This document shows, in pieces, positions 1-59,943 of a stretch of DNA of 59,943 nucleotides. Position 1 is the stretch's first letter. Every line of letters begins with the position of its first letter. Made by a program: the position numbers and the translations under genes. Location: positions 1-59,943 of the forward strand of contig CAZOCS010000001.1 in assembly GCA_964578365.1 (NCBI GenBank), given 5' to 3'. This DNA comes from an uncultured Candidatus Cloacimonadota bacterium (GTDB lineage: Bacteria; Cloacimonadota; Cloacimonadia; Cloacimonadales; TCS61). Below the pieces are notes generated by a model, which saw nothing but the letters and a program-made list of their open reading frames with translations, searched no databases and was not told where the DNA came from.

Positions 1-103
1 TTACTGCCAAATTCTTTTGCACTTCGGCAGAAACAAAATGACCATTATGAATTGCTGCGCAAACTATTGGTGAATCATATTTAAAATCAAATTCTGCTAA
101 CAT
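1..103 (-). CDS. 5' end of a CDS running off the window (hypothetical protein, first 34 codons only)
   Basis: ATG at 103..101 on the minus strand opens MLAEFDFKYDSPIVCAAIHNGHFVSAEVQKNLAV with no stop before position 1. Too short to assign a family. Confidence 0.4.
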   Translation of the reverse strand, partial: MLAEFDFKYDSPIVCAAIHNGHFVSAEVQKNLAV

Positions 104-136
104 GAAATTTACCTATCTATAATAGAAACAACTCAA

Positions 137-206
137 AATTAACAACTCAGCACTTACAACTCAACACTTACAACTCAACACTTACAACTCAACACTTACA
201 ACTATT
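137..206. repeat. Tandem 14-nt repeat (cacttacaactcaa): three exact copies, one partial copy and a degenerate leading copy. It abuts and includes the stop codon of the M16 peptidase gene.
   Basis: Direct reading: 151..164, 165..178 and 179..192 are identical. 193..206 matches 11 of 14. 137..150 (aattaacaactcag) is degenerate. Confidence 0.9.
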
Positions 207-2799
207 CAACCATCAATTCAACATTTTCATCTGGTTCAGAGATAATAACAGCTTGATTAACAAAATACTTATTTGCTACAGTTTTGATCTGAGTTGGAGT
301 TATTTTCTTATATATTTCAGAAATTCTATCAAAGTAATCAAATCCTAAACCCATTGACTCATAACGAGTTATGTAATAGGGTAAAGAGTTGTCATTCAGC
401 AATGCTTTCATTATCTTCTCTGTTTCATCAACAGCACTGTTAATCTCTTCTACTGGAACTTCTTCATTCATAAGTTTAGCAAGTTCGTTCATCACCACAC
501 TTGTGAGTTCATCCTTCTTATCTATAGAGGTTTGGCTGTTCAACCTGAAATAACCAAAATTTTCGGAATACTCATAATTCGGGAAAGCATAATATGCCAG
601 ATTATTAGTTCCACGAACTGCCTGATGAAGTCGTCCACGCGATCCTGATAGAATCATATAGATCAGGTTCATTGTAATAAAATCTTCAGTAGCAAGTGGT
701 GGAGCAGGACAGTATATATCAAGGTTTAGCTGCTCGAATCCATATTTATTCAGGAAAGTTCCATTTTGGTCGGGAATTTTTGTAAAATTCTTTTCTAACT
801 TTATTTTATTATTTGGCATGTTTTTCTTGATATCTTTTGCAATCTGTGAAGCTTCTTTTTTTGTAATATCACCAAATAAAGTCACAATTATTTTTTCCGA
901 ATTGAATAGAGTTTTATGCAATTCTTGAAGATCTTTTTTTGTTAATGATAGAATAATATCTTTTTTTGCTTCACTGGAAAGTCCGGCACGGGAACCTGTG
1001 AATAGTATTGATTTAATATAATCTCTGTGTGCATTAGTAGCCCGGCTTTTAGAACGTTTGAATCTTGCATTCACTTCCTCTTTTGCCAAGGTTATCTCTG
1101 TATCTTCAAAGCTTGGATTCTTAAATGCATCGAACAGAATCTCTTCCAGTTTATCATAATCTGCTTTAAGACATTTGAACTCAATATTAATGCCATTCAC
1201 TGAACTATTAGTACTAAAGTATATCGCATGATCTTCCTTCCATTCTGTAATATCCAAAGAATTGAATTTTTTTGAACCACGGAACATCAGATTGGTCATA
1301 AAAGAGAGTGTACCTGCATTTTCAATTGTTTCGTAATTTGTAGATATAGGAAGATGAATGATCGCATCGATAAGAGGTTTCTCCGTATTCATTTTATGAA
1401 GAAGGATTAAGTTGTCATTTATCTCAACTTTCTCGATCTCCGATTTTTCGATAGAGGCGATATCCTTATCTTCTAATAATGCTTTTTCACCTTTTGGTAC
1501 TGCTTTAAAGATAATCCGGTTTTTAGAGACTAAGTGTTTTCTTAATTGGAAAGCAAGATCTTCTGCTGTTAATGACTCTAATATTTGAATCTGAGTTGGA
1601 TAAAAATCCGGTACATTATAAGACATCATTGTCCAACCAATTCTGTTTGCATCAGATGATACTCCTGGCGTGCGAAGTAGCCTATTAGCCTTCATCCTAT
1701 TAATATAATTCTGTAGATCCTCATCTGTGATCCCAGATTGACTGTATTTTTCTATCTCTTCATCAATGATGGAAATGATCAGGTCTATATCTGTAGATCT
1801 TTTTGGTTCAAATTGGATAGTGATCTCACCTTCTGGAGAGTTTGGGGCACTGCTTGCATAGCCATAGAATCCTCTGCTGTTCACCAACTGCAATTCCTCA
1901 ACAAGTTTATATCGGATTGGAGATTGTCTTTTAGAAAAAAGTATGCTAAGAGCTGCATTAAGTGCAGTTGCATCCTGGTAATCTGAGGCAGGTAGAATTG
2001 TAGAAATATAGACAGATGGTGATTCAATTTCAAATTCTTCTATATATTCTATAGAGCCTTCTCTCTGATGTTGAGTTGGTAAATAAACAGGTTCTATCTG
2101 TCTTCTGGGGAAATCCTTGAACGATTCAACTATCTCTTCCAACATCTCTTCAGCTTCGAAATTTCCAACTGCAACAAAAATCATATTATTAGGAGCATAT
2201 CTAGCTTTATAGTAGTCCTGTAATTCATCTCTACTGATAGTTTTAAACAATTCCGTAAAACCTATTACCGGATATCGCTTATTGGAATTTGGATAAACAA
2301 GTTCACCATGTCTTTGATAGATCTTAGAATGCGGGGGAGTAGATCGCATTACGATCTCTTTGAGGATAACTTCTTGTTCCCTTGCAACTTCAAAAGAATC
2401 ACAAATACTAAATTGTAACTGCTGGGAAAGATTTCTTAGAGCCATATCTTTGTATGGTTTATCTACAGTTATATGAAATGCTGTGACAGCCGAACTTGTG
2501 TAGGCATTTACAAGAGCTCCCATCTCTTTACCCATTTCGTTATATTCATCTTCCGTGTGAAATTCGGTTGTGCCGCTGGAAACGATATGTTCCAAAAAGT
2601 GGGAAATTCCTGCACCCAGATATTTTCCTTCATTCACAGAACCTGTTTTTACAAAGCAGTAAAATCCAACAGATTCATTTAATTTGTTTTCCTTCACAAC
2701 GATCTGCATTCCGTTTGTAAGCGTTAATTGCAATAATTCATTTGCAGAAACAGCTGTAATTGCAATTACCATGATGAGTAAAATTATTATTCTTTTCAA
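202..2799 (-). CDS. Secreted M16-family (insulinase/pitrilysin-like) zinc metallopeptidase, double-length form
   Basis: 865-aa ORF with N-terminal signal peptide MKRIIILLIMVIAITAVSA. Inverted zinc motif HxxEH in GISHFLEHIVSSG. The length fits two fused M16 halves. Confidence 0.9.
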   Translation of the reverse strand: MKRIIILLIMVIAITAVSANELLQLTLTNGMQIVVKENKLNESVGFYCFVKTGSVNEGKYLGAGISHFLEHIVSSGTTEFHTEDEYNEMGKEMGALVNAYTSSAVTAFHITVDKPYKDMALRNLSQQLQFSICDSFEVAREQEVILKEIVMRSTPPHSKIYQRHGELVYPNSNKRYPVIGFTELFKTISRDELQDYYKARYAPNNMIFVAVGNFEAEEMLEEIVESFKDFPRRQIEPVYLPTQHQREGSIEYIEEFEIESPSVYISTILPASDYQDATALNAALSILFSKRQSPIRYKLVEELQLVNSRGFYGYASSAPNSPEGEITIQFEPKRSTDIDLIISIIDEEIEKYSQSGITDEDLQNYINRMKANRLLRTPGVSSDANRIGWTMMSYNVPDFYPTQIQILESLTAEDLAFQLRKHLVSKNRIIFKAVPKGEKALLEDKDIASIEKSEIEKVEINDNLILLHKMNTEKPLIDAIIHLPISTNYETIENAGTLSFMTNLMFRGSKKFNSLDITEWKEDHAIYFSTNSSVNGINIEFKCLKADYDKLEEILFDAFKNPSFEDTEITLAKEEVNARFKRSKSRATNAHRDYIKSILFTGSRAGLSSEAKKDIILSLTKKDLQELHKTLFNSEKIIVTLFGDITKKEASQIAKDIKKNMPNNKIKLEKNFTKIPDQNGTFLNKYGFEQLNLDIYCPAPPLATEDFITMNLIYMILSGSRGRLHQAVRGTNNLAYYAFPNYEYSENFGYFRLNSQTSIDKKDELTSVVMNELAKLMNEEVPVEEINSAVDETEKIMKALLNDNSLPYYITRYESMGLGFDYFDRISEIYKKITPTQIKTVANKYFVNQAVIISEPDENVELMVE

Positions 2800-3003
2800 A
2801 ATCCCTCCAGAACTTCAATTATTTTTTATTTAACTAAATTTTGAATTGCATTTTTTGTTCCTGTATTTAATTGTAAATGTAATTTAATAAAAAATATAAA
2901 GTGTTTGACAATTAAATGTAGAATTGCACTTTCAAATCTGAACAAGAATTAAGAACTACTCCGTAAGAAATGAAAAAAATCAAAACAATAATAGGAGAAT
3001 TGT

Positions 3004-4176
3004 ATGAAAAAAACGACTTTATTTCTTTTAGGTTTTTTGTTATTAGTAAGTTTAAATTGGGGGCAGAATGCATGGATAAATGAATTACACTATGATAATA
3101 CTGTCCCTTCCGGTGATTTGAATGAAGGTATTGAAGTGATCATCGAAAATGCTGGAAATTTCACAATTTCAAACTTTACTGTTACGCTTTATAATGGTTC
3201 TGGTGGAGCAACTTATGGATCACATTCCTTAGATACTTTCATAACCGGCAACACAATTGGTGATTTTACTTTTTATCATAAAATGATTACCGGAATCCAA
3301 AATGGTGCTCCAGATGGTATGGCTTTGGATTATGAAGGAACACTGATTCAGTTCTTAAGCTATGAAGGTTCTTTTATTGCAGTTGATGGAGTTGCTAATG
3401 GTCAAACTTCTTCAGATATAGGGGTTATGGAATTATCTCCAACTACGGATATACAATCATTACAACTTATTGGATCTGGAACACAATACTCTGATTTTAC
3501 ATGGGCAGCTGGTCTTGTGCAAAACTGGGGAGCACCAAATAACGGAGGAGATCAAATCCTTCCTGTCAACCTCTCATCTTTTTATGCGCTTTATATTGAT
3601 GGTAATCCAACTCTTTATTGGACAACTCAAACCGAAACAGAAAATGCATATTGGAATGTTTACCGTGGATCAAATAATAGCATTACAGAAGCTGTGCATC
3701 TTAATGTAATCGATCCTGTCCCCGGCAATGGAACCACAACAAATCCAACAGATTATGTGTATGTAGATACAGCTCCCGTTATTCAAAATACAACTTACTG
3801 GTACTGGATTGAAGATGTATCTACTGATGGTGAAACAGAAGTTCATGTACCAATTACTCTATTCATCCCTTTTGAAGATTCTCCTATTGCGCCTGATACT
3901 TATGGATTGCATCAGAATTATCCAAATCCATTCAATCCTAGTACAATAATTAGTTTTGCGTTAGAAGCAGAGAGTTATGTAGAACTTATTATTTATAATG
4001 TGAAAGGAGAGATAATAAAATCCATCTTTAGTGATCGTGTTTATGCAGATCAAACTACTTCAGTGATCTGGGATGGAAACGATAAGTTAGATAAACAAGT
4101 TTCTTCTGGTGTTTACTTCTATAAACTCATCACAAACACTAAAGAATATCAGAAGAAAATGCTACTTATGAAATAA
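3004..4176 (+). CDS. Secreted protein with an N-terminal lamin-tail-like (LTD) domain and a T9SS-type C-terminal sorting domain
   Basis: Signal peptide MKKTTLFLLGFLLLVSLNWG. WINELHYDN...GDLNEGIEVI resembles the INExHYDN...EFVEx start of LTD domains in ExeM/NucH-type proteins. C-terminus LHQNYPNPFNPSTIISF...VSSGVYFYKL is the Por/T9SS CTD signature. Confidence 0.75.
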   Translation: MKKTTLFLLGFLLLVSLNWGQNAWINELHYDNTVPSGDLNEGIEVIIENAGNFTISNFTVTLYNGSGGATYGSHSLDTFITGNTIGDFTFYHKMITGIQNGAPDGMALDYEGTLIQFLSYEGSFIAVDGVANGQTSSDIGVMELSPTTDIQSLQLIGSGTQYSDFTWAAGLVQNWGAPNNGGDQILPVNLSSFYALYIDGNPTLYWTTQTETENAYWNVYRGSNNSITEAVHLNVIDPVPGNGTTTNPTDYVYVDTAPVIQNTTYWYWIEDVSTDGETEVHVPITLFIPFEDSPIAPDTYGLHQNYPNPFNPSTIISFALEAESYVELIIYNVKGEIIKSIFSDRVYADQTTSVIWDGNDKLDKQVSSGVYFYKLITNTKEYQKKMLLMK

Positions 4177-4323
4177 TAATATAAGAAAAAAATAAAAGAT
4201 GTGGTTTAAAAAAAGACTCCTTTTTGTTATTAATAATAAAACTTAAACCGAATCTAAAAAATTACTTGTCATTATATCTCTAATTTTAGATTCTACCTTA
4301 GTATTTATTAGTATGGAGTGTAT

Positions 4324-5421
4324 ATGAAAAAAAGGTGTCTTGTAGCTACCGGTGGAGGTGATTGCCCAGGTTTGAATGCTGTTATTAGGGCAATTGTTAA
4401 ACGGGCATCAAAAGAGCAGGATTGGGAAATTATCGGTAGCAGAGATGCATTTGATGGTATTTTACGAGACCCAATGGAAATAATAGATCTGGATAATTCT
4501 AATGTTGCTGGAATTCATGTACGAGGCGGCACTATTTTAGGTACTACGAACAAAGGTGGACCCTTTGCTTGGGCAGTTAAAGATAATGATGGCAACTGGA
4601 AAGAAGAAGATCACTCTGCTGAAATGTTGAGAAAGTTAGAATTCCTAAATGTACACGCAGTTATAAATATTGGTGGTGATGGTTCACAAATAATATCTCA
4701 GCAACTTTATGAAATGGGTTGCAATATCATCGGAGTTCCCAAAACTATTGATAACGATCTTGGTGCAACAGATGTAACTTTTGGTTTTCCCACGGCAGTA
4801 GAAATTGCTACGGATGCAGTGGATAAACTTGTTACAACTGCAGAAAGCCATAACCGCATATTAATTCTGGAAGTAATGGGAAGAGAAGCCGGCTGGATAG
4901 CTCTTCATGCTGCTGTTGCAGGTGGAGCTGAGGTTTGTTTGATCCCGGAAATACCATACGATATAAATAAAGTAATAGAACGTATCAATAAAAGGATCCA
5001 TCATTCTCGCGGTTTTGTTAATATAGTGATCTCTGAAGGAGCTCGTTCTATCAACGGAGACAAACAATATATGAAGGACGATGAATTTGGTAATCATAAT
5101 CTACGATTGGGTGGAGCTGGTTACCGATTGATGTATGAATTAAAAAAGAGTGGTGTAGCTACAGACATAAGAGTAACATTACTCGGCCATCTGCAACGAG
5201 GTGGCAAACCAATTTCTTACGATAGAATATTGGCAACTAAATTCGGTGTGAAAGCATTTGAAATGGTTTTAAATAAAGAGTTTGGCAATATGGCTGCTTT
5301 GCAGGATGGAAAGTTGGTTTCGGTACCTATTAGCGATGCGATAGAAAAATATAATTATGTGGATCTGAATTCTGATCTGGTTCTAACTGCCAGAGATATT
5401 GATATAAGTTTTGGTGATTAA
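4324..5421 (+). CDS. pfkA: 6-phosphofructokinase (PfkA family, GGDGS type, probably ATP-dependent)
   Basis: Motifs GGGDCPGLNAVIR, NIGGDGSQ, PKTIDNDL and MGREAGW. The ATG at 4324 follows GGAG. The track ORF begins at a GTG at 4318. Confidence 0.9.
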   Translation: MKKRCLVATGGGDCPGLNAVIRAIVKRASKEQDWEIIGSRDAFDGILRDPMEIIDLDNSNVAGIHVRGGTILGTTNKGGPFAWAVKDNDGNWKEEDHSAEMLRKLEFLNVHAVINIGGDGSQIISQQLYEMGCNIIGVPKTIDNDLGATDVTFGFPTAVEIATDAVDKLVTTAESHNRILILEVMGREAGWIALHAAVAGGAEVCLIPEIPYDINKVIERINKRIHHSRGFVNIVISEGARSINGDKQYMKDDEFGNHNLRLGGAGYRLMYELKKSGVATDIRVTLLGHLQRGGKPISYDRILATKFGVKAFEMVLNKEFGNMAALQDGKLVSVPISDAIEKYNYVDLNSDLVLTARDIDISFGD

Positions 5422-5432
5422 GTTTATATAAT

Positions 5433-5495
5433 TGTCATCCTGAGCTTGTCGAAGGATAGTGAATTCCTTCACACTTCGATGAACTCAGTGTGACA
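5433..5495. repeat. Long imperfect hairpin repeat (tgtcatcctgagcttgtcgaagg ... cttcgatgaactcagtgtgaca) between the two PFK genes
   Basis: The arms pair over about 23 positions with a few mismatches and G-U pairs. The left-arm sequence gtcatcctgagcttgtcgaagga is a motif I recognise as a widespread intergenic repeat in FCB-group genomes. No T-run follows. Confidence 0.6.
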
Positions 5496-5527
5496 TAAGA
5501 AGTAAATAGTAATTGTCGGGAGAAATA

Positions 5528-6730
5528 ATGGCAAAAGATAAAGTTGCAATACTAACAGCAGGAGGATTGGCTCCTTGCCTTTCTTCATCGATTGGAAGAT
5601 TGATCATACAATACACAAAATTAGTTCCAAATGTTGAGATCATTGGCTATCTTAATGGCTTTAAAGGGCTTTTGGAAGGAAACTCGATCACTATTCCGGA
5701 TAATGTAAGACATTCAGCAGAACTTTTATATAAATTCGGTGGAAGTGTTCTGGGTAACAGTCGCGTAAAACTAACAAATATTGAAGATTGTGTAAAAAAA
5801 GGTTATGTAAAAAAAGGTGAAAATCCATTGCAGGTTGCTGCGGAGCAACTCATCAAAGATGGTGTAACAATACTTCACACAATTGGTGGTGATGATACCA
5901 ATACTACAGCTGCTGAGCTTGCCAGTTATCTCGCATTAAGCGGATATGACCTGGTTGTTGTAGGAATACCAAAAACAGTTGATAATGATATAATTCCAAT
6001 TACACAAAGTCTGGGAGCGTGGACGGCAGCAGAACAGAGCGCAATTTTCTTTGAGAATATAGTAAATGAGAATACGACCAGTTCCCGTCAGTTGATCGTC
6101 CATGAAGTTATGGGTAGAAATTGTGGCTGGCTAACAGCAGCTACAGCTTATGAATATAGGAAGAGACTTGAAAAGAGAACTTTCTTACCTGATATCAGAC
6201 TTAGCAAAGAACGTTGGGATATTGATGCTGTATTCATTCCTGAAATGACTCTGGATCTTCCAAAAGAGATGAAAAGATTATCAAAATTGATGGATGAAAA
6301 AGATTGTGTTAATATATTCTTGAGTGAAGGGGCAGGTATTGGAACAATTGTTGCAGAGATGGAATCAAATGGAGAAGAGGTAAGAAGAGATGCTTTTGGA
6401 CATGTTCGATTGGATGAATTGAATCCGGGGCAGTGGTTTGCAAAGAAATTTACTAAATTACTAAAAGCAGAGAAAACACTGGTTCAAAAAAGTGGGTATT
6501 TTGCCAGATCTTCGGCTCCCAATGATAGAGATCTAAAATTGATCATAGCTTCAGCTGATCTGGCTGTAAAGGCAGCAATAAATGGGCAAAGTGGTGTCAT
6601 TGGTGAGGATGAGGAAGAGGATGGAAAACTTAGTATTATAGATTTTGCCCGTATAAGAGGTGGAAAATCTTTTGATATTTCTTATAAGTGGTTTACAGAT
6701 ATGCTAAAAGAAATTGGACAAATTAGATAA
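5528..6730 (+). CDS. pfp: Pyrophosphate-dependent 6-phosphofructokinase (PPi-PFK type, GGDD motif)
   Basis: Motifs TAGGLAPCLSS, TIGGDDTNTTA (Asp where ATP-PFKs have Gly), PKTVDNDI and MGRNCGWL. The ATG at 5528 follows GGGAG. Confidence 0.85.
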   Translation: MAKDKVAILTAGGLAPCLSSSIGRLIIQYTKLVPNVEIIGYLNGFKGLLEGNSITIPDNVRHSAELLYKFGGSVLGNSRVKLTNIEDCVKKGYVKKGENPLQVAAEQLIKDGVTILHTIGGDDTNTTAAELASYLALSGYDLVVVGIPKTVDNDIIPITQSLGAWTAAEQSAIFFENIVNENTTSSRQLIVHEVMGRNCGWLTAATAYEYRKRLEKRTFLPDIRLSKERWDIDAVFIPEMTLDLPKEMKRLSKLMDEKDCVNIFLSEGAGIGTIVAEMESNGEEVRRDAFGHVRLDELNPGQWFAKKFTKLLKAEKTLVQKSGYFARSSAPNDRDLKLIIASADLAVKAAINGQSGVIGEDEEEDGKLSIIDFARIRGGKSFDISYKWFTDMLKEIGQIR

Positions 6731-6751
6731 TAGAGGAGTAGGTAAAAAAAA

Positions 6752-7039
6752 ATGAAAATTAGATTTAAAGATGTAAGTTCAGGAATAGTAGAAGCACGTG
6801 CGGTTATTGAGATAATTCCAGGTATTTATATAAATGAGGTAACTATCCTGAACAAAGATGGTGATATTATAATTGAACTTCCCCAGAAGAGTTTCAGAGG
6901 TAAAGATGAGAGAATGCACTACTTGAATATTCTAACTTTTGAAAATGAGAATAAAGAAACTTTGTGGATAATGGATGTTAAAGAAGAGTATCTTGCTTGG
7001 CGTAAGAATAATAAAAAAGTTTTAGTTTACGAAGGATAA
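6752..7039 (+). CDS. Small conserved hypothetical protein, possibly SpoVG-like
   Basis: 95-aa ORF behind a strong RBS (GAGGAG). The pattern VEARAVIEI..IYINEVTILNKDGDIIIELPQKSF.GKDE loosely parallels SpoVG (..IASIT..FVVHDIRVI.G..GLFVAMPS...DGE). The alignment is from memory only. Confidence 0.35.
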   Translation: MKIRFKDVSSGIVEARAVIEIIPGIYINEVTILNKDGDIIIELPQKSFRGKDERMHYLNILTFENENKETLWIMDVKEEYLAWRKNNKKVLVYEG

Positions 7040-7103
7040 TGAATATTAAGAAAGGATAAGAGTTGGGAATTTATTAACTCCCGTTACTTGTTTCCTATAG
7101 AAT

Positions 7104-8396
7104 ATGAGTAATAACGAAAGAGTGTTGTTAATTGGTGTAACCTGGGGAGATGAATCCGCAGAGCATTTTAAAGAATCAATGGAAGAACTGCGTCAATTGG
7201 CTGATACTGCAGGTTGCGAAGTAATAGATACGTTTTCTCAAGCAGCAAAAAGACCAAATACATCAACTTATGTAGGAAAAGGAAAACTGCATGAAATTAG
7301 AAATGCAGCTACTAATTTTCATGTTCACACACTTATTTTTAATAACAATCTCTCTCCTTCTCAATCACGTAATATTTCTGATGTTTCCGGTTGTAATGTA
7401 GTTGATAGAACTGAGATAATCTTAGATATTTTTGCCAATCATGCCAGAACCAAGCAATCTAAATTACAAGTTGAACTTGCTCAATTGGAATATGCATATA
7501 CAAAACTGAAAAGAAAATGGAAGCATCTATCCAGGATTCAGGGGGGTATAGGATTTCGTGGTCCGGGAGAAACACAAATAGAAGTAGATAGACGTGAGAT
7601 CCGCAAGAAAACAACTGTTCTTAAGAAAAAAATTAAAAATATTGAACAAGTATCTTTGACCAAAAGAAATAAGCGAAAAGATATAACATCTATTGCGTTG
7701 GTTGGATACACAAATGCAGGTAAATCTACTTTATTCAATAAGTTAACAGATGAGAGCAGATATGTTGCAGATCAGCTTTTTGCAACATTAGATTCCAAAA
7801 CACGAGCAATTGAAACAGAATCCAAAGAAAAAGTTGTGATCACTGATACTATCGGATTTATTTGTAAACTTCCTCATAAACTTGTATCATCTTTTCATTC
7901 TACTTTATTAGAAGTTTTAGAAGCTGATCTACTGTTGCATGTTGTAGATGTTTCCTACCCAAATCTACTTGAATTAATTGAAGCGGTTGAAGGGGTTCTT
8001 CAAGATATCAAAGTTGAACAAAAAAGTATTCTTATTGTGTTTAACAAAACAGATAAAGTGAACGGAAACCATTATTTATTCACTAAGAAAAAACTGATCA
8101 ATAAATATCCCGACAGTGTTTTTATATCTGCAAAAACAGGTGAAGGAATTGATAAATTGCACGAGAAGATAGAAGAGTTTATACAAAGATCAAAGAAATA
8201 TATCGAACTGGAAGTTCCAGTAGATATGCAGAATTTGATATCTTTTATACACAAGAATGCAGAAATAATTGAAAGTAATTATAATAAAACAACTAATTCT
8301 CAAGCTCTCAAATTAAAAATTAGTAGACAATTATTAGAAGGAATTAAAAAACAAATAGAGGATTATAAATTATTAAAATTTATTAATAATAAATAA
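7104..8396 (+). CDS. hflX: GTPase HflX
   Basis: HflX N-terminal domain followed by G motifs GYTNAGKSTLFN, DTIGFI and NKTD. Length 430 aa. Confidence 0.93.
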   Translation: MSNNERVLLIGVTWGDESAEHFKESMEELRQLADTAGCEVIDTFSQAAKRPNTSTYVGKGKLHEIRNAATNFHVHTLIFNNNLSPSQSRNISDVSGCNVVDRTEIILDIFANHARTKQSKLQVELAQLEYAYTKLKRKWKHLSRIQGGIGFRGPGETQIEVDRREIRKKTTVLKKKIKNIEQVSLTKRNKRKDITSIALVGYTNAGKSTLFNKLTDESRYVADQLFATLDSKTRAIETESKEKVVITDTIGFICKLPHKLVSSFHSTLLEVLEADLLLHVVDVSYPNLLELIEAVEGVLQDIKVEQKSILIVFNKTDKVNGNHYLFTKKKLINKYPDSVFISAKTGEGIDKLHEKIEEFIQRSKKYIELEVPVDMQNLISFIHKNAEIIESNYNKTTNSQALKLKISRQLLEGIKKQIEDYKLLKFINNK

Positions 8397-8430
8397 AATA
8401 TATATAAAAAAAAGAAAAAAGGAGTTTAAA

Positions 8431-9639
8431 ATGGTGAGTGATTTACAGAGCATTCTTTCTGATGCTGCCAGAGGGATGAAGAAATCTGCAATACGTGAAC
8501 TTCTAAAGCTAACAAAAGATCCTGAAATTATTTCATTTGCAGGAGGATTACCTGCACCCGAAACTTTTCCGATCGAAGAACTTGTGGAGATCACAAATGA
8601 AGTATTGCGTGAAGATGGAGAAAAAGCATTACAATATGGCTCAACTGAGGGTGATGACAAATTACGTGAATTGATAGCTGAACTTTATAAGAAAATGGGT
8701 TTTGATATTTCAATAAAGAATGTAATGATAACAACAGCTTCTCAACAGGGTCTTGATCTTCTTGCCAAGATATTCATTAACAGGGGAGATAAAATTTTAG
8801 TTGGGTTACCATCTTACTTAGGTGGCTTACAGGCTTTTAAAGCTTATGGTGCTGAACTTGTGGGGATAGAATTTGATGAAAGTGGGATGCGCTCTGATGA
8901 TCTGGAAACCAAACTTGCAGAGCTCAAAGTTGCTAATGATCTTCCCAAATTCATCTACATTATTCCAGATTTTCAAAATCCTGCCGGGGTAACAATGCCG
9001 GAAAAAAGAAGAAAAGAGATAATTGAGATAGCTAGAAAATATGATATTCTAATTATTGAAGACAGCCCTTATAAAGAGATCAGATTTGAAGGTAAACATC
9101 AGGAAAGTTTATATACACTCGAAGGTAGGGGACAAGTTATCAATTTTGGAACTTTCTCTAAGATATTTGTTCCAGGTTTCAGGATCGGCTGGGTAATAGC
9201 ATATCCCGAGATCATTGATAAATTTGTTAAAGCTAAACAGGCAACGGATCTTTGCACTTCACCTTTTGTACAGAAAATAGCTGCAAAGTATATGGAAAAA
9301 GGTTGCTTTGAGAGTAACCTTAAAAAAACAATTCAACTTTATAAAGAGAAGAAAGATATCATGATGAAAGCATTTGAAAAGTATATGCCGGAAGGTGTTA
9401 CATGGACAAAGCCGGAAGGTGGATTGTTCCTGTTTATTACTTTACCTGAATATATGGATTCAGAGATTCTCTTTCAAAAAGCAATAAAGAAGAAGGTTGC
9501 TTTTGTTGTCGGTCACGCTTTCTATTGTAATGGTAAAGGTAGGAACACAATGCGCATTAATTTCTCATATGTTCCCAAAGATCTCAGTGAAATTGGTGTT
9601 AAGCGTTTGGCTGAAGTCATTAGATCTGAGATGAGATAA
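8431..9639 (+). CDS. PLP-dependent aminotransferase, class I/II fold (2-aminoadipate/aromatic aminotransferase-like, COG1167 type)
   Basis: SFAGGLPAPETFP, PDFQNPAGVT and the PLP-lysine context TFSKIFVPGFRIGW. Length 402 aa. Confidence 0.85.
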   Translation: MVSDLQSILSDAARGMKKSAIRELLKLTKDPEIISFAGGLPAPETFPIEELVEITNEVLREDGEKALQYGSTEGDDKLRELIAELYKKMGFDISIKNVMITTASQQGLDLLAKIFINRGDKILVGLPSYLGGLQAFKAYGAELVGIEFDESGMRSDDLETKLAELKVANDLPKFIYIIPDFQNPAGVTMPEKRRKEIIEIARKYDILIIEDSPYKEIRFEGKHQESLYTLEGRGQVINFGTFSKIFVPGFRIGWVIAYPEIIDKFVKAKQATDLCTSPFVQKIAAKYMEKGCFESNLKKTIQLYKEKKDIMMKAFEKYMPEGVTWTKPEGGLFLFITLPEYMDSEILFQKAIKKKVAFVVGHAFYCNGKGRNTMRINFSYVPKDLSEIGVKRLAEVIRSEMR

Positions 9640-9658
9640 ATGTTTAGAACTCTATTAA

Positions 9659-9688
9659 GGAGAAGTCTTATGGCTTCTTCTTTTTTTT
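9659..9688 (+). terminator. Possible weak intrinsic terminator after the aminotransferase gene
   Basis: agaag(9661..9665)/cttct(9675..9679) short stem followed by a run of about ten T through 9688. Confidence 0.4.
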
Positions 9689-9708
9689 GGAAATTGCAGG
9701 AGTAAGAG

Positions 9709-10707
9709 TTGTTTAAGTATAATGTAGCTGTAGTTGGTGCCACCGGAGCTGTTGGTAGAGAGATGGTTAAGATCTTGATCGAACGCAAGTTCCCAATTAA
9801 AGATCTTGTTCTTTTAGCTTCGGAACGTTCAGCTGGGGAAACTTTCACCTTTAGGAAAAAGGAACTTCAAGTTCAGGAATTGAATACAAGTAGTTTTGAA
9901 GGTATTGATATTGCATTATTTAGTGCTGGAGGTTCTGTAAGTAAAAAGTTTGTTCCGATTGCTGTTAAAAATGGAACGATTGTTATAGATAACAGCAGTG
10001 CCTTCCGTATGGACTCACATGTACCATTGATCGTACCGGAAGTTAACCCGGGAGATGTGAAAAAACACAGTGGAATTATTGCAAATCCAAATTGCTCTAC
10101 AATTCAATTGGTAGTTGCCCTTAAACCAATATTAGATGAAGTTGGAATAAACAGAATAATCGTATCAACCTACCAATCTGTTTCTGGTACAGGCAAGGAT
10201 GCAATAGATGAATTAGCAGAACAATCATCTCGGGTTTTGAATAATAAAAAACCGGTTCGCAAAGTGTATCCGCATCAAATAGCTTTTAACATTCTACCTC
10301 ATATTGATGTTTTTGAAAATAATGGCTATACAAAAGAAGAGATGAAACTTGTTCATGAAACCAGGAAGATCTTTGGTAAAAGTAAGATCAAAATAACAGC
10401 TACTGCTGCTCGAGTTCCGGTTTTTTTTGGTCATTCCGAATCTGTTTATCTTGAAACAATAAAACAAATTTCTATCAAGAAACTTAAAAATATCTATCTG
10501 AAAACGAAAGGTATAAAACTTGTTGATGATATTGATAATATCAAATATCCATTAGCGATCATGAGCGAAATTTATGATGATGTTATGGTGGGAAGATTAC
10601 GTAAAGATCTCACTGAGCCAAATGGAATAAATATGTGGATCGTAGCGAATAACCTGCGTAAAGGCGCAGCACTTAATGCAGTTCAAATTGCCGAATTGCT
10701 CATTTAG
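9709..10707 (+). CDS. asd: Aspartate-semialdehyde dehydrogenase
   Basis: VAVVGATGAVG Rossmann start and active-site NPNCSTIQ. Length 332 aa. TTG start preceded by AGGAG. Confidence 0.93.
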   Translation: MFKYNVAVVGATGAVGREMVKILIERKFPIKDLVLLASERSAGETFTFRKKELQVQELNTSSFEGIDIALFSAGGSVSKKFVPIAVKNGTIVIDNSSAFRMDSHVPLIVPEVNPGDVKKHSGIIANPNCSTIQLVVALKPILDEVGINRIIVSTYQSVSGTGKDAIDELAEQSSRVLNNKKPVRKVYPHQIAFNILPHIDVFENNGYTKEEMKLVHETRKIFGKSKIKITATAARVPVFFGHSESVYLETIKQISIKKLKNIYLKTKGIKLVDDIDNIKYPLAIMSEIYDDVMVGRLRKDLTEPNGINMWIVANNLRKGAALNAVQIAELLI

Positions 10708-10716
10708 GAAGATCTT

Positions 10717-11919
10717 TTGAAAATCGTAATTCAAAAATTTGGTGGTACATCATTACAAAATACAGAGATCAGAAATAAAGCGGCTGAACATGTCTCATCT
10801 GCAATAAGGGAAGGTCTTACTCCCGTTGTCGTTGTATCTGCAATGGGAAGAAATGGAGATCCATATGCCACTGATACACTCTTGCAAACTGCAGAAACAA
10901 TTTTCAAAAATATTTCTCCCCGTGAAAAAGATCTGATCATGTCTTGTGGTGAACTAATTTCTGCAGTCGTAATGGTGCAGACCTTAAAGCAAAAGAACAT
11001 TGATGCAGTTGCTCTTAATGGAATGCAAACCGGAATAATTACTGATGAAAATTATAATCAGGCAAATATACAAAAAGTTGTTCCTGATAATATATTTAAT
11101 GCAATCAATAATGGTAAAGTACCAATTGTAACCGGATTTCAGGGAATAAGTGAGAATGGTGAAATAACTACTTTCGGAAGAGGCGGAAGCGATACAACTG
11201 CAAGTATTCTGGCAGCAGCACTAAAAGCAGATCATATAGAAATATATTCGGATGTAGAAGGATTATTAACTGCTGATCCACAACAAATTCCCGATGCAAA
11301 GCATATCTCTAAAGCCAGTTATATCGAAGCTGTGGAGATGGCCAATAAAGGAGCGAGCGTAATACATCCACAAGCAGTTCAAATAGCTTCTCAATATAAG
11401 ATCCCAATAAAACTATTCTCAACTTCCAATAAAGAGAGATCAACTGTTATTCATGAAATGAAAAACAACAGGCCGGTTACTGGTATTACAAGTAAAACAG
11501 ACATCATCTACACGCGAATTTTTCCCAACCAAGAAAATATCCATAAAACAGGATTGAGCATTTTCCAAACTCTCGCGCTGCAAAAGATCAGCGTCGATTT
11601 TATTGATATTACTCCAGATCTGATATCATTTATTATTGATCAAGAGATGGAAAATAAACTAATAGAAATATTAAAAGAAAATAATTATAAGTTTAAAACT
11701 GAAAAAGATTTTTCAAAGATCTCTGTTATTGGCTCTGGAATGACAGGAATGCCGGGAGTTATGGCGAAAATTGTGAAGGCATTGAGTTCCGAAGATATTA
11801 TGATCTACGAATGTACAGATTCTTATACGACAATTTCTTGTCTTATAAAAAGTTTAGATGAAGATAAAGCAATATTAGCACTACACAAAGAATTTGAATT
11901 AGGAAATAAAAAATGTTAA
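10717..11919 (+). CDS. lysC: Aspartate kinase (monofunctional, C-terminal ACT domains)
   Basis: IQKFGGTSL, GRGGSDTTA and a C-terminal ACT-like region (ISVIGSGM). Length 400 aa. TTG start. Confidence 0.92.
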   Translation: MKIVIQKFGGTSLQNTEIRNKAAEHVSSAIREGLTPVVVVSAMGRNGDPYATDTLLQTAETIFKNISPREKDLIMSCGELISAVVMVQTLKQKNIDAVALNGMQTGIITDENYNQANIQKVVPDNIFNAINNGKVPIVTGFQGISENGEITTFGRGGSDTTASILAAALKADHIEIYSDVEGLLTADPQQIPDAKHISKASYIEAVEMANKGASVIHPQAVQIASQYKIPIKLFSTSNKERSTVIHEMKNNRPVTGITSKTDIIYTRIFPNQENIHKTGLSIFQTLALQKISVDFIDITPDLISFIIDQEMENKLIEILKENNYKFKTEKDFSKISVIGSGMTGMPGVMAKIVKALSSEDIMIYECTDSYTTISCLIKSLDEDKAILALHKEFELGNKKC

Positions 11920-12563
11920 AAAAAATAGTACTGATTTTTCTCTTGGCAACCATATTTATAGGTTTAAATGCTGAGATCACTAAAACACAGAATAATATGA
12001 ATCTGATTTTTTTGCGTGAATTAGATTCCAATTTATTAGAATCCATCAAGATAATGGATGCATATAATCAAGCTACGGATAATATTCCGTATGAGGTTTT
12101 AGGACTTGAGAAGTATCAGAAATTCCTGATGGAAATGACAATGATCTGCATGAACTTGAGAAATGATATTACCAGCTCAATAGAACTAAACTCAGAACAG
12201 CGCGAAGTGTTTGTGAAGGATCTGATAAGTTCTTTAAAACCTGATGTAAAAAGTATTACAGAATCAATTACAAAGCAGCAGGATCTTCAAGGTAAACAAT
12301 TCTGCAGATTATTAAAGCAGAAGATCAATACTCATTTGAAGGATATAAGAAAAGAAATAATTATTGAAGAGGAAAAGATAATAGAGAGTAAAACTTTTGA
12401 TCAATATTTTTTCCATCTCCATTCTCAACAATTTATTTATCAACTCGTGCTGAATTTCTTAAAACCTTCAGATCACTTAAGCAGGACAAATAGAGCGTTT
12501 TTAATCCGTGTTGCAGCTGAGATCGAATATAACATAATTAATACAGAGGTTCCAACAAAATGA
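11913..12563 (+). CDS. Hypothetical secreted protein
   Basis: 216-aa ORF with signal-like N-terminus MLKKIVLIFLLATIFIGLNA. No recognisable motif. Ends in TGA at 12561..12563. Confidence 0.6.
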   Translation: MLKKIVLIFLLATIFIGLNAEITKTQNNMNLIFLRELDSNLLESIKIMDAYNQATDNIPYEVLGLEKYQKFLMEMTMICMNLRNDITSSIELNSEQREVFVKDLISSLKPDVKSITESITKQQDLQGKQFCRLLKQKINTHLKDIRKEIIIEEEKIIESKTFDQYFFHLHSQQFIYQLVLNFLKPSDHLSRTNRAFLIRVAAEIEYNIINTEVPTK

Positions 12564-12748
12564 TAAAAATATTATTAACTATACTTACATTTATAATAGG
12601 CGCAGCAACCGGTTATTTATATTATCGAGTTATTGGCTGTAGAGGTGGAGGTTGACCAATGACATCAAACGTTTGGTCAAACGTTGTTATCGGAGCAATA
12701 TTTGGTTATTTACTGCTTTCGCCAGTTATAGAGAAATTATTGAAATAA
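12560..12748 (+). CDS. Small two-helix membrane protein with an in-frame TGA (12653..12655): candidate selenoprotein of a DUF6132-like family
   Basis: Not in the ORF track. The ATG at 12560 overlaps the upstream stop (ATGA). The frame reads MIKILLTILTFIIGAATGYLYYRVIGCRGGG-TGA-PMTSNVWSNVVIGAIFGYLLLSPVIEKLLK and ends at TAA 12746..12748, one nt before the next ATG. The result is a C-x4-(TGA)-P-x-T-S-N motif. Hairpins overlap or follow the TGA. Confidence 0.55.
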
Positions 12749-12749
12749 T

Positions 12750-13322
12750 ATGAATACTGAAGTGAAACTTATCTCTCATCCCACACTTGGTAAGATTCAT
12801 TTTAGAAAAAGCAGGAAAGCTAAATATCTGAGACTATCAATTGATAGTTCTAAGATAATTAATGTAACAGTACCTCGAAATAGTTCGATCAGAAACGCCG
12901 AAAAATTCCTCCAGTCTAAAATTGGCTGGATACATAAACATCTAAGTAAAATCGATAACAGAAATAATTTTACACTTCAATATATCAAAAATTCTAATAT
13001 ATACAACAAAGATGAAGCAAAACAAATCATTCGAGATAGGCTTAATGAACTGTCAATAATTTATAAACTAAGTTTCAATAGATCCTTTATCCGTTCTCAA
13101 AAAACGCGGTGGGGAAGCTGCTCTGCCAAGAATAATATTAATTTAAATATTAAACTTATATATCTACCGGAGAGCTTGCTGGACTATGTGATCATACATG
13201 AATTAGTACACACGAAGATTAAAAATCACAGCCCGTTATTTTGGGAGGAAATGACAAAATATTATTCTGACCCAAAAGCTATAGATAAAAAACTACGTAA
13301 ATATAACCTGAAATTATTGTAA
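12750..13322 (+). CDS. YgjP/DUF45-family (M48-like, SprT-like) metal-dependent hydrolase
   Basis: RWGSCSAKNNINLN...DYVIIHELVHTKIKNHSPLFWEEM matches the DUF45 signature WGSC...HELxH...NHSxxFW. Confidence 0.88.
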   Translation: MNTEVKLISHPTLGKIHFRKSRKAKYLRLSIDSSKIINVTVPRNSSIRNAEKFLQSKIGWIHKHLSKIDNRNNFTLQYIKNSNIYNKDEAKQIIRDRLNELSIIYKLSFNRSFIRSQKTRWGSCSAKNNINLNIKLIYLPESLLDYVIIHELVHTKIKNHSPLFWEEMTKYYSDPKAIDKKLRKYNLKLL

Positions 13323-13324
13323 TT

Positions 13325-14212
13325 ATGATAAGAGAGATCAGGCTTTCCGATAAAAAAGAAGTGTTGCGAATATCATCTCAAATATGGGAAGGAGATGATT
13401 ATGTGACCAATGTTTTCGATGAATGGGTAACCGGTGATAACGGTCTTTTTACGGGATATTGGGAAAATGAAAAACTTATCGGTTTTGGAAGAATGAGATT
13501 TCTTACACCTACCGATATTTGGTTGGAAGCTCTACGAAAAGATCCACAAACAAATTTACGTGGAGTAGGAAACAAAATTGCTAAACATTATATGGAGCAA
13601 TTAAAAGGAAAAAAGATAAAGTCTGTTAGATTCTCAACATATTTCGAAAATATAGCCTCTATAAAACTTAATGAGAAATTGGGGTTTAATAAGATATTAA
13701 CGCTTTCATTAAAAGAAATAGAAATTACAAACCACCAGATAGAGCCAGATAATAATTTAATAACAGAAGGTGTTGATTTTGAAATATTAGATAATTATAT
13801 TCTTAATTCAACTTACCTAAATGGAACACATGATTTTATAAGTAGAGGCTGGGTAGTATATCAATATACAAGTGAACAATTAGAAGAATTTCATACTAAA
13901 AGACAATACGCTGTATATTCTGAAAATGGGGAGATAAAAGGTGCGATCCTTTTTTCTGAAGTTAACTACAGTAACGTTTTCTGGATTAGTCTGATAGAAG
14001 CTGAAAATAAAAAAGTATATAATGAATTGTTGGAGTATGCAATATTAAAAGCTTTAGAAAATAACTGCAAAAAAATTCAATTATTAGTACCTGATATTTC
14101 AGAATTAATGGAATTCGTGAATTTGTGTGGATTTAAAAGCTGGGAGCAAAATAACGATTTTTTACTGTATGAAATGCCCTTAGCGTTGATACAGCAAATA
14201 ACGGAAGTGTAA
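13325..14212 (+). CDS. GNAT-family N-acetyltransferase (two-domain form)
   Basis: Acetyl-CoA-binding-type motif LRGVGNKIAKHYM. Length 295 aa. Confidence 0.7.
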   Translation: MIREIRLSDKKEVLRISSQIWEGDDYVTNVFDEWVTGDNGLFTGYWENEKLIGFGRMRFLTPTDIWLEALRKDPQTNLRGVGNKIAKHYMEQLKGKKIKSVRFSTYFENIASIKLNEKLGFNKILTLSLKEIEITNHQIEPDNNLITEGVDFEILDNYILNSTYLNGTHDFISRGWVVYQYTSEQLEEFHTKRQYAVYSENGEIKGAILFSEVNYSNVFWISLIEAENKKVYNELLEYAILKALENNCKKIQLLVPDISELMEFVNLCGFKSWEQNNDFLLYEMPLALIQQITEV

Positions 14213-14213
14213 C

Positions 14214-15452
14214 ATGATTCCCAAAAATTTGCAGCTATTCAAATTTTCAGCTTATGGTTTCTTGAAAAATCAGCGTTTCTTTGATATTTTCATTTTTTTA
14301 TTCTTCATGGAACAGGGGATTACATTTTTGCAAATTGGAACATTGATCTCCATTAGAGAGATAGCGATTCTAATATTTGAAATACCAACCGGATTTGTAG
14401 CGGATAGTCTTGGAAGAAGGGGCTCGATGGTCTTTGCTTTCCTATCTTATATTTTATCCTTCATTATTTTTTGCTTCTTTCCAGGTTTTCTGTTATATAT
14501 TGTGGCAATGATATTCTTCGCACTTGGAGATGCTTTTCGTACAGGCACTCATAAAGCAATGATCCTGCATTATCTTAAACTCAATGATCTATTGCATTTA
14601 AAGGTTGAATATTATGGTTATACGCGAAGTTGGTCACAAATGGGATCTGCTTTAGCAGCTCTTATTGCAGGTGGAATTGTTCTTTATTCCGGCGAATATA
14701 AATATATCTTTTTGGGTTCAATAATCCCATACATTCTTGCCTTGATATTAATGCTTACATATCCAAAAGAACTAGATGGAGAAAGAGAACATAAAGAAGG
14801 ATTGTTAAATAATATTAAGCATAATTTCAAAATAACTTATGATAGTTTAAAGTTGAGTTTTAAAGAGCCATTATTGCTAAAAGCTCTGATGAATTCTGCA
14901 ATATTTGATGGATTATTCAAAACTGTGAAGGACTACATTCAACCCATTCTTCAAATGATTGTTTTATCCATTCCATTTTTGCTGGGAATAGAAAAACGAG
15001 AATCAATTATCATAGCAATAGTTTATTGCATCCTATACTTATTAACTTCGTATGCTTCTAGGAATTCAGGAAAATTTAGCAATAGATTCTCATCTTTGCC
15101 AATTGCGGTGAATAGTACTTTTATTGCAGGTATCTCATTTATATTGCTGGCCGGTTTATTTTATATTTTCGAATTACAAATAATCATAATAATTTTGTTT
15201 ATCATATTATATATATTACAGAATTTGCGAAGACCTCTAAATATTGGTTTTATCAGTGAGAATATTTCTCATGATGTTATGGCTTCCGGATTGTCTGTTG
15301 AATCACAATTGAAAACTTTATTTGTAGCTTTGATGGCACCCTTAATGGGCTTCTTTGCAGATTCTGTCAATATAGGAGCAGCATTCATTATTTTAAGTTC
15401 CTTGACACTATTAATTTTTCCACTGATTAAGGTTAGCAGAAAAGAGAGTTAA
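14214..15452 (+). CDS. MFS transporter
   Basis: About 12 hydrophobic segments. MFS loop signature GFVADSLGRRGSM between TM2 and TM3. Confidence 0.85.
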   Translation: MIPKNLQLFKFSAYGFLKNQRFFDIFIFLFFMEQGITFLQIGTLISIREIAILIFEIPTGFVADSLGRRGSMVFAFLSYILSFIIFCFFPGFLLYIVAMIFFALGDAFRTGTHKAMILHYLKLNDLLHLKVEYYGYTRSWSQMGSALAALIAGGIVLYSGEYKYIFLGSIIPYILALILMLTYPKELDGEREHKEGLLNNIKHNFKITYDSLKLSFKEPLLLKALMNSAIFDGLFKTVKDYIQPILQMIVLSIPFLLGIEKRESIIIAIVYCILYLLTSYASRNSGKFSNRFSSLPIAVNSTFIAGISFILLAGLFYIFELQIIIIILFIILYILQNLRRPLNIGFISENISHDVMASGLSVESQLKTLFVALMAPLMGFFADSVNIGAAFIILSSLTLLIFPLIKVSRKES

Positions 15453-15474
15453 TGAAAAATATGCCGGAGGATGT

Positions 15475-16038
15475 ATGATCAGAGATATGATTGTAAAAAA
15501 CCGTAGCTACCGCAGGTTCTTTCAGAATCATATAATTGAAATATCTTTGCTTGAAGATCTTATTGATCTTGCCCGGTTATCACCTTCTGCAGCTAATTTA
15601 CAACGATTACGTTTTAAAATCTGCAATACGGAAATAGAAAATGAAAAGGTTTTTTCTACTTTAAGTTGGGCCGGGTATTTAAAAGATTGGAAGGGACCCG
15701 AAATTGGGGAACGTCCCTCAGCATATATAACCATTTTATCAACAGAAAAAGATACTGGAAAAGTAGCTTGTGATGCTGGGATAGCATGTCAATCTATTTT
15801 GCTTGGTGCTGTGGAATCAGATTTACGCGGCTGTATTTTTGGCAGCGTGAAAAGAGATGAACTACAACAATTACTTAAAATTCCAAAGAAATATTCGATC
15901 AATTATGTAATTGCACTTGGTAAACCGAAGGAAAATATAAAACTTGAATATATTGAAAATAATAATATTAAATATTGGCGTGATGAAAATGGAACTCATC
16001 ATGTGCCTAAAAGAAAACTAGAGGATATTATCATATAA
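15475..16038 (+). CDS. Nitroreductase-family protein
   Basis: NRSYRRF...SPSAANLQ...ACDAGIACQSILLGA is a typical nitroreductase fold signature. Length 187 aa. Confidence 0.85.
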   Translation: MIRDMIVKNRSYRRFFQNHIIEISLLEDLIDLARLSPSAANLQRLRFKICNTEIENEKVFSTLSWAGYLKDWKGPEIGERPSAYITILSTEKDTGKVACDAGIACQSILLGAVESDLRGCIFGSVKRDELQQLLKIPKKYSINYVIALGKPKENIKLEYIENNNIKYWRDENGTHHVPKRKLEDIII

Positions 16039-16047
16039 GAAGGAATT

Positions 16048-17571
16048 ATGAAAAAAATTATTTTAATTACATTATTATTTTTATTCATATTCACACTTTT
16101 AACAGCTCAAAATGTTAATGGAGATACCTTAAGTGTAGATGGTAAGAAAATACTCAAGGTTTGGGGAACACACTACGAGCGAGGTTATGCTACGGGTTAT
16201 CTTCTTGGAAGTAAGATCAAAGAGATTTCAGAGAACTATTTTATTTACGCTTTTTTTGGCGGGAATTCATACCTCTATGAAAATACTAGAGCATATTTTC
16301 TTGATAATTTCCAGATAGAAGAGAAATACATTTCCGAAACTGAAGGATTAATTGATGGAATGATAGAGGCTGATATTATTCTTTTCAGTGATATTTTAAG
16401 TAGAGACATTGATGCAAATGATCTATTACTTTCTAATGCAATTGTAGATCTAGCTGCTTTGGGAGATTTAAATTCGGATTATGGCTTTGGGTGTTCTAGC
16501 TTATCCAGTTGGGGAGAGAATACAATATTAGATCCTGACTTATCTGGAGATCTATTAATTACGCGGAATATGGACTGGACGCCACATCCAGCTTTATTAG
16601 AGAATCATTTACTAGCTGTTCACTTCCCTTCGGAAGCTGATGAAGTTAATTGGTTATCATTCACGTTTCCGGGTTTTATAGGTGGGTTATCTAGTATAAA
16701 TGAGAACGGACTTTGTGCATTTATGAATATGGGAGATCATAATGAACATCCAAATACTTATACATTCCATCCAATATTACTATCTATTAGAAATGGAATT
16801 GAAGTATATGATTATGATGGTGATTATGATATTGCTCCTGAAGATGTACTAGCAGCAGTTGAAGAAAACTATCAATTAAGCGGATCTATTGTTCACACAG
16901 CAAATCACGAGAGTGGATTGGTGATAGAATGTAATAATCAGAATGGCGTAGTTGTTCGCGATGACAATGACAATACAGTTATTCCAGCTGAACATCTCGC
17001 TGCAACAAATCATTTTAGAGAGTTGTATCCACCTGCAGCTTGTTATCGTTATGATAATATAGCAGATTCACTTTCTGCAAGTTCAGATATCGACATTATA
17101 CGAAGTTGGGATCTTTTGGCAGGAGCTGCCGGGGTTTCCAATAATATTCATACTATACAATATGCTCCCACACTAAATTTGATAAAATGGTCAACTGCTG
17201 AAGTGGGAACACCAGCATATCAATTAGAACCTACGATATTAGATACAGAAGAACTTTTTACAAATAATACAAACACAAATCCACAATATTATCAAGATCA
17301 TTCCTTTCTAAAAGTATCTCCAAATCCTTTCTATAATTCTACAAACTTATCTTTTTCATTAACTAAAACAACTGATGTAAAACTTTGTATCTATTATATT
17401 AAAGGACATAAGATCAGAACATTGCTTAGTGAAGTATTGGTTCAGGGAAATCATAGTGTTAGTTGGGATGGAACGGATGAAAATGGAAAGAAAATTTCTA
17501 GTGGTATCTACTTTTACACACTTGAAACCATACATAATCTTTATACGAAAAAAGTTATATTGTTAAAATAA
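16048..17571 (+). CDS. Secreted peptidase C45 / acyl-CoA:6-APA acyltransferase-like Ntn-hydrolase with a T9SS C-terminal sorting domain
   Basis: Signal peptide. A GFGCSSLSSWG segment (candidate N-terminal-nucleophile Cys) with TRNMDW downstream. C-terminal VSPNPFYNSTNLSF...SSGIYFYTL is a T9SS CTD. Confidence 0.6.
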   Translation: MKKIILITLLFLFIFTLLTAQNVNGDTLSVDGKKILKVWGTHYERGYATGYLLGSKIKEISENYFIYAFFGGNSYLYENTRAYFLDNFQIEEKYISETEGLIDGMIEADIILFSDILSRDIDANDLLLSNAIVDLAALGDLNSDYGFGCSSLSSWGENTILDPDLSGDLLITRNMDWTPHPALLENHLLAVHFPSEADEVNWLSFTFPGFIGGLSSINENGLCAFMNMGDHNEHPNTYTFHPILLSIRNGIEVYDYDGDYDIAPEDVLAAVEENYQLSGSIVHTANHESGLVIECNNQNGVVVRDDNDNTVIPAEHLAATNHFRELYPPAACYRYDNIADSLSASSDIDIIRSWDLLAGAAGVSNNIHTIQYAPTLNLIKWSTAEVGTPAYQLEPTILDTEELFTNNTNTNPQYYQDHSFLKVSPNPFYNSTNLSFSLTKTTDVKLCIYYIKGHKIRTLLSEVLVQGNHSVSWDGTDENGKKISSGIYFYTLETIHNLYTKKVILLK

Positions 17572-17635
17572 TAAAAATAAAAATGAGAATGTTTTCTGAT
17601 AAAAAACTGAAAGCAGACTCTTGTCAGGAGGACAA

Positions 17636-18880
17636 ATGTATTTCGAATTCTTATCTAAAGAAGACAAAATGGCGATCGATGCTTTAAAAGAGTATCACGG
17701 TGGTGCAAAGAAGATCAGTGAAACAATTACTGAGATGAGAAAATATGAAACTCGAAAGAGAATATTAAATGAAAAAGGTTTTGGTGAAATGATAGCCGAT
17801 GCCGAAGAACTTGTGAAAAAATTCCCAAAAGTTCAAGATTTTGAGAAAAAACATAATATTAGCTACAACGATTCTCTTGGTGTAGCCACAGCTCAGGTTT
17901 CCGGTTGGCAAGGCGCCAAGGTTACACATCAAGGGATGAAAAGAATTGCCGAAAGTGCCGAAAATGGAGAGGAATGTTTCGTGCCTTCTGAGTTTATCTC
18001 GGTAGTTGCTCTTACCGATAATTACATTTATAATGGTGATTTAATGGCTACTCTTATGATGAGTGAAAATTTAATGAAAGCTTCTAAGTTCTGCAGCACA
18101 AACTTAATTGGAATTCCGCAACCGAAAGCAAGATTTAAGAAATTGGAAGAAGTTACAGGTAAAAAATTTGAAGTTGCAGAAGCTGATGCAGAAAATGCTG
18201 TAATAATTTTGAAAAATCAAGGAACTTTTTTTGGCAACTTTGGTGGAATCGAATGTGCAAATGACAACCATCTTGTATATCTTGATGGTATTACAAGAAC
18301 TGCTCTGGCAACTGGTGCAGATTTCTTCCTCAATCCAAGTTGGAGTTCTATCATAGCAGCCTGCTATTACGGAAGAGATATTCCAAATCTGTATTTTAAG
18401 ATATCAATGTTGCTCTCTACTCAAACAGTAATGCAGTTCCGAATGCTATTGAATATTATGAAATCTTATCTTCGTGATGATAACACATCTCCTTTATATG
18501 AAATCAATATTGGAAACGGTGCTTCTGCAGAAACATTTATTCAATGTGCAAAAGAACTTAAAGAAAGTGGTATAAAGGGAGTTAGTCTTGCTGCTCATAT
18601 CTATATTAATCCCGATCTTGGGATGGAAGGATTTAATTGGACTGAAAATGCTTTTAAGGTTTTGGAAAATGGAACAAATATGACATTCAAATATGAAAGC
18701 GATGGAACTGCTCGTGAATTGGATACAATGATGGCTTATTTCCTTTCGGAAGAAGAGCGAGATGAAAATGCAAGGAAGATAGGTGATGTGATCTATTATA
18801 AATCTTTACAGGCAACTAAAGATGGAAAAAGCTTTATGAAGAAAGGAATTAAATCAATTTTTGGTGGTGGATCGTATTAG
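17636..18880 (+). CDS. Conserved hypothetical protein (about 414 aa, soluble, enzyme-like), function unknown
   Basis: Clean ORF. The ATG at 17636 follows AGGAGG; the track ORF starts at a TTG at 17621. No motif I can assign. Confidence 0.7.
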   Translation: MYFEFLSKEDKMAIDALKEYHGGAKKISETITEMRKYETRKRILNEKGFGEMIADAEELVKKFPKVQDFEKKHNISYNDSLGVATAQVSGWQGAKVTHQGMKRIAESAENGEECFVPSEFISVVALTDNYIYNGDLMATLMMSENLMKASKFCSTNLIGIPQPKARFKKLEEVTGKKFEVAEADAENAVIILKNQGTFFGNFGGIECANDNHLVYLDGITRTALATGADFFLNPSWSSIIAACYYGRDIPNLYFKISMLLSTQTVMQFRMLLNIMKSYLRDDNTSPLYEINIGNGASAETFIQCAKELKESGIKGVSLAAHIYINPDLGMEGFNWTENAFKVLENGTNMTFKYESDGTARELDTMMAYFLSEEERDENARKIGDVIYYKSLQATKDGKSFMKKGIKSIFGGGSY

Positions 18881-18937
18881 TTTGTTAGATTAATCTCTAA
18901 CTTAGGCTTGAAAGTAATTTGTAGATTAGGAGCAATA

Positions 18938-20149
18938 ATGATCATAGATTGGAAGGGTAAATATTCCAAAATAATGAAGGATTTTGAGGGATATTCAATA
19001 GGTAAAATATTCAAATATCTAAATGATCCTGAAATAATCTCTCTTGCCGGAGGTCTTCCTTCACCGGATATGTTTCAAAAAACTCAAATGAGAGAAGTCT
19101 CAAAGAAATTATTAGAAAATAATTTAGAGAATATCTTCCAATATACTGCTGTGACAGGTGAGGAGAGTTTAAAAAATACCGTTATTGAATTCCTGAAGAG
19201 GGATAATATTAAAATTACTAAAGAGCAGATCTTAGTAACTTCATCCGGGCAGCACGGCCTTGATCTTACTGGAAGATTATTCCTCAATTCCGGTGATGTA
19301 ATTATGATAGACCGTCCTACTTTTGCCGGAGCTATTGTGGCTTTTCAAATGCAAAATCCACAGATTGTTGGAATTGATATAGAAGATGACGGACCCGATG
19401 TAGGTGAATATAGGAAAATACTTTCTGGATTAGATAAGAAACCAAAATTCATCTATGTTGTGCCTGATTTTCAAAACCCTACCGGTATTACAACCAGTTT
19501 AGCAAAGCGTGAGGCACTACTAGATCTTAGTTATGAATTTGATATCCCAATAGTGGAAGATAGTCCATATCGTGATCTTCGTTATCGGGGAGAATCTATT
19601 CCTTCAATTTTTTCTCTAGATCAGAGAAGAAATGGAACTAATGTTATCGGGCTTTATACTTTCTCAAAAATTTTCTGTCCTGGTATCAGGGTTGGATTTA
19701 ATATTGGTCCGAAGGAAGTTATTGAGAAAATGGGTAACATTAAAGGTGGGAACATATTAAATACACCCAAATATAATCAGGATCTTTGCACAGCATTTCT
19801 TACAGAGATGGATTACGATGTACATATGGAAAAATGCAAATCATACTACAGCGAGAAACTCAAGATATTTTTGCAATCTATGAAGAAGCGTTTTCCAAGT
19901 GAATGGGGAGTTAAATGGACGAAACCCGAAGGAGGATTATTCTTGTGGGTTTCGCTTCCTAAACAGATCGATACAATGAAGTTATTCTATGAGGCTATCA
20001 AATTTAAAGTAGCTTTTGTTCCGGGAGAGGTTTTCTTTGGTGAAAATCCAAGTAAGAATGAAATGCGGATAAATTTCTCATTTGCCACTAAAGAACAAAT
20101 AGCAGAAGCGGTAAAGAGATTAGCTGAGTGTGTGAAAACTCAAATTTAG
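18938..20149 (+). CDS. PLP-dependent aminotransferase, class I/II fold (paralogue of 8431..9639)
   Basis: SLAGGLPSPDMF, PDFQNPTGIT and TFSKIFCPGIRVGF. The ATG at 18938 follows AGGAG. Confidence 0.85.
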   Translation: MIIDWKGKYSKIMKDFEGYSIGKIFKYLNDPEIISLAGGLPSPDMFQKTQMREVSKKLLENNLENIFQYTAVTGEESLKNTVIEFLKRDNIKITKEQILVTSSGQHGLDLTGRLFLNSGDVIMIDRPTFAGAIVAFQMQNPQIVGIDIEDDGPDVGEYRKILSGLDKKPKFIYVVPDFQNPTGITTSLAKREALLDLSYEFDIPIVEDSPYRDLRYRGESIPSIFSLDQRRNGTNVIGLYTFSKIFCPGIRVGFNIGPKEVIEKMGNIKGGNILNTPKYNQDLCTAFLTEMDYDVHMEKCKSYYSEKLKIFLQSMKKRFPSEWGVKWTKPEGGLFLWVSLPKQIDTMKLFYEAIKFKVAFVPGEVFFGENPSKNEMRINFSFATKEQIAEAVKRLAECVKTQI

Positions 20150-20158
20150 GAGAAATAG

Positions 20159-20951
20159 ATGGATCTTAGAATTGAAGGGAAAGTTGCACTCGTAACCGCT
20201 GCCAGTAAGGGCTTGGGGAAAGCTGTGGCAATTCAATTAGTGTCCGAAGGTGCCAATGTAGTTATCTGTTCCCGTAATTTAGAGTCTTTACAAAAAACAA
20301 AATTTGAAATTAAGAAAAATACAAATAAAGAAATCTCGATCATCGCTTGCGATGTAAAAGTTGAAAAACAAGTGAAACAAATGATAGACTCTGTTATACA
20401 AGAATATGGAACTATTGATATTCTAATTACAAATGCCGGTGGACCTCCCGCTGGTAGTTTTAGTGACTTTAGAGTAGAAGACTACCGGAATGCTGTAGAA
20501 TTAAATTTGCTAAGCACTATTTCACTTTGCCAAAAAAGTGGTTCCATTAATGCAAAAACAAAAATGGGGCAGGATCGTGATGATGACTTCGGTTTCTGTG
20601 AAACAACCTATAGGTAATCTGATCTTATCTAACACTGCACGAACTGGTGTAATAGGATTTATGAAGAGTCTATCTAATGAAGTTGCAAAAGATGGGATCA
20701 CTGTAAACTCTATTTGTCCAGGGTACACTAAAACACAAAGAATAGTAAATTTAGCAAAAGCTTTTACAAAAAGTGGAAATGGAACAATAGAAGACTTTTA
20801 TAAGAAGTTGGAAGCTGAAATTCCAATGAAGAGAATTGGTTCTCCGGAAGAATTTGCTCAATCTGTTGCCTTCCTGGTTTCGGAAGGAGCGGGATATATT
20901 ACTGGAGTTTCTTTGAAAGTAGATGGTGGATTTGCTAAAGGTTTATTTTGA
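20159..20951 (+). pseudogene. Short-chain dehydrogenase/reductase (FabG-like) interrupted by a +1 frameshift in an A6 run
   Basis: The N-terminal part (VALVTAASKGLGKA, ITNAGGPP) is in one frame up to ..STISLCQK. The C-terminal part (VVPLMQKQKWGRIVMMTSVS...VNSICPGYTKT) continues in the +1 frame from 20538. The junction is ccAAAAAAgtg (A at 20532..20537); five A would restore the frame. Confidence 0.8.
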
Positions 20952-21117
20952 TATGTGTTTTAAGATATTGTAGCTGTAGTACTCTGGATTCTTCGAGGGA
21001 GAAGTAGATAGAGTTTCTCAAAAAGACCGAGTGTTGATTGTCTCTCTGAGATTTTCTTACAGAGGCATTCGACGAAGAGTCTAATTTACAAAAAATTAAT
21101 AGAAGTAGGAGAGAAAG

Positions 21118-21465
21118 ATGATGTATAAAGATGTTTATCCCGAGATGATCAAGAATTTACCAGAAATCGAGATAGCACTGGATGGTGTTCGTGGTTGGTT
21201 AATGCAGGATGATACAATATCTGCAGTATTCTTTGAACTTGAACCGATCGGCAAAATTCCCGACCATTCTCATTGTACGCAGTGGGGAATGGTGTTGGAA
21301 GGCAAGATGAAGTTTACTATCGATGGTGAAACAAAGATATACACCAGAGGAGATCGTTATCTTATTCCGGAAGGAATTATTCATTCCGCCGAATTTATAA
21401 CCAAATGTTATGTGATCGACTTTTTTGCAGATCCAAACAGATATAAAAAGAAAAAGGAAAATTAG
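21118..21465 (+). CDS. Cupin-domain protein
   Basis: 115 aa. Cupin motifs DHSHCTQWGMVLEG and GDRYLIPEGIIHS. Confidence 0.8.
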   Translation: MMYKDVYPEMIKNLPEIEIALDGVRGWLMQDDTISAVFFELEPIGKIPDHSHCTQWGMVLEGKMKFTIDGETKIYTRGDRYLIPEGIIHSAEFITKCYVIDFFADPNRYKKKKEN

Positions 21466-21471
21466 ATAATT

Positions 21472-22839
21472 ATGAAGAAAAAGATCAAATATTATTCAAC
21501 AAATTTAAAAGCAGAAGTTGTGGATTTTGAGAGTGCATTATTAAAAGGTTTGGCTCCTGATAAAGGACTTTATGTGCCACAAGAGATCCCTACTTTTACA
21601 AAAGAAGAGATTAATAAATTTTCTCAGATGGATTATTATGAGATCGCCTTTGAAATTGGCAGAAAGTTTTTACACGATCAAATTTCTGATACCGATCTGA
21701 AAGCTATTGTTAAAGATGCGTATAATTATGAAGTTCCGCTGGAAAATGTTTATGACAGGAAATATGTGATGCGGCTGGATCAGGGTCCAACAGCATCTTT
21801 CAAGGATTTTGCAGCAAGAATGATGGGTAGGTTAATGCAATATTATCTCGATAAAGAAAATCGTGAATTGCTTATCCTCACAGCTACTTCCGGTGATACT
21901 GGAAGTGCTATTGCAAACGCATTTTATGGATTAGATAACATTAATGTTCTGGTTCTGTTTCCCAAAAATGAAGTAACAAGCCGACAGCGAAAGCAGATGA
22001 CAACACTGGGTAAGAATGTGCAGATTATTTCAATTAATGCCAAATTTGATGATTGTCAATATCTGGTGAAAGATGCGTTTTCCGATAATGAATTGGATTA
22101 CTTGAATCTTTCATCTGCAAACTCAATAAATATTGGAAGATTGATCCCTCAAATAGTATACTATTTCTATTCCTTTGCCCATTTGAGGAAAAATGAAGAT
22201 GAAGAGGTTATCTTTTCTATCCCATCCGGTAACTTTGGTGATATGATGGGAGGAATGTTCGCAAAGAGGATGGGACTTCCAATTAAGAAATTTATTATTG
22301 CAACTAATGAGAATGATGAATTTCCCACCTTTGTTAAAACAGGAATATATGAAAAAGTAGAGCCATCTAAAAATTGTCTTTCCAGTGCGATGAATGTGGG
22401 ACATCCAAGTAATCTATCACGGTTTATAGCACTTTATGATGGAGTAATGGATGAAACTGGAAATATTAGTAAAACACCTGATTTGATGAGATTACGAGAA
22501 GATGTATACTCAACAAGTATTACAGATGACGAAACTAGAACTATGATCTATGAAGCTTATAATAAACATAAACTTTTATTGGAACCTCACGGTTCTGTCG
22601 GTTGGGCCGGCTTACAGAGGTTCTTGCATGAACATCCTGAATTAGATAATGAAGATCAATTGTGTATTTCATTAGAAACGGCTCATCCTGCTAAATTTCC
22701 GGAGCAGATAGTAGAGATCTTGAATTTTGATCCCAAGCTTCCACCAAGTTTAAAAGGCATTGAAGAGAAAGAAGAATTTTACGATTCGATTGAAAACAAC
22801 TATCAAGCATTCAAAAATTATTTGAAAGAGAAATATTAA
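21472..22839 (+). CDS. thrC: Threonine synthase (long form)
   Basis: PLP-lysine context GPTASFKDFAAR and ATSGDTGSA. Length 455 aa. Confidence 0.9.
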   Translation: MKKKIKYYSTNLKAEVVDFESALLKGLAPDKGLYVPQEIPTFTKEEINKFSQMDYYEIAFEIGRKFLHDQISDTDLKAIVKDAYNYEVPLENVYDRKYVMRLDQGPTASFKDFAARMMGRLMQYYLDKENRELLILTATSGDTGSAIANAFYGLDNINVLVLFPKNEVTSRQRKQMTTLGKNVQIISINAKFDDCQYLVKDAFSDNELDYLNLSSANSINIGRLIPQIVYYFYSFAHLRKNEDEEVIFSIPSGNFGDMMGGMFAKRMGLPIKKFIIATNENDEFPTFVKTGIYEKVEPSKNCLSSAMNVGHPSNLSRFIALYDGVMDETGNISKTPDLMRLREDVYSTSITDDETRTMIYEAYNKHKLLLEPHGSVGWAGLQRFLHEHPELDNEDQLCISLETAHPAKFPEQIVEILNFDPKLPPSLKGIEEKEEFYDSIENNYQAFKNYLKEKY

Positions 22840-22913
22840 AATGATTTTTCCAATATCGAAAAGAAATTTATTTGAATGAAAAATGAATGAGGTTCAATTA
22901 ATTAGGAGGTTAT

Positions 22914-24455
22914 ATGCAACTACATCATCGCTTTATACAAACTGCTAAAAAGTTTAGTAAGAAAATTGCAATTCATGATATTGCCACGGGTAAAGATGTG
23001 CAATATGAAAGAATGTTGATCATATCTTTGATCTTTGCCAAAAAGTTCAAGAAGATCAGTAGTAAATATGTGGGAGTAATGGTTCCAACTTCTGCAGGAT
23101 GTATGCTTACAAATATCGGTCTATTGATGGCTGGGAAAATTCCGGTGATGATAAATTATGGAACTGGAGCAATTGAAAATTCTATCTATGCTCAAGAAAA
23201 ATGTAGTTTCGAAACGATAATCACAAGTAAGAAATTATTGGAAAAACTTAAACTTGATCCTATTGAAGGCATGATATTTTTAGAAGATATTGCAGCGACG
23301 ATCAAGCTTTTTGATAAACTACCAGCCCTTTTCAAATCAAAAGGTTCTGCTAAAAAGATCATAAGATCTGTACATCATGGAGATATGGATGAAACTGCTG
23401 TTATTCTTTTTACGAGTGGCAGCGAGAAAGAACCTAAGGCAGTTCAATTAACACACACAAGTATTATGCACAATGTGAATGGGATTCCGACAATTATGGA
23501 TTTAAGTTCTGATGATATCTTCCTGGCAAACTTACCACTATTCCATGTATTTGGAGTTACTGCTAATTTCTGGTTACCTATTATACTAGGATGTAATATT
23601 GTGGCATATCCTAATCCACTAGATTATAAAATTATCTGTGGATTGATAAAAAAATATAAAGTTACATTAATGGCGGGCACACCCAGTTTCTACTATGGTT
23701 ACTTAAAAAAATCATCACCTGGAGATTTTGCTTCAATGAGAATTGCGATCTCCGGTGCAGATACTTTAACAAATCAGATCTTTGATGGCTTTATGCAAAA
23801 ACATAACCTGACAATTTTAAATGCATATGGAACTACCGAAACAAGTCCTGCGATATCTATAAATACACCTAATGAAAATAAGACTGGAAGTGTGGGCAAA
23901 CCAATTCCTGATGTTCAAGTTAAGATATTGCATATTGATACTGATGAGGAATTACCGGCAAATTCTGTTGGAAAACTCCTTGTAAAAGGTGATATGATAA
24001 TGAAGGGTTATCTTGGTGATCTGGAAGAAACTTCTCTGAGAATTCGTAAAGGCTGGTATGACACAGGAGATATGGGTCTAGTCGATGAGGATGGTTATAT
24101 TTGGCATAAGGGGCGTTTGAAGAGGTTTGTAAAAGTTGGTGGTGAGATGATATCATTGGTTAAGGTGGAAGAGGTATTAAATAAATATCTTCCCGATGAA
24201 GTTATTTGCTGTGTAGTAGATGTGCCTAATCCAACAAAAGGAGCTGATGTTGTTGCTGCTATCACAACAGGTGAGATCGATACGAAAAGCATCGTGAAGA
24301 AGATGGCGAATGATCTACCTGCAATTGCTCTTCCCAGAGAGTTTCACATACTTGAAGATATCCCAATGATGAGTAGCGGAAAAGTTAATTTCCGTGAAGT
24401 TGAAAAACTTTGCAGAAAAATACATAAAGAGAATAACAAAAAGAAAAAATTATAA
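22914..24455 (+). CDS. AMP-dependent synthetase/ligase (acyl-CoA or acyl-ACP synthetase family)
   Basis: AMP-binding motifs ILFTSGSEKEPKAV, YGTTE, GDMG and SGKV. Length 513 aa. Confidence 0.85.
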   Translation: MQLHHRFIQTAKKFSKKIAIHDIATGKDVQYERMLIISLIFAKKFKKISSKYVGVMVPTSAGCMLTNIGLLMAGKIPVMINYGTGAIENSIYAQEKCSFETIITSKKLLEKLKLDPIEGMIFLEDIAATIKLFDKLPALFKSKGSAKKIIRSVHHGDMDETAVILFTSGSEKEPKAVQLTHTSIMHNVNGIPTIMDLSSDDIFLANLPLFHVFGVTANFWLPIILGCNIVAYPNPLDYKIICGLIKKYKVTLMAGTPSFYYGYLKKSSPGDFASMRIAISGADTLTNQIFDGFMQKHNLTILNAYGTTETSPAISINTPNENKTGSVGKPIPDVQVKILHIDTDEELPANSVGKLLVKGDMIMKGYLGDLEETSLRIRKGWYDTGDMGLVDEDGYIWHKGRLKRFVKVGGEMISLVKVEEVLNKYLPDEVICCVVDVPNPTKGADVVAAITTGEIDTKSIVKKMANDLPAIALPREFHILEDIPMMSSGKVNFREVEKLCRKIHKENNKKKKL

Positions 24456-24497
24456 GAGAAAATATAACAGGCAGGCTGTTTACGGATCTAGCTATTG

Positions 24498-24575
24498 ATG
24501 TAAAGCTGCGAAAGTTTTACATTGCGTGTAACAAGGAATTACTTTGTTACTAAATTAATGAAGTAATTCCTTGTT
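24498..24575 (+). other. Two consecutive stable stem-loops: a 7-bp stem capped by a C-GAAA-G tetraloop, and a perfect 15-bp stem
   Basis: atgtaaa(24498..24504)/tttacat(24516..24522) with cGAAAg at 24509..24514. aacaaggaattactt(24530..24544)/aagtaattccttgtt(24561..24575). Confidence 0.7.
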
Positions 24576-24587
24576 CTCAATTGTCCT

Positions 24588-24614
24588 CAGTGGGAATGTC
24601 TACTGTATTTTTTT
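24588..24614 (+). terminator. Probable intrinsic terminator downstream of the AMP-ligase gene
   Basis: cagtgg(24588..24593)/ctactg(24600..24605) stem (one G-U pair) followed by taTTTTTTT (24606..24614). Confidence 0.5.
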
Positions 24615-24677
24615 AACTGGAGCTTGGAAACAAATTTTCGTGATTTTCGCGTGATTAGCGGGAAAAAAAGGATTGAT

Positions 24678-25883
24678 ATGAAGTATATAATCATTTTAGG
24701 TGACGGGATGTCGGATCATCCCATTGAAAAATTAGGAAATAAAACACCGTTGCAAGTGGCAAATATTCCTAATATTGATAAATTAGCAAAAATGGGAAGA
24801 TGTGGCCTCTTCCAGTCTGTACCGCTTGACATGCCGCCTGGTAGTGAAGTTGCCAATTTAGCAGTTTTAGGTTATGATATTCATAAAGTTTATGAGGGCA
24901 GGGGAGTGCTGGAAGGCGCAAGTATGGGAGTGGAAATAAAGAAAGGTGATCTAGCCATGCGCTGTAATCTTATTTGTATTGAGGAAGGAAAAATAAAGAA
25001 TCATTCAGCCGGGCATATCAGTACAGAGGAATCACATATTCTCATAGATTTTTTGAATGAAAAACTGAGTAATGATTTTGTAAAATTCCATAAAGGGATC
25101 AGCTTCCGTCATTTACTTGTTGTAAAGAATGGGAATAACGACCTGCAATTTACACCACCTCACGATGTGCCGGGAACACCCTTTAAAGATGTAATGATAA
25201 AACCAACAAGCAATAATGGGGAAGAAACATGTAAATTACTCAATGATCTTATATTAAGATCACAGGAATTATTGAAAGATCATCCAATTAATAAAAAGCG
25301 TATCGCAAATGGAAAAGATCCGGCTAATTCTGTTTGGTTCTGGTCTTCAGGTTACAAGCCTTCAATGAGAACAATGAATGAGAAATTTGAAATTTCTGGA
25401 GCTGTGATCTCTGCCGTGGATATAATTAAAGGACTTGGAATTTATGCCGGAATGGATGTGATCGAAGTGGAAGGAGCAACCGGACTTACAGATACAAATT
25501 ATGAAGGTAAAGCAGCTGCAGCCGTGGAAGCTATTAAAACTCATGATCTAGTCTATCTGCACGTGGAAGCTACTGATGAAGCAGGTCATTCCGGTGATGC
25601 TGAACTTAAAATAAAAGCACTTGAATATTTAGATGCACGAGTTGTGAAATATGTATTAGAAGAGACTTCCAAACTAGAAGAAGATGTTGCAATAGCTGTT
25701 CTGCCAGATCATTCCACACCTTGCGAAGTGCGAACTCATACACATGATGCTGTTCCTTTTATCATTTACTATCCGAAATTAGATGCAGATGACATCTGCG
25801 AATATAACGAAGAAAGTTGTAAAGCAGGAGGATTCGGTCTGGTAGAAAAGGATGAATTTATCAGGACTTTTCTAAAGAAATAA
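24678..25883 (+). CDS. apgM: Cofactor-independent phosphoglycerate mutase, archaeal type (ApgM family)
   Basis: MKYIIILGDGMSDHP start typical of ApgM. Metal-site contexts HVEATDEAGH and PDHSTP. The ATG at 24678 has an RBS; the track ORF has an 18-codon upstream extension. Confidence 0.88.
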   Translation: MKYIIILGDGMSDHPIEKLGNKTPLQVANIPNIDKLAKMGRCGLFQSVPLDMPPGSEVANLAVLGYDIHKVYEGRGVLEGASMGVEIKKGDLAMRCNLICIEEGKIKNHSAGHISTEESHILIDFLNEKLSNDFVKFHKGISFRHLLVVKNGNNDLQFTPPHDVPGTPFKDVMIKPTSNNGEETCKLLNDLILRSQELLKDHPINKKRIANGKDPANSVWFWSSGYKPSMRTMNEKFEISGAVISAVDIIKGLGIYAGMDVIEVEGATGLTDTNYEGKAAAAVEAIKTHDLVYLHVEATDEAGHSGDAELKIKALEYLDARVVKYVLEETSKLEEDVAIAVLPDHSTPCEVRTHTHDAVPFIIYYPKLDADDICEYNEESCKAGGFGLVEKDEFIRTFLKK

Positions 25884-26046
25884 TAAGATACAATTCTAAT
25901 CATTCAGGATAAGTAATTACTAAAACATTTCTTAATAATTTTAGTCGATTTTCTATATTAACAATATTAAATAATCCGGTTGACAAATTCAGCTTAATTA
26001 AAACTGTCTACTGCATAAAATAAATTTAGAGAATAAGGAGAAAATT

Positions 26047-26250
26047 ATGGCAAGAATGACCGTTGACGCGGAAATGTGTAAAGGCTGTGGTTTATGTATT
26101 CCGGCGTGCCCCAAGAGTATAATAAGATTTTCTGAAAATATTAATTCCAAAGGCTATCACTATTCGGAATGTTTTGATCAAGAAGCTTGTATTGCTTGTA
26201 AGTTATGCTACACAACTTGTCCAGACGTGGCAATTACTGTAGAAAAATAG
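26047..26250 (+). CDS. korD: 2-oxoacid:ferredoxin oxidoreductase delta subunit (2x[4Fe-4S] ferredoxin)
   Basis: Two Cys clusters, CKGCGLCIPACP and CIACKLCYTTCP. Length 67 aa. First gene of a D-A-B-C operon. Confidence 0.85.
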   Translation: MARMTVDAEMCKGCGLCIPACPKSIIRFSENINSKGYHYSECFDQEACIACKLCYTTCPDVAITVEK

Positions 26251-26262
26251 AAGGAGGATATT

Positions 26263-27342
26263 ATGGCTGAAAAAGTATTGATGAAAGGTAATGAAGCAGT
26301 TGCTGAAGCCGCTATCCGTGCAGGTTGCAGGCTTTATTTTGCGTATCCGATCACTCCTCAGAGTGAATTAATAGAATATATGTCGAAAATGATGCCGAAA
26401 GTAGATGGTACTTTTGTGCAAGCAGAAAGTGAAATTGCCGCAATAAATATGGTTTATGGATCATCAGGATGTGGGAGAAGGGTTATGACATCTTCTTCAT
26501 CCCCTGGTATTTCTCTTAAAATGGAAGGGATTTCGTATCTTGCCGGAGCAGAATTACCGGCAGTTATTGTAAATGTTCAGCGTGGTGGTCCGGGTCTTGG
26601 TGATATTCAACCTGCACAAGGAGATTATTTCCAGGCAACTAAAGGTGGAGGTCATGGAGATTACCATCTTATAGTTCTAGCACCAAGCACAGTTCAAGAA
26701 TTTGCCGATATGGCAGACCTGGCTTTTGATCTTGGAGATAAATATAGAAATCCTGTAATGATCCTTTCTGATGGACTTCTAGGACAAATGATGGAACCGG
26801 TTGAGTTCCAACCATACAAAACAGAAGAGGAACTGAAACAACTTGATGAACAACATTTTGATTGGTGCATACACCCAAATGAAGATGAGCCAAACCACCA
26901 TCATCATGAGATCAATTCTTTAGAGATCGATCCCCTGGTTTTAGAGCAGCATGTTATTAAGCTTGGTAAGAAATATGATGAGGTCACAAAAAATGAAATA
27001 AGATATGAAGAATATAATATTTCTGATGATAATGAAGTAGTTGTTGTTTCATTTGGAACAGCAGCCAGAATAGCAAAATCCGCAATCGATGAATTGCAGG
27101 AAGCAGGTAAGAGTGTAGGTATGATAAGACCTATCACTGTTTGGCCGTATCCTTATGATGCTATTAAGAACGTGCTTCACGACAAAGTTAAAAAGATTGT
27201 AGTTTGCGAATTGAACCTTGGTCAAATGGTTGAGGATGTGAAACTGGCAGTTAATGGGAAAATACCAGTAGAGTTCATTGGCAAAGTCGGTGGTATTTTA
27301 TTTACACCAGATGAAATTAAAGCTAAGATCTTGGATAAATAG
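26263..27342 (+). CDS. korA: 2-oxoacid:ferredoxin oxidoreductase alpha subunit (2-oxoglutarate type likely; substrate not provable from sequence)
   Basis: MKGNEAVAEAAIRAGC..YPITPQSE start typical of KorA/OorA. Length 359 aa. Contains a HHHH run (EPNHHHHE). Confidence 0.88.
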   Translation: MAEKVLMKGNEAVAEAAIRAGCRLYFAYPITPQSELIEYMSKMMPKVDGTFVQAESEIAAINMVYGSSGCGRRVMTSSSSPGISLKMEGISYLAGAELPAVIVNVQRGGPGLGDIQPAQGDYFQATKGGGHGDYHLIVLAPSTVQEFADMADLAFDLGDKYRNPVMILSDGLLGQMMEPVEFQPYKTEEELKQLDEQHFDWCIHPNEDEPNHHHHEINSLEIDPLVLEQHVIKLGKKYDEVTKNEIRYEEYNISDDNEVVVVSFGTAARIAKSAIDELQEAGKSVGMIRPITVWPYPYDAIKNVLHDKVKKIVVCELNLGQMVEDVKLAVNGKIPVEFIGKVGGILFTPDEIKAKILDK

Positions 27343-27347
27343 GGGGA

Positions 27348-28103
27348 ATGATGGAAATTATTGCACAAAGACCAAAATCATTAACTGATATACAATTTAC
27401 ATACTGTCCCGGTTGTACTCACGGTATTTCCCATAGAATTATAGCAGAATCTATAGACGAACTTGAAATGAGAAACCAAATGATGGGTGTTGCTCCGGTT
27501 GGATGTTCTGTTTTTGCATACAAATTCTTTAATTTCGATATGGCGGAAGCTGCTCATGGAAGAGCACCAGCTGTTGCTACAGGAATGAAAAGAGCTCGAC
27601 CCGATATGCATGTTTTTACCTATCAGGGAGATGGTGATCTAGCTGCAATAGGAACTGCTGAGATCGTTCATGCAGCTAACAGGGGAGAGAATATTACAGT
27701 ATTCTTCGTGAATAATGCAATTTATGGGATGACGGGTGGTCAGATGGCTCCCACAACTCTACCTGGTATGAAAACTTCGACCTCACCTTATGGAAGAGAT
27801 GAAAAAGATATTGGTTATCCCATACAAGCTTGTGAATTAATAAATTCTCTTAGAGCACCATATTTTATCGAGCGAGTTTCACTACTTTCTCCTCAAGATA
27901 TTATTAAAGCTAAAAGAGTTGTAAAAAAAGCTCTTCAATTTAACAAAGAAGAGAGAGGTTTTACTTTTGTAGAGTTTGTTTCTACCTGTCCTACAAATTG
28001 GGGAATAGCACCTGTTGAAGCATTGAAATGGGCAAAAGAGAACATGTTACCTTTCTTCCCACTTGGTAATTTCCGTGACAGATCCATAGAAGGGGGCGAA
28101 TAA
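27348..28103 (+). CDS. korB: 2-oxoacid:ferredoxin oxidoreductase beta subunit (TPP-binding)
   Basis: YCPGCTHG and TPP motif GDGDLAAIG...NNAIYGMTGGQ. Length 251 aa. Confidence 0.9.
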   Translation: MMEIIAQRPKSLTDIQFTYCPGCTHGISHRIIAESIDELEMRNQMMGVAPVGCSVFAYKFFNFDMAEAAHGRAPAVATGMKRARPDMHVFTYQGDGDLAAIGTAEIVHAANRGENITVFFVNNAIYGMTGGQMAPTTLPGMKTSTSPYGRDEKDIGYPIQACELINSLRAPYFIERVSLLSPQDIIKAKRVVKKALQFNKEERGFTFVEFVSTCPTNWGIAPVEALKWAKENMLPFFPLGNFRDRSIEGGE

Positions 28104-28642
28104 TGAAAACAGAAATAATTAGCTCCGGATTTGGTGGACAAGGTGCTCTTACAATTGGTAAATTTTTGGCAAAAGCAGGAATGGGAGAAGGACTTAATGT
28201 TTCATGGCTTCCTTCATACGGTCCTGAAATGCGTGGTGGAACTGCAAATGTTTCTGCTGTTATTTCCGACAAACCAATTGCTTCACCCTTAGTAACTTAT
28301 CCAGATGTACTTATAGCCTTAAATCAACCTTCTATTGATAAATTTGGTCCGGCTATTAAAAAAAATGGGCTGCTTATTTTTAATACGGATATGTGCCCAC
28401 ATGGTATAAAGCGTGAAGATATAACTATTATAAAAGCACCAATGAATCAAATTGCTAAAGAAATTGGAAGCATGATGGTTTTGAATATGGTTGCAATCGG
28501 TATTGTTATTGGTAAAACAGGGATCGTGAAATACGAAACTCTAGAAAATGATCTTTCAGGTTTTCTCAAGAAAAAGAATCCTGAGCTTTTGGAAGCAAAC
28601 CTTAAAGCTATAAAAAAGGGAATTGAAATAGGTAAGAAGTAA
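28103..28642 (+). CDS. korC: 2-oxoacid:ferredoxin oxidoreductase gamma subunit
   Basis: GFGGQGALTIGK...YGPEMRGG signature. The start overlaps the korB stop (TAATG). Confidence 0.9.
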   Translation: MKTEIISSGFGGQGALTIGKFLAKAGMGEGLNVSWLPSYGPEMRGGTANVSAVISDKPIASPLVTYPDVLIALNQPSIDKFGPAIKKNGLLIFNTDMCPHGIKREDITIIKAPMNQIAKEIGSMMVLNMVAIGIVIGKTGIVKYETLENDLSGFLKKKNPELLEANLKAIKKGIEIGKK

Positions 28643-28686
28643 TTATAACTTGTTTTTAGGTAAATAATAAAATGGTCTTGTTTGAT

Positions 28687-28720
28687 AAATAACCCGACAG
28701 AAACGTCGGGTTATTTATTT
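28687..28720 (+). terminator. Intrinsic terminator of the oxidoreductase operon
   Basis: aaataacccgac(28687..28698)/gtcgggttattt(28705..28716), a perfect 12-bp stem with loop agaaac and a T-rich tail. Confidence 0.8.
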
Positions 28721-28793
28721 ACACAATAAAATTAGTTTGACATTAATTTTATATATTTAAGTTCTATATCATTAAAACTAATTAGGAGGTAAC

Positions 28794-29405
28794 ATGAAAA
28801 TAAGTAAAATAGCAGTATTTGGACTATTAGTGATCATAATGATGATTGTAGGTTGCGCAGCACCTACTCGTACAGTTGAAAGAATTTCTGCAGAAGAGGT
28901 TACTGATCAAAGTGGTAATTGGAATGATACCGATTCACGATTGGTTGCAGAGCAGATGATAAAAGATTTGATGTACAGATCCTGGTTGCAGGAATTTGTT
29001 CTTGAAGAAGATAGAAAACCTGTGATGATAGTAGGAACTATCAGAAATTTTAGTTCTGAACATATTCAGGCAGATATTTTTGTTAAGGATATTGAAAGAG
29101 AGCTCATCAACAGCGGAAAAGTAAAATTTGTGGCAAGTAAGAAAGAGCGTGAAGAGATCAGAGATGAAAGAATGGAACAGCAATCTTATGCTAGTGATGA
29201 AACAGCAAAAAGACTAGCTGCAGAATCCGGTGCAGATTTCATACTTCTGGGTGGAATAAAATCTAATACAGATGCAAGTGGTGGAAAAGCAGTAAAATTC
29301 TATCAAGTGGATCTTGAACTTATCAATGTAGAATCCAACGAAAAAGTATGGATAGGATCAAAAGAAATTAAGAAATATGTTAAAAAAAATAAAGTCAAAT
29401 GGTAG
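28794..29405 (+). CDS. LpoB-like lipoprotein (COG3417/TIGR02722-type)
   Basis: Lipobox MIVGC. DSRLVAEQMIKDL...MIVGTIRN.S.EHI...FVKDIE..LINSGKV.FV...GADFILLGGI...YQVDLELINVES.EKVW follows the LpoB-family pattern as I recall it. Confidence 0.65.
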   Translation: MKISKIAVFGLLVIIMMIVGCAAPTRTVERISAEEVTDQSGNWNDTDSRLVAEQMIKDLMYRSWLQEFVLEEDRKPVMIVGTIRNFSSEHIQADIFVKDIERELINSGKVKFVASKKEREEIRDERMEQQSYASDETAKRLAAESGADFILLGGIKSNTDASGGKAVKFYQVDLELINVESNEKVWIGSKEIKKYVKKNKVKW

Positions 29406-29412
29406 TTCAAGA

Positions 29413-30807
29413 ATGAACCGAATACTCAATGTATTTCTTATTCTTTTAATTTTGTTTGCAATAAGTTGTGCAAATACAAAAAGCTCTAAAGCACAGTTTG
29501 TGGGAATTGATGATAAAATTATCTCTCATGACTATCAAGGAGCCCTAAACCAGATCAAAAAAGCTAAAGAAAAATTTTATAAAGAGAAAGAAAAAGCGTT
29601 ATATTATGTGGACGCAGGAATGCTGCATCACTACAATGGTGATTTTGAACAAAGTAACAAACTACTTTCCAAAGCAGAAACTGCTTTTGATGAATTATAC
29701 ACTAAAAGTTTAAGCCGTGGAGCAGCTTCAATGTTATTGAATGATAACGTTCTAGAATACTCCGGTGAGGATTATGAGGACGTATATCTCAATGTCTTCA
29801 AAGCACTTAATTATGTTGAGCTAGATAAATTTGATGATGCTTTTGTTGAGATCAGAAAGATTAATGAGAAACTATCTTTGCTTGAGCAGAAGCACAAAAA
29901 AATGGCAAAACAATATAACTCCTCCAAAGATAAGAAGAAGAATTTTGAGACAGGTAAGAATAAGTTCCATAATTCTGCTCTTGGAAGATATTTGAGCATG
30001 CTTCTTTACCGTGCCGAAGGTAAGATGGATGATGCCAGAATTGATAAAGAAAAAATTGATGAAGCCTGGCAATTACAGTCTCATATTTATAATTTCAGCA
30101 AACCGTCTTTAAATAGCTATCTTAAAAGAACCGATAAAGCAAAGATCAATCTTGTATCGTTTACCGGTAGAGCTCCCGATAAGAAAGCAAATACACTATA
30201 TATTCACACAGAAAAGGATTTGGTTGTAATTGGAACTACAAAAGAAAATCCCCGTGGAAAACAAAATTTGGAAACTCTGGATCTGATAAAATGGGAGGAT
30301 ATGAAAAAAGGATATCACTTTAAATTCCAACTTCCATTCTTAAAAAAAAGGAAATCTAATATTGGAAGGATAGAAGTTATTATTGATGGAAAAATATCCG
30401 CAGATCTTCAGCAAATAGAAGATATCGAGAAAGTTGCATTAGAAACATTCAAAATTAAAGAACCTATGCTCTATCTAAAAACAATAACCAGAACTATTCT
30501 TAAGGGACTTTTTGCAGCAAAACGCAAAGAAGAGATGGAGAAAAAAATAGATAATGCACTTTTAGGATTTGCAGCTAGATTGGCTACCGACGCGGTTGTG
30601 GATGCAACTGAAAACGCTGATCTTAGAATATCCAGATTCTTTCCGGCAAAAACTTCTGTAGCTGAAATTGAAGTAACTCCGGGAATACATAACATCAAAG
30701 TAAAATATTATTCAAAAAATGGCTCTGTACTTTTTGTTGATGATCTTGGCGATAAAAACGTTTCAAAATCAGGATTGAATTTATTTGAATCATTTTATCT
30801 AAATTAA
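29413..30807 (+). CDS. Large lipoprotein of unknown function with an N-terminal TPR-like region (COG3014-like?)
   Basis: Lipobox LFAISC after the ATG at 29413; the track ORF starts 12 codons upstream. 464 aa with a K/E-rich central segment. Only 7 nt after the preceding gene. Confidence 0.6.
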   Translation: MNRILNVFLILLILFAISCANTKSSKAQFVGIDDKIISHDYQGALNQIKKAKEKFYKEKEKALYYVDAGMLHHYNGDFEQSNKLLSKAETAFDELYTKSLSRGAASMLLNDNVLEYSGEDYEDVYLNVFKALNYVELDKFDDAFVEIRKINEKLSLLEQKHKKMAKQYNSSKDKKKNFETGKNKFHNSALGRYLSMLLYRAEGKMDDARIDKEKIDEAWQLQSHIYNFSKPSLNSYLKRTDKAKINLVSFTGRAPDKKANTLYIHTEKDLVVIGTTKENPRGKQNLETLDLIKWEDMKKGYHFKFQLPFLKKRKSNIGRIEVIIDGKISADLQQIEDIEKVALETFKIKEPMLYLKTITRTILKGLFAAKRKEEMEKKIDNALLGFAARLATDAVVDATENADLRISRFFPAKTSVAEIEVTPGIHNIKVKYYSKNGSVLFVDDLGDKNVSKSGLNLFESFYLN

Positions 30808-30828
30808 AGTTAAATAATGAGAGGAAAT

Positions 30829-31851
30829 ATGAAAAAAACAATTTTACTATCAATTATTATTATTCTCATACTTTCATGTGCCACACAAGCCAAGAAAAGA
30901 AAAGGTTCCAAACCGGAATGGCTTAAGAACCCAAAAGCTGTTTATTCAGAGCAGATGTATCTTACAGCTATTGGTGAGGGAGATTCAAGAAGTGATGCAG
31001 AAAATATGGCTGCCGGCAAATTGGCTCAAATATTTGAATCTAACATCAAAGCAGAAGAGACAGTTAATCAGCGCTATATGGAACTAACTAAAAACAATAA
31101 AACCAGCACAGAAGAACAAACCGATGTAACTAAAAGTGTGAATATTAAATCACAACAAACGCTTTTTAATATCCAATATGGAGAAAGTTATACAGATGAT
31201 GTCGGGCAAGTTCATGCTATTGCTTTTCTAAATAGAATGAAGACGGCAGAGATCTATGAAAGTAAAATTAATAAAAATGCAAGCCGTATAGATTATTTCT
31301 TAGGAATTGCTGATAAGTCTGCTGATCCAATTCTTAAATATGCGGCAATGAACGCAGCATCTGCTGTAAGCTCCATTAATGAATCGCTTCTTGCTCAACT
31401 TATTATTATTTTTCCTTCTGCTATTGATATGCTTGAGATAAACTATAATCACGTCACAATTGTAAAAGATGCTAAAAAATCAGCTGCAGCAATCTCATGT
31501 AAAATTGAAATACAAAATGATGAAGAAAATAAGATCACGATATTACTGGAAGAACTTGTTAACGATCTGGGATTTGTACTTTCCGAAGATAATGTATTAA
31601 AAATTGAAGGTGGTATATTACTGGAAAAAACAGATCTAAAGCGTGATCTTGAATTTATTCGATATGAATTACAGATAAATGTAACAGATAATAAAGATAA
31701 TGTTATTGTCTCTATGTCTGAGAAGGGCAAGGAAGGGCATGTTTCTGCCTCGGAGGCAAAGGCACGTGCAATTCGCACACTGGGCAAACAGATCAATAAG
31801 CAGCTAAAGAAGAAATTGATCTCATATCTTGACGGAATGGTTATCCAATAG
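30829..31851 (+). CDS. LPP20-like lipoprotein
   Basis: Lipobox LILSC after the ATG at 30829. YLTAIGEGDSRSDAENMAAGKLAQIF resembles the LPP20 lipoprotein-domain start. Confidence 0.55.
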   Translation: MKKTILLSIIIILILSCATQAKKRKGSKPEWLKNPKAVYSEQMYLTAIGEGDSRSDAENMAAGKLAQIFESNIKAEETVNQRYMELTKNNKTSTEEQTDVTKSVNIKSQQTLFNIQYGESYTDDVGQVHAIAFLNRMKTAEIYESKINKNASRIDYFLGIADKSADPILKYAAMNAASAVSSINESLLAQLIIIFPSAIDMLEINYNHVTIVKDAKKSAAAISCKIEIQNDEENKITILLEELVNDLGFVLSEDNVLKIEGGILLEKTDLKRDLEFIRYELQINVTDNKDNVIVSMSEKGKEGHVSASEAKARAIRTLGKQINKQLKKKLISYLDGMVIQ

Positions 31852-31883
31852 CTATTAATCATCGGTGAACAAAGGGAAAATTT

Positions 31884-32300
31884 ATGAAATCCTACCGAAA
31901 AGAATTATGGTTTAGTACATCCAGCCGTAGAGAATTAATAAATATCACTTCCGATATTAATACTTGTCTTCTGGAGAGTGGAATTATGCAAGGACTTTGC
32001 CTGGTCAATGCTATGCACATTACGGCTAGTGTATTTATCAATGATGATGAATCTGGACTTCATAACGATTTTGAAAAATGGTTGGAAAAACTTGCTCCCG
32101 AAAAACCATATTCACAATATCAACATAATGGATTTGAAGACAATGCCGATGCACATCTCAAGAGAACAATAATGGGAAGAGAAGTAGTTGTTGCTATCAC
32201 TGATGGTAAATTGGATTTCGGACCATGGGAACAGATATTTTATGGTGAATTTGATGGCATGCGAAAGAAACGTCTTCTTGTAAAAATAATCGGAGAATGA
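31884..32300 (+). CDS. yjbQ: YjbQ/UPF0047 family protein (secondary thiamine-phosphate synthase enzyme)
   Basis: 138 aa. NITSDI...[20 protein letters not shown]...[14 protein letters not shown]...[28 protein letters not shown] matches UPF0047 end to end. Ends in TGA. Confidence 0.88.
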
Positions 32301-32301
32301 T

Positions 32302-33171
32302 ATGAGAGCTATATTTATAGTTTTATCAGTTTTTTTAGTTTCATTGGTTTTTGCACAATTTGAATTTGATAGTTCGCATCTGTTAAAAGATCCATCTGTA
32401 TCTTCAGAGCTATATAAAACATGTACAATATTTCATGTTGAAAAAATTCAGATCGCACCGGAGATAGAATTTACAAAAAGTCAGCAAAATTTAAAAATCC
32501 CAATCTCATGCCCATGGCAGAGTTTTGTTTTTGGAGCCCATCTTCCAATTATTAGAAAAACAATAACTTATGACGATAAAAGTAAAAGTCCTATTGGTAT
32601 CGGGGATATGTCTGTTACAGCTGCTTTCAGATCGTATTTTAAAGGAGATATAAAAGGATGGCAAATTGATTATGCAGGAAATTTTACACTAAAACTTCCA
32701 ACAGGTGATAAAGACAAAACAGTAACAATAGAGGATTTTGATTATACTGCACCTATGGGCTCTGGATCTCTAGATATGATATTTTCGGGTAATTTCCTCT
32801 TTAAAAGAGGAGTATATTCAGAACTATTTATCGATATACAGTACAGGTTGAACGGACGTAATAAGGATGAGGTAAAATTAGGGAATTCGTTTAATATAAA
32901 GGGTAAATATGGCTTTATCCAGTTTGAACCAAAATTTGATGGATATATTACGATTCTAGTACTATCCACTGGAGATGGTGATGTAAATGACCCAATTGGA
33001 CCAGATAAGATAGAATCTAGTATGTTTATTATTGATATTATTCCTGGATTGCATTATCTTACTTCGTTGGGAATGGCAAAAGTGAGCATAGCTGTTCCAT
33101 TAATTACAAGAGCAGACATTAAATTCACGCGGGATATTTCAGTAAGATTTGGACTTTCTAAAGAGTTTTAG
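32302..33171 (+). CDS. Putative outer-membrane beta-barrel protein (MetA-pathway/phenol-degradation-like transporter family?)
   Basis: Signal peptide MRAIFIVLSVFLVSLVFA. Alternating beta-strand pattern, GIGDM and LPTGDKD motifs, and a C-terminal aromatic residue (..KEF). Confidence 0.45.
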   Translation: MRAIFIVLSVFLVSLVFAQFEFDSSHLLKDPSVSSELYKTCTIFHVEKIQIAPEIEFTKSQQNLKIPISCPWQSFVFGAHLPIIRKTITYDDKSKSPIGIGDMSVTAAFRSYFKGDIKGWQIDYAGNFTLKLPTGDKDKTVTIEDFDYTAPMGSGSLDMIFSGNFLFKRGVYSELFIDIQYRLNGRNKDEVKLGNSFNIKGKYGFIQFEPKFDGYITILVLSTGDGDVNDPIGPDKIESSMFIIDIIPGLHYLTSLGMAKVSIAVPLITRADIKFTRDISVRFGLSKEF

Positions 33172-33224
33172 ATATATTTTGAATCAGATAACATAATTCT
33201 AAAAAGGGTAAGACAATTACAGCG

Positions 33225-33268
33225 GCTTAAGTTGAAAGGTATCTTCATCCTAAATCTTCGAACTAAGC
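33225..33268. repeat. Imperfect hairpin in the convergent intergenic region. One arm is related to the 5433..5495 repeat.
   Basis: gcttaagttgaa(33225..33236) pairs with ttcgaactaagc(33257..33268) with two bulges. The minus-strand reading ttgagcttagttcgaagat resembles ctgagcttgtcgaagga at 5440..5456. Confidence 0.45.
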
Positions 33269-33338
33269 TCAAGATTACTCAAGCTTAGAATAATAATTAA
33301 ATTTGAAAACAGTACAAGCCAATATACTCAAAAACGAA

Positions 33339-34178
33339 CTATCTCTTCTGTATCTTCAAAAATACTTCATCCATTTTTTGTAAAAATTCAGGATCGATTC
33401 GTTTTGAATCCCAATCCACGCCCCAATGAAGGTGATTTCCTGTTGAACGACCGCTAGAACCGACCTCACCGATCTTCTCACCCCTGAGAATATAATCTCC
33501 AATTCCCACATTAATGGAACTCATATGGATGTAAATGGAGCTTAATCCACCACCATGATCTAAAAGCACAAACTTGCCATTATAATAATAATTACCTGTT
33601 AGTGCAACAATGCCGGTTGTCATTGCAAAAATATCTGTTCCCTTTGGGGCAGCAATATCAAGTCCGTTATGTGGGGAAACTGTAATACCGTTCAATATTC
33701 TATTACTGCCAAAAACTCCTGTTATCTCTCCATTTTCTACAGGGATCCTAAAATCATCTAAGTAAATAAATTGGTTGTTTCGAATATTTTCGCGAATATC
33801 TTGCAGCGTAGAATATTCATTTTCGATCCTGCATATCACATCCGGATCTGTCGGATCTTCTAAATATTCAGGTGGGATATCATCAATTCTTTGTGTTTCA
33901 TATTCTTGCTTTGTCAGGTAAAATTTAATTGTTTTCATTTCACCACTTTTCATTACATAGGTTATATGATGACGAAGTTTTGCATCGCGGTCAAAACCTA
34001 TTAGGGCTATATTATTAAAGATCTTGATCTCATTATGATCGAGGAATAATTTTTCTATTGAGCTGTCAGTTTTGCAAATGAGAATTCCACCCTGAACCGG
34101 ATTACCACGTATAGAGATCAGCTCTTTAGCATTTATTTGAATAGTCAGTATCAAGAACAGTGCAAGTAATTTTTTCAT
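33339..34178 (-). CDS. M23-family (LytM-type) metallopeptidase
   Basis: HNGLDIAAPKGTDI and GRSTGNHLHWGV zinc-ligand motifs. Signal peptide. Begins 8 nt after batE. Confidence 0.9.
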   Translation of the reverse strand: MKKLLALFLILTIQINAKELISIRGNPVQGGILICKTDSSIEKLFLDHNEIKIFNNIALIGFDRDAKLRHHITYVMKSGEMKTIKFYLTKQEYETQRIDDIPPEYLEDPTDPDVICRIENEYSTLQDIRENIRNNQFIYLDDFRIPVENGEITGVFGSNRILNGITVSPHNGLDIAAPKGTDIFAMTTGIVALTGNYYYNGKFVLLDHGGGLSSIYIHMSSINVGIGDYILRGEKIGEVGSSGRSTGNHLHWGVDWDSKRIDPEFLQKMDEVFLKIQKR

Positions 34179-34186
34179 ATGTATAA

Positions 34187-34963
34187 TTATAGTTCTATTC
34201 TAACAAAAGTATCTTTACTTATCCAACCACCTAATCCGTTCTCCAACTTGATCAAACTCCAGTTCTCTTCGTCTCTTTCTATGGTGAATATCATTCCTTC
34301 ATGAATTGTGAAAACCCGGGTAAAATCTTCTCCGGGCCCACTATATCCGATAGTAGACGTGCTGAGTAGAACTCCTTCGTCATCACTATGAAATTCCTGC
34401 CATTTTAATATGCTGATAATAAGAAAAACTGAGAAGAGAAAGATGAAGATCGTTGTCATAAATAATTGAACTGTTTTCTCGCGGTTTTTGTAATGAATTA
34501 TCATAAAACTGATAAGTACTATAATTATCATAAATAAAGCGAGTGTGATGATAGCCAAAAGATTAATAGAAAGTGAATCAAATGCCTTTAGCCAGAATGA
34601 TCTTATAACACTTTCACTTTCGGAATTCTGTTTATCTTTGGTAAAAGTAAGAGCGTAATCCAGATTTCTTCTGGCAGACTGATGATCGGATCTTACCTTT
34701 AGAGCTTTTTTGAAATAAAGAATAGCTCTGCCGATCTCATTTATTCTGAAATAACAGTTTCCAATGTTGTAATAAAGGTCAGAATTAACTATTCCTTCAT
34801 TTTCAATAAGACTAAATTTTTCTAATGCAGTTTGATAATCTTTGTCATTATATGAGTTAATCGCTTCTTCGTATATTGCATCTATCTGACTAACGGCAAA
34901 GATGTTGGCTGCCAAGAATACTAATATGAGTGTGGATATCGTTTTTTTTATAATCATGATCAA
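34187..34963 (-). CDS. batE: BatE-like protein (TPR repeats, TM segments, C-terminal SH3b-like domain)
   Basis: TPR-like YYNIGNCYFRINEIGRAILYFKKAL. Two TM helices. C-terminal WSLIKLENGLGGWISKDTF is SH3b-like. Last position in a Bat operon. Confidence 0.7.
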   Translation of the reverse strand: MIMIIKKTISTLILVFLAANIFAVSQIDAIYEEAINSYNDKDYQTALEKFSLIENEGIVNSDLYYNIGNCYFRINEIGRAILYFKKALKVRSDHQSARRNLDYALTFTKDKQNSESESVIRSFWLKAFDSLSINLLAIITLALFMIIIVLISFMIIHYKNREKTVQLFMTTIFIFLFSVFLIISILKWQEFHSDDEGVLLSTSTIGYSGPGEDFTRVFTIHEGMIFTIERDEENWSLIKLENGLGGWISKDTFVRIEL

Positions 34964-34972
34964 CTCACTTTA

Positions 34973-36745
34973 TTACAATTTACACTTTGTGATCTCATTG
35001 ATCGTCTCTTTGATCAGTTGAAAATCTGTTTCTATTCTCTCTTTAGAAAATCCACCTGGCATAAACCGTGCCTGATCGCAGGTTTCAAAAAGTGTCTGTA
35101 TTTTTTTGATCAATTCTTCTGATATATCTCTTAGATTCATTTTAGATAAAATGTTTTCGGTGGAACTTCCTCGCGGTTCTTTTAGTTTATCTGCCAAATA
35201 GCTGCTCAATCCTAACTGTGCGGCGGCATAGAATCCTGAGTCATCTTGTGCTGCCAAGATACTTGCTTCTTTCATATATTTTTTTAAGATCTTATTTGCT
35301 TGTTTTTGACGGATGTAATCAACATTTCCTTTTAACTTCGCTTTCTCTTTAGAATATAATATTGAGGTGGGAATGAGAAGTAATATCATAAACCAGATAA
35401 ACCAGTAAAAAAACATATCATAATAAATTTTCTTTGAAGCTAAAGCGCTGTCTGTGATGATGAAACCGATATCTGAACCTTCCAGACTAACTATAGATTG
35501 TGCAGCACTGCTGGCAACATATGTAAGGTCACCTTCTCCGATCTTCAATTGGTATGGTTTAGTTTGCTGAGTTTTGTAGCTTTGGGCTGAAGTATCAAAA
35601 TATGTAAATGGAACAGACGGCAATGTGTAATTTCCCTTTTCCTGAGCTATGATCAAGTATTTAATTGTCTTCTTACCGGATATCTTGTTCTTATTAATAT
35701 CTGTGGTAATCTCCGGATCTAAGAATCTTAAGTTATTCACTTCCTTCAATTTTGGAACATCAAACTGCTTCAGATTTCCGGTCCCGCTAATCGTGATCGT
35801 ATAAGTAAATGAATCACCAACATTTAACTGGGTCTGGCTGATATTACTGGAAAGCTTGAATTTTCCTACGGCATTTGAGTAGGAGCTTTGTTTATTTTGA
35901 GGTATTGTCCGTATATTTACCGATATCGGCTTATTCTTAATGTTGTATCTCTTGGTTGTTCCAAAATCAAAGAAACTATGTGATTGAGTTCGAATATCAA
36001 CATTCAAGGCTACTGAAGGAATACTCATCTTCCCGCTTTTAGTTGGGAACAATGCAACTGAACGAATCAACATCACATTGTACATCACGCCATTGTATGT
36101 TTCACGATCGAAGCTTATACTCTCGGGTTTGTAGATATCTTCTTTCCAGAAACCTTCGAAATTCGTATCTCCGGCAAAAGAAAGATTGGCTATATCATAT
36201 CTGGAATAGAGCTTATATTCTACAATTATTGGTTCTTCTACATATACATTTTTTTTACTGATGTTTGCTTTTAAAAAAAGATTATCTGAGAGATCTAATG
36301 ATGAATTTGGTTGCTGAGTAAATGATGATGATGTTGGTGGAGCCGGTTGAGTAGTACCCTCTGAAACTTTTATATGAATAGGATCGGTTGTAAATGACTT
36401 ATCTTCGATCTTTATAGTTATTGGTGGGATTATATGATTTCCAATTTTATTGGGACGCAAAGTGTAAGTGAAACTTTTTGTAACTTTGGATGTCATTTTT
36501 CCGTTAACAATAGAATAGTTGGATGAGGATGAAGTGGAGGAACCAAGGTTCTCAAAGTTTTCTATTTTTGGTAATCTTGGAGTGGAAATATTACCCATTT
36601 TTTCACCGGAGATCTCAATTGTATATTTAACCAGATCAGAAGTTCCAACCTTGGTTCTATCAACATAAGATTCAACCTCTATATCCTGCGCAATTAGAAG
36701 TTGGCCGATTAAAAGTATACTTAATACCAAAATTATTTTCTTCAT
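34973..36745 (-). CDS. batD: BatD-like protein (oxygen-tolerance family)
   Basis: 590 aa. Signal peptide, repeated beta-rich modules (VDRTKVGTSDLVKYTIEISG, LNVGDSFTYTITISGTGN), a late TM helix and a cytoplasmic tail. This is the architecture and operon position of BatD. Confidence 0.75.
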   Translation of the reverse strand: MKKIILVLSILLIGQLLIAQDIEVESYVDRTKVGTSDLVKYTIEISGEKMGNISTPRLPKIENFENLGSSTSSSSNYSIVNGKMTSKVTKSFTYTLRPNKIGNHIIPPITIKIEDKSFTTDPIHIKVSEGTTQPAPPTSSSFTQQPNSSLDLSDNLFLKANISKKNVYVEEPIIVEYKLYSRYDIANLSFAGDTNFEGFWKEDIYKPESISFDRETYNGVMYNVMLIRSVALFPTKSGKMSIPSVALNVDIRTQSHSFFDFGTTKRYNIKNKPISVNIRTIPQNKQSSYSNAVGKFKLSSNISQTQLNVGDSFTYTITISGTGNLKQFDVPKLKEVNNLRFLDPEITTDINKNKISGKKTIKYLIIAQEKGNYTLPSVPFTYFDTSAQSYKTQQTKPYQLKIGEGDLTYVASSAAQSIVSLEGSDIGFIITDSALASKKIYYDMFFYWFIWFMILLLIPTSILYSKEKAKLKGNVDYIRQKQANKILKKYMKEASILAAQDDSGFYAAAQLGLSSYLADKLKEPRGSSTENILSKMNLRDISEELIKKIQTLFETCDQARFMPGGFSKERIETDFQLIKETINEITKCKL

Positions 36746-36773
36746 CTTATACCTTATAGAATCTCATGATGAT

Positions 36774-37220
36774 CTACCAGTACTTACCGGTTTTTGTTCT
36801 GTCAACATTCATTTTCTCTTTCTCTTTTTTCATCTCTTCTTTTTCTTTTTGCAATAGAGCTTTTAACATTTTCTCCGCATCTTCTTTCTTTTCTTCTTTT
36901 TGTTTTTCTTCCTGAGATTTCTGTTTTTGTTCCTGCTTTTGTTCCTCTTGTTTTTGCTCTTTCTCTTTTTGCTCATCATTTTGTTTGTCTTGTTGTTGCT
37001 GCTGTTCTTCTTCTTGAAGTTCTTTTTCGATAATAGCAAGTAGTCTCTTTAAATCTGCATTATTAGGATCTTTCTGCAATCCTGCACTAACAGTTTTATG
37101 AGCTTTAGTAAGTTGACTATTCAATAATTGATGTGCCCCGATATGAAAATAATCTTCTGCTGTTTGAGCTATTAGAAAACAAGCAGAAGCAAGGACTATT
37201 ATTATTATTAGGTATCTCAT
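36774..37220 (-). CDS. Small secreted/anchored TPR-like protein with a K/E/Q-rich low-complexity tail (BatC-like)
   Basis: Signal/anchor MRYLIIIIVLASACFLIA, one TPR-like unit, then QEEEQQQQQDKQNDEQKEKEQKQEEQKQEQKQK... Begins 2 nt after the preceding TPR gene. Confidence 0.6.
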   Translation of the reverse strand: MRYLIIIIVLASACFLIAQTAEDYFHIGAHQLLNSQLTKAHKTVSAGLQKDPNNADLKRLLAIIEKELQEEEQQQQQDKQNDEQKEKEQKQEEQKQEQKQKSQEEKQKEEKKEDAEKMLKALLQKEKEEMKKEKEKMNVDRTKTGKYW

Positions 37221-37222
37221 AT

Positions 37223-37885
37223 CTATCCCTTTATATCAGCTACTTTACCAAGACGTTCGATAAATTTTTTATAAGCAATAACAGATTCATCTTTGACCAA
37301 TCCTTCTTTCATAACATTATGTGCTTTGCGATATTTGTTTCTTGAAACAAGATCATCTGCTTGTGCTTTAATGTTTTTTGCAAATTCTGATGGTTCTTTC
37401 GGTTCAGGGGGTTCACCACTTTGATTTTCTTGTTTTTCCTTCTGCTGTCGCTGTAGCATTCTGGCAGCAAGTTCGTAATTGTAGCGTGCATCTATATTCT
37501 GTGGATCTTCAACCAAAGCATCCCGATAATTCTTTATAGCGTTTTTGTAATCTTTTTGCAGGAATTTTACGTTCCCAAGATTTTGTAATGCTTTTGACCT
37601 GTCTTTGAATTTCTCATTGTTTAGAGCAAGTTTATAATTCTGTTCAGCATCTTCCAGTAAGCCATTCTTAACCTGAGCATTTGCCTGATTAAAATGCAAT
37701 CGGGAATCTTTGGGATATTTAATGGCATTACGTTCGAAATTTCTCTCAGAATTCTCAAAATCTTCTTTATCATAAGATTTAACACCTTTTAAGTTTCTGA
37801 TGACTTTATCGTAATTCACAACATCAGAAAACAAAGTGCTGAAAGATATCAGCAGAATCAGTAGAATTAGAAATTTAGTTTTCAT
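37223..37885 (-). CDS. batC: BatC-like TPR protein
   Basis: Signal peptide and TPR units (ALQNLGNVKFLQKDYKNAIKNYRDAL). The start overlaps the batB stop (TAATG at 37883..37887). Confidence 0.7.
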   Translation of the reverse strand: MKTKFLILLILLISFSTLFSDVVNYDKVIRNLKGVKSYDKEDFENSERNFERNAIKYPKDSRLHFNQANAQVKNGLLEDAEQNYKLALNNEKFKDRSKALQNLGNVKFLQKDYKNAIKNYRDALVEDPQNIDARYNYELAARMLQRQQKEKQENQSGEPPEPKEPSEFAKNIKAQADDLVSRNKYRKAHNVMKEGLVKDESVIAYKKFIERLGKVADIKG

Positions 37886-38898
37886 TACAATACCCGCTTG
37901 AATTTTGTTTTCTTTTTATAGATGATAAGAGATTCTATCAGAAGTAAGATCAATGCAGCGATCACGAAATATTTATATTGCTCTTTGTATCTCACATATT
38001 CTTTAGAATCAAATTTCTTCTTCTCAAAAGAATTGATGTTTTTCATGATCTCATAGATCTCCGATTGTTGAGGTGTGATAGAGAAGAAGCGTCCACTTCC
38101 CATTTTAGCGATCTGCGTTAAAGTAGTAATATCAAGTTTTGTAAAAATAATATCACCTTTATCGTCTTTGGCATAAACAACATCACCTTCTCTATTTTTG
38201 ATAGGAATTGTGCTTCCTTCCGGTGAGCCTATACCTAGAGTATAAATTACAGCATTTTGTTTTCCGGCTTCTTCAGCAATTTCAGCGGCATTTTCTTCCA
38301 GATCTTCTCCATCACTTACCACGACTATAACTTTATGCTTTTCTTTCACACCAAAAAGTTCTAATGAAGTGGAAATTGCTTCACCAATATTTGTTCCATA
38401 AGAAGGAACAGTTTCCGTATCGAGTAGATTCAAAAACAGTTTTGCGGCATCGTAGTCGTTGGTTAATGGGCATTGTACAAAGCTCTTACCTGCAAAAGCA
38501 ACAATAGCAATTCTATCACCCTTAAGTTGATCAATGAAAAGTGAGATCTGATCTTTTGCTCTCTTGATCCTGCTAGGTTGAATATCTGTTGCATCCATAC
38601 TTTTGGAAACATCAATAGCAACCACAACATCAATTCCTTCTTTCTTAATGATCTGAACCTCTTTATCCCAGCGTGGTCTTGCCAGAGCTATAATAAGAAA
38701 AAGAAATGCAAATACAAATATAAAATTTTTGAGTGACCAGTGGAAACCCGAAAATTGCTGCATAAAGAAATCGTAGAATTTCACTTCTGCAAATTTAGAA
38801 AAATTCTTCTTCCTATTATGATTAGCAATTCCAATAAGAATTAGAAATACCGGTATCAGTATTATCAAAAACAATAAATATGGATTTCCCCAATGCAT
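37885..38898 (-). CDS. batB: BatB-like von Willebrand factor A (VWA) domain membrane protein
   Basis: Two N-terminal TM segments. MIDAS motif DVVVAIDVSKSM, ..IAIVAFAG.., ..VVSDGED... C-terminal TM segment. Confidence 0.85.
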   Translation of the reverse strand: MHWGNPYLLFLIILIPVFLILIGIANHNRKKNFSKFAEVKFYDFFMQQFSGFHWSLKNFIFVFAFLFLIIALARPRWDKEVQIIKKEGIDVVVAIDVSKSMDATDIQPSRIKRAKDQISLFIDQLKGDRIAIVAFAGKSFVQCPLTNDYDAAKLFLNLLDTETVPSYGTNIGEAISTSLELFGVKEKHKVIVVVSDGEDLEENAAEIAEEAGKQNAVIYTLGIGSPEGSTIPIKNREGDVVYAKDDKGDIIFTKLDITTLTQIAKMGSGRFFSITPQQSEIYEIMKNINSFEKKKFDSKEYVRYKEQYKYFVIAALILLLIESLIIYKKKTKFKRVL

Positions 38899-38921
38899 CT
38901 ATCTACACTCCAAAATTTTTC

Positions 38922-40565
38922 CTAAAGCCCTTCTATCTGTGTGCCGATAGGGTATTCAACAGAATATTTAAATGGTATCGGTATCTCCTCACCCGGTTTA
39001 GGTTCGAATAACCACTCGATAAATTTATGCTCATTTATTTTCAATATCTTAGTATCTTCTTTATATGCAGGTTCTATCAATTTCACCTTAATTTTTTCAT
39101 TCTGTGAAATTGGCAGCTGATCCCAGACGACTATCTCTTCCTGTGTTTTCTTATTATTAGTTATCTTGATAAGATATTCAAATATCTTTTTGTTTTTCTC
39201 AACGAAAAGTCCACCGGTCTCATCGAATTTTTTTACAAATTTGTATTCTACTTTTATCCCCTCATCAACACCCAGGAACGTCCAAAACTCTTCTGTTGGT
39301 GCAACTGCTTTCAAATATGAATTTGCAACAAAGTTGTTATCTAAGAATACATTTGTATCTCCTGGTAGGAATGGATAGTCAGAATCATTCTTAACTTTTG
39401 CTTTTAAATATGCATATTGTGAATGTTTAGGAATCGTTGAATACCTGAATCCAGCCGGGAATTCCTGGATTGTAATTGTAACAAGATGCGGCTCATTATC
39501 ACTTTTTATTGTGATGCTACCATCAATATCAAAAACAACTGATGTGGCACCGGATTCAACAGTAGATGCTGAATAACTAATATCTTCTTGAAGTAATTCA
39601 TCGAAGCTTTCTCCTGCAGCCAAACCTTCCATATCAAAAGCCATTTTATTGCTTCTACTTGAACTTGGGACCATACTTTTTCTTTTTTCTCTAACAGGTT
39701 GAGGATAATAAATTGAAATATAATGAGGATATAGTTCTGGTGGTTGAGCGCTTATGTTTGGTTTTGCTGTAGAAAGTTTAAGGTCTACATCGATCCAGTC
39801 TTCACCTGTAGTTTGAAAAATGTTGCTTTTATAAGTTAGATGCATAGTTTTTTCCTGAGAATCTACTCTAAGATCATAAACTGGTCTCCAGGAAGGACCA
39901 TAAACAATATAGGATAGATCAAGTTTTAGATTCCCTTCTTTTTGCACATCAACCAGAACTTCAACCATATTCTTATATTTGTATGCTTGTTGCCCCAACT
40001 CACGGATCTCTCTTCTAACTTTATCTATTGATGCATTGAGATCTCTTAATAATTTTTCGGTATCTCGGATCTCTTTATCTAATGTTTCCTGCTTAGAACG
40101 GTAAAATTCAACCATCTTGATCCATTTTTCAGGATCGAGTTCCGCATTTTCATTTTCTTCACTTGTACTGGTAAGTTTGTTCAGAATATCTTTTACAACT
40201 TGCTTCACATCTTGTGCTTGTGAGTTCTTATCATTCAGCTCATTTTGATTATCTTGGAGCTCTTGTAATTTATTAATAAGATTCTTTTTCTTTTCATCTG
40301 TAATTTGAGCAAACTGTTCGGTCTTAAAAGTCACATCACGCAAGGTTGCATTTCCTTTCCCATTTGCCTGGATGCTGTTCTGTTCAATGCTTTGCGGTAG
40401 CGTATCAAACAAAATTTTGTGTTCTCCTTTTGTGAGATAGACAGATGCAGAACGTGTGATTTGGGCTCGATCAGAATAAACTGTTACGGAAGTAATTTTA
40501 GATTCAATAGCATTTAGACTGATCAAAAACAGTACTAATAATAGTGGTAGAAAGATCTTTTTCAT
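38922..40565 (-). CDS. DUF4140/DUF4139 (TIGR02231, 'mucoidy inhibitor MuiA'-type) secreted protein embedded in the Bat operon
   Basis: Signal peptide. ITSVTVYSDRAQITRSASVYLTKGEHKILFDTLPQSIEQNSIQANG matches the DUF4140 start. Long coiled-coil (KKKNLINKLQELQDNQNELNDK...), then a beta-rich C-terminal half. Confidence 0.7.
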   Translation of the reverse strand: MKKIFLPLLLVLFLISLNAIESKITSVTVYSDRAQITRSASVYLTKGEHKILFDTLPQSIEQNSIQANGKGNATLRDVTFKTEQFAQITDEKKKNLINKLQELQDNQNELNDKNSQAQDVKQVVKDILNKLTSTSEENENAELDPEKWIKMVEFYRSKQETLDKEIRDTEKLLRDLNASIDKVRREIRELGQQAYKYKNMVEVLVDVQKEGNLKLDLSYIVYGPSWRPVYDLRVDSQEKTMHLTYKSNIFQTTGEDWIDVDLKLSTAKPNISAQPPELYPHYISIYYPQPVREKRKSMVPSSSRSNKMAFDMEGLAAGESFDELLQEDISYSASTVESGATSVVFDIDGSITIKSDNEPHLVTITIQEFPAGFRYSTIPKHSQYAYLKAKVKNDSDYPFLPGDTNVFLDNNFVANSYLKAVAPTEEFWTFLGVDEGIKVEYKFVKKFDETGGLFVEKNKKIFEYLIKITNNKKTQEEIVVWDQLPISQNEKIKVKLIEPAYKEDTKILKINEHKFIEWLFEPKPGEEIPIPFKYSVEYPIGTQIEGL

Positions 40566-40576
40566 TTTTCCCTCCC

Positions 40577-41566
40577 TTAAGGAATTTCCTTTCTAATTAC
40601 AATTCTGAATATAAATTCTATCAGCATTAAAACAAATGCAGCTAAAAGATACTTCCAGAATAATTCCTGATAAATATAATAATCATTTATCTTCAATTCT
40701 GTTCTTTCCATTTCGTCAATATATTCCATAATGGCAAATAATTCATCTGTATTTGTTGCCAGTCTTGCATGTTTGGTTCCTGTTATTTCAGCAATCTTGT
40801 CCAGTGAATCCATATCAATTTCGATATTTACTTTCTGATAACGAATCCCCATAGCAGTTTGTATAGGATAATCCACAAGTCCTTTTCTACCAACTCCAAC
40901 AGGATATACTTTCACATCAAATGTTTTGCTAAGTCCGGCAGCATCAAGTGGTTCGATCTCACCTGCATTATTTCTTCCGTCTGTGATGAGAATTATTACT
41001 TTAGATTTTGCTTCGGAATCTTTAAGACGGGCTACTGCAGTTGCAAGTCCCATTCCGATAGCTGTTCCACTAGCATCTTCATCAATTGACACATTATCCA
41101 TAATAGACATGAGAATATTATAATCGAGTGTGAGTGGACATTGCGTGAAAGCATTTTCTGAAAATACAATAAGTCCGATCCTATCATTTCTACGGTGCTC
41201 AATAAAATCTATAGCTACTTTTTTTGCAGCTTCCAGCCTGTTCGTTGGTTTAAAATCGACAGCTTTCATACTTCCACTAACATCTATTGCCAGCATGATA
41301 TCAATTCCCTTACCGGTGATCTGTTGTTTCTTATGTGCAAGACGAGGTCGGGCTAAAGCAAGAATTAGCAAAAGGATCGTAAGTGTTCTTATTATAATTG
41401 GAACAAACTGCAATACACTGCTTCTTGCAGCAATTGAGCGTATCAGGTCAATACGGCTATGGATCAATCTGACCCTTTTCTTGCGGTTTATTAAAAATTC
41501 ATATAAGAGATATGGTATAATTATCAGAAGAGCCCAGAACCATTTAGGATTTACGTATTCAAGCAT
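40577..41566 (-). CDS. batA: BatA-like VWA-domain membrane protein
   Basis: Probable start MLEYVNPKWFW at 41566; the track ORF extends 35 codons upstream. TM segments. MIDAS motif IDIMLAIDVSGSM, ..IGLIVFSE.., ..ILITDGRNN... Confidence 0.85.
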   Translation of the reverse strand: MLEYVNPKWFWALLIIIPYLLYEFLINRKKRVRLIHSRIDLIRSIAARSSVLQFVPIIIRTLTILLLILALARPRLAHKKQQITGKGIDIMLAIDVSGSMKAVDFKPTNRLEAAKKVAIDFIEHRRNDRIGLIVFSENAFTQCPLTLDYNILMSIMDNVSIDEDASGTAIGMGLATAVARLKDSEAKSKVIILITDGRNNAGEIEPLDAAGLSKTFDVKVYPVGVGRKGLVDYPIQTAMGIRYQKVNIEIDMDSLDKIAEITGTKHARLATNTDELFAIMEYIDEMERTELKINDYYIYQELFWKYLLAAFVLMLIEFIFRIVIRKEIP

Positions 41567-42491
41567 TCTCTGTCTCCTCTGTTTCTTCCGATCTTTCAAA
41601 TGATCTAAGATAATTATCCAGCCAGGCAAGTGCAGTTGCAGAATCTGAATCTTTGGGAATTGCTTTGGCAAATTTTATCATATCTGCTCTTTCGAGAAAC
41701 TTGAGAATCTCAGATTTTGAAGAGTGATCTTCCAATATCAAATTTGTTCTGATCTCGCTTGTTGTCATTTCCACAGAATTGATCTTATATTGCAGTTCAA
41801 TAAATAAGCGCAGAATTAATGAGATCCTGAAATAGAAATTTAAGAAATCACCTTTTACCAATAGGTCCTCTTTCCTTAAATTATTCAGTAATTCTAATGC
41901 AATTATGTATGCGGGTCTGTCATCTATGATTTCTTGTTCAAGGAGATCTTTCTTGGAGTTTTTATTGAATTTAATTAAATATTTTATAATAAAAATAATG
42001 AGAATGATGATCAACAGTGGAACAAAGTAATCAAGGAATTTCAAGTTAACTACCAGGGGAGCTGCAATATCCTTGATGCTTTCGGTGCTGTCAGTTATAA
42101 CAGATTCTATATTCAGAATGAATTCATTAGTTTTGAGGATTTCCAGACTATCGGTAGTTTTAACTGCAAACTCAAGTTCGGGGAATATGAATTCACCGGT
42201 ATCGAAAGGCTGATATGTGAGATCTAATATTGTAGTTTTTATCTCGTTATTTATTTTCTCGGTTGATTCGATATTTTTTAAAATGAAAATATCAAGAGTA
42301 TCATTTTGGGTTGAGAAGATACTGTCTGCAACTGATGAAGATATGTTAACGTGTAGTTTAAATGGAGTTCCAACAAAGAGTTTCTGTGGTCTTTCTAATT
42401 TATAATCTAATTCAGCAGAAAAAGCCAAAATTGGAATCATTAATGTTGCTAATACTGCAATCTTTTTAATTTCAAATTTATAATTTCTCAT
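41559..42491 (-). CDS. Membrane protein of unknown function (DUF4381-like position in Bat operons)
   Basis: Signal peptide, BatD-like N-terminal beta module, one central TM helix (FVPLLIIILIIFIIKYLI) and a helical C-terminal domain. Overlaps the batA start by 8 nt. Confidence 0.6.
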   Translation of the reverse strand: MRNYKFEIKKIAVLATLMIPILAFSAELDYKLERPQKLFVGTPFKLHVNISSSVADSIFSTQNDTLDIFILKNIESTEKINNEIKTTILDLTYQPFDTGEFIFPELEFAVKTTDSLEILKTNEFILNIESVITDSTESIKDIAAPLVVNLKFLDYFVPLLIIILIIFIIKYLIKFNKNSKKDLLEQEIIDDRPAYIIALELLNNLRKEDLLVKGDFLNFYFRISLILRLFIELQYKINSVEMTTSEIRTNLILEDHSSKSEILKFLERADMIKFAKAIPKDSDSATALAWLDNYLRSFERSEETEETENA

Positions 42492-42517
42492 TTAAATACA
42501 CAAACAAAGTGTTTGTG

Positions 42518-43402
42518 CTACCTCTGATTTTTCATTCTAATGCGAAATTTAAAGAATTTCATAAGTTCAGGAGCATAAGGTTTATCTGTGCTTAATGTAA
42601 CAAGATCGATCTTCAATCTTCTGAATTGTTGTTTTAGTTCAGTTTCCTGCTCGATGATAGCTTTGTTATATTTTTCCCGCAATTTGGAGTTAGATGAATT
42701 AATTGTGAAGATCTTTCCTGTTTCAGGATCTTGTAGGTTAAGCAAACCTGCATTTGGCATTTTGTATTCTGCGCTATCCTGAATTCTTAAAGCTATCACA
42801 TCGTGTTTCTTAGCGAGGATCTTTAAACTATCTAGATAATTTGTATCAAGAAAGTCGGAAATAACGAAGATAATACTTCGCTTTTTGATAAGGCGATAAA
42901 TATACTCTACAGCATTTTTGATGTTTGTTCCACTTTTCTTAGGCTCAAAATAGAGAATATCACGCAGAATTCTGAGTGCCGATTTTTTCCCTTTTGTAGG
43001 AGGTATATATTTTTCAACTTCGTCTGTAAAGAGTAAGAGACCGACCTTATCATTATTGGATAAAGCAGAGAAAGAAAGAACAGCAGTAATTTCAGTGATG
43101 AATTCAGACTTGAGATAGCCCTTTGTTCCAAATAGGGTAGAAGCACTGCTGTCAATTAGGAACATTACATTCAGTTCACGTGTTTCTTCAAACTTTTTTA
43201 TGTATGGGAATCCTTGGCGTGCTGTAACGTTCCAATCGATCTGACGGAAACTATCACCACTTTGATATTCACGAACTTCGGAGAACTCCAAACCTTGTCC
43301 TTTAAATAAACTATGGTATTCACCGGAAAAAAGATCAGAAACCAAATCTCTGGTCGTGATCTCAATTTTGCGAACTTTCTTAATTATATCTGATGTTTCC
43401 AT
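42518..43402 (-). CDS. DUF58-family protein (MoxR-associated)
   Basis: FSGEYHSLFKGQGLEFSEVREYQSGDSFRQIDWNVTAR is the canonical DUF58 signature, followed by a VWA-like region (MFLIDSSAS). Confidence 0.9.
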   Translation of the reverse strand: METSDIIKKVRKIEITTRDLVSDLFSGEYHSLFKGQGLEFSEVREYQSGDSFRQIDWNVTARQGFPYIKKFEETRELNVMFLIDSSASTLFGTKGYLKSEFITEITAVLSFSALSNNDKVGLLLFTDEVEKYIPPTKGKKSALRILRDILYFEPKKSGTNIKNAVEYIYRLIKKRSIIFVISDFLDTNYLDSLKILAKKHDVIALRIQDSAEYKMPNAGLLNLQDPETGKIFTINSSNSKLREKYNKAIIEQETELKQQFRRLKIDLVTLSTDKPYAPELMKFFKFRIRMKNQR

Positions 43403-43456
43403 AATTTATTATACACTTTTTAACATTATTAAATTAAACCCCTCTGCCTGCGGCTT

Positions 43457-43595
43457 CTCCCCTTACGAAGGGGAGTTCATAAAAAACAATATTTTTAGTT
43501 CCCCTTTGTAAGGGAGAGCAATACGAAGGGGAGTTCACAAAAAAAAACCACAATTTCAGTCCCCCTTTATAAGGGGGAACAAAAGGGGGTTTACA
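43457..43595. repeat. Three about 58-60-nt units, each a C4-5TT/AAG4-5 palindromic hairpin followed by gtt(c/t)aca and an A-rich tract
   Basis: ctcccctt-acg-aaggggag (43457..43475). ccctt-tgt-aaggg (43502..43514). tccccctt-tat-aaggggga (43560..43578). An exact 16-nt direct repeat tacgaaggggagttca occurs at 43464..43479 and 43522..43537. Confidence 0.85.
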
Positions 43596-43635
43596 TAAAT
43601 CATTCAAAATATTCATAATATTAAACCTGATCATT

Positions 43636-43670
43636 TACCAATTCCCAATTCCTAATCCCTAATCAATCTA
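43636..43670. repeat. Heptanucleotide tandem repeat (taccaat tcccaat tcctaat ccctaat caatcta) that includes the moxR stop codon
   Basis: Five consecutive 7-nt units read directly. On the minus strand this is TAG-ATTG-ATTAGGG-ATTAGGA-ATTGGGA-ATTGGTA. Confidence 0.85.
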
Positions 43671-44654
43671 TGGAACTTCGATCTCATCGAATAATCTTGT
43701 TACAATATCTTCTTGTGTGATCTGCTCGGCTTCAGCTTCATAAGTAAGAATAATTCTGTGCCTGAGGATATCTTTTCCTATAGCTTTGATATCATCTGGA
43801 GTTACATAACCACGATGTTCTAGGAATGCATGAGCTTTTGCAGCTTGAGCAAGATAGATCGTTGCACGTGGCGAAGCTCCACACTCAATAAGATCAGCAA
43901 GATCGTTCAGATTTTTATATTTGTCTGGCTCACGAGTTGCAAAAACCAGATCAAGGATATATTCCTTAATTTTATCTTCCATATAAATATCTTTGACCAA
44001 TTCTCTCATTTCCAGAATATCTTTAGGTTTCACTACTGCTTTCACCTTTATCTCATCTTTTCGAACCATTTTCTCAAGAATTAATTTTTCTTCTTCCCGA
44101 GAAGGATAATCAATAATCAGCTTGAGCATAAAACGGTCAACTTGAGCTTCCGGAAGCGGATATGTTCCTTCCTGTTCAAGTGGATTCTGAGTTGCCATAA
44201 CCAAAAATGGTTTAGGAAGAGGATAGGTTGTATCTCCAATAGTTACTTGCCTTTCCTGCATCGATTCCAATAATGCAGATTGCACTTTTGCCGGGGCACG
44301 GTTTATCTCATCTGCAAGTACAAAGTTAGCAAAAACAGGACCCTTCTTAGCAATAAATTCACTGGTCTTCTGATTATAAATAAGAGTCCCCATCAGGTCG
44401 GCCGGCAGTAGATCCGGAGTGAACTGAATACGTTTAAAAGTAGATTTGATAGTGTTTGCCAAAGTATGTACAGCAAGTGTTTTTGCAAGTCCCGGAACAC
44501 CCTCGAGTAAAATATGCCCATCTGCAAGCAGCCCAACAAGAAGACGTCTAATCATATATTTCTGACCAACAATAACTTTTTCTGTTTCTAGAGTTATCTT
44601 ATCGATCAACTCGCTTTTTTCCATCACTTTCTTATTAATTTCTTCAATTTTCAT
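43668..44654 (-). CDS. moxR: MoxR-family AAA+ ATPase
   Basis: Walker A LLEGVPGLAKT, Walker B LADEINRA and sensor region ATQNP. 328 aa. First gene of the Bat-type operon. Confidence 0.93.
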   Translation of the reverse strand: MKIEEINKKVMEKSELIDKITLETEKVIVGQKYMIRRLLVGLLADGHILLEGVPGLAKTLAVHTLANTIKSTFKRIQFTPDLLPADLMGTLIYNQKTSEFIAKKGPVFANFVLADEINRAPAKVQSALLESMQERQVTIGDTTYPLPKPFLVMATQNPLEQEGTYPLPEAQVDRFMLKLIIDYPSREEEKLILEKMVRKDEIKVKAVVKPKDILEMRELVKDIYMEDKIKEYILDLVFATREPDKYKNLNDLADLIECGASPRATIYLAQAAKAHAFLEHRGYVTPDDIKAIGKDILRHRIILTYEAEAEQITQEDIVTRLFDEIEVP

Positions 44655-44705
44655 TGATCCTCCAAATGATATTCATATTACTATTAACGTATTTAAAGAA
44701 TTTAG

Positions 44706-45206
44706 TTACAATTTAATTATATGTTTTTGTTTAAAAACTTTTCCATTAAGATGCTTAAACTGAATTTCCATATCGCTCTTATAAATGGTCATAACTATGT
44801 AGGAAGCCCTCTGACCTCGATCTGTTTTGGCTTTTAGATGACCCGGATTAATAAAGTGCTTATCTTCAATATGATCATAGTTAGGATGATGAGTGTGCCC
44901 GTAAATGTAGATATCTGCAGGAATACTGGTTTTTGATAGATCTTCAAGTCTGTGTGCTAAAGCAAATCTCCAGTTATCGATCTTAATTTCCAGAATTGCG
45001 GGTAAGGTTCCATCTTTGTATTTAGGATGATATATGCCGGGAACTCTGATCAATTCAATGTTATCTGTGATATCAGAATTATTATCCAAATCCTCGTAAT
45101 CGTCACCTAAATGAAAGATATGAGTATAATCGCTTTCAATCTTAAAGACGTCTCTTAATGTTTTTTGGTTCTTGTGGGTATCGGATAGAATGATTATCTT
45201 TTTCAT
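44706..45206 (-). CDS. YfcE/MJ0936-family metallophosphoesterase
   Basis: IIILSDTHKN, HLGDD and IYGHTHHP motifs. Length 166 aa. Confidence 0.85.
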   Translation of the reverse strand: MKKIIILSDTHKNQKTLRDVFKIESDYTHIFHLGDDYEDLDNNSDITDNIELIRVPGIYHPKYKDGTLPAILEIKIDNWRFALAHRLEDLSKTSIPADIYIYGHTHHPNYDHIEDKHFINPGHLKAKTDRGQRASYIVMTIYKSDMEIQFKHLNGKVFKQKHIIKL

Positions 45207-45218
45207 GCGCCAATTTAA

Positions 45219-46868
45219 TTACATCTTCTTAGGCGAGGAAATTCCCATCAGATCAAGTGAAATTGATATTACGTTTTGAACTGCACTGATTAAGTACAAC
45301 CTTGCCAGGCTCAATTCTACTTTTGCCTCATCAATGATCTTATATTTTGCATAATATTTATGGAACATTCCGGCTAATTCGTGCACATAACCAGCCAATC
45401 TGTGAGGCTCTCTATTATCAGCACAAATATTAAGAATAGATGGAAGATCCAGCATCTTCTTAATAAGATTTAATTCGTCAGCTTTATTCAATTTACTCAA
45501 ATTTTTATCATTAAATTTCTTCAAAGATAATTTTGCTTTTTTTGCTTTTTTTAGAATACTATTAATTCGTGCAAAAGCATATTGGCAGTAGAAGACGGGA
45601 TTTTCACTAGATTTTTTCTTTGCAAGCTCCAGATCAAAATCTAAATGAGCGGATGGTTTTCTATTTATGAAGAAATATCTAGCTGCATCTTTTCCAACTT
45701 CATCCAATAGATCATCCATAGAAACGATCTTGCCAGCTCGTTTAGACATTTTAACAACCTCACCATCTTCAAGAAGGTTTATATGCTGGAGAAATACAAC
45801 TTCTAATTTTGAATCATCAAGTTCCAATGCTTTAATTGCAGCACGAAGTTTAGAGACATGACCATGATGGTCTGGCCCTAGAACGTCGATAATAATATCG
45901 AAACCACGGTTAAATTTGGTTAAATGATAGGCAATATCAGGAACGAGATAGGTTGGATTTCCATCAGCTTTGATGAGTACACGATCTTTTTCATCTCCAA
46001 ATTTGGTGGAAGAAAAGAAAACAGCATCATCCTTTTCATAGGTGCAACCGGCTTCTGCCAAATAACTTAGAGCTTCTTCAAGAATTCCTTCTAAACGAAG
46101 TTTTTTTTCCGACATCCAGTTGTCGAACTGAACATCAAATCTATTTAAACTGGATACTTGCATTTTGTGGATCTCGTCTAAGGCAAAATTCTTCATTCGT
46201 TCAAGGCGATCTTCTTCGGTCATGTGAAAAAGCTTGGTTCCCTCAATCGTATTCAAATCAGCTGCAAGATCTTTGATATATTCTCCATGATAAGCTTCAA
46301 AAGGGAATTCCTCAATGTTATGACCATGTAACTCACGGTATCTTATCTCCAGTGACTCAGCGAAAATATCTACTTGATTTCCTGCATCGTTAATATAAAA
46401 TTCACGGAATGGCTCAAATCCGATATGATCCATAATTCTATATAGACTATCTCCATAAGCTCCGGCACGAGCACTTACAATATTTAATGGTCCTGTTGGA
46501 TTTGCGCTTATGAATTCAATAATGACCTTTTTATTCTGTCCATAATCAGATGACCCGTAATTTTCTTTATCATTTGAGATCTTTTGAAGTTCTTTATAAT
46601 AAAGAGAATTTGACAGTTTGAAGTTAAGAAATCCAGGACCGGCGATCTCAATGGATTTATAATCCCTTTTTTTAGAAAGATCATCAGCAATTTTCTGAGC
46701 TATTTCACGTGGCTTCATTTTTAAGATCTTTGTGTTTATAAGTGCAACATTACTGGAAAAATCTCCATGCTCAGCAATGTTTGGGATCTCAACTGTAAAA
46801 TTATTACTATATTTAGTATTAATTTTTGCTAGAGATTGTAAAATATCATCATATATTTTTGTTTTCAT
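45219..46868 (-). CDS. argS: Arginine--tRNA ligase (HIGH signature replaced by NIVS)
   Basis: Overall ArgRS layout: ISANPTGPL-NIVS-ARAGAYGD, YINDAGNQ, VKMSKRAG and a C-terminal DALR-type anticodon-binding domain. Length 549 aa. Confidence 0.9.
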   Translation of the reverse strand: MKTKIYDDILQSLAKINTKYSNNFTVEIPNIAEHGDFSSNVALINTKILKMKPREIAQKIADDLSKKRDYKSIEIAGPGFLNFKLSNSLYYKELQKISNDKENYGSSDYGQNKKVIIEFISANPTGPLNIVSARAGAYGDSLYRIMDHIGFEPFREFYINDAGNQVDIFAESLEIRYRELHGHNIEEFPFEAYHGEYIKDLAADLNTIEGTKLFHMTEEDRLERMKNFALDEIHKMQVSSLNRFDVQFDNWMSEKKLRLEGILEEALSYLAEAGCTYEKDDAVFFSSTKFGDEKDRVLIKADGNPTYLVPDIAYHLTKFNRGFDIIIDVLGPDHHGHVSKLRAAIKALELDDSKLEVVFLQHINLLEDGEVVKMSKRAGKIVSMDDLLDEVGKDAARYFFINRKPSAHLDFDLELAKKKSSENPVFYCQYAFARINSILKKAKKAKLSLKKFNDKNLSKLNKADELNLIKKMLDLPSILNICADNREPHRLAGYVHELAGMFHKYYAKYKIIDEAKVELSLARLYLISAVQNVISISLDLMGISSPKKM

Positions 46869-46874
46869 AGTTTA

Positions 46875-47225
46875 CTATTCTTTTGTTTCCTTTTTATTTC
46901 TAGAACCAACTATATAAAGATCTTCTAATTTATAATAATCTCGTTTGTCCTGGCTAAAAATGTGAACAATGATATCACCAAAATCTACTAATATCCAGGT
47001 ACTGGAATTCTTGCCTTCAGTAGATAATATTTCCATCCCATTTTCTTTTGCATTTTGAATGATATTCTCGGCAATAGCTTTGTTATGCAGATCTGCGGTT
47101 CCACTGCAGATTATTAAATGATCTGTAAAATCGGTTTTTCCGGTTACATCGATGTGCTTGATATGCACAGCTTTTTTCTCTTCCATCCAATTAATTATAT
47201 TTGTAATTGCTTGTTTTTTTTCCAT
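46875..47225 (-). CDS. rsfS: Ribosome silencing factor RsfS
   Basis: 116 aa. TDHLIICSGTADLHNKAIAENI...WILVDFGDIIVHIF...R.YY.LE.L matches the RsfS/iojap pattern. Confidence 0.9.
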   Translation of the reverse strand: MEKKQAITNIINWMEEKKAVHIKHIDVTGKTDFTDHLIICSGTADLHNKAIAENIIQNAKENGMEILSTEGKNSSTWILVDFGDIIVHIFSQDKRDYYKLEDLYIVGSRNKKETKE

Positions 47226-47231
47226 AATCCC

Positions 47232-47687
47232 CTATTTAAAATATGTTCTATAGTCTCTACCAAGAATAATCTGAAAATCTTCTATAGTATTATCATCAAA
47301 TGCAAAAATTCTTCGTGAGATCCCCGTTATTTTCATTAAATATTTCAATTTATTTTCATCATTTCTTTTAACTACAATAATCGATTTGCCGTAAATGAAC
47401 TTATTGCTCTTCACATTTTCCCAAGATATTATATCTACATTATCAAAGTTCGAATTTATAAGACTCTCTTTAACCTCACTGGCAGCACCCTTAACACCGC
47501 ATCCATTCAAAATAGATAATTTAAGGGAAGTGACCTCAATAATTTCAACTTCAATATTTTCACTAAGTTTTTTATTAAAGAACATAAAATAAGATGCCAC
47601 ACTAATAAGTAATAATGCCGTGATACCTATTAATGAAGCACGTTTATCTATGCGAAACAAATTATTTTCTGGTTTTCTCATTGTCAA
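47232..47687 (-). CDS. LytR_C domain-containing membrane-anchored protein
   Basis: N-terminal TM anchor, then LSILNGCGVKGAASEVKESL typical of the LytR C-terminal domain. Confidence 0.7.
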   Translation of the reverse strand: MTMRKPENNLFRIDKRASLIGITALLLISVASYFMFFNKKLSENIEVEIIEVTSLKLSILNGCGVKGAASEVKESLINSNFDNVDIISWENVKSNKFIYGKSIIVVKRNDENKLKYLMKITGISRRIFAFDDNTIEDFQIILGRDYRTYFK

Positions 47688-48159
47688 ATTGTTCTTTAAG
47701 TTTGGAATATACTTGTTCGAAAGATTCCGGAATTACTCTAGTTCCACCGATTGCAGACATAAAATTTACATCCCCGTTCCACCGCGGAACAATATGTACA
47801 TGAAGATGCTCATCAATTCCAGCTCCGGCAGCCTTGCCAAGATTTAAACCAATATTCAATCCATCTGGAGAATATACTTTAGTTATTACAGCTTCGCATA
47901 ATTGTACAGTTTCAAATAGATCATCGATCTCTTCTTTTTTCAGTCCATTCAAATTTGGAACATGTTTGTTGGGAACAGCCATCAGGTGACCGTTATTGTA
48001 TGGGAAAATATTCATGATCACAAAGCTGAACTCGCTTCGATATAAGATTAGATGCTTCTCATCATTGTTATCCGATGGCTTGACACAGAAAATACATTCT
48101 TCATCCTTATTTGAAAGAATATATTGCAATCGCCATGGTGAATATAGAATATCACTCAT
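47662..48159 (-). CDS. HIT-family nucleotide hydrolase/transferase
   Basis: Histidine triad GIDEHLHVHIVPRW. PYNNGHLM context (GalT/Ap4A-phosphorylase-like branch). Confidence 0.88.
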   Translation of the reverse strand: MSDILYSPWRLQYILSNKDEECIFCVKPSDNNDEKHLILYRSEFSFVIMNIFPYNNGHLMAVPNKHVPNLNGLKKEEIDDLFETVQLCEAVITKVYSPDGLNIGLNLGKAAGAGIDEHLHVHIVPRWNGDVNFMSAIGGTRVIPESFEQVYSKLKEQFDNEKTRK

Positions 48160-48269
48160 AAAATGCTCCTTTTTGCGACAAAGGCACTAAGACACAAAGT
48201 TCTTTTTTTCTTACAAATCTACTATTATTTTTCCTACTTTTCGTCTGTGTTCGTCTCGTGGCAACAATT

Positions 48270-49025
48270 TCAATTTTCAAAATGCTCCTGTCTACTTATA
48301 AACTCTGCTTCCAGATCTGCTAATTGTTCTTTGGAATTTACTCCAGATGCTTCTACCATGTCATCCAGGATAACTGATGTAACGAGTTTGTTCTTATTAT
48401 TCAAAATTTCTAAAGTATCTGTGAGGTAATACTCATTTTGATTATTATTATTATCAATTCCATGTAATGCTGCAAAAAGATCTCTTGCATCAAAGCAATA
48501 AATACCCGTGTTGATCTCTTTGATCTCTTTTTCTTCTGCTGTTGCATCTTTGAACTCTACAATGCGCTGCACATTACCATCGGAGTTTCGTACTATTCGT
48601 CCATACCTTAGGGCATCGTCCATCACGGCTGTGAGAACAGTACAGGATGCATAAAGCTCACGATGGTGATCTTGAATCTTTTCCAGAGTTTTGTATCTAA
48701 GAAGCGGTACATCTCCACAAAGGATGAAAACATCTCCATCAAAATCTTTGAAAATCTCTTCAGTTACCATTACGGCATGCCCTGTTCCGTTCTGTTGAAC
48801 TTGTTCTACAAATTTTATATTATCATTTTTAGGAACAACATCGATCACCTGGTCCTTTTTGTAACCCACTACAATTGCTATCAGATCACTATTGATCTTA
48901 TCCGCTGTTTTTACAACTCGGTTTATCATTGGTTTTCCTGCCAATTCAAAGATCACTTTCGGTTTATCTGATTTCATGCGGGTACCCTTGCCGGCAGCAA
49001 GGATTATTGCAGCAGTTTTTTTCAT
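48270..49025 (-). CDS. Sugar-phosphate nucleotidyltransferase equivalent to the N-terminal (uridyltransferase) domain of GlmU only
   Basis: AAIILAAGKGTRMKSDKPKV start and GTGHAV. The ORF is 251 aa and ends before any left-handed beta-helix acetyltransferase domain. Confidence 0.75.
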   Translation of the reverse strand: MKKTAAIILAAGKGTRMKSDKPKVIFELAGKPMINRVVKTADKINSDLIAIVVGYKKDQVIDVVPKNDNIKFVEQVQQNGTGHAVMVTEEIFKDFDGDVFILCGDVPLLRYKTLEKIQDHHRELYASCTVLTAVMDDALRYGRIVRNSDGNVQRIVEFKDATAEEKEIKEINTGIYCFDARDLFAALHGIDNNNNQNEYYLTDTLEILNNKNKLVTSVILDDMVEASGVNSKEQLADLEAEFISRQEHFEN

Positions 49026-49477
49026 TTAAGCTCCATAAATATATTTCTAATTTTTTTATTTAATATTGGATGAACAAGATCCGGACATAACTCATTCAGA
49101 GAAGTTAATACAAATTCACGTTTATGCAACTGAGGATGGGGAAGAACCAGCAATTCAGAATTGATGATCTCATCTTCATAAAATAACATGTCTATGTCTA
49201 TCGTTCTGGGTCCCCATTTCTCGTTTCTGATGCGACCAAGTTGATTTTCTATATATAAACACTTTTTCATAAGTTCTTCCGGTTCTAGGTCTGTATCCAG
49301 CTCGATAACACAATTCATAAAATCGGGTTGATCTGTTTTACCATATGGTGCTGTTACGATCATTGAGCTGGTTCTTATTAGCTTAGTGTTTTTTAATTTA
49401 GTGATCTCATCGATAGCTTGATCTAAATAATTTTTTTTATCACCCAGATTTGAGCCCAGACCAAGATAACAGTACAT
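49022..49477 (-). CDS. folK: 2-amino-4-hydroxy-6-hydroxymethyldihydropteridine diphosphokinase
   Basis: MYCYLGLGSNLGDK start and PRTIDIDMLFY..........LPHP motifs. The track ORF has a 49-codon upstream extension overlapping folB. Confidence 0.88.
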   Translation of the reverse strand: MYCYLGLGSNLGDKKNYLDQAIDEITKLKNTKLIRTSSMIVTAPYGKTDQPDFMNCVIELDTDLEPEELMKKCLYIENQLGRIRNEKWGPRTIDIDMLFYEDEIINSELLVLPHPQLHKREFVLTSLNELCPDLVHPILNKKIRNIFMELK

Positions 49478-49485
49478 CAATTTCC

Positions 49486-49842
49486 TTATCTGTTTCTTTC
49501 CATTTCTACTTCTACAGATCCAAGTGAACCATTTATAGGAACTGAAGGTTTCTTGATCTTCACATTGGTGTAAATAATTGATGGAAATGATTTTAAAATA
49601 GAATCTAGGATCGTATTGGCACATACTTCCAGGAGATAGAATTCTTGTTCTTCCAATGTATGTTTAATAATTGCATAAACTTTAGTGTAGTCAACTGTAT
49701 CTTCAAGATGCTTGATCTGTTTATCATGAAGCTGTTCTGTTTCATAAGAAAAATTAACAATAAATCTCTGTCCCAGTTTTCTTTCTTCAGGGTGAACACC
49801 ATGATAACCATAAAATACCATTTCATGTAAATGAATTTTCAT
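49486..49842 (-). CDS. folB: Dihydroneopterin aldolase
   Basis: 118 aa. FYGYHGVHPEERKLGQRF...DTVDYTKVY matches FolB. Confidence 0.88.
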   Translation of the reverse strand: MKIHLHEMVFYGYHGVHPEERKLGQRFIVNFSYETEQLHDKQIKHLEDTVDYTKVYAIIKHTLEEQEFYLLEVCANTILDSILKSFPSIIYTNVKIKKPSVPINGSLGSVEVEMERNR

Positions 49843-49864
49843 TATCTACCTCTTATTAATAATA

Positions 49865-50275
49865 CTAAAGTTTTTTAGTTATCTTAAAATTTAATTTATT
49901 TGCGAATATCTTATCGATAATATATATGAATAAACCACTTAACAACAGCCCGAGCATAGAAAAAACAATAGATAGATCCTCATTTAGCATAAATAAGTAC
50001 TTGCCGATCATATAGAAAGACAACATTGTAAGAATTGGAATAATGAATACAACGAAGGAAGAAAATACTCTTAAGGAAGGTTCAATATTAACCTGAACTC
50101 TATCTCCGATCTCTAAGTTCATATCAGTTTTTATTTTATGCATAATAATTTTATCATCAGCATTGCATATTCCACTAACTGCACATCCTTTGCAAGAACC
50201 TGTCCTCTCAACTTCTACTTGAACAAAATTCTTCTCAGTTTTTCTAACAACCGCAATGTCTTCGTGGTTTTCCAT
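49865..50275 (-). CDS. rseC: RseC/MucC-family (SoxR-reducing system) membrane protein
   Basis: Cys cluster GSCKGCAVSGIC followed by two TM helices. Length 136 aa. Confidence 0.75.
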   Translation of the reverse strand: MENHEDIAVVRKTEKNFVQVEVERTGSCKGCAVSGICNADDKIIMHKIKTDMNLEIGDRVQVNIEPSLRVFSSFVVFIIPILTMLSFYMIGKYLFMLNEDLSIVFSMLGLLLSGLFIYIIDKIFANKLNFKITKKL

Positions 50276-50279
50276 AGTC

Positions 50280-50753
50280 TTATTTTTCTTTCAATTTATT
50301 TATGATATCCGTAGTGGATTTTCCATCAACAAAAGAGAGACTTATTACCTCTCCATTGTATGAACTAACAATATCGGAACCGACAATATCTTTGGGTTTC
50401 CAATCACCACCCTTCACAAGGATATCTGGCTTAATGTGATTGATTAACTTGTATGGCGTATCATCCTCAAAAATAATAATATAGGTAATAGTGCAAAGTG
50501 CAGATAATACAACTACTCTTTCTGTCTCATTATTTATTGGACGGTCATTTCCTTTTAATCTTTTTACAGAAGAATCACTGTTTAAACCGAGTATAAGAAC
50601 GTCGCCTAATTCTTTGGCTTCTGCCAAGTATTGAACATGACCAGAGTGTAGTATATCGAAACAGCCATTTGTAAAAACGATCTTCTTATTCTGCCCTTTG
50701 AGTTCATGAATAATATTTGTGATCTCTTTCCATGTTTTTAGTTTGTTTTTCAT
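50280..50753 (-). CDS. rfaE2: D-glycero-beta-D-manno-heptose-1-phosphate adenylyltransferase (HldE domain II-type cytidylyltransferase)
   Basis: IVFTNGCFDILHSGHVQYL...LNSDSSVKRLKG..RP...E.R...L..L..........DTP..LI..I.PDILVKGGDW matches HldE domain II. Confidence 0.85.
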   Translation of the reverse strand: MKNKLKTWKEITNIIHELKGQNKKIVFTNGCFDILHSGHVQYLAEAKELGDVLILGLNSDSSVKRLKGNDRPINNETERVVVLSALCTITYIIIFEDDTPYKLINHIKPDILVKGGDWKPKDIVGSDIVSSYNGEVISLSFVDGKSTTDIINKLKEK

Positions 50754-52111
50754 TTTACCGGATAACTCCCATTAAAGCATGCATAACAAAAACTTTCAGG
50801 TTTTTCCACAGCTCTCTCCAATTGCTCTATAGAAAGATATTTTAGAGAATCAGAGCCTATATATTCTCTAATCTCATCCACAGATTTATTATTAGCTATT
50901 AATTCTTCACGGGTTGGTGTGTCAATGCCATAATAACATGAATTCTTTACTGCCGGTGAGCCAATACGGAGGTGGATCTCCTTTGCACCGGCATTACGCA
51001 CAAGTTTTACTATTTTATGAAGTGTCGTTCCCCGAACGATGGAATCATCGATAAGTGTTACAATTTTACCTTTGAAGAAATTCGGGAGCGGATTAAATTT
51101 TTGATAAACACTTTCATCCCTAATTGTCTGTTCCGGTTTAATGAAAGTTCTTCCTACGTAATGATTTCGGATCAAACCCATTTCATAAGGCTTATTTTTG
51201 TATTTAGCATAACCAAGTGCTATAAAGTTAGATGAATCGGGAACAGGCACAACTACATCAGGATCAATTTCATCATTTTCTGCAATTAATGCACCGATCT
51301 TTTCTCTTACTTCAAACACATTTTCTTCAAATATCACGCTATCCGGTCGTGAAAAATAAATATGCTCAAAGATACAGTGTTTATTGGTCTTTGTAACTCG
51401 GAAATCATTCGGATCATTTTCGATATTGGTTATTCCGTTATTATTGATCACGATTATCTCTGCAGGATTAACTTCCTTTTTCCAATCCATGTAAAGAATA
51501 TCCAAGGCGCAGCTTTCTGATGCAACTACGACCGCTTTATCTTTTGTTTTACCATAGCTCATTGGACGTAGACCATATGGATCGCGGAAAAGATACATTT
51601 CCGTTTTAGTAGCTAATACTGTTGAATAAGCGCCTTTTATGGTTTTCATCAATTTAGTAATTGCATCAGGGATCGTATTGTTTTCCCGCTCAACATGATA
51701 GACAATATACTTAAGTATTAGCTCTCCATCATTTCCACTGGCAAAGTAAACGCCTCTTTCTTCTAACCAGTTTCTCATCTCATTATAGTTAATAATGTCT
51801 CCATTACTAGATAGAGCATAGGATGGACCCGACAGTGTTTCTACAATATGAGGTTGGGAATTGTACACGGCAGAAGCTCCGCGAGTTGGATAGCGAACAT
51901 GACCTATGGCTATATTTCCTTCCAGATCTTTTAGCTTTTCAGGTGTGAAAACATCCTTAACCAATCCCATCTTTTTCCGTAATTTGATGGTTGTTCCGTT
52001 ATTTACTGCCATTCCGCAGCTTTCTTGTCCTCGATGCTGTTCTGCAAAAAGCCCTAGAGTTGCCATATTGGCTGCATTCTCACTTCCAAAAATACCAATT
52101 ATACCACACAT
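50750..52111 (-). CDS. purF: Amidophosphoribosyltransferase
   Basis: N-terminal nucleophile MCGIIGIFG. PRPP loop IVTLIDDSIVRGTT. C-terminal Cys residues fit the [4Fe-4S] type. Confidence 0.93.
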   Translation of the reverse strand: MCGIIGIFGSENAANMATLGLFAEQHRGQESCGMAVNNGTTIKLRKKMGLVKDVFTPEKLKDLEGNIAIGHVRYPTRGASAVYNSQPHIVETLSGPSYALSSNGDIINYNEMRNWLEERGVYFASGNDGELILKYIVYHVERENNTIPDAITKLMKTIKGAYSTVLATKTEMYLFRDPYGLRPMSYGKTKDKAVVVASESCALDILYMDWKKEVNPAEIIVINNNGITNIENDPNDFRVTKTNKHCIFEHIYFSRPDSVIFEENVFEVREKIGALIAENDEIDPDVVVPVPDSSNFIALGYAKYKNKPYEMGLIRNHYVGRTFIKPEQTIRDESVYQKFNPLPNFFKGKIVTLIDDSIVRGTTLHKIVKLVRNAGAKEIHLRIGSPAVKNSCYYGIDTPTREELIANNKSVDEIREYIGSDSLKYLSIEQLERAVEKPESFCYACFNGSYPVK

Positions 52112-52124
52112 TTACTGCTCCAAT

Positions 52125-52739
52125 TTATTTTTTATTAAAGCTGATCTTGTTTTCATTTCCTTTGATCAAACGCTGTATATTTGCCTTGTGACGAATGATA
52201 ATGAATATAGCTATGATAAATGTGAAGATGAGAATTTCCAGCTCTATAAATGAGAGCCAGATATTTATTATTAATTCGGAAACGAAAAGCGTTAGAGCTG
52301 CTAATATTGATCCAAGAGATACAAACTTACTAAGCCAAACAGTAAATATGAATACAAATAAAGCCAGTGCAAAAGGAATTGGAACTAGCGCAATGAAAAC
52401 ACCTGCAGATGTTGCTACTCCCTTACCGCCTTTGAATTTTAGGAAGATTGTAAATATGTGACCAATAATTGCAGATAATCCTGTTAGAATTAAAATGAGA
52501 TCTGTAGGTTCAGATACTATCATTCTGGCAATATCCACAGCTAGAAATCCTTTGCCAATGTCTATTATAAGTGTGAATACACCAACTTTTGTGCCAAGGA
52601 TACGTAATGCATTTGTTGCACCTACGTTTCCGCTGCCAAAATCACGAATATCAATTCCTTTAACAAGTTTACCCATTATGTAGCTTGTGGGGATACTTCC
52701 TAGAATATACGCAATAAAAAAAGCTATTATTATATTCAT
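52125..52739 (-). CDS. plsY: Glycerol-3-phosphate acyltransferase PlsY
   Basis: Start MNIIIAFFIAYILGSIPTSYI at 52739. GSGNVGATN and KGGKGVATS motifs. The track ORF extension overlaps der. Confidence 0.9.
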   Translation of the reverse strand: MNIIIAFFIAYILGSIPTSYIMGKLVKGIDIRDFGSGNVGATNALRILGTKVGVFTLIIDIGKGFLAVDIARMIVSEPTDLILILTGLSAIIGHIFTIFLKFKGGKGVATSAGVFIALVPIPFALALFVFIFTVWLSKFVSLGSILAALTLFVSELIINIWLSFIELEILIFTFIIAIFIIIRHKANIQRLIKGNENKISFNKK

Positions 52740-52740
52740 A

Positions 52741-54060
52741 TTATTTCTCTCTACTCCTAAAAATAGTTTTAATTGTAGCTCCGCTGAATTTGAATTCCTC
52801 ACGAAGTTGATTGTTTAAATATCGTCTATAGTGTGTGGTTATAAGTTTTGCATTATTGCAAAAGAATACAAAAGTTGGAGGTTGTGTTTTTACCTGCGAA
52901 CAATAATATATCATAGAGTGTTTTCCACTGGAGTGTGCAGGGGGAAACTTAGCAGTAACTTTTTGCAGGAATTTATTAAGCTGGCTGGTTGGAATACGTT
53001 TTTTGCTTTCTTCATCTACCTCTAAAAGTAATTCAAAGATCTTATGAGCTCGTTGTCCTGTGAGTGCAGAAATAAAGATAACCGGAGCAAATTCAACAAA
53101 CTTCAATTCAGCCCTGATCTTGTTAATATGTTTACCAATAGTAGTGTTATCTTTTTCTATTAGATCCCATTTGTTAACAACTAATATTATTTCTTTGTAA
53201 TTTCTTGCTGCATAGGAAGCTATTCGCTGATCCTGGGTTGAGATATCATCATTAGCATCTAAGAGCAATAACACAATATCAGCACGGTTAATACTCTCGA
53301 TAGTACGCATTGTACTGAAATATTCTACTCCATACTTAATTCGTTTTTTGCGTCTTAATCCGGCAGTATCGATAAATGTGAATTTCTTGTTCTTGTAGTT
53401 CAAGTTCATATCAATAGAATCACGTGTTGTACCGGGAATGTCTGTTACAATGTTATCTTCCTTTCCGGATAATCTATTAACTAATGATGATTTACCTACA
53501 TTTGGTTTTCCAACAATAGCAACCTTGATTACATCTTCATCTACTACTTCTTTTGATGAAAGTGTATCAATATTCTTAACAACTTCATCCAGAAAATTAC
53601 CTGTATTTCTTCCATGAATTGCAGCAATTGGAAAGGGATCTCCAAAACCAAGCTGTAAAAAATCGTAAATATCAAGTTCGTCTTTTTCATTATCTGTTTT
53701 ATTGGCAACTAATAAAACTTTATCACGGTGAGGAGATAATATCTTAGCAACTTCCATGTCAATAGCGGTTGTACCGGTTTTTGTGTCCACAACGAACAGG
53801 ATGAAATCAGCTTCTTCAATAGCGACCTCTGCCTGGAATTTCACTGCTTTATCTATACTATTACTTGATTTTGGAATTATGCCGCCTGTATCAACAACAA
53901 CAAAGTTATGGCCACTCCATTCGGCTTCTTCGTACTTTCGATCTCGAGTTACACCTTCTTCAAAATCTACTATAGCACTTCGCTTTCGGCATATCCTGTT
54001 AAATAGAGTTGATTTCCCTACATTGGGTCTGCCGACTATTGCTACAATGCTTTTTCTCAT
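52741..54060 (-). CDS. der: Ribosome-biogenesis GTPase Der (EngA), double G-domain
   Basis: Two P-loops (GRPNVGKST, GKPNVGKSS), two NKxD motifs (NKTD, NKWD) and a KH-like C-terminus. Length 439 aa. Confidence 0.94.
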   Translation of the reverse strand: MRKSIVAIVGRPNVGKSTLFNRICRKRSAIVDFEEGVTRDRKYEEAEWSGHNFVVVDTGGIIPKSSNSIDKAVKFQAEVAIEEADFILFVVDTKTGTTAIDMEVAKILSPHRDKVLLVANKTDNEKDELDIYDFLQLGFGDPFPIAAIHGRNTGNFLDEVVKNIDTLSSKEVVDEDVIKVAIVGKPNVGKSSLVNRLSGKEDNIVTDIPGTTRDSIDMNLNYKNKKFTFIDTAGLRRKKRIKYGVEYFSTMRTIESINRADIVLLLLDANDDISTQDQRIASYAARNYKEIILVVNKWDLIEKDNTTIGKHINKIRAELKFVEFAPVIFISALTGQRAHKIFELLLEVDEESKKRIPTSQLNKFLQKVTAKFPPAHSSGKHSMIYYCSQVKTQPPTFVFFCNNAKLITTHYRRYLNNQLREEFKFSGATIKTIFRSREK

Positions 54061-54247
54061 AAATTATATTACCTTTTATATTCTCTAAATTTAGTGGTCA
54101 ATCTTTGCTCAAAGCTGAATCTGTCAAATTAAATGATGTATCAGATTTAAATACATTAAATTAAATCAATTATAAGTTGAAAGCCCTTGACACAATAGCC
54201 AACTGTAAATTTTTCAACAACAATAAAATAATATTTCAGGAGGTAAC

Positions 54248-55630
54248 ATGTTAAATAGGAACATCATCGAGAAAGTGATAGATAAAGCGCTTTCAAATGG
54301 TGCAGATTTTGCTGATTTGTTTGTGGAGAGTACATTCAATTCGACAATTGCATTTAATGACAGCAAAACAAAACAAAATATTGTTGGTAATGATTTTGGG
54401 GCGGGTGTAAGAGTGTTTTACGGTCATACTGCTATCTATGCTTATACCAATGACTTGAGTGAAGAGGCACTTCTAGGTGCTGCTGATGCAGTTAGCAAGG
54501 CTGTAAAAAGTGGGAACATAATCGCTTCTATAGATCTTACAAAGAAAGAAATTGCAGATATTCATCCTATAGAAATTCCCAATAATACAATATCAAAAAA
54601 AGATAAAATAGATTTTATCAAAAAAGTAAATGATGCTTCTAGGGGATATAGTGATCAGATCAGCCAAGTTGATATTCGTTTTATGGAGAAAAATCAGCAT
54701 GTTATGATCGCAAATAGCGAAGGTTTGCTAGTTGAGGACGATAGAAATTATTCTAGAGTTTATGTTTCTTCAATTGCTTCCAATGGAACAGAGAAACAAG
54801 TTGGTGGAGAAGGTCCAGGTAGATTTGCAGGTTATGAATTTTTCAAATCAATTGATCCTGTGAAACTTGGCAAAGAGACTGCACGAGTTGCTGTAACAAT
54901 GCTGAATGCAGATTATGCACCTAGCGGCAAGTTTCCGGTTCTTATAGATAACGGTTTTGGCGGAGTGATTTTTCACGAAGCATGCGGACACCCTCTAGAA
55001 ACAACTTCAGTTGCAAAAGGTGCTTCGGTATTTGCCGGAAAAATGGGTGAGAAGATAGCTTTTGAAGGTCTTACTGCAATTGATGATGGAACCATGCCAA
55101 ACGAATGGGGAAGTGAGAACGTTGATGATGAGGGAATGGAAACACAAAAAACTGTTCTCATCGAAAAAGGTATATTAAAATCTTATATGGTCGATAAAAT
55201 GGGAAGCCTTAAGACGGGTTATGCCAGAACTGGAAGCGGAAGAAAACAATCCTATAGATTTGCTCCTGCCAGTAGAATGAGAAATACTTATATTGCAAAT
55301 GGGAATGATAAATTTGACGATATGATAGCTTCGATCGATGAAGGGATCTATGCTGCTAAGATGGGTGGCGGTTCTGTTAGCCCTGGAACCGGTGATTTCA
55401 ATTTTGCAGTTGGTGAAGGCTATATGATAAGAAATGGTAAGATCGCAGAACCAGTAAGAGGTGCTACACTTATAGGGAACGGTGCTGAGGCATTATTGAA
55501 AATTAGTATGATCTCAGATAACATGGCAATGGCTCAGGGTATGTGCGGCTCTGTTAGCGGAAGCATTCCAACAAATGTAGGACAACCTGCAATCAAGATC
55601 GACGAGATAATCGTTGGTGGAAGAAATTAA
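54248..55630 (+). CDS. tldD: TldD-family metalloprotease
   Basis: Zinc motif HEACGHPLE. Length 460 aa. Paired with pmbA downstream. Confidence 0.92.
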   Translation: MLNRNIIEKVIDKALSNGADFADLFVESTFNSTIAFNDSKTKQNIVGNDFGAGVRVFYGHTAIYAYTNDLSEEALLGAADAVSKAVKSGNIIASIDLTKKEIADIHPIEIPNNTISKKDKIDFIKKVNDASRGYSDQISQVDIRFMEKNQHVMIANSEGLLVEDDRNYSRVYVSSIASNGTEKQVGGEGPGRFAGYEFFKSIDPVKLGKETARVAVTMLNADYAPSGKFPVLIDNGFGGVIFHEACGHPLETTSVAKGASVFAGKMGEKIAFEGLTAIDDGTMPNEWGSENVDDEGMETQKTVLIEKGILKSYMVDKMGSLKTGYARTGSGRKQSYRFAPASRMRNTYIANGNDKFDDMIASIDEGIYAAKMGGGSVSPGTGDFNFAVGEGYMIRNGKIAEPVRGATLIGNGAEALLKISMISDNMAMAQGMCGSVSGSIPTNVGQPAIKIDEIIVGGRN

Positions 55631-55643
55631 GTGAGGGGATAAA

Positions 55644-56975
55644 ATGTATACATCAGAATTCCAAACAATATTTGCTTATGCAAAAGATAAAACAGACGAG
55701 ATAGAAATTCTCCTTTCAGCAGGTAACTCTTTTTCTGTAAAAATTAATGAACAAAACATAGAGTCCTTCAACTATTCCGATTCCAAAGGGATTGGTGTAC
55801 GAGTAGTAAAGGGTGGAAAAGTCGGTTATGCTTATACAGAAAAATTTGATGAAGAGACATTTAAGTTGATTGTAGATGAAGCTGTAGAAAATGCTAAATA
55901 TACCGAGGATGATGACGTTGTGATCATGGAGAATTATCCTGAAAATACGAATAGTCCCAATGTGTATTCAAAAAAATTAGATATGGTTGATGTAGTTGAT
56001 AAGATACAGCTTGCAAAAAACTTGGAAAAATATGCCAAAGAAGCCGATAAACGTATTTATAATGTTCCTTATGCTGTATATGCTGATGGAAAAAGTTATA
56101 GTAGAATTGCCAACAGCAAGGGGCTGGATAAAGAAGATACTCACAATTATGCTTATGCTTATGTTGGCGTATTATCGACCGAAAAAGATGACAAACGAAT
56201 GGGAGTGAAATTCCACATTACCAGAGATTTTGAAGAATTCGATCCTAAGAAAATGGCTGAAGAAAGTGTGAAGAAAAGTACTGATCTCCTCAATGGTGAT
56301 CCTGCAGAATCAGGAAAATATGCAGTTGTATTCAATAATGAAATGATGGCTACAATGCTGGCTACTTTCTCCGGTATTTTCAATGCAAAATCTGTTCAGG
56401 AAGGAAGATCTCTTCTTAAGGGTAAAATAGGACAAAAGATCGCTAATGATAAAGTTACTATTGTCGATGATGGCTTGCATCCCGATGGTTTTTCAACTTC
56501 TGCCTTTGATAACGAAGGGTATCCAACCGAAAGAACGGTACTTATTGAAAATGGTGTTTTAAGATCCTATCTTCATAATACTATAACTGCAAGAAAAGAC
56601 GGTGTAAAATCAACCGGGAACGGATCACGCGGCTACAAAGGAACTCTTAATGTCAGCACTTCAAACTTTATAATAGAAGCCGGTGATCATAAAGAAGCTG
56701 ACCTGTTTACAAAACACGATAGAGTAATTGAAATCGTAAGTTTGCAGGGAATGCATTCCGGTGCGAATGCTATTTCGGGTGATTTTTCACTTGGAGCACA
56801 AGGTTTCTTGTGGGAAAATGGCAAACGTAAGCATTCTCTCAAACCTTTCACAGTAAGTGGTAACTTCTTGCAAATGTTAAGCGGAGTAGAAGCAATTGCC
56901 GATAACTTTAAATTTGATATGAGCAGTAACGGTGCTTCATCAATTTTGATAAAAGAATTAAATATTAGCGGCTAA
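55644..56975 (+). CDS. pmbA: PmbA/TldE-family protein (TldD partner)
   Basis: 443 aa with TldD/PmbA-fold motifs (GIGVRVV.GGKVGY, SGDFS.GA.G) and no HExxH. Immediately downstream of tldD. Confidence 0.9.
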   Translation: MYTSEFQTIFAYAKDKTDEIEILLSAGNSFSVKINEQNIESFNYSDSKGIGVRVVKGGKVGYAYTEKFDEETFKLIVDEAVENAKYTEDDDVVIMENYPENTNSPNVYSKKLDMVDVVDKIQLAKNLEKYAKEADKRIYNVPYAVYADGKSYSRIANSKGLDKEDTHNYAYAYVGVLSTEKDDKRMGVKFHITRDFEEFDPKKMAEESVKKSTDLLNGDPAESGKYAVVFNNEMMATMLATFSGIFNAKSVQEGRSLLKGKIGQKIANDKVTIVDDGLHPDGFSTSAFDNEGYPTERTVLIENGVLRSYLHNTITARKDGVKSTGNGSRGYKGTLNVSTSNFIIEAGDHKEADLFTKHDRVIEIVSLQGMHSGANAISGDFSLGAQGFLWENGKRKHSLKPFTVSGNFLQMLSGVEAIADNFKFDMSSNGASSILIKELNISG

Positions 56976-56992
56976 TAAATAATCACAATACT

Positions 56993-57021
56993 AAAGGGTG
57001 GAAATATTCCACCCTTTTTTT
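56993..57021 (+). terminator. Intrinsic terminator of tldD-pmbA
   Basis: aaagggtgga(56993..57002)/tccacccttt(57008..57017), a perfect 10-bp stem with loop aatat, followed by a T-run. Confidence 0.85.
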
Positions 57022-57076
57022 ATATTTGACAAAAAATCCGATTTCCCAATCTTCCAGTCCGAGGAGTTAAATTAGC

Positions 57077-57781
57077 ATGAAATTAATTAATATAATTATT
57101 ATAATGTTTATTGTTTCAGTTTCTTTGTTTAGCGAAGAATTTAAAGAATATAAACTTGGTGAGAAGCAGCAATTTGAAGGCAATAAAATATTTGATGAAA
57201 TGGTGCAAAGTATTGGAAATGTAGATCAGATAAAAACTATACGCACGATCGGTACTGCAAGCCAGCCAGTGGAATACGGCACTTTATCTTTTCCGGTGCA
57301 GGTGGAGGTAGAATTTCCTGGTAAACTCAGAATAAAGTTTGAAGATAAAGAATTCATTATTGATGAAGAAAGTGGCTGGCTCAAGTATCCACAAGGATTT
57401 TATGAGAATCTGCCAGAAAAATATATTAATACATTAAGTGGGAATTTGAATAGGAATTTAATTCAGATCGCACGAGGTAGAACCGATTTCGAGATCAAAC
57501 TTATAGGTGAACAAACTATTCTGGAAAGAGAATGCTATGAAATTGAACTTTCGAAGGATGATTATAAAGTTAGTTTATTTATAGATATAAAAAAGAAACT
57601 ACCTGTTCAAATGACCTATCTCATAAACACGAAACAAATTATAAGAACTTATCTTGAATATAAAGTAGTAGATGGGATCAATTATCCAATTCATACGATC
57701 TCAACTGATATTGATGGTAACTTAATAAGTGAGATAGTTATTGAGACGGTTGAATTTAATGTTAAGATCGAAGGATTTTAA
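57077..57781 (+). CDS. Hypothetical secreted protein (LolA-like/outer-membrane lipoprotein-sorting fold possible)
   Basis: 234-aa ORF with signal peptide MKLINIIIIMFIVSVSLFS. No diagnostic motif. Confidence 0.55.
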   Translation: MKLINIIIIMFIVSVSLFSEEFKEYKLGEKQQFEGNKIFDEMVQSIGNVDQIKTIRTIGTASQPVEYGTLSFPVQVEVEFPGKLRIKFEDKEFIIDEESGWLKYPQGFYENLPEKYINTLSGNLNRNLIQIARGRTDFEIKLIGEQTILERECYEIELSKDDYKVSLFIDIKKKLPVQMTYLINTKQIIRTYLEYKVVDGINYPIHTISTDIDGNLISEIVIETVEFNVKIEGF

Positions 57782-57834
57782 TTAAAATATCACTTTGCTC
57801 AGCAGTCAGAAACTATGCAATAAGAACACACCCC

Positions 57835-57870
57835 ACGGTTAAAACCGTACCCCTCTCGAGAGGGGATTTT
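57835..57870 (+). terminator. Two adjacent hairpins (acggtt-aa-aaccgt and the GC-rich palindrome cccctctcgagagggg) followed by ATTTT. Candidate terminator and member of the C4/G4 palindrome repeat family.
   Basis: 57835..57848 and 57850..57865 read directly. The tail atttt lies at 57866..57870. Same style as the hairpins at 43457..43578. Confidence 0.5.
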
Positions 57871-57889
57871 CGTAAGGTTCTATTAAGTT

Positions 57890-57947
57890 AGCTAATCAGC
57901 TAACTGCCACCTTCTAACAGCTAATTCCTAATCCCTAATTCCTAAAG
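57890..57947. repeat. CTAA-phased short tandem repeat (five successive 7-nt units plus looser copies) that includes the transketolase stop codon
   Basis: CTAA starts at 57892, 57900, 57914, 57921, 57928, 57935 and 57942. Core reading: cagctaa ttcctaa tccctaa ttcctaa. It shares aattcctaatccctaat with 43648..43664. Confidence 0.8.
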
Positions 57948-59837
57948 CACTTCTTTTATTCTTCTTACAATCGAATCTACATCTAATTTACAATGTTTAA
58001 ACACGTCATCACTATTACCGGAGAAAGCATAATCTTCTACACCGAATTTTACGAATTTGCATTGTAGACCCATCTGCATAATTTTATCTGCAATACTGTT
58101 TCCAATACCGGTATTCACATTATGATCTTCATAAGTGAAAACTGTTCCGGTTCTTGCAGCTTGTTCTATGGCTTTTTCATCCAGATCACTTGGGCAGGAA
58201 ATATTCCAAACCTGTAACGATATTCCCAATTCTTTTAATTTCTCTGCAACTATCAATGCTCTTCCCGTAAGGGTTCCCATAACAAAAAGTGCTGCTGTTT
58301 TTCCATCTCTAAGCAGGTCAGCTTTGCCATATTCAAATTTGTAATTTTTACCAAAGAATATTTCACCTTTTTCATTTTTTATTAAGTCCAGTTTAGAGCG
58401 GCCCATAGGAATGAGGAAATTTCCGTATTTACCGGAGATGTAGCGAATAACTCTATCTGTCTGGTTTGGATCTGCGGGAATAATTGTTTTGAATTTATAG
58501 AGATTTTTCATTAATCCAAAATAATCTATGCATTGGTGTGTTTTTCCATCTTCACCAACATCCAGGCCAACATGTGTTGTAATGATTTTTAAATTGGTTT
58601 GATTAATATCGCTGAGTCTATGCTGATTAAAAGTCTCATCAACGCCGAAAACGCCGAAATCAGGGAAGAAAACCTGTAATCTCTCTTTAGACATAGCTGC
58701 GGCAACAACGGCTGTGTTATGCTCCATTATCCCACCCTGAATGAAATTCTGAGGTAAAGCAGCTTCGAACTCTTTGGTTTTCACACTTCCCTGCAGGTCA
58801 CAATCTAAAACAATAATTGGTGCATTCTCATTTTTGGAAGCGATATCGGCAATTGCATTTCCCCAGGCAGAACGGTTGTCGGTTTTGTCTTTATAAATAA
58901 TGGGCTCACCTATGTTTATTTCAAAATCTAAATTAGAGTTTTTAATATGGTTAGAATTGGAAGTACTAAATTTGCTTCTCAACTTTTTATATTTCTCAAT
59001 ATTATTTTCTAAACCAAGTTCCTGCAGAGCTTGGGTAAGTTGTTCTTCCGAAAGTGGAGAGCCGTGGTACTTTTCTTTGTTTTCCATAAATGAAACACCT
59101 TTACCCATGGTTGTGTGTCCAATAATAACAGTTGGTTTTTCATTTTGTACAGAATCTATGATTGCATCTCTAATTTCTATCAGATCATGACCATCTATCT
59201 CAATTACATCCCAGCCATCCGACAGATAGTTTTCCAAGATATATTGAGGCATAACCTTATCTATATCTCCGCAGATCTGCAATTGATTGTAATCTACAAA
59301 AGCGGTAATATTCAAATTATATTTAACGGCAAATCTACGGGCTTCACTTAATTGTCCCTTTTGCTGTTCACCATCTCCCATCAGTACAAAAGTATGATTG
59401 TCAATATTCTTAAGTTTACAAGCAAGCGCAAAACCGCATCCTGCAGAAAGCCCCTGTCCCAGATTGCCGCTTGCCCATTCAATTCCTGCTACATCAGGTT
59501 CTACATGACCTTCATAGATACTACCAGCTAATCTGAATTGTGAAATTGCATCATCAATATCAAAAAAACTGCATGATGCCAGAGTGGAATATGCTGCTGG
59601 AGAAGTATGCCCATGACTTATCACAACTCGATCCCGTGATTCCATTTTTGGATTTTGCGGATCTATGTTTATCATATTGTACAAAGTTAACATAAAATCA
59701 ATTGTAGACATCGATCCCCCCGGATGTCCCGATTTTGCTAATGATGTCATTTTAATGATAGAACCTCGTGCTTCATTTGCCAATATTTGGATCTCTTTCA
59801 ATTGCTTAATTGAGAGTTGGGCTTTTTCGATATTCAT
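57942..59837 (-). CDS. tkt: Transketolase (single-chain)
   Basis: AKSGHPGGSMS, RDRVVISHGH and TPP motif MGDGEQQKGQ..EA. The pyrimidine-binding and C-terminal domains are present. Length 631 aa. Confidence 0.9.
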   Translation of the reverse strand: MNIEKAQLSIKQLKEIQILANEARGSIIKMTSLAKSGHPGGSMSTIDFMLTLYNMINIDPQNPKMESRDRVVISHGHTSPAAYSTLASCSFFDIDDAISQFRLAGSIYEGHVEPDVAGIEWASGNLGQGLSAGCGFALACKLKNIDNHTFVLMGDGEQQKGQLSEARRFAVKYNLNITAFVDYNQLQICGDIDKVMPQYILENYLSDGWDVIEIDGHDLIEIRDAIIDSVQNEKPTVIIGHTTMGKGVSFMENKEKYHGSPLSEEQLTQALQELGLENNIEKYKKLRSKFSTSNSNHIKNSNLDFEINIGEPIIYKDKTDNRSAWGNAIADIASKNENAPIIVLDCDLQGSVKTKEFEAALPQNFIQGGIMEHNTAVVAAAMSKERLQVFFPDFGVFGVDETFNQHRLSDINQTNLKIITTHVGLDVGEDGKTHQCIDYFGLMKNLYKFKTIIPADPNQTDRVIRYISGKYGNFLIPMGRSKLDLIKNEKGEIFFGKNYKFEYGKADLLRDGKTAALFVMGTLTGRALIVAEKLKELGISLQVWNISCPSDLDEKAIEQAARTGTVFTYEDHNVNTGIGNSIADKIMQMGLQCKFVKFGVEDYAFSGNSDDVFKHCKLDVDSIVRRIKEVL

Positions 59838-59943
59838 ACTTCCTCCAATTAAAATTTGTGGTAACTTTTTTTCATTTTAATTAAACGTAAAGAAATAAAT
59901 AAATAAAAAAGATTTATCTGAATTTTTATAAATAGTCTATAAT

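Follow-up and report, generated by a model that had tools for sequence, protein, structure and literature searches.

The stretch of DNA analysed here (59,943 nucleotides of a Cloacimonadota genome, hereafter the window) contains a small gene packed between two larger ones on the same strand (Table 1). Cloacimonadota are associated with anaerobic digesters. The start codon of the small gene overlaps the stop of the upstream gene as ATGA (12560..12563). From there the frame reads MIKILLTILTFIIGAATGYLYYRVIGCRGGG as far as codon 32, its sole in-frame TGA, and continues beyond it as PMTSNVWSNVVIGAIFGYLLLSPVIEKLLK to a TAA at 12746..12748, which is separated by one nucleotide from the ATG (12750) of a YgjP-like metallopeptidase gene. 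The initial annotation had proposed that the 186-nt gap between the flanking genes is filled by one such frame with a single in-frame TGA, and its coordinates, start and stop were all confirmed. The gene is overlooked by gene callers because of this TGA. The gene order here is kept in Cloacimonadota MAGs, and neither flanking gene in the window is of a redox type.

Table 1. Features of the small gene and its surroundings; positions are those of the window.
Feature	Positions	Strand	Basis or remark
Upstream gene, 216 codons, no informative domain	11913..12563	+	TGA stop overlaps the small-gene ATG
Small recoded CDS, DUF6132-family two-helix membrane protein	12560..12748	+	62 sense codons + TAA
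Predicted transmembrane helix 1, ~residues 3-25	12566..12634	+	AlphaFold2 of Cys orthologue P0002, mapped by alignment
TGT, Cys27, first Cys of C-x4-U	12638..12640	+	Column invariant (C26 of P0002), 114 homologues
Competing 8-bp stem (12652..12659 / 12673..12680) sequestering the UGA	12652..12680	+	Excludes the SECIS-like upper stem
In-frame TGA, proposed Sec codon, residue 32	12653..12655	+	Same column as the invariant Cys C30 in P0002
SECIS-like hairpin in the CDS, directly after the UGA	12656..12693	+	-9.6 kcal/mol, unconstrained MFE in the window
Upper stem-loop, 7 bp (12668..12674 / 12679..12685), tetraloop GGUC 12675..12678	12668..12685	+	
Predicted transmembrane helix 2, ~residues 38-61	12671..12742	+	AlphaFold2 of P0002, helix 36-59
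YgjP-like metallopeptidase gene, downstream	12750..13322	+	Pfam PF01863, E = 4e-43

The two halves of the protein together resemble DUF6132, a family of small membrane proteins that the initial annotation had named along with a consensus placing the TGA on the second Cys of a pair. Joined with Cys at the TGA, they match Pfam PF19628 (DUF6132) above its gathering threshold (24.4 bits, gathering score 23.2, E = 2.3e-5), and the match, residues 7-52 of 62 against model positions 8-53 of 60, spans the TGA. Other Pfam families at E <= 1 gave only weak sub-threshold matches (Glucos_trans_II, TMEM141, EMC6_arch and LapA_dom), and an NCBIfam scan with the window protein and two Cys homologues returned no relevant match. 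In total 1272 DUF6132 homologues were detected; one candidate, P0003 (2937 residues with 14 matching stretches), was rejected as a compositional artefact that has no Cys motif. The consensus of 114 homologues, IGCxSGSCPITSNPY, bears out the one named. The Cys motif of the family is C-x(3-5)-C, and the TGA of the window falls, as had been claimed, on the second Cys, which is invariant in all 114 aligned homologues.

The columns that are invariant in the Cys orthologue P0002 (G13, G17, G25, C26, G28, C30, N35 and G43) correspond by position to G14, G18, G26, C27, G30, TGA32, N37 and G45 of the window protein, in which the only mismatch is the TGA for the second Cys. The Cys-form proteins of the family (PF19628; from Bacteroidota, Cloacimonadota and Marinimicrobia MAGs) are of the same length class and form the same two-helix hairpin. 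They share with the window protein the invariant Gly, Gly, Gly-Cys, Gly, Asn and Gly as well as the motif G-C-x-S-G-x-C-P-I-T-S-N, and differ from it in having Cys at the TGA position and N-P-(W/Y), rather than N-V-W, as the consensus thereafter. Across a wider set of 151 sequences (149 representatives together with P0001 and P0002) the TGA column is Cys in 146; of the remaining five, four are TGA forms wrongly translated with Trp and one is a TGA form whose protein was cut short at the stop. A further 110 homologues have Cys in 108 cases, and both exceptions are TGA in the DNA. Among the DUF6132 database annotations examined, none names a Sec form.

An AlphaFold2 model (mean pLDDT 81.5) was obtained for P0002 using 113 homologues. 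It consists of two helices, the first of them 2-24, with the Cys motif in the loop between them. On the positive-inside rule, from the counts of Lys and Arg, this loop would face the outer side of the membrane. Profile searches found no relatives in the PDB, and Foldseek gave nothing meaningful (best E = 2.6).

The TGA codon in orthologues

A TGA at the same codon is found in 11 other sequences (L001, L004, L005, L006, L008, L014, L015, L016, L017, L022 and L023), whose identity to the window protein is 42-95% and in which the downstream half is conserved in frame. Contigs with the TGA form include JAGLPW010000117, JAYEKK010000311, DAOUTP010000017 and JAUVLU010000034, and assembly GCA_021157645.1 has the TGT form. 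With the window they make up a set of 12 independent Sec-type sequences (Sec forms), four of which are GTDB species representatives of Cloacimonadota; the additional sequences come mostly from Cloacimonadota or from loci syntenic with Cloacimonadota. A TGA recurring at one column in 11 further, independent sequences goes beyond chance. TGT occupies the column in L002/L003/L007 and L010. The TGA is present in close orthologues, as the initial annotation had anticipated, and in distant ones. A sister species that is syntenic and about as far away in DNA sequence carries TGT at the Sec codon, which is a classic Sec/Cys exchange.

In the downstream half, 11 of the 17 degenerate codons vary synonymously among the Sec forms, and because they do so while the amino acids stay constant, this half is concluded to be translated. 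It is highly improbable that the TGA is a true stop, leaving a 31-residue peptide, two separate peptides or a decaying DUF6132 pseudogene. Standard gene callers do give the 31-residue product alone (P0019, locus L017), and the window has an ATG (12659) two codons past the TGA from which a second peptide might start. However, a pseudogene would not retain a single lesion, always at this codon, in different species, and the preservation of the TGA with its downstream frame in all 12 sequences, the conserved amino acids of the second half amid varying synonymous sites, and the fit of this half to helix 2 of the family with its invariant Asn and Gly all argue against termination. Restart at ATG 12659 in a split gene was likewise rejected: five Sec forms (L014, L015, L016, L022 and L023) have no ATG after the TGA, so translation restart cannot account for their conserved second half.

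Read-through of the UGA can in principle insert other residues: a near-cognate or suppressor tRNA, or a local change of the genetic code, could give Trp, Cys or Gly. This reading is very unlikely. Metagenome gene calls do place Trp at the codon (P0001, P0004, P0005, P0013, P0153 and P0155), but these calls come from short contigs with an in-frame TGA, on which the caller most likely switched to a TGA-sense table. The family column is invariantly Cys and never Trp or Gly. A TGA-sense code had been thought improbable from the outset and is excluded for the window: the upstream gene has an orthologue of equal length (216 codons) in L002 that is closed by TAA, so the TGA at 12561..12563, which closes the window gene at the corresponding point, is a genuine stop, and no other gene of the 60-kb window has an internal TGA or encodes another selenoprotein.

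That the window yielded no tRNA, and no gene for the Sec machinery among the open reading frames tested, could be read in favour of such alternative decoding. No selA, selB, selC or selD was found there, ten open reading frames of the size of SelA, SelB or SelD being other enzymes or having no Pfam match, and tRNA genes are absent both from the window and from 15 related loci. Against this, PMC5330540 describes a tRNA-Sec of 'Cloacimonetes type', which lends support at the level of the phylum. The residue inserted at the UGA is presumably Sec rather than another.

The hairpin downstream of the UGA

The RNA that follows the UGA is predicted to form a hairpin whose imperfect lower stem leads through an internal loop to an upper stem-loop, with the onset of the GGUC loop 19 nt after the UGA. 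An aacgtt/aacgtt stem (12668..12673/12680..12685) had been pointed out in the initial annotation as resembling a bacterial SECIS. This stem exists, and an extra U-A pair (12674/12679) closes the GGUC tetraloop above it. The hairpin is conserved: all 12 Sec forms preserve its six core pairs (60/60 cells in 10 of them), and the apical loop is GGUC in 10, GGUU in one and GGGU in one.

Published criteria for a bacterial SECIS (bSECIS) comprise a loop of 3-9 nt, a stem of 4-16 bp, a G in the first two loop positions, a spacing of 16-37 nt and an MFE <= -7.5 kcal/mol (PMC13188914). The window hairpin lies within each of these limits, as do all 12 Sec forms for loop, stem (6-9 bp), G position and spacing (19 nt). 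With the SECIS fold, an MFE of -7.5 kcal/mol or below is reached in only 4/12 (the window at -9.6, L006, L008 and L023), and the other eight range from -3.8 to -6.4. A search of Rfam at gathering and permissive thresholds gave no SECIS family, the sole match being a chance one to CRISPR-DR.

In fdhF mRNA the SECIS loop starts 18 nt after the UGA, compared with 19 nt in the window. The 17-nt element of the E. coli fdhF type, GGUUGCAGGUCUGCACC (GGUUGCA-GGUC-UGCACC; PMC3834832), has the same GGUC apical loop as the window hairpin. Both this SECIS and the bSECIS model (PMC13188914) have the hairpin inside the reading frame, immediately 3' of the UGA, and the G that the model specifies in the first two loop positions is likewise present. 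Hairpins of the window type differ from the fdhF element in their weak AU-rich stem (about -4 to -12 kcal/mol), in showing no evident bulged U and in having a rival stem that can sequester the UGA; recognition by SelB is putative here. The resemblance in loop and spacing to SelB-type SECIS elements (PMC3834832) also counts against read-through by another tRNA, in which the hairpin would merely slow termination.

The rival structure is a perfect 8-bp stem that contains the UGA and had been noted as the other way in which this RNA could fold. It exists, being contained in an MFE fold of the region, and is the unconstrained MFE choice in 5 of the 12 Sec forms, but it is not conserved in the most divergent of them: its pairs are formed in 90% of cells overall and are broken in L015 and L016. 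Because of these breaks and its incompatibility with the conserved stem-loop it was rejected as the SECIS and is kept as a competing structure.

It is conceivable that Sec is inserted and that 12668..12685 is not the SECIS, the stem being a by-product of the encoded N-V-W-S-N-V peptide and the signal lying elsewhere or being non-canonical. Such a reading is unlikely. Part of the stem is indeed forced by conserved residues (Asn, then a hydrophobic residue); five of the six core pairs are present in the Cys forms L018, L019 and L020, and close Cys forms have the whole stem. In a natural Cys form the loop is GGGC where the window has GGUC. The rival UGA-containing stem is largely conserved as well, and the folding test failed to support the hairpin, the region folding with a stability like that of shuffled sequence (z = -0.26, not significant). 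As the fold is not thermodynamically significant, comparative evidence was relied on. Covariation across orthologues is sparse: the core stem, whose pairs are kept, shows a single two-sided change (U-A to A-U) along with several wobble changes, and shuffle controls were mostly not exceeded.

Several observations oppose a mere by-product of the peptide. Synonymous variation is seen in none of the five degenerate codons of the core hairpin but in 29 of the 47 in the rest of the gene (Fisher p = 0.013), and the frozen positions include codons that are rare in the window (AAC, 24% of Asn codons; TCA, 21% of Ser codons), so that the choice AAC GTT. TCA AAC GTT has a probability of about 0.003 under window codon usage. 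At the position where the family consensus has Pro, all 12 Sec forms encode Val (GUN), and it is this substitution, giving N-V-W, that creates the 5' arm of the hairpin. The stem is absent from the Cys forms L009 and L011, which retain 2/6 core pairs. Finally, an unrelated gene, the rhodanese gene of L015, has an in-frame TGA of its own that is followed at a near-equal distance by a hairpin with a GGUC loop (see below).

Probable selenocysteine and possible function of DUF6132

Judged from sequence comparison, the small gene is very likely a genuine selenoprotein gene of a Cloacimonadota genome and of the ordinary Cys/Sec-exchange type. The ribosome would read the UGA at 12653..12655 as Sec instead of as a stop, and the signal for recoding would be the SECIS hairpin within the coding sequence (12656..12693), with its GGUC tetraloop 19 nt after the UGA. 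The loop sequence is that of the E. coli fdhF element bound by SelB, and the spacing is nearly the same. The predicted product is a 62-residue DUF6132 hairpin of two transmembrane helices that would carry Cys27-x4-Sec32 in its 11-residue inter-helix loop, the stretch around Sec reading GGGUPMTSNVW.

The gene very probably encodes an unlisted selenoprotein, which would make DUF6132 a new entry among bacterial selenoprotein families. Table 1 of a 2026 survey of 119 prokaryotic selenoprotein families has no entry for PF19628 and no CxxxxU motif (PMC13188914). A literature search on DUF6132 gave nothing relevant, and one on selenocysteine or selenoproteins in Cloacimonas and Cloacimonadota gave only the Secmarker paper. 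MerT-like and YeeE/YedE proteins are, by family annotation, membrane transport proteins. A putative mercuric transport protein (MerT-like, PF02411) and YeeE/YedE are among the listed predicted selenoproteins (PMC13188914 Table 1), and like the window protein they have Sec in a short motif containing Cys or Sec. They have no detectable sequence relation to it (Pfam scan, E <= 1) and are larger and polytopic, with the motifs C/SxxU and GUxSG as opposed to C-x4-U in 62 residues.

Because the neighbours of the gene in the window are non-redox, ideas on its function have to be borrowed from other lineages, where about six independent contexts are available. In L020/L021 the end of a glutaredoxin gene encoding a CSWC motif overlaps the start of the DUF6132 gene, in L019 a thioredoxin-like gene is a neighbour, and in L011/L012 DUF6132 is fused to a rhodanese. 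The Sec form of L015 lies next to the rhodanese gene mentioned above, whose TGA is situated in a C-x4-TGA active-site loop with the 5-bp GGUC-loop hairpin 21 nt downstream. The rhodanese domains of the TsoB/rhodanese system are the best match of this Sec-type rhodanese, although the score is far below both family cutoffs, and the DUF6132 proteins match neither the TsoB model nor any other NCBIfam model. The system resembles the DUF6132 loci in the four-residue spacing of its chalcogens and in combining a rhodanese with a membrane module.

By analogy with these contexts, a redox or sulfur/selenium-relay function of the C-x4-U pair is possible and is put forward tentatively. At the membrane surface the pair may form a redox-active selenenylsulfide/thiol-selenol centre. 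Its partners may be small thiol-redox or sulfur-transfer proteins of the cytoplasm (glutaredoxin, thioredoxin-like or rhodanese), since in other lineages the genes of such proteins are coupled with DUF6132 genes or fused to them. That one clade probably encodes Sec at the second invariant Cys suggests that this Cys is catalytically or redox active in the family. More speculative, and rather doubtful at present, is the broader proposal that DUF6132, as an unrecognised selenoprotein family, the C-x4-U rhodanese of L015 and the Cys forms coupled to glutaredoxin or fused to rhodanese together represent a minimal membrane-anchored chalcogen relay. If this is true, a two-helix hairpin would display a Cys-x4-Sec/Cys centre at the membrane surface, and sulfur, selenium or reducing equivalents would be passed between a carrier in the cytoplasm and the membrane or periplasm, a job like that of DsbD/CcdA done by a 60-residue protein.

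In public annotations of Cloacimonadota the gene is absent, cut to 31 residues or mistranslated with Trp, and a GGUC-loop hairpin 19-21 nt after a UGA may serve as a search pattern for more selenoprotein genes in the phylum. A very small membrane protein would be added to a selenoprotein catalogue dominated by soluble enzymes of the thioredoxin fold. DUF6132 is widespread and has so far been without a known function, and the Sec clade, together with the coupling to redox and rhodanese genes, would provide the family with its first testable functional hypothesis.

A probable selenoprotein gene of the DUF6132 family

The reading frame at 12560..12748 consists of 31 sense codons, a TGA (12653..12655), a further 30 sense codons and a TAA stop (12746..12748). 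Re-reading of the sequence bears out the initial annotation, which had described this frame with a lone in-frame TGA. Its ATG overlaps the TGA that ends the preceding 216-codon gene (ATGA), and the downstream neighbour, a YgjP gene, begins at 12750, 1 nt past the TAA. The window has a G+C content of 34.6%; of the 54 long stop-to-stop ORFs in it, seven end in TGA. As the orthologue of the upstream gene in the syntenic locus L002 is also 216 codons long and ends in TAA, the TGA of the upstream gene is a true stop, in keeping with the earlier view that TGA is a genuine stop elsewhere in the window. No other window ORF contains an internal TGA flanked by coding sequence on both sides. The frame is very probably a real selenocysteine-encoding gene. 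The features discussed are collected in the table.

Table. Coordinates of the DUF6132 genes, the hairpin and associated genes. Bare coordinates refer to the window, and those with an L prefix to related loci.
Feature	Location	Strand	Remarks
Probably recoded DUF6132 gene	12560..12748	+	single reading frame
Upper stem of hairpin	12668..12674 paired with 12679..12685	+	RNA folding
Tetraloop GGUC	12675..12678	+	starts 19 nt after UGA
Rhodanese gene, 111 codons	L015:133-468		in-frame TGA at L015:346-348
Sec-type DUF6132 gene	L015:488-706		rhodanese gene 19 nt upstream
Cys-form DUF6132 behind small redox gene	L020:4768-5189, L021:158-579		glutaredoxin
Cys-form DUF6132 behind small redox gene	L019:289-767		thioredoxin-like fragment
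DUF6132-rhodanese fusion	L011:about 3007-3507, L012 (same sequence)

Joined with Cys at the TGA, as the initial annotation had proposed, the 62-residue product scores 24.4 bits against Pfam DUF6132, passing the gathering score of 23.2; the match covers residues 7-52 and therefore spans the TGA position. A scan of the window protein against NCBIfam matched no model. An exhaustive HMMER search with the Cys-form orthologue P0002 gave 230 cluster representatives at E <= 0.001, and a profile search of a 5.8-billion-protein collection gave 1272 DUF6132 members. The best 120 of these 1272 originate from Cloacimonadota, Bacteroidota and Marinimicrobia MAGs; the source names listed among them are all 'DUF6132 family protein', 'hypothetical' or evident misnomers, and none contains 'selenoprotein'. 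The best E-value in the representative search belonged to P0003 (2937 aa, 14 matching stretches), which lacks the Cys motif and was rejected as a compositional or repeat artefact. The alignment of 114 sequences gives the family consensus IGCxSGSCPITSNPY with both Cys invariant, so the consensus given in the initial annotation was right, with the second Cys of the pair at the TGA position.

The AlphaFold2 model of P0002 made with this alignment (mean pLDDT 81.5) is a helical hairpin, in which helices 2-24 and 36-59 are joined by a loop (25-35) containing the Cys pair. No PDB relative was found by sequence profile or by fold (best E = 2.6). The mean number of Lys plus Arg is 1.8 and 2.4 in the two tails compared with 0.45 in the loop, and this distribution of charge in the sequence suggests an N-in/C-in topology, in which the loop carrying the Cys/Sec pair would face outwards.

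Probable exchange of Sec and Cys among relatives

A C-x(3-5)-C motif is present in 146 of the 151 sequences from the first searches (149 representatives, P0001 and P0002). The five exceptions are a 31-residue truncation and four proteins with 'W' at the second-Cys column; two further 'W' forms were found later, beyond the 151. The DNA of all six 'W' forms and of the truncation has TGA at this column. The proteins translated with 'W', all from public metagenome gene calls, are P0001, P0004, P0005, P0013, P0153 and P0155 (loci L001, L014, L015, L016, L022 and L023), and for P0019 (L017) other annotation pipelines gave only the 31-residue N-terminal fragment. The 'W' calls most likely arose when gene callers changed over to a TGA-sense table in handling short contigs. 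'W' where the family has an invariant Cys can serve to flag hidden selenoproteins.

Scanning GTDB species, each represented by one genome, gave five Cloacimonadota loci, four with TGA (L004, L005, L006 and L008) and one with TGT (L007, on the same contig as L002). The independent Sec-type sequences number 12 (the window, L001, L004, L005, L006, L008, L014, L015, L016, L017, L022 and L023), and their proteins share 42-95% identity with that of the window. TGA in the same column of relatives, which the initial annotation had named as support, is thus present in 11 sequences besides the window. The divergent Sec forms L014, L022 and L023 lie between homologues of two window genes, GNAT and YgjP, so their loci too are syntenic and Cloacimonadota-like.

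The half 3' of the TGA is in frame in all 12 Sec forms. Within the Cloacimonadota group its amino acids are kept and 11 of 17 degenerate codons vary synonymously, which is the signature of translated sequence. Restart of translation after the TGA was ruled out as the source of this second half, because an ATG is lacking 3' of the TGA in five Sec forms.

The window is collinear with named Cloacimonadota contigs at a DNA identity of 80-88%. The Cys-form species, at 82% identity, does not stand further from the window than the Sec-form species do, which points to a recent Sec-to-Cys change accompanied by a one-codon deletion. Compared with window 12560-12748, the Cys-form loci L002:10001-10183 and L010:6-188 have TGT in place of TGA; relative to the Sec forms they have one Gly codon fewer (C-x3-C as opposed to C-x4-U), and the loop of the hairpin described below is changed from GGUC to GGGC (Ser to Ala). 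These three linked changes would be consistent with a SECIS constraint that was relaxed after conversion.

No tRNA was found in the window, and no SelA, SelB or SelD among its ten plausibly sized ORFs. A 'Cloacimonetes type' tRNA-Sec has been reported at phylum level (PMC5330540).

A SECIS-like hairpin after the UGA

Folding of 45 nt from each UGA of the Sec forms gave a hairpin that begins directly after the UGA. Both stems named in the initial annotation are present in the sequence; the second, considered SECIS-like, has one added closing pair, ends in a GGUC loop in the window and is conserved. The spacing from UGA to loop is 18 nt in E. coli fdhF mRNA, compared with 19 nt in the window. 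The loop is identical to that of the 17-nt E. coli SECIS recognized by SelB, GGUUGCA-GGUC-UGCACC (PMC3834832). Bacterial SECIS elements have a loop of 3-9 nt, a stem of 4-16 bp, G in the first two loop positions, a spacing of 16-37 nt and an MFE <= -7.5 kcal/mol (PMC13188914, Fig. 2 legend). Apical loop length lies in this range in all 12 Sec forms, as do the upper stem (6-9 bp) and the spacing from the UGA (19 nt), and all 12 have G in the first two loop positions (GGUC in 10, GGUU in one and GGGU in one). The MFE is at or below the threshold in four of the 12, including the window at -9.6 kcal/mol.

Across ten sequences, all 60 cells for the six core pairs hold standard pairs. The core stem shows a single two-sided change, from U-A to A-U in L016, along with several wobble changes; covariation is thin, with most shuffle controls not exceeded. 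The stability of the hairpin region does not exceed that of shuffled sequence (z = -0.26), Rfam gave no match, and some pairs are imposed by conserved residues. In the Cloacimonadota group the five degenerate codons of the core hairpin show no synonymous variation, compared with 29 of 47 that vary in the rest of the gene (Fisher p = 0.013). The codons chosen in the hairpin are rare in the window (AAC is 24% of Asn codons, TCA 21% of Ser codons), the joint probability of the observed choice being about 0.003.

Among Cys forms, the close L002 and L010 keep the stem, L018, L019 and L020 keep five of the six core pairs and L013 four; the stem is missing only in L009 and L011 (two of six). At L018:5001-5240 (P0006, a TGC form on a 1.4-Mb contig) the near-intact hairpin ACGUCU-GGUC-AGUCGU occupies the same position, and could be either left over from an earlier Sec state or just a consequence of the shared N-V-W-S peptide.

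The other stem, 12652..12659 with 12673..12680, is present in the window but broken in L015 and L016. It includes the UGA, competes with the SECIS-like hairpin and is the unconstrained MFE structure in five of the 12 Sec forms. Once the UGA is in the ribosomal A site this stem would already be melted, leaving the downstream stem-loop free to form.

The L015 contig, 745 nt in length, carries two unrelated genes, each with one TGA at a Cys-type site plus a GGUC-loop hairpin. Besides DUF6132 there is a rhodanese gene with exactly one in-frame TGA, situated in the active-site loop (YC-TGPG-TGA-KSS, spacing C-x4-U) and followed by a 5-bp hairpin, CAGCC-GGUC-GGUUG, the loop of which starts 21 nt after the UGA. 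Its best match, far below both cutoffs, is to the rhodanese domains of two known selenoproteins, TsoB and NF041203, and it is likely to be a Sec-rhodanese. It is difficult to account for two such genes, with the same loop at the same distance from the UGA, by anything but Sec decoding.

Gene contexts and the place of DUF6132 among selenoproteins

In L020/L021 the end of a gene for a 78-residue glutaredoxin with a CSWC motif overlaps the DUF6132 start, and in L019 the end of the thioredoxin-like gene is the start of the DUF6132 gene. The L011/L012 protein joins a DUF6132 domain, GCSTGGCPMTSNPY, to a rhodanese domain at its C terminus whose active-site loop is CRSGQRS, and this fusion is a direct link of the family to sulfur transfer. 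With the rhodanese gene of L015, these contexts tie DUF6132 in other lineages to small genes of thiol redox or sulfur transfer. Non-redox contexts are those of L018 and of the Cloacimonadota themselves. The most economical reading, a tentative one drawn from the contexts in other lineages, is that DUF6132 could form a membrane-anchored redox or sulfur/selenium-relay centre, which would cycle between thiol-selenol and selenenylsulfide states.

Elsewhere in the window, genes for BatD-like and VWA-domain proteins lie on the opposite strand (34973..38898 and 43668..44672, both -), close to an ORF whose translation we take to be a MoxR-type AAA ATPase. These genes resemble a Bat-type operon and are unrelated to the DUF6132 finding.

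New bacterial selenoprotein families are still regularly reported. No relevant mention of 'DUF6132' was found in the literature searched, and the 119 prokaryotic selenoprotein families and subfamilies tabulated in a May 2026 review (PMC13188914) include neither a PF19628 entry nor a CxxxxU motif. DUF6132 is unmentioned in the BSepDB paper, NCBIfam carries many selenoprotein models and none for DUF6132, and no retrieved DUF6132 sequence contains U. Given this absence from sources on known selenoproteins, DUF6132 is classed as a new selenoprotein family, found by standard logic; in mechanism it is a case of ordinary Sec recoding as in other bacteria, with classic Cys/Sec exchange. The selenoprotein is unusually small and membrane-embedded. 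Its recognition offers an initial clue to the function of a widespread DUF and makes good a systematic omission from Cloacimonadota annotation.
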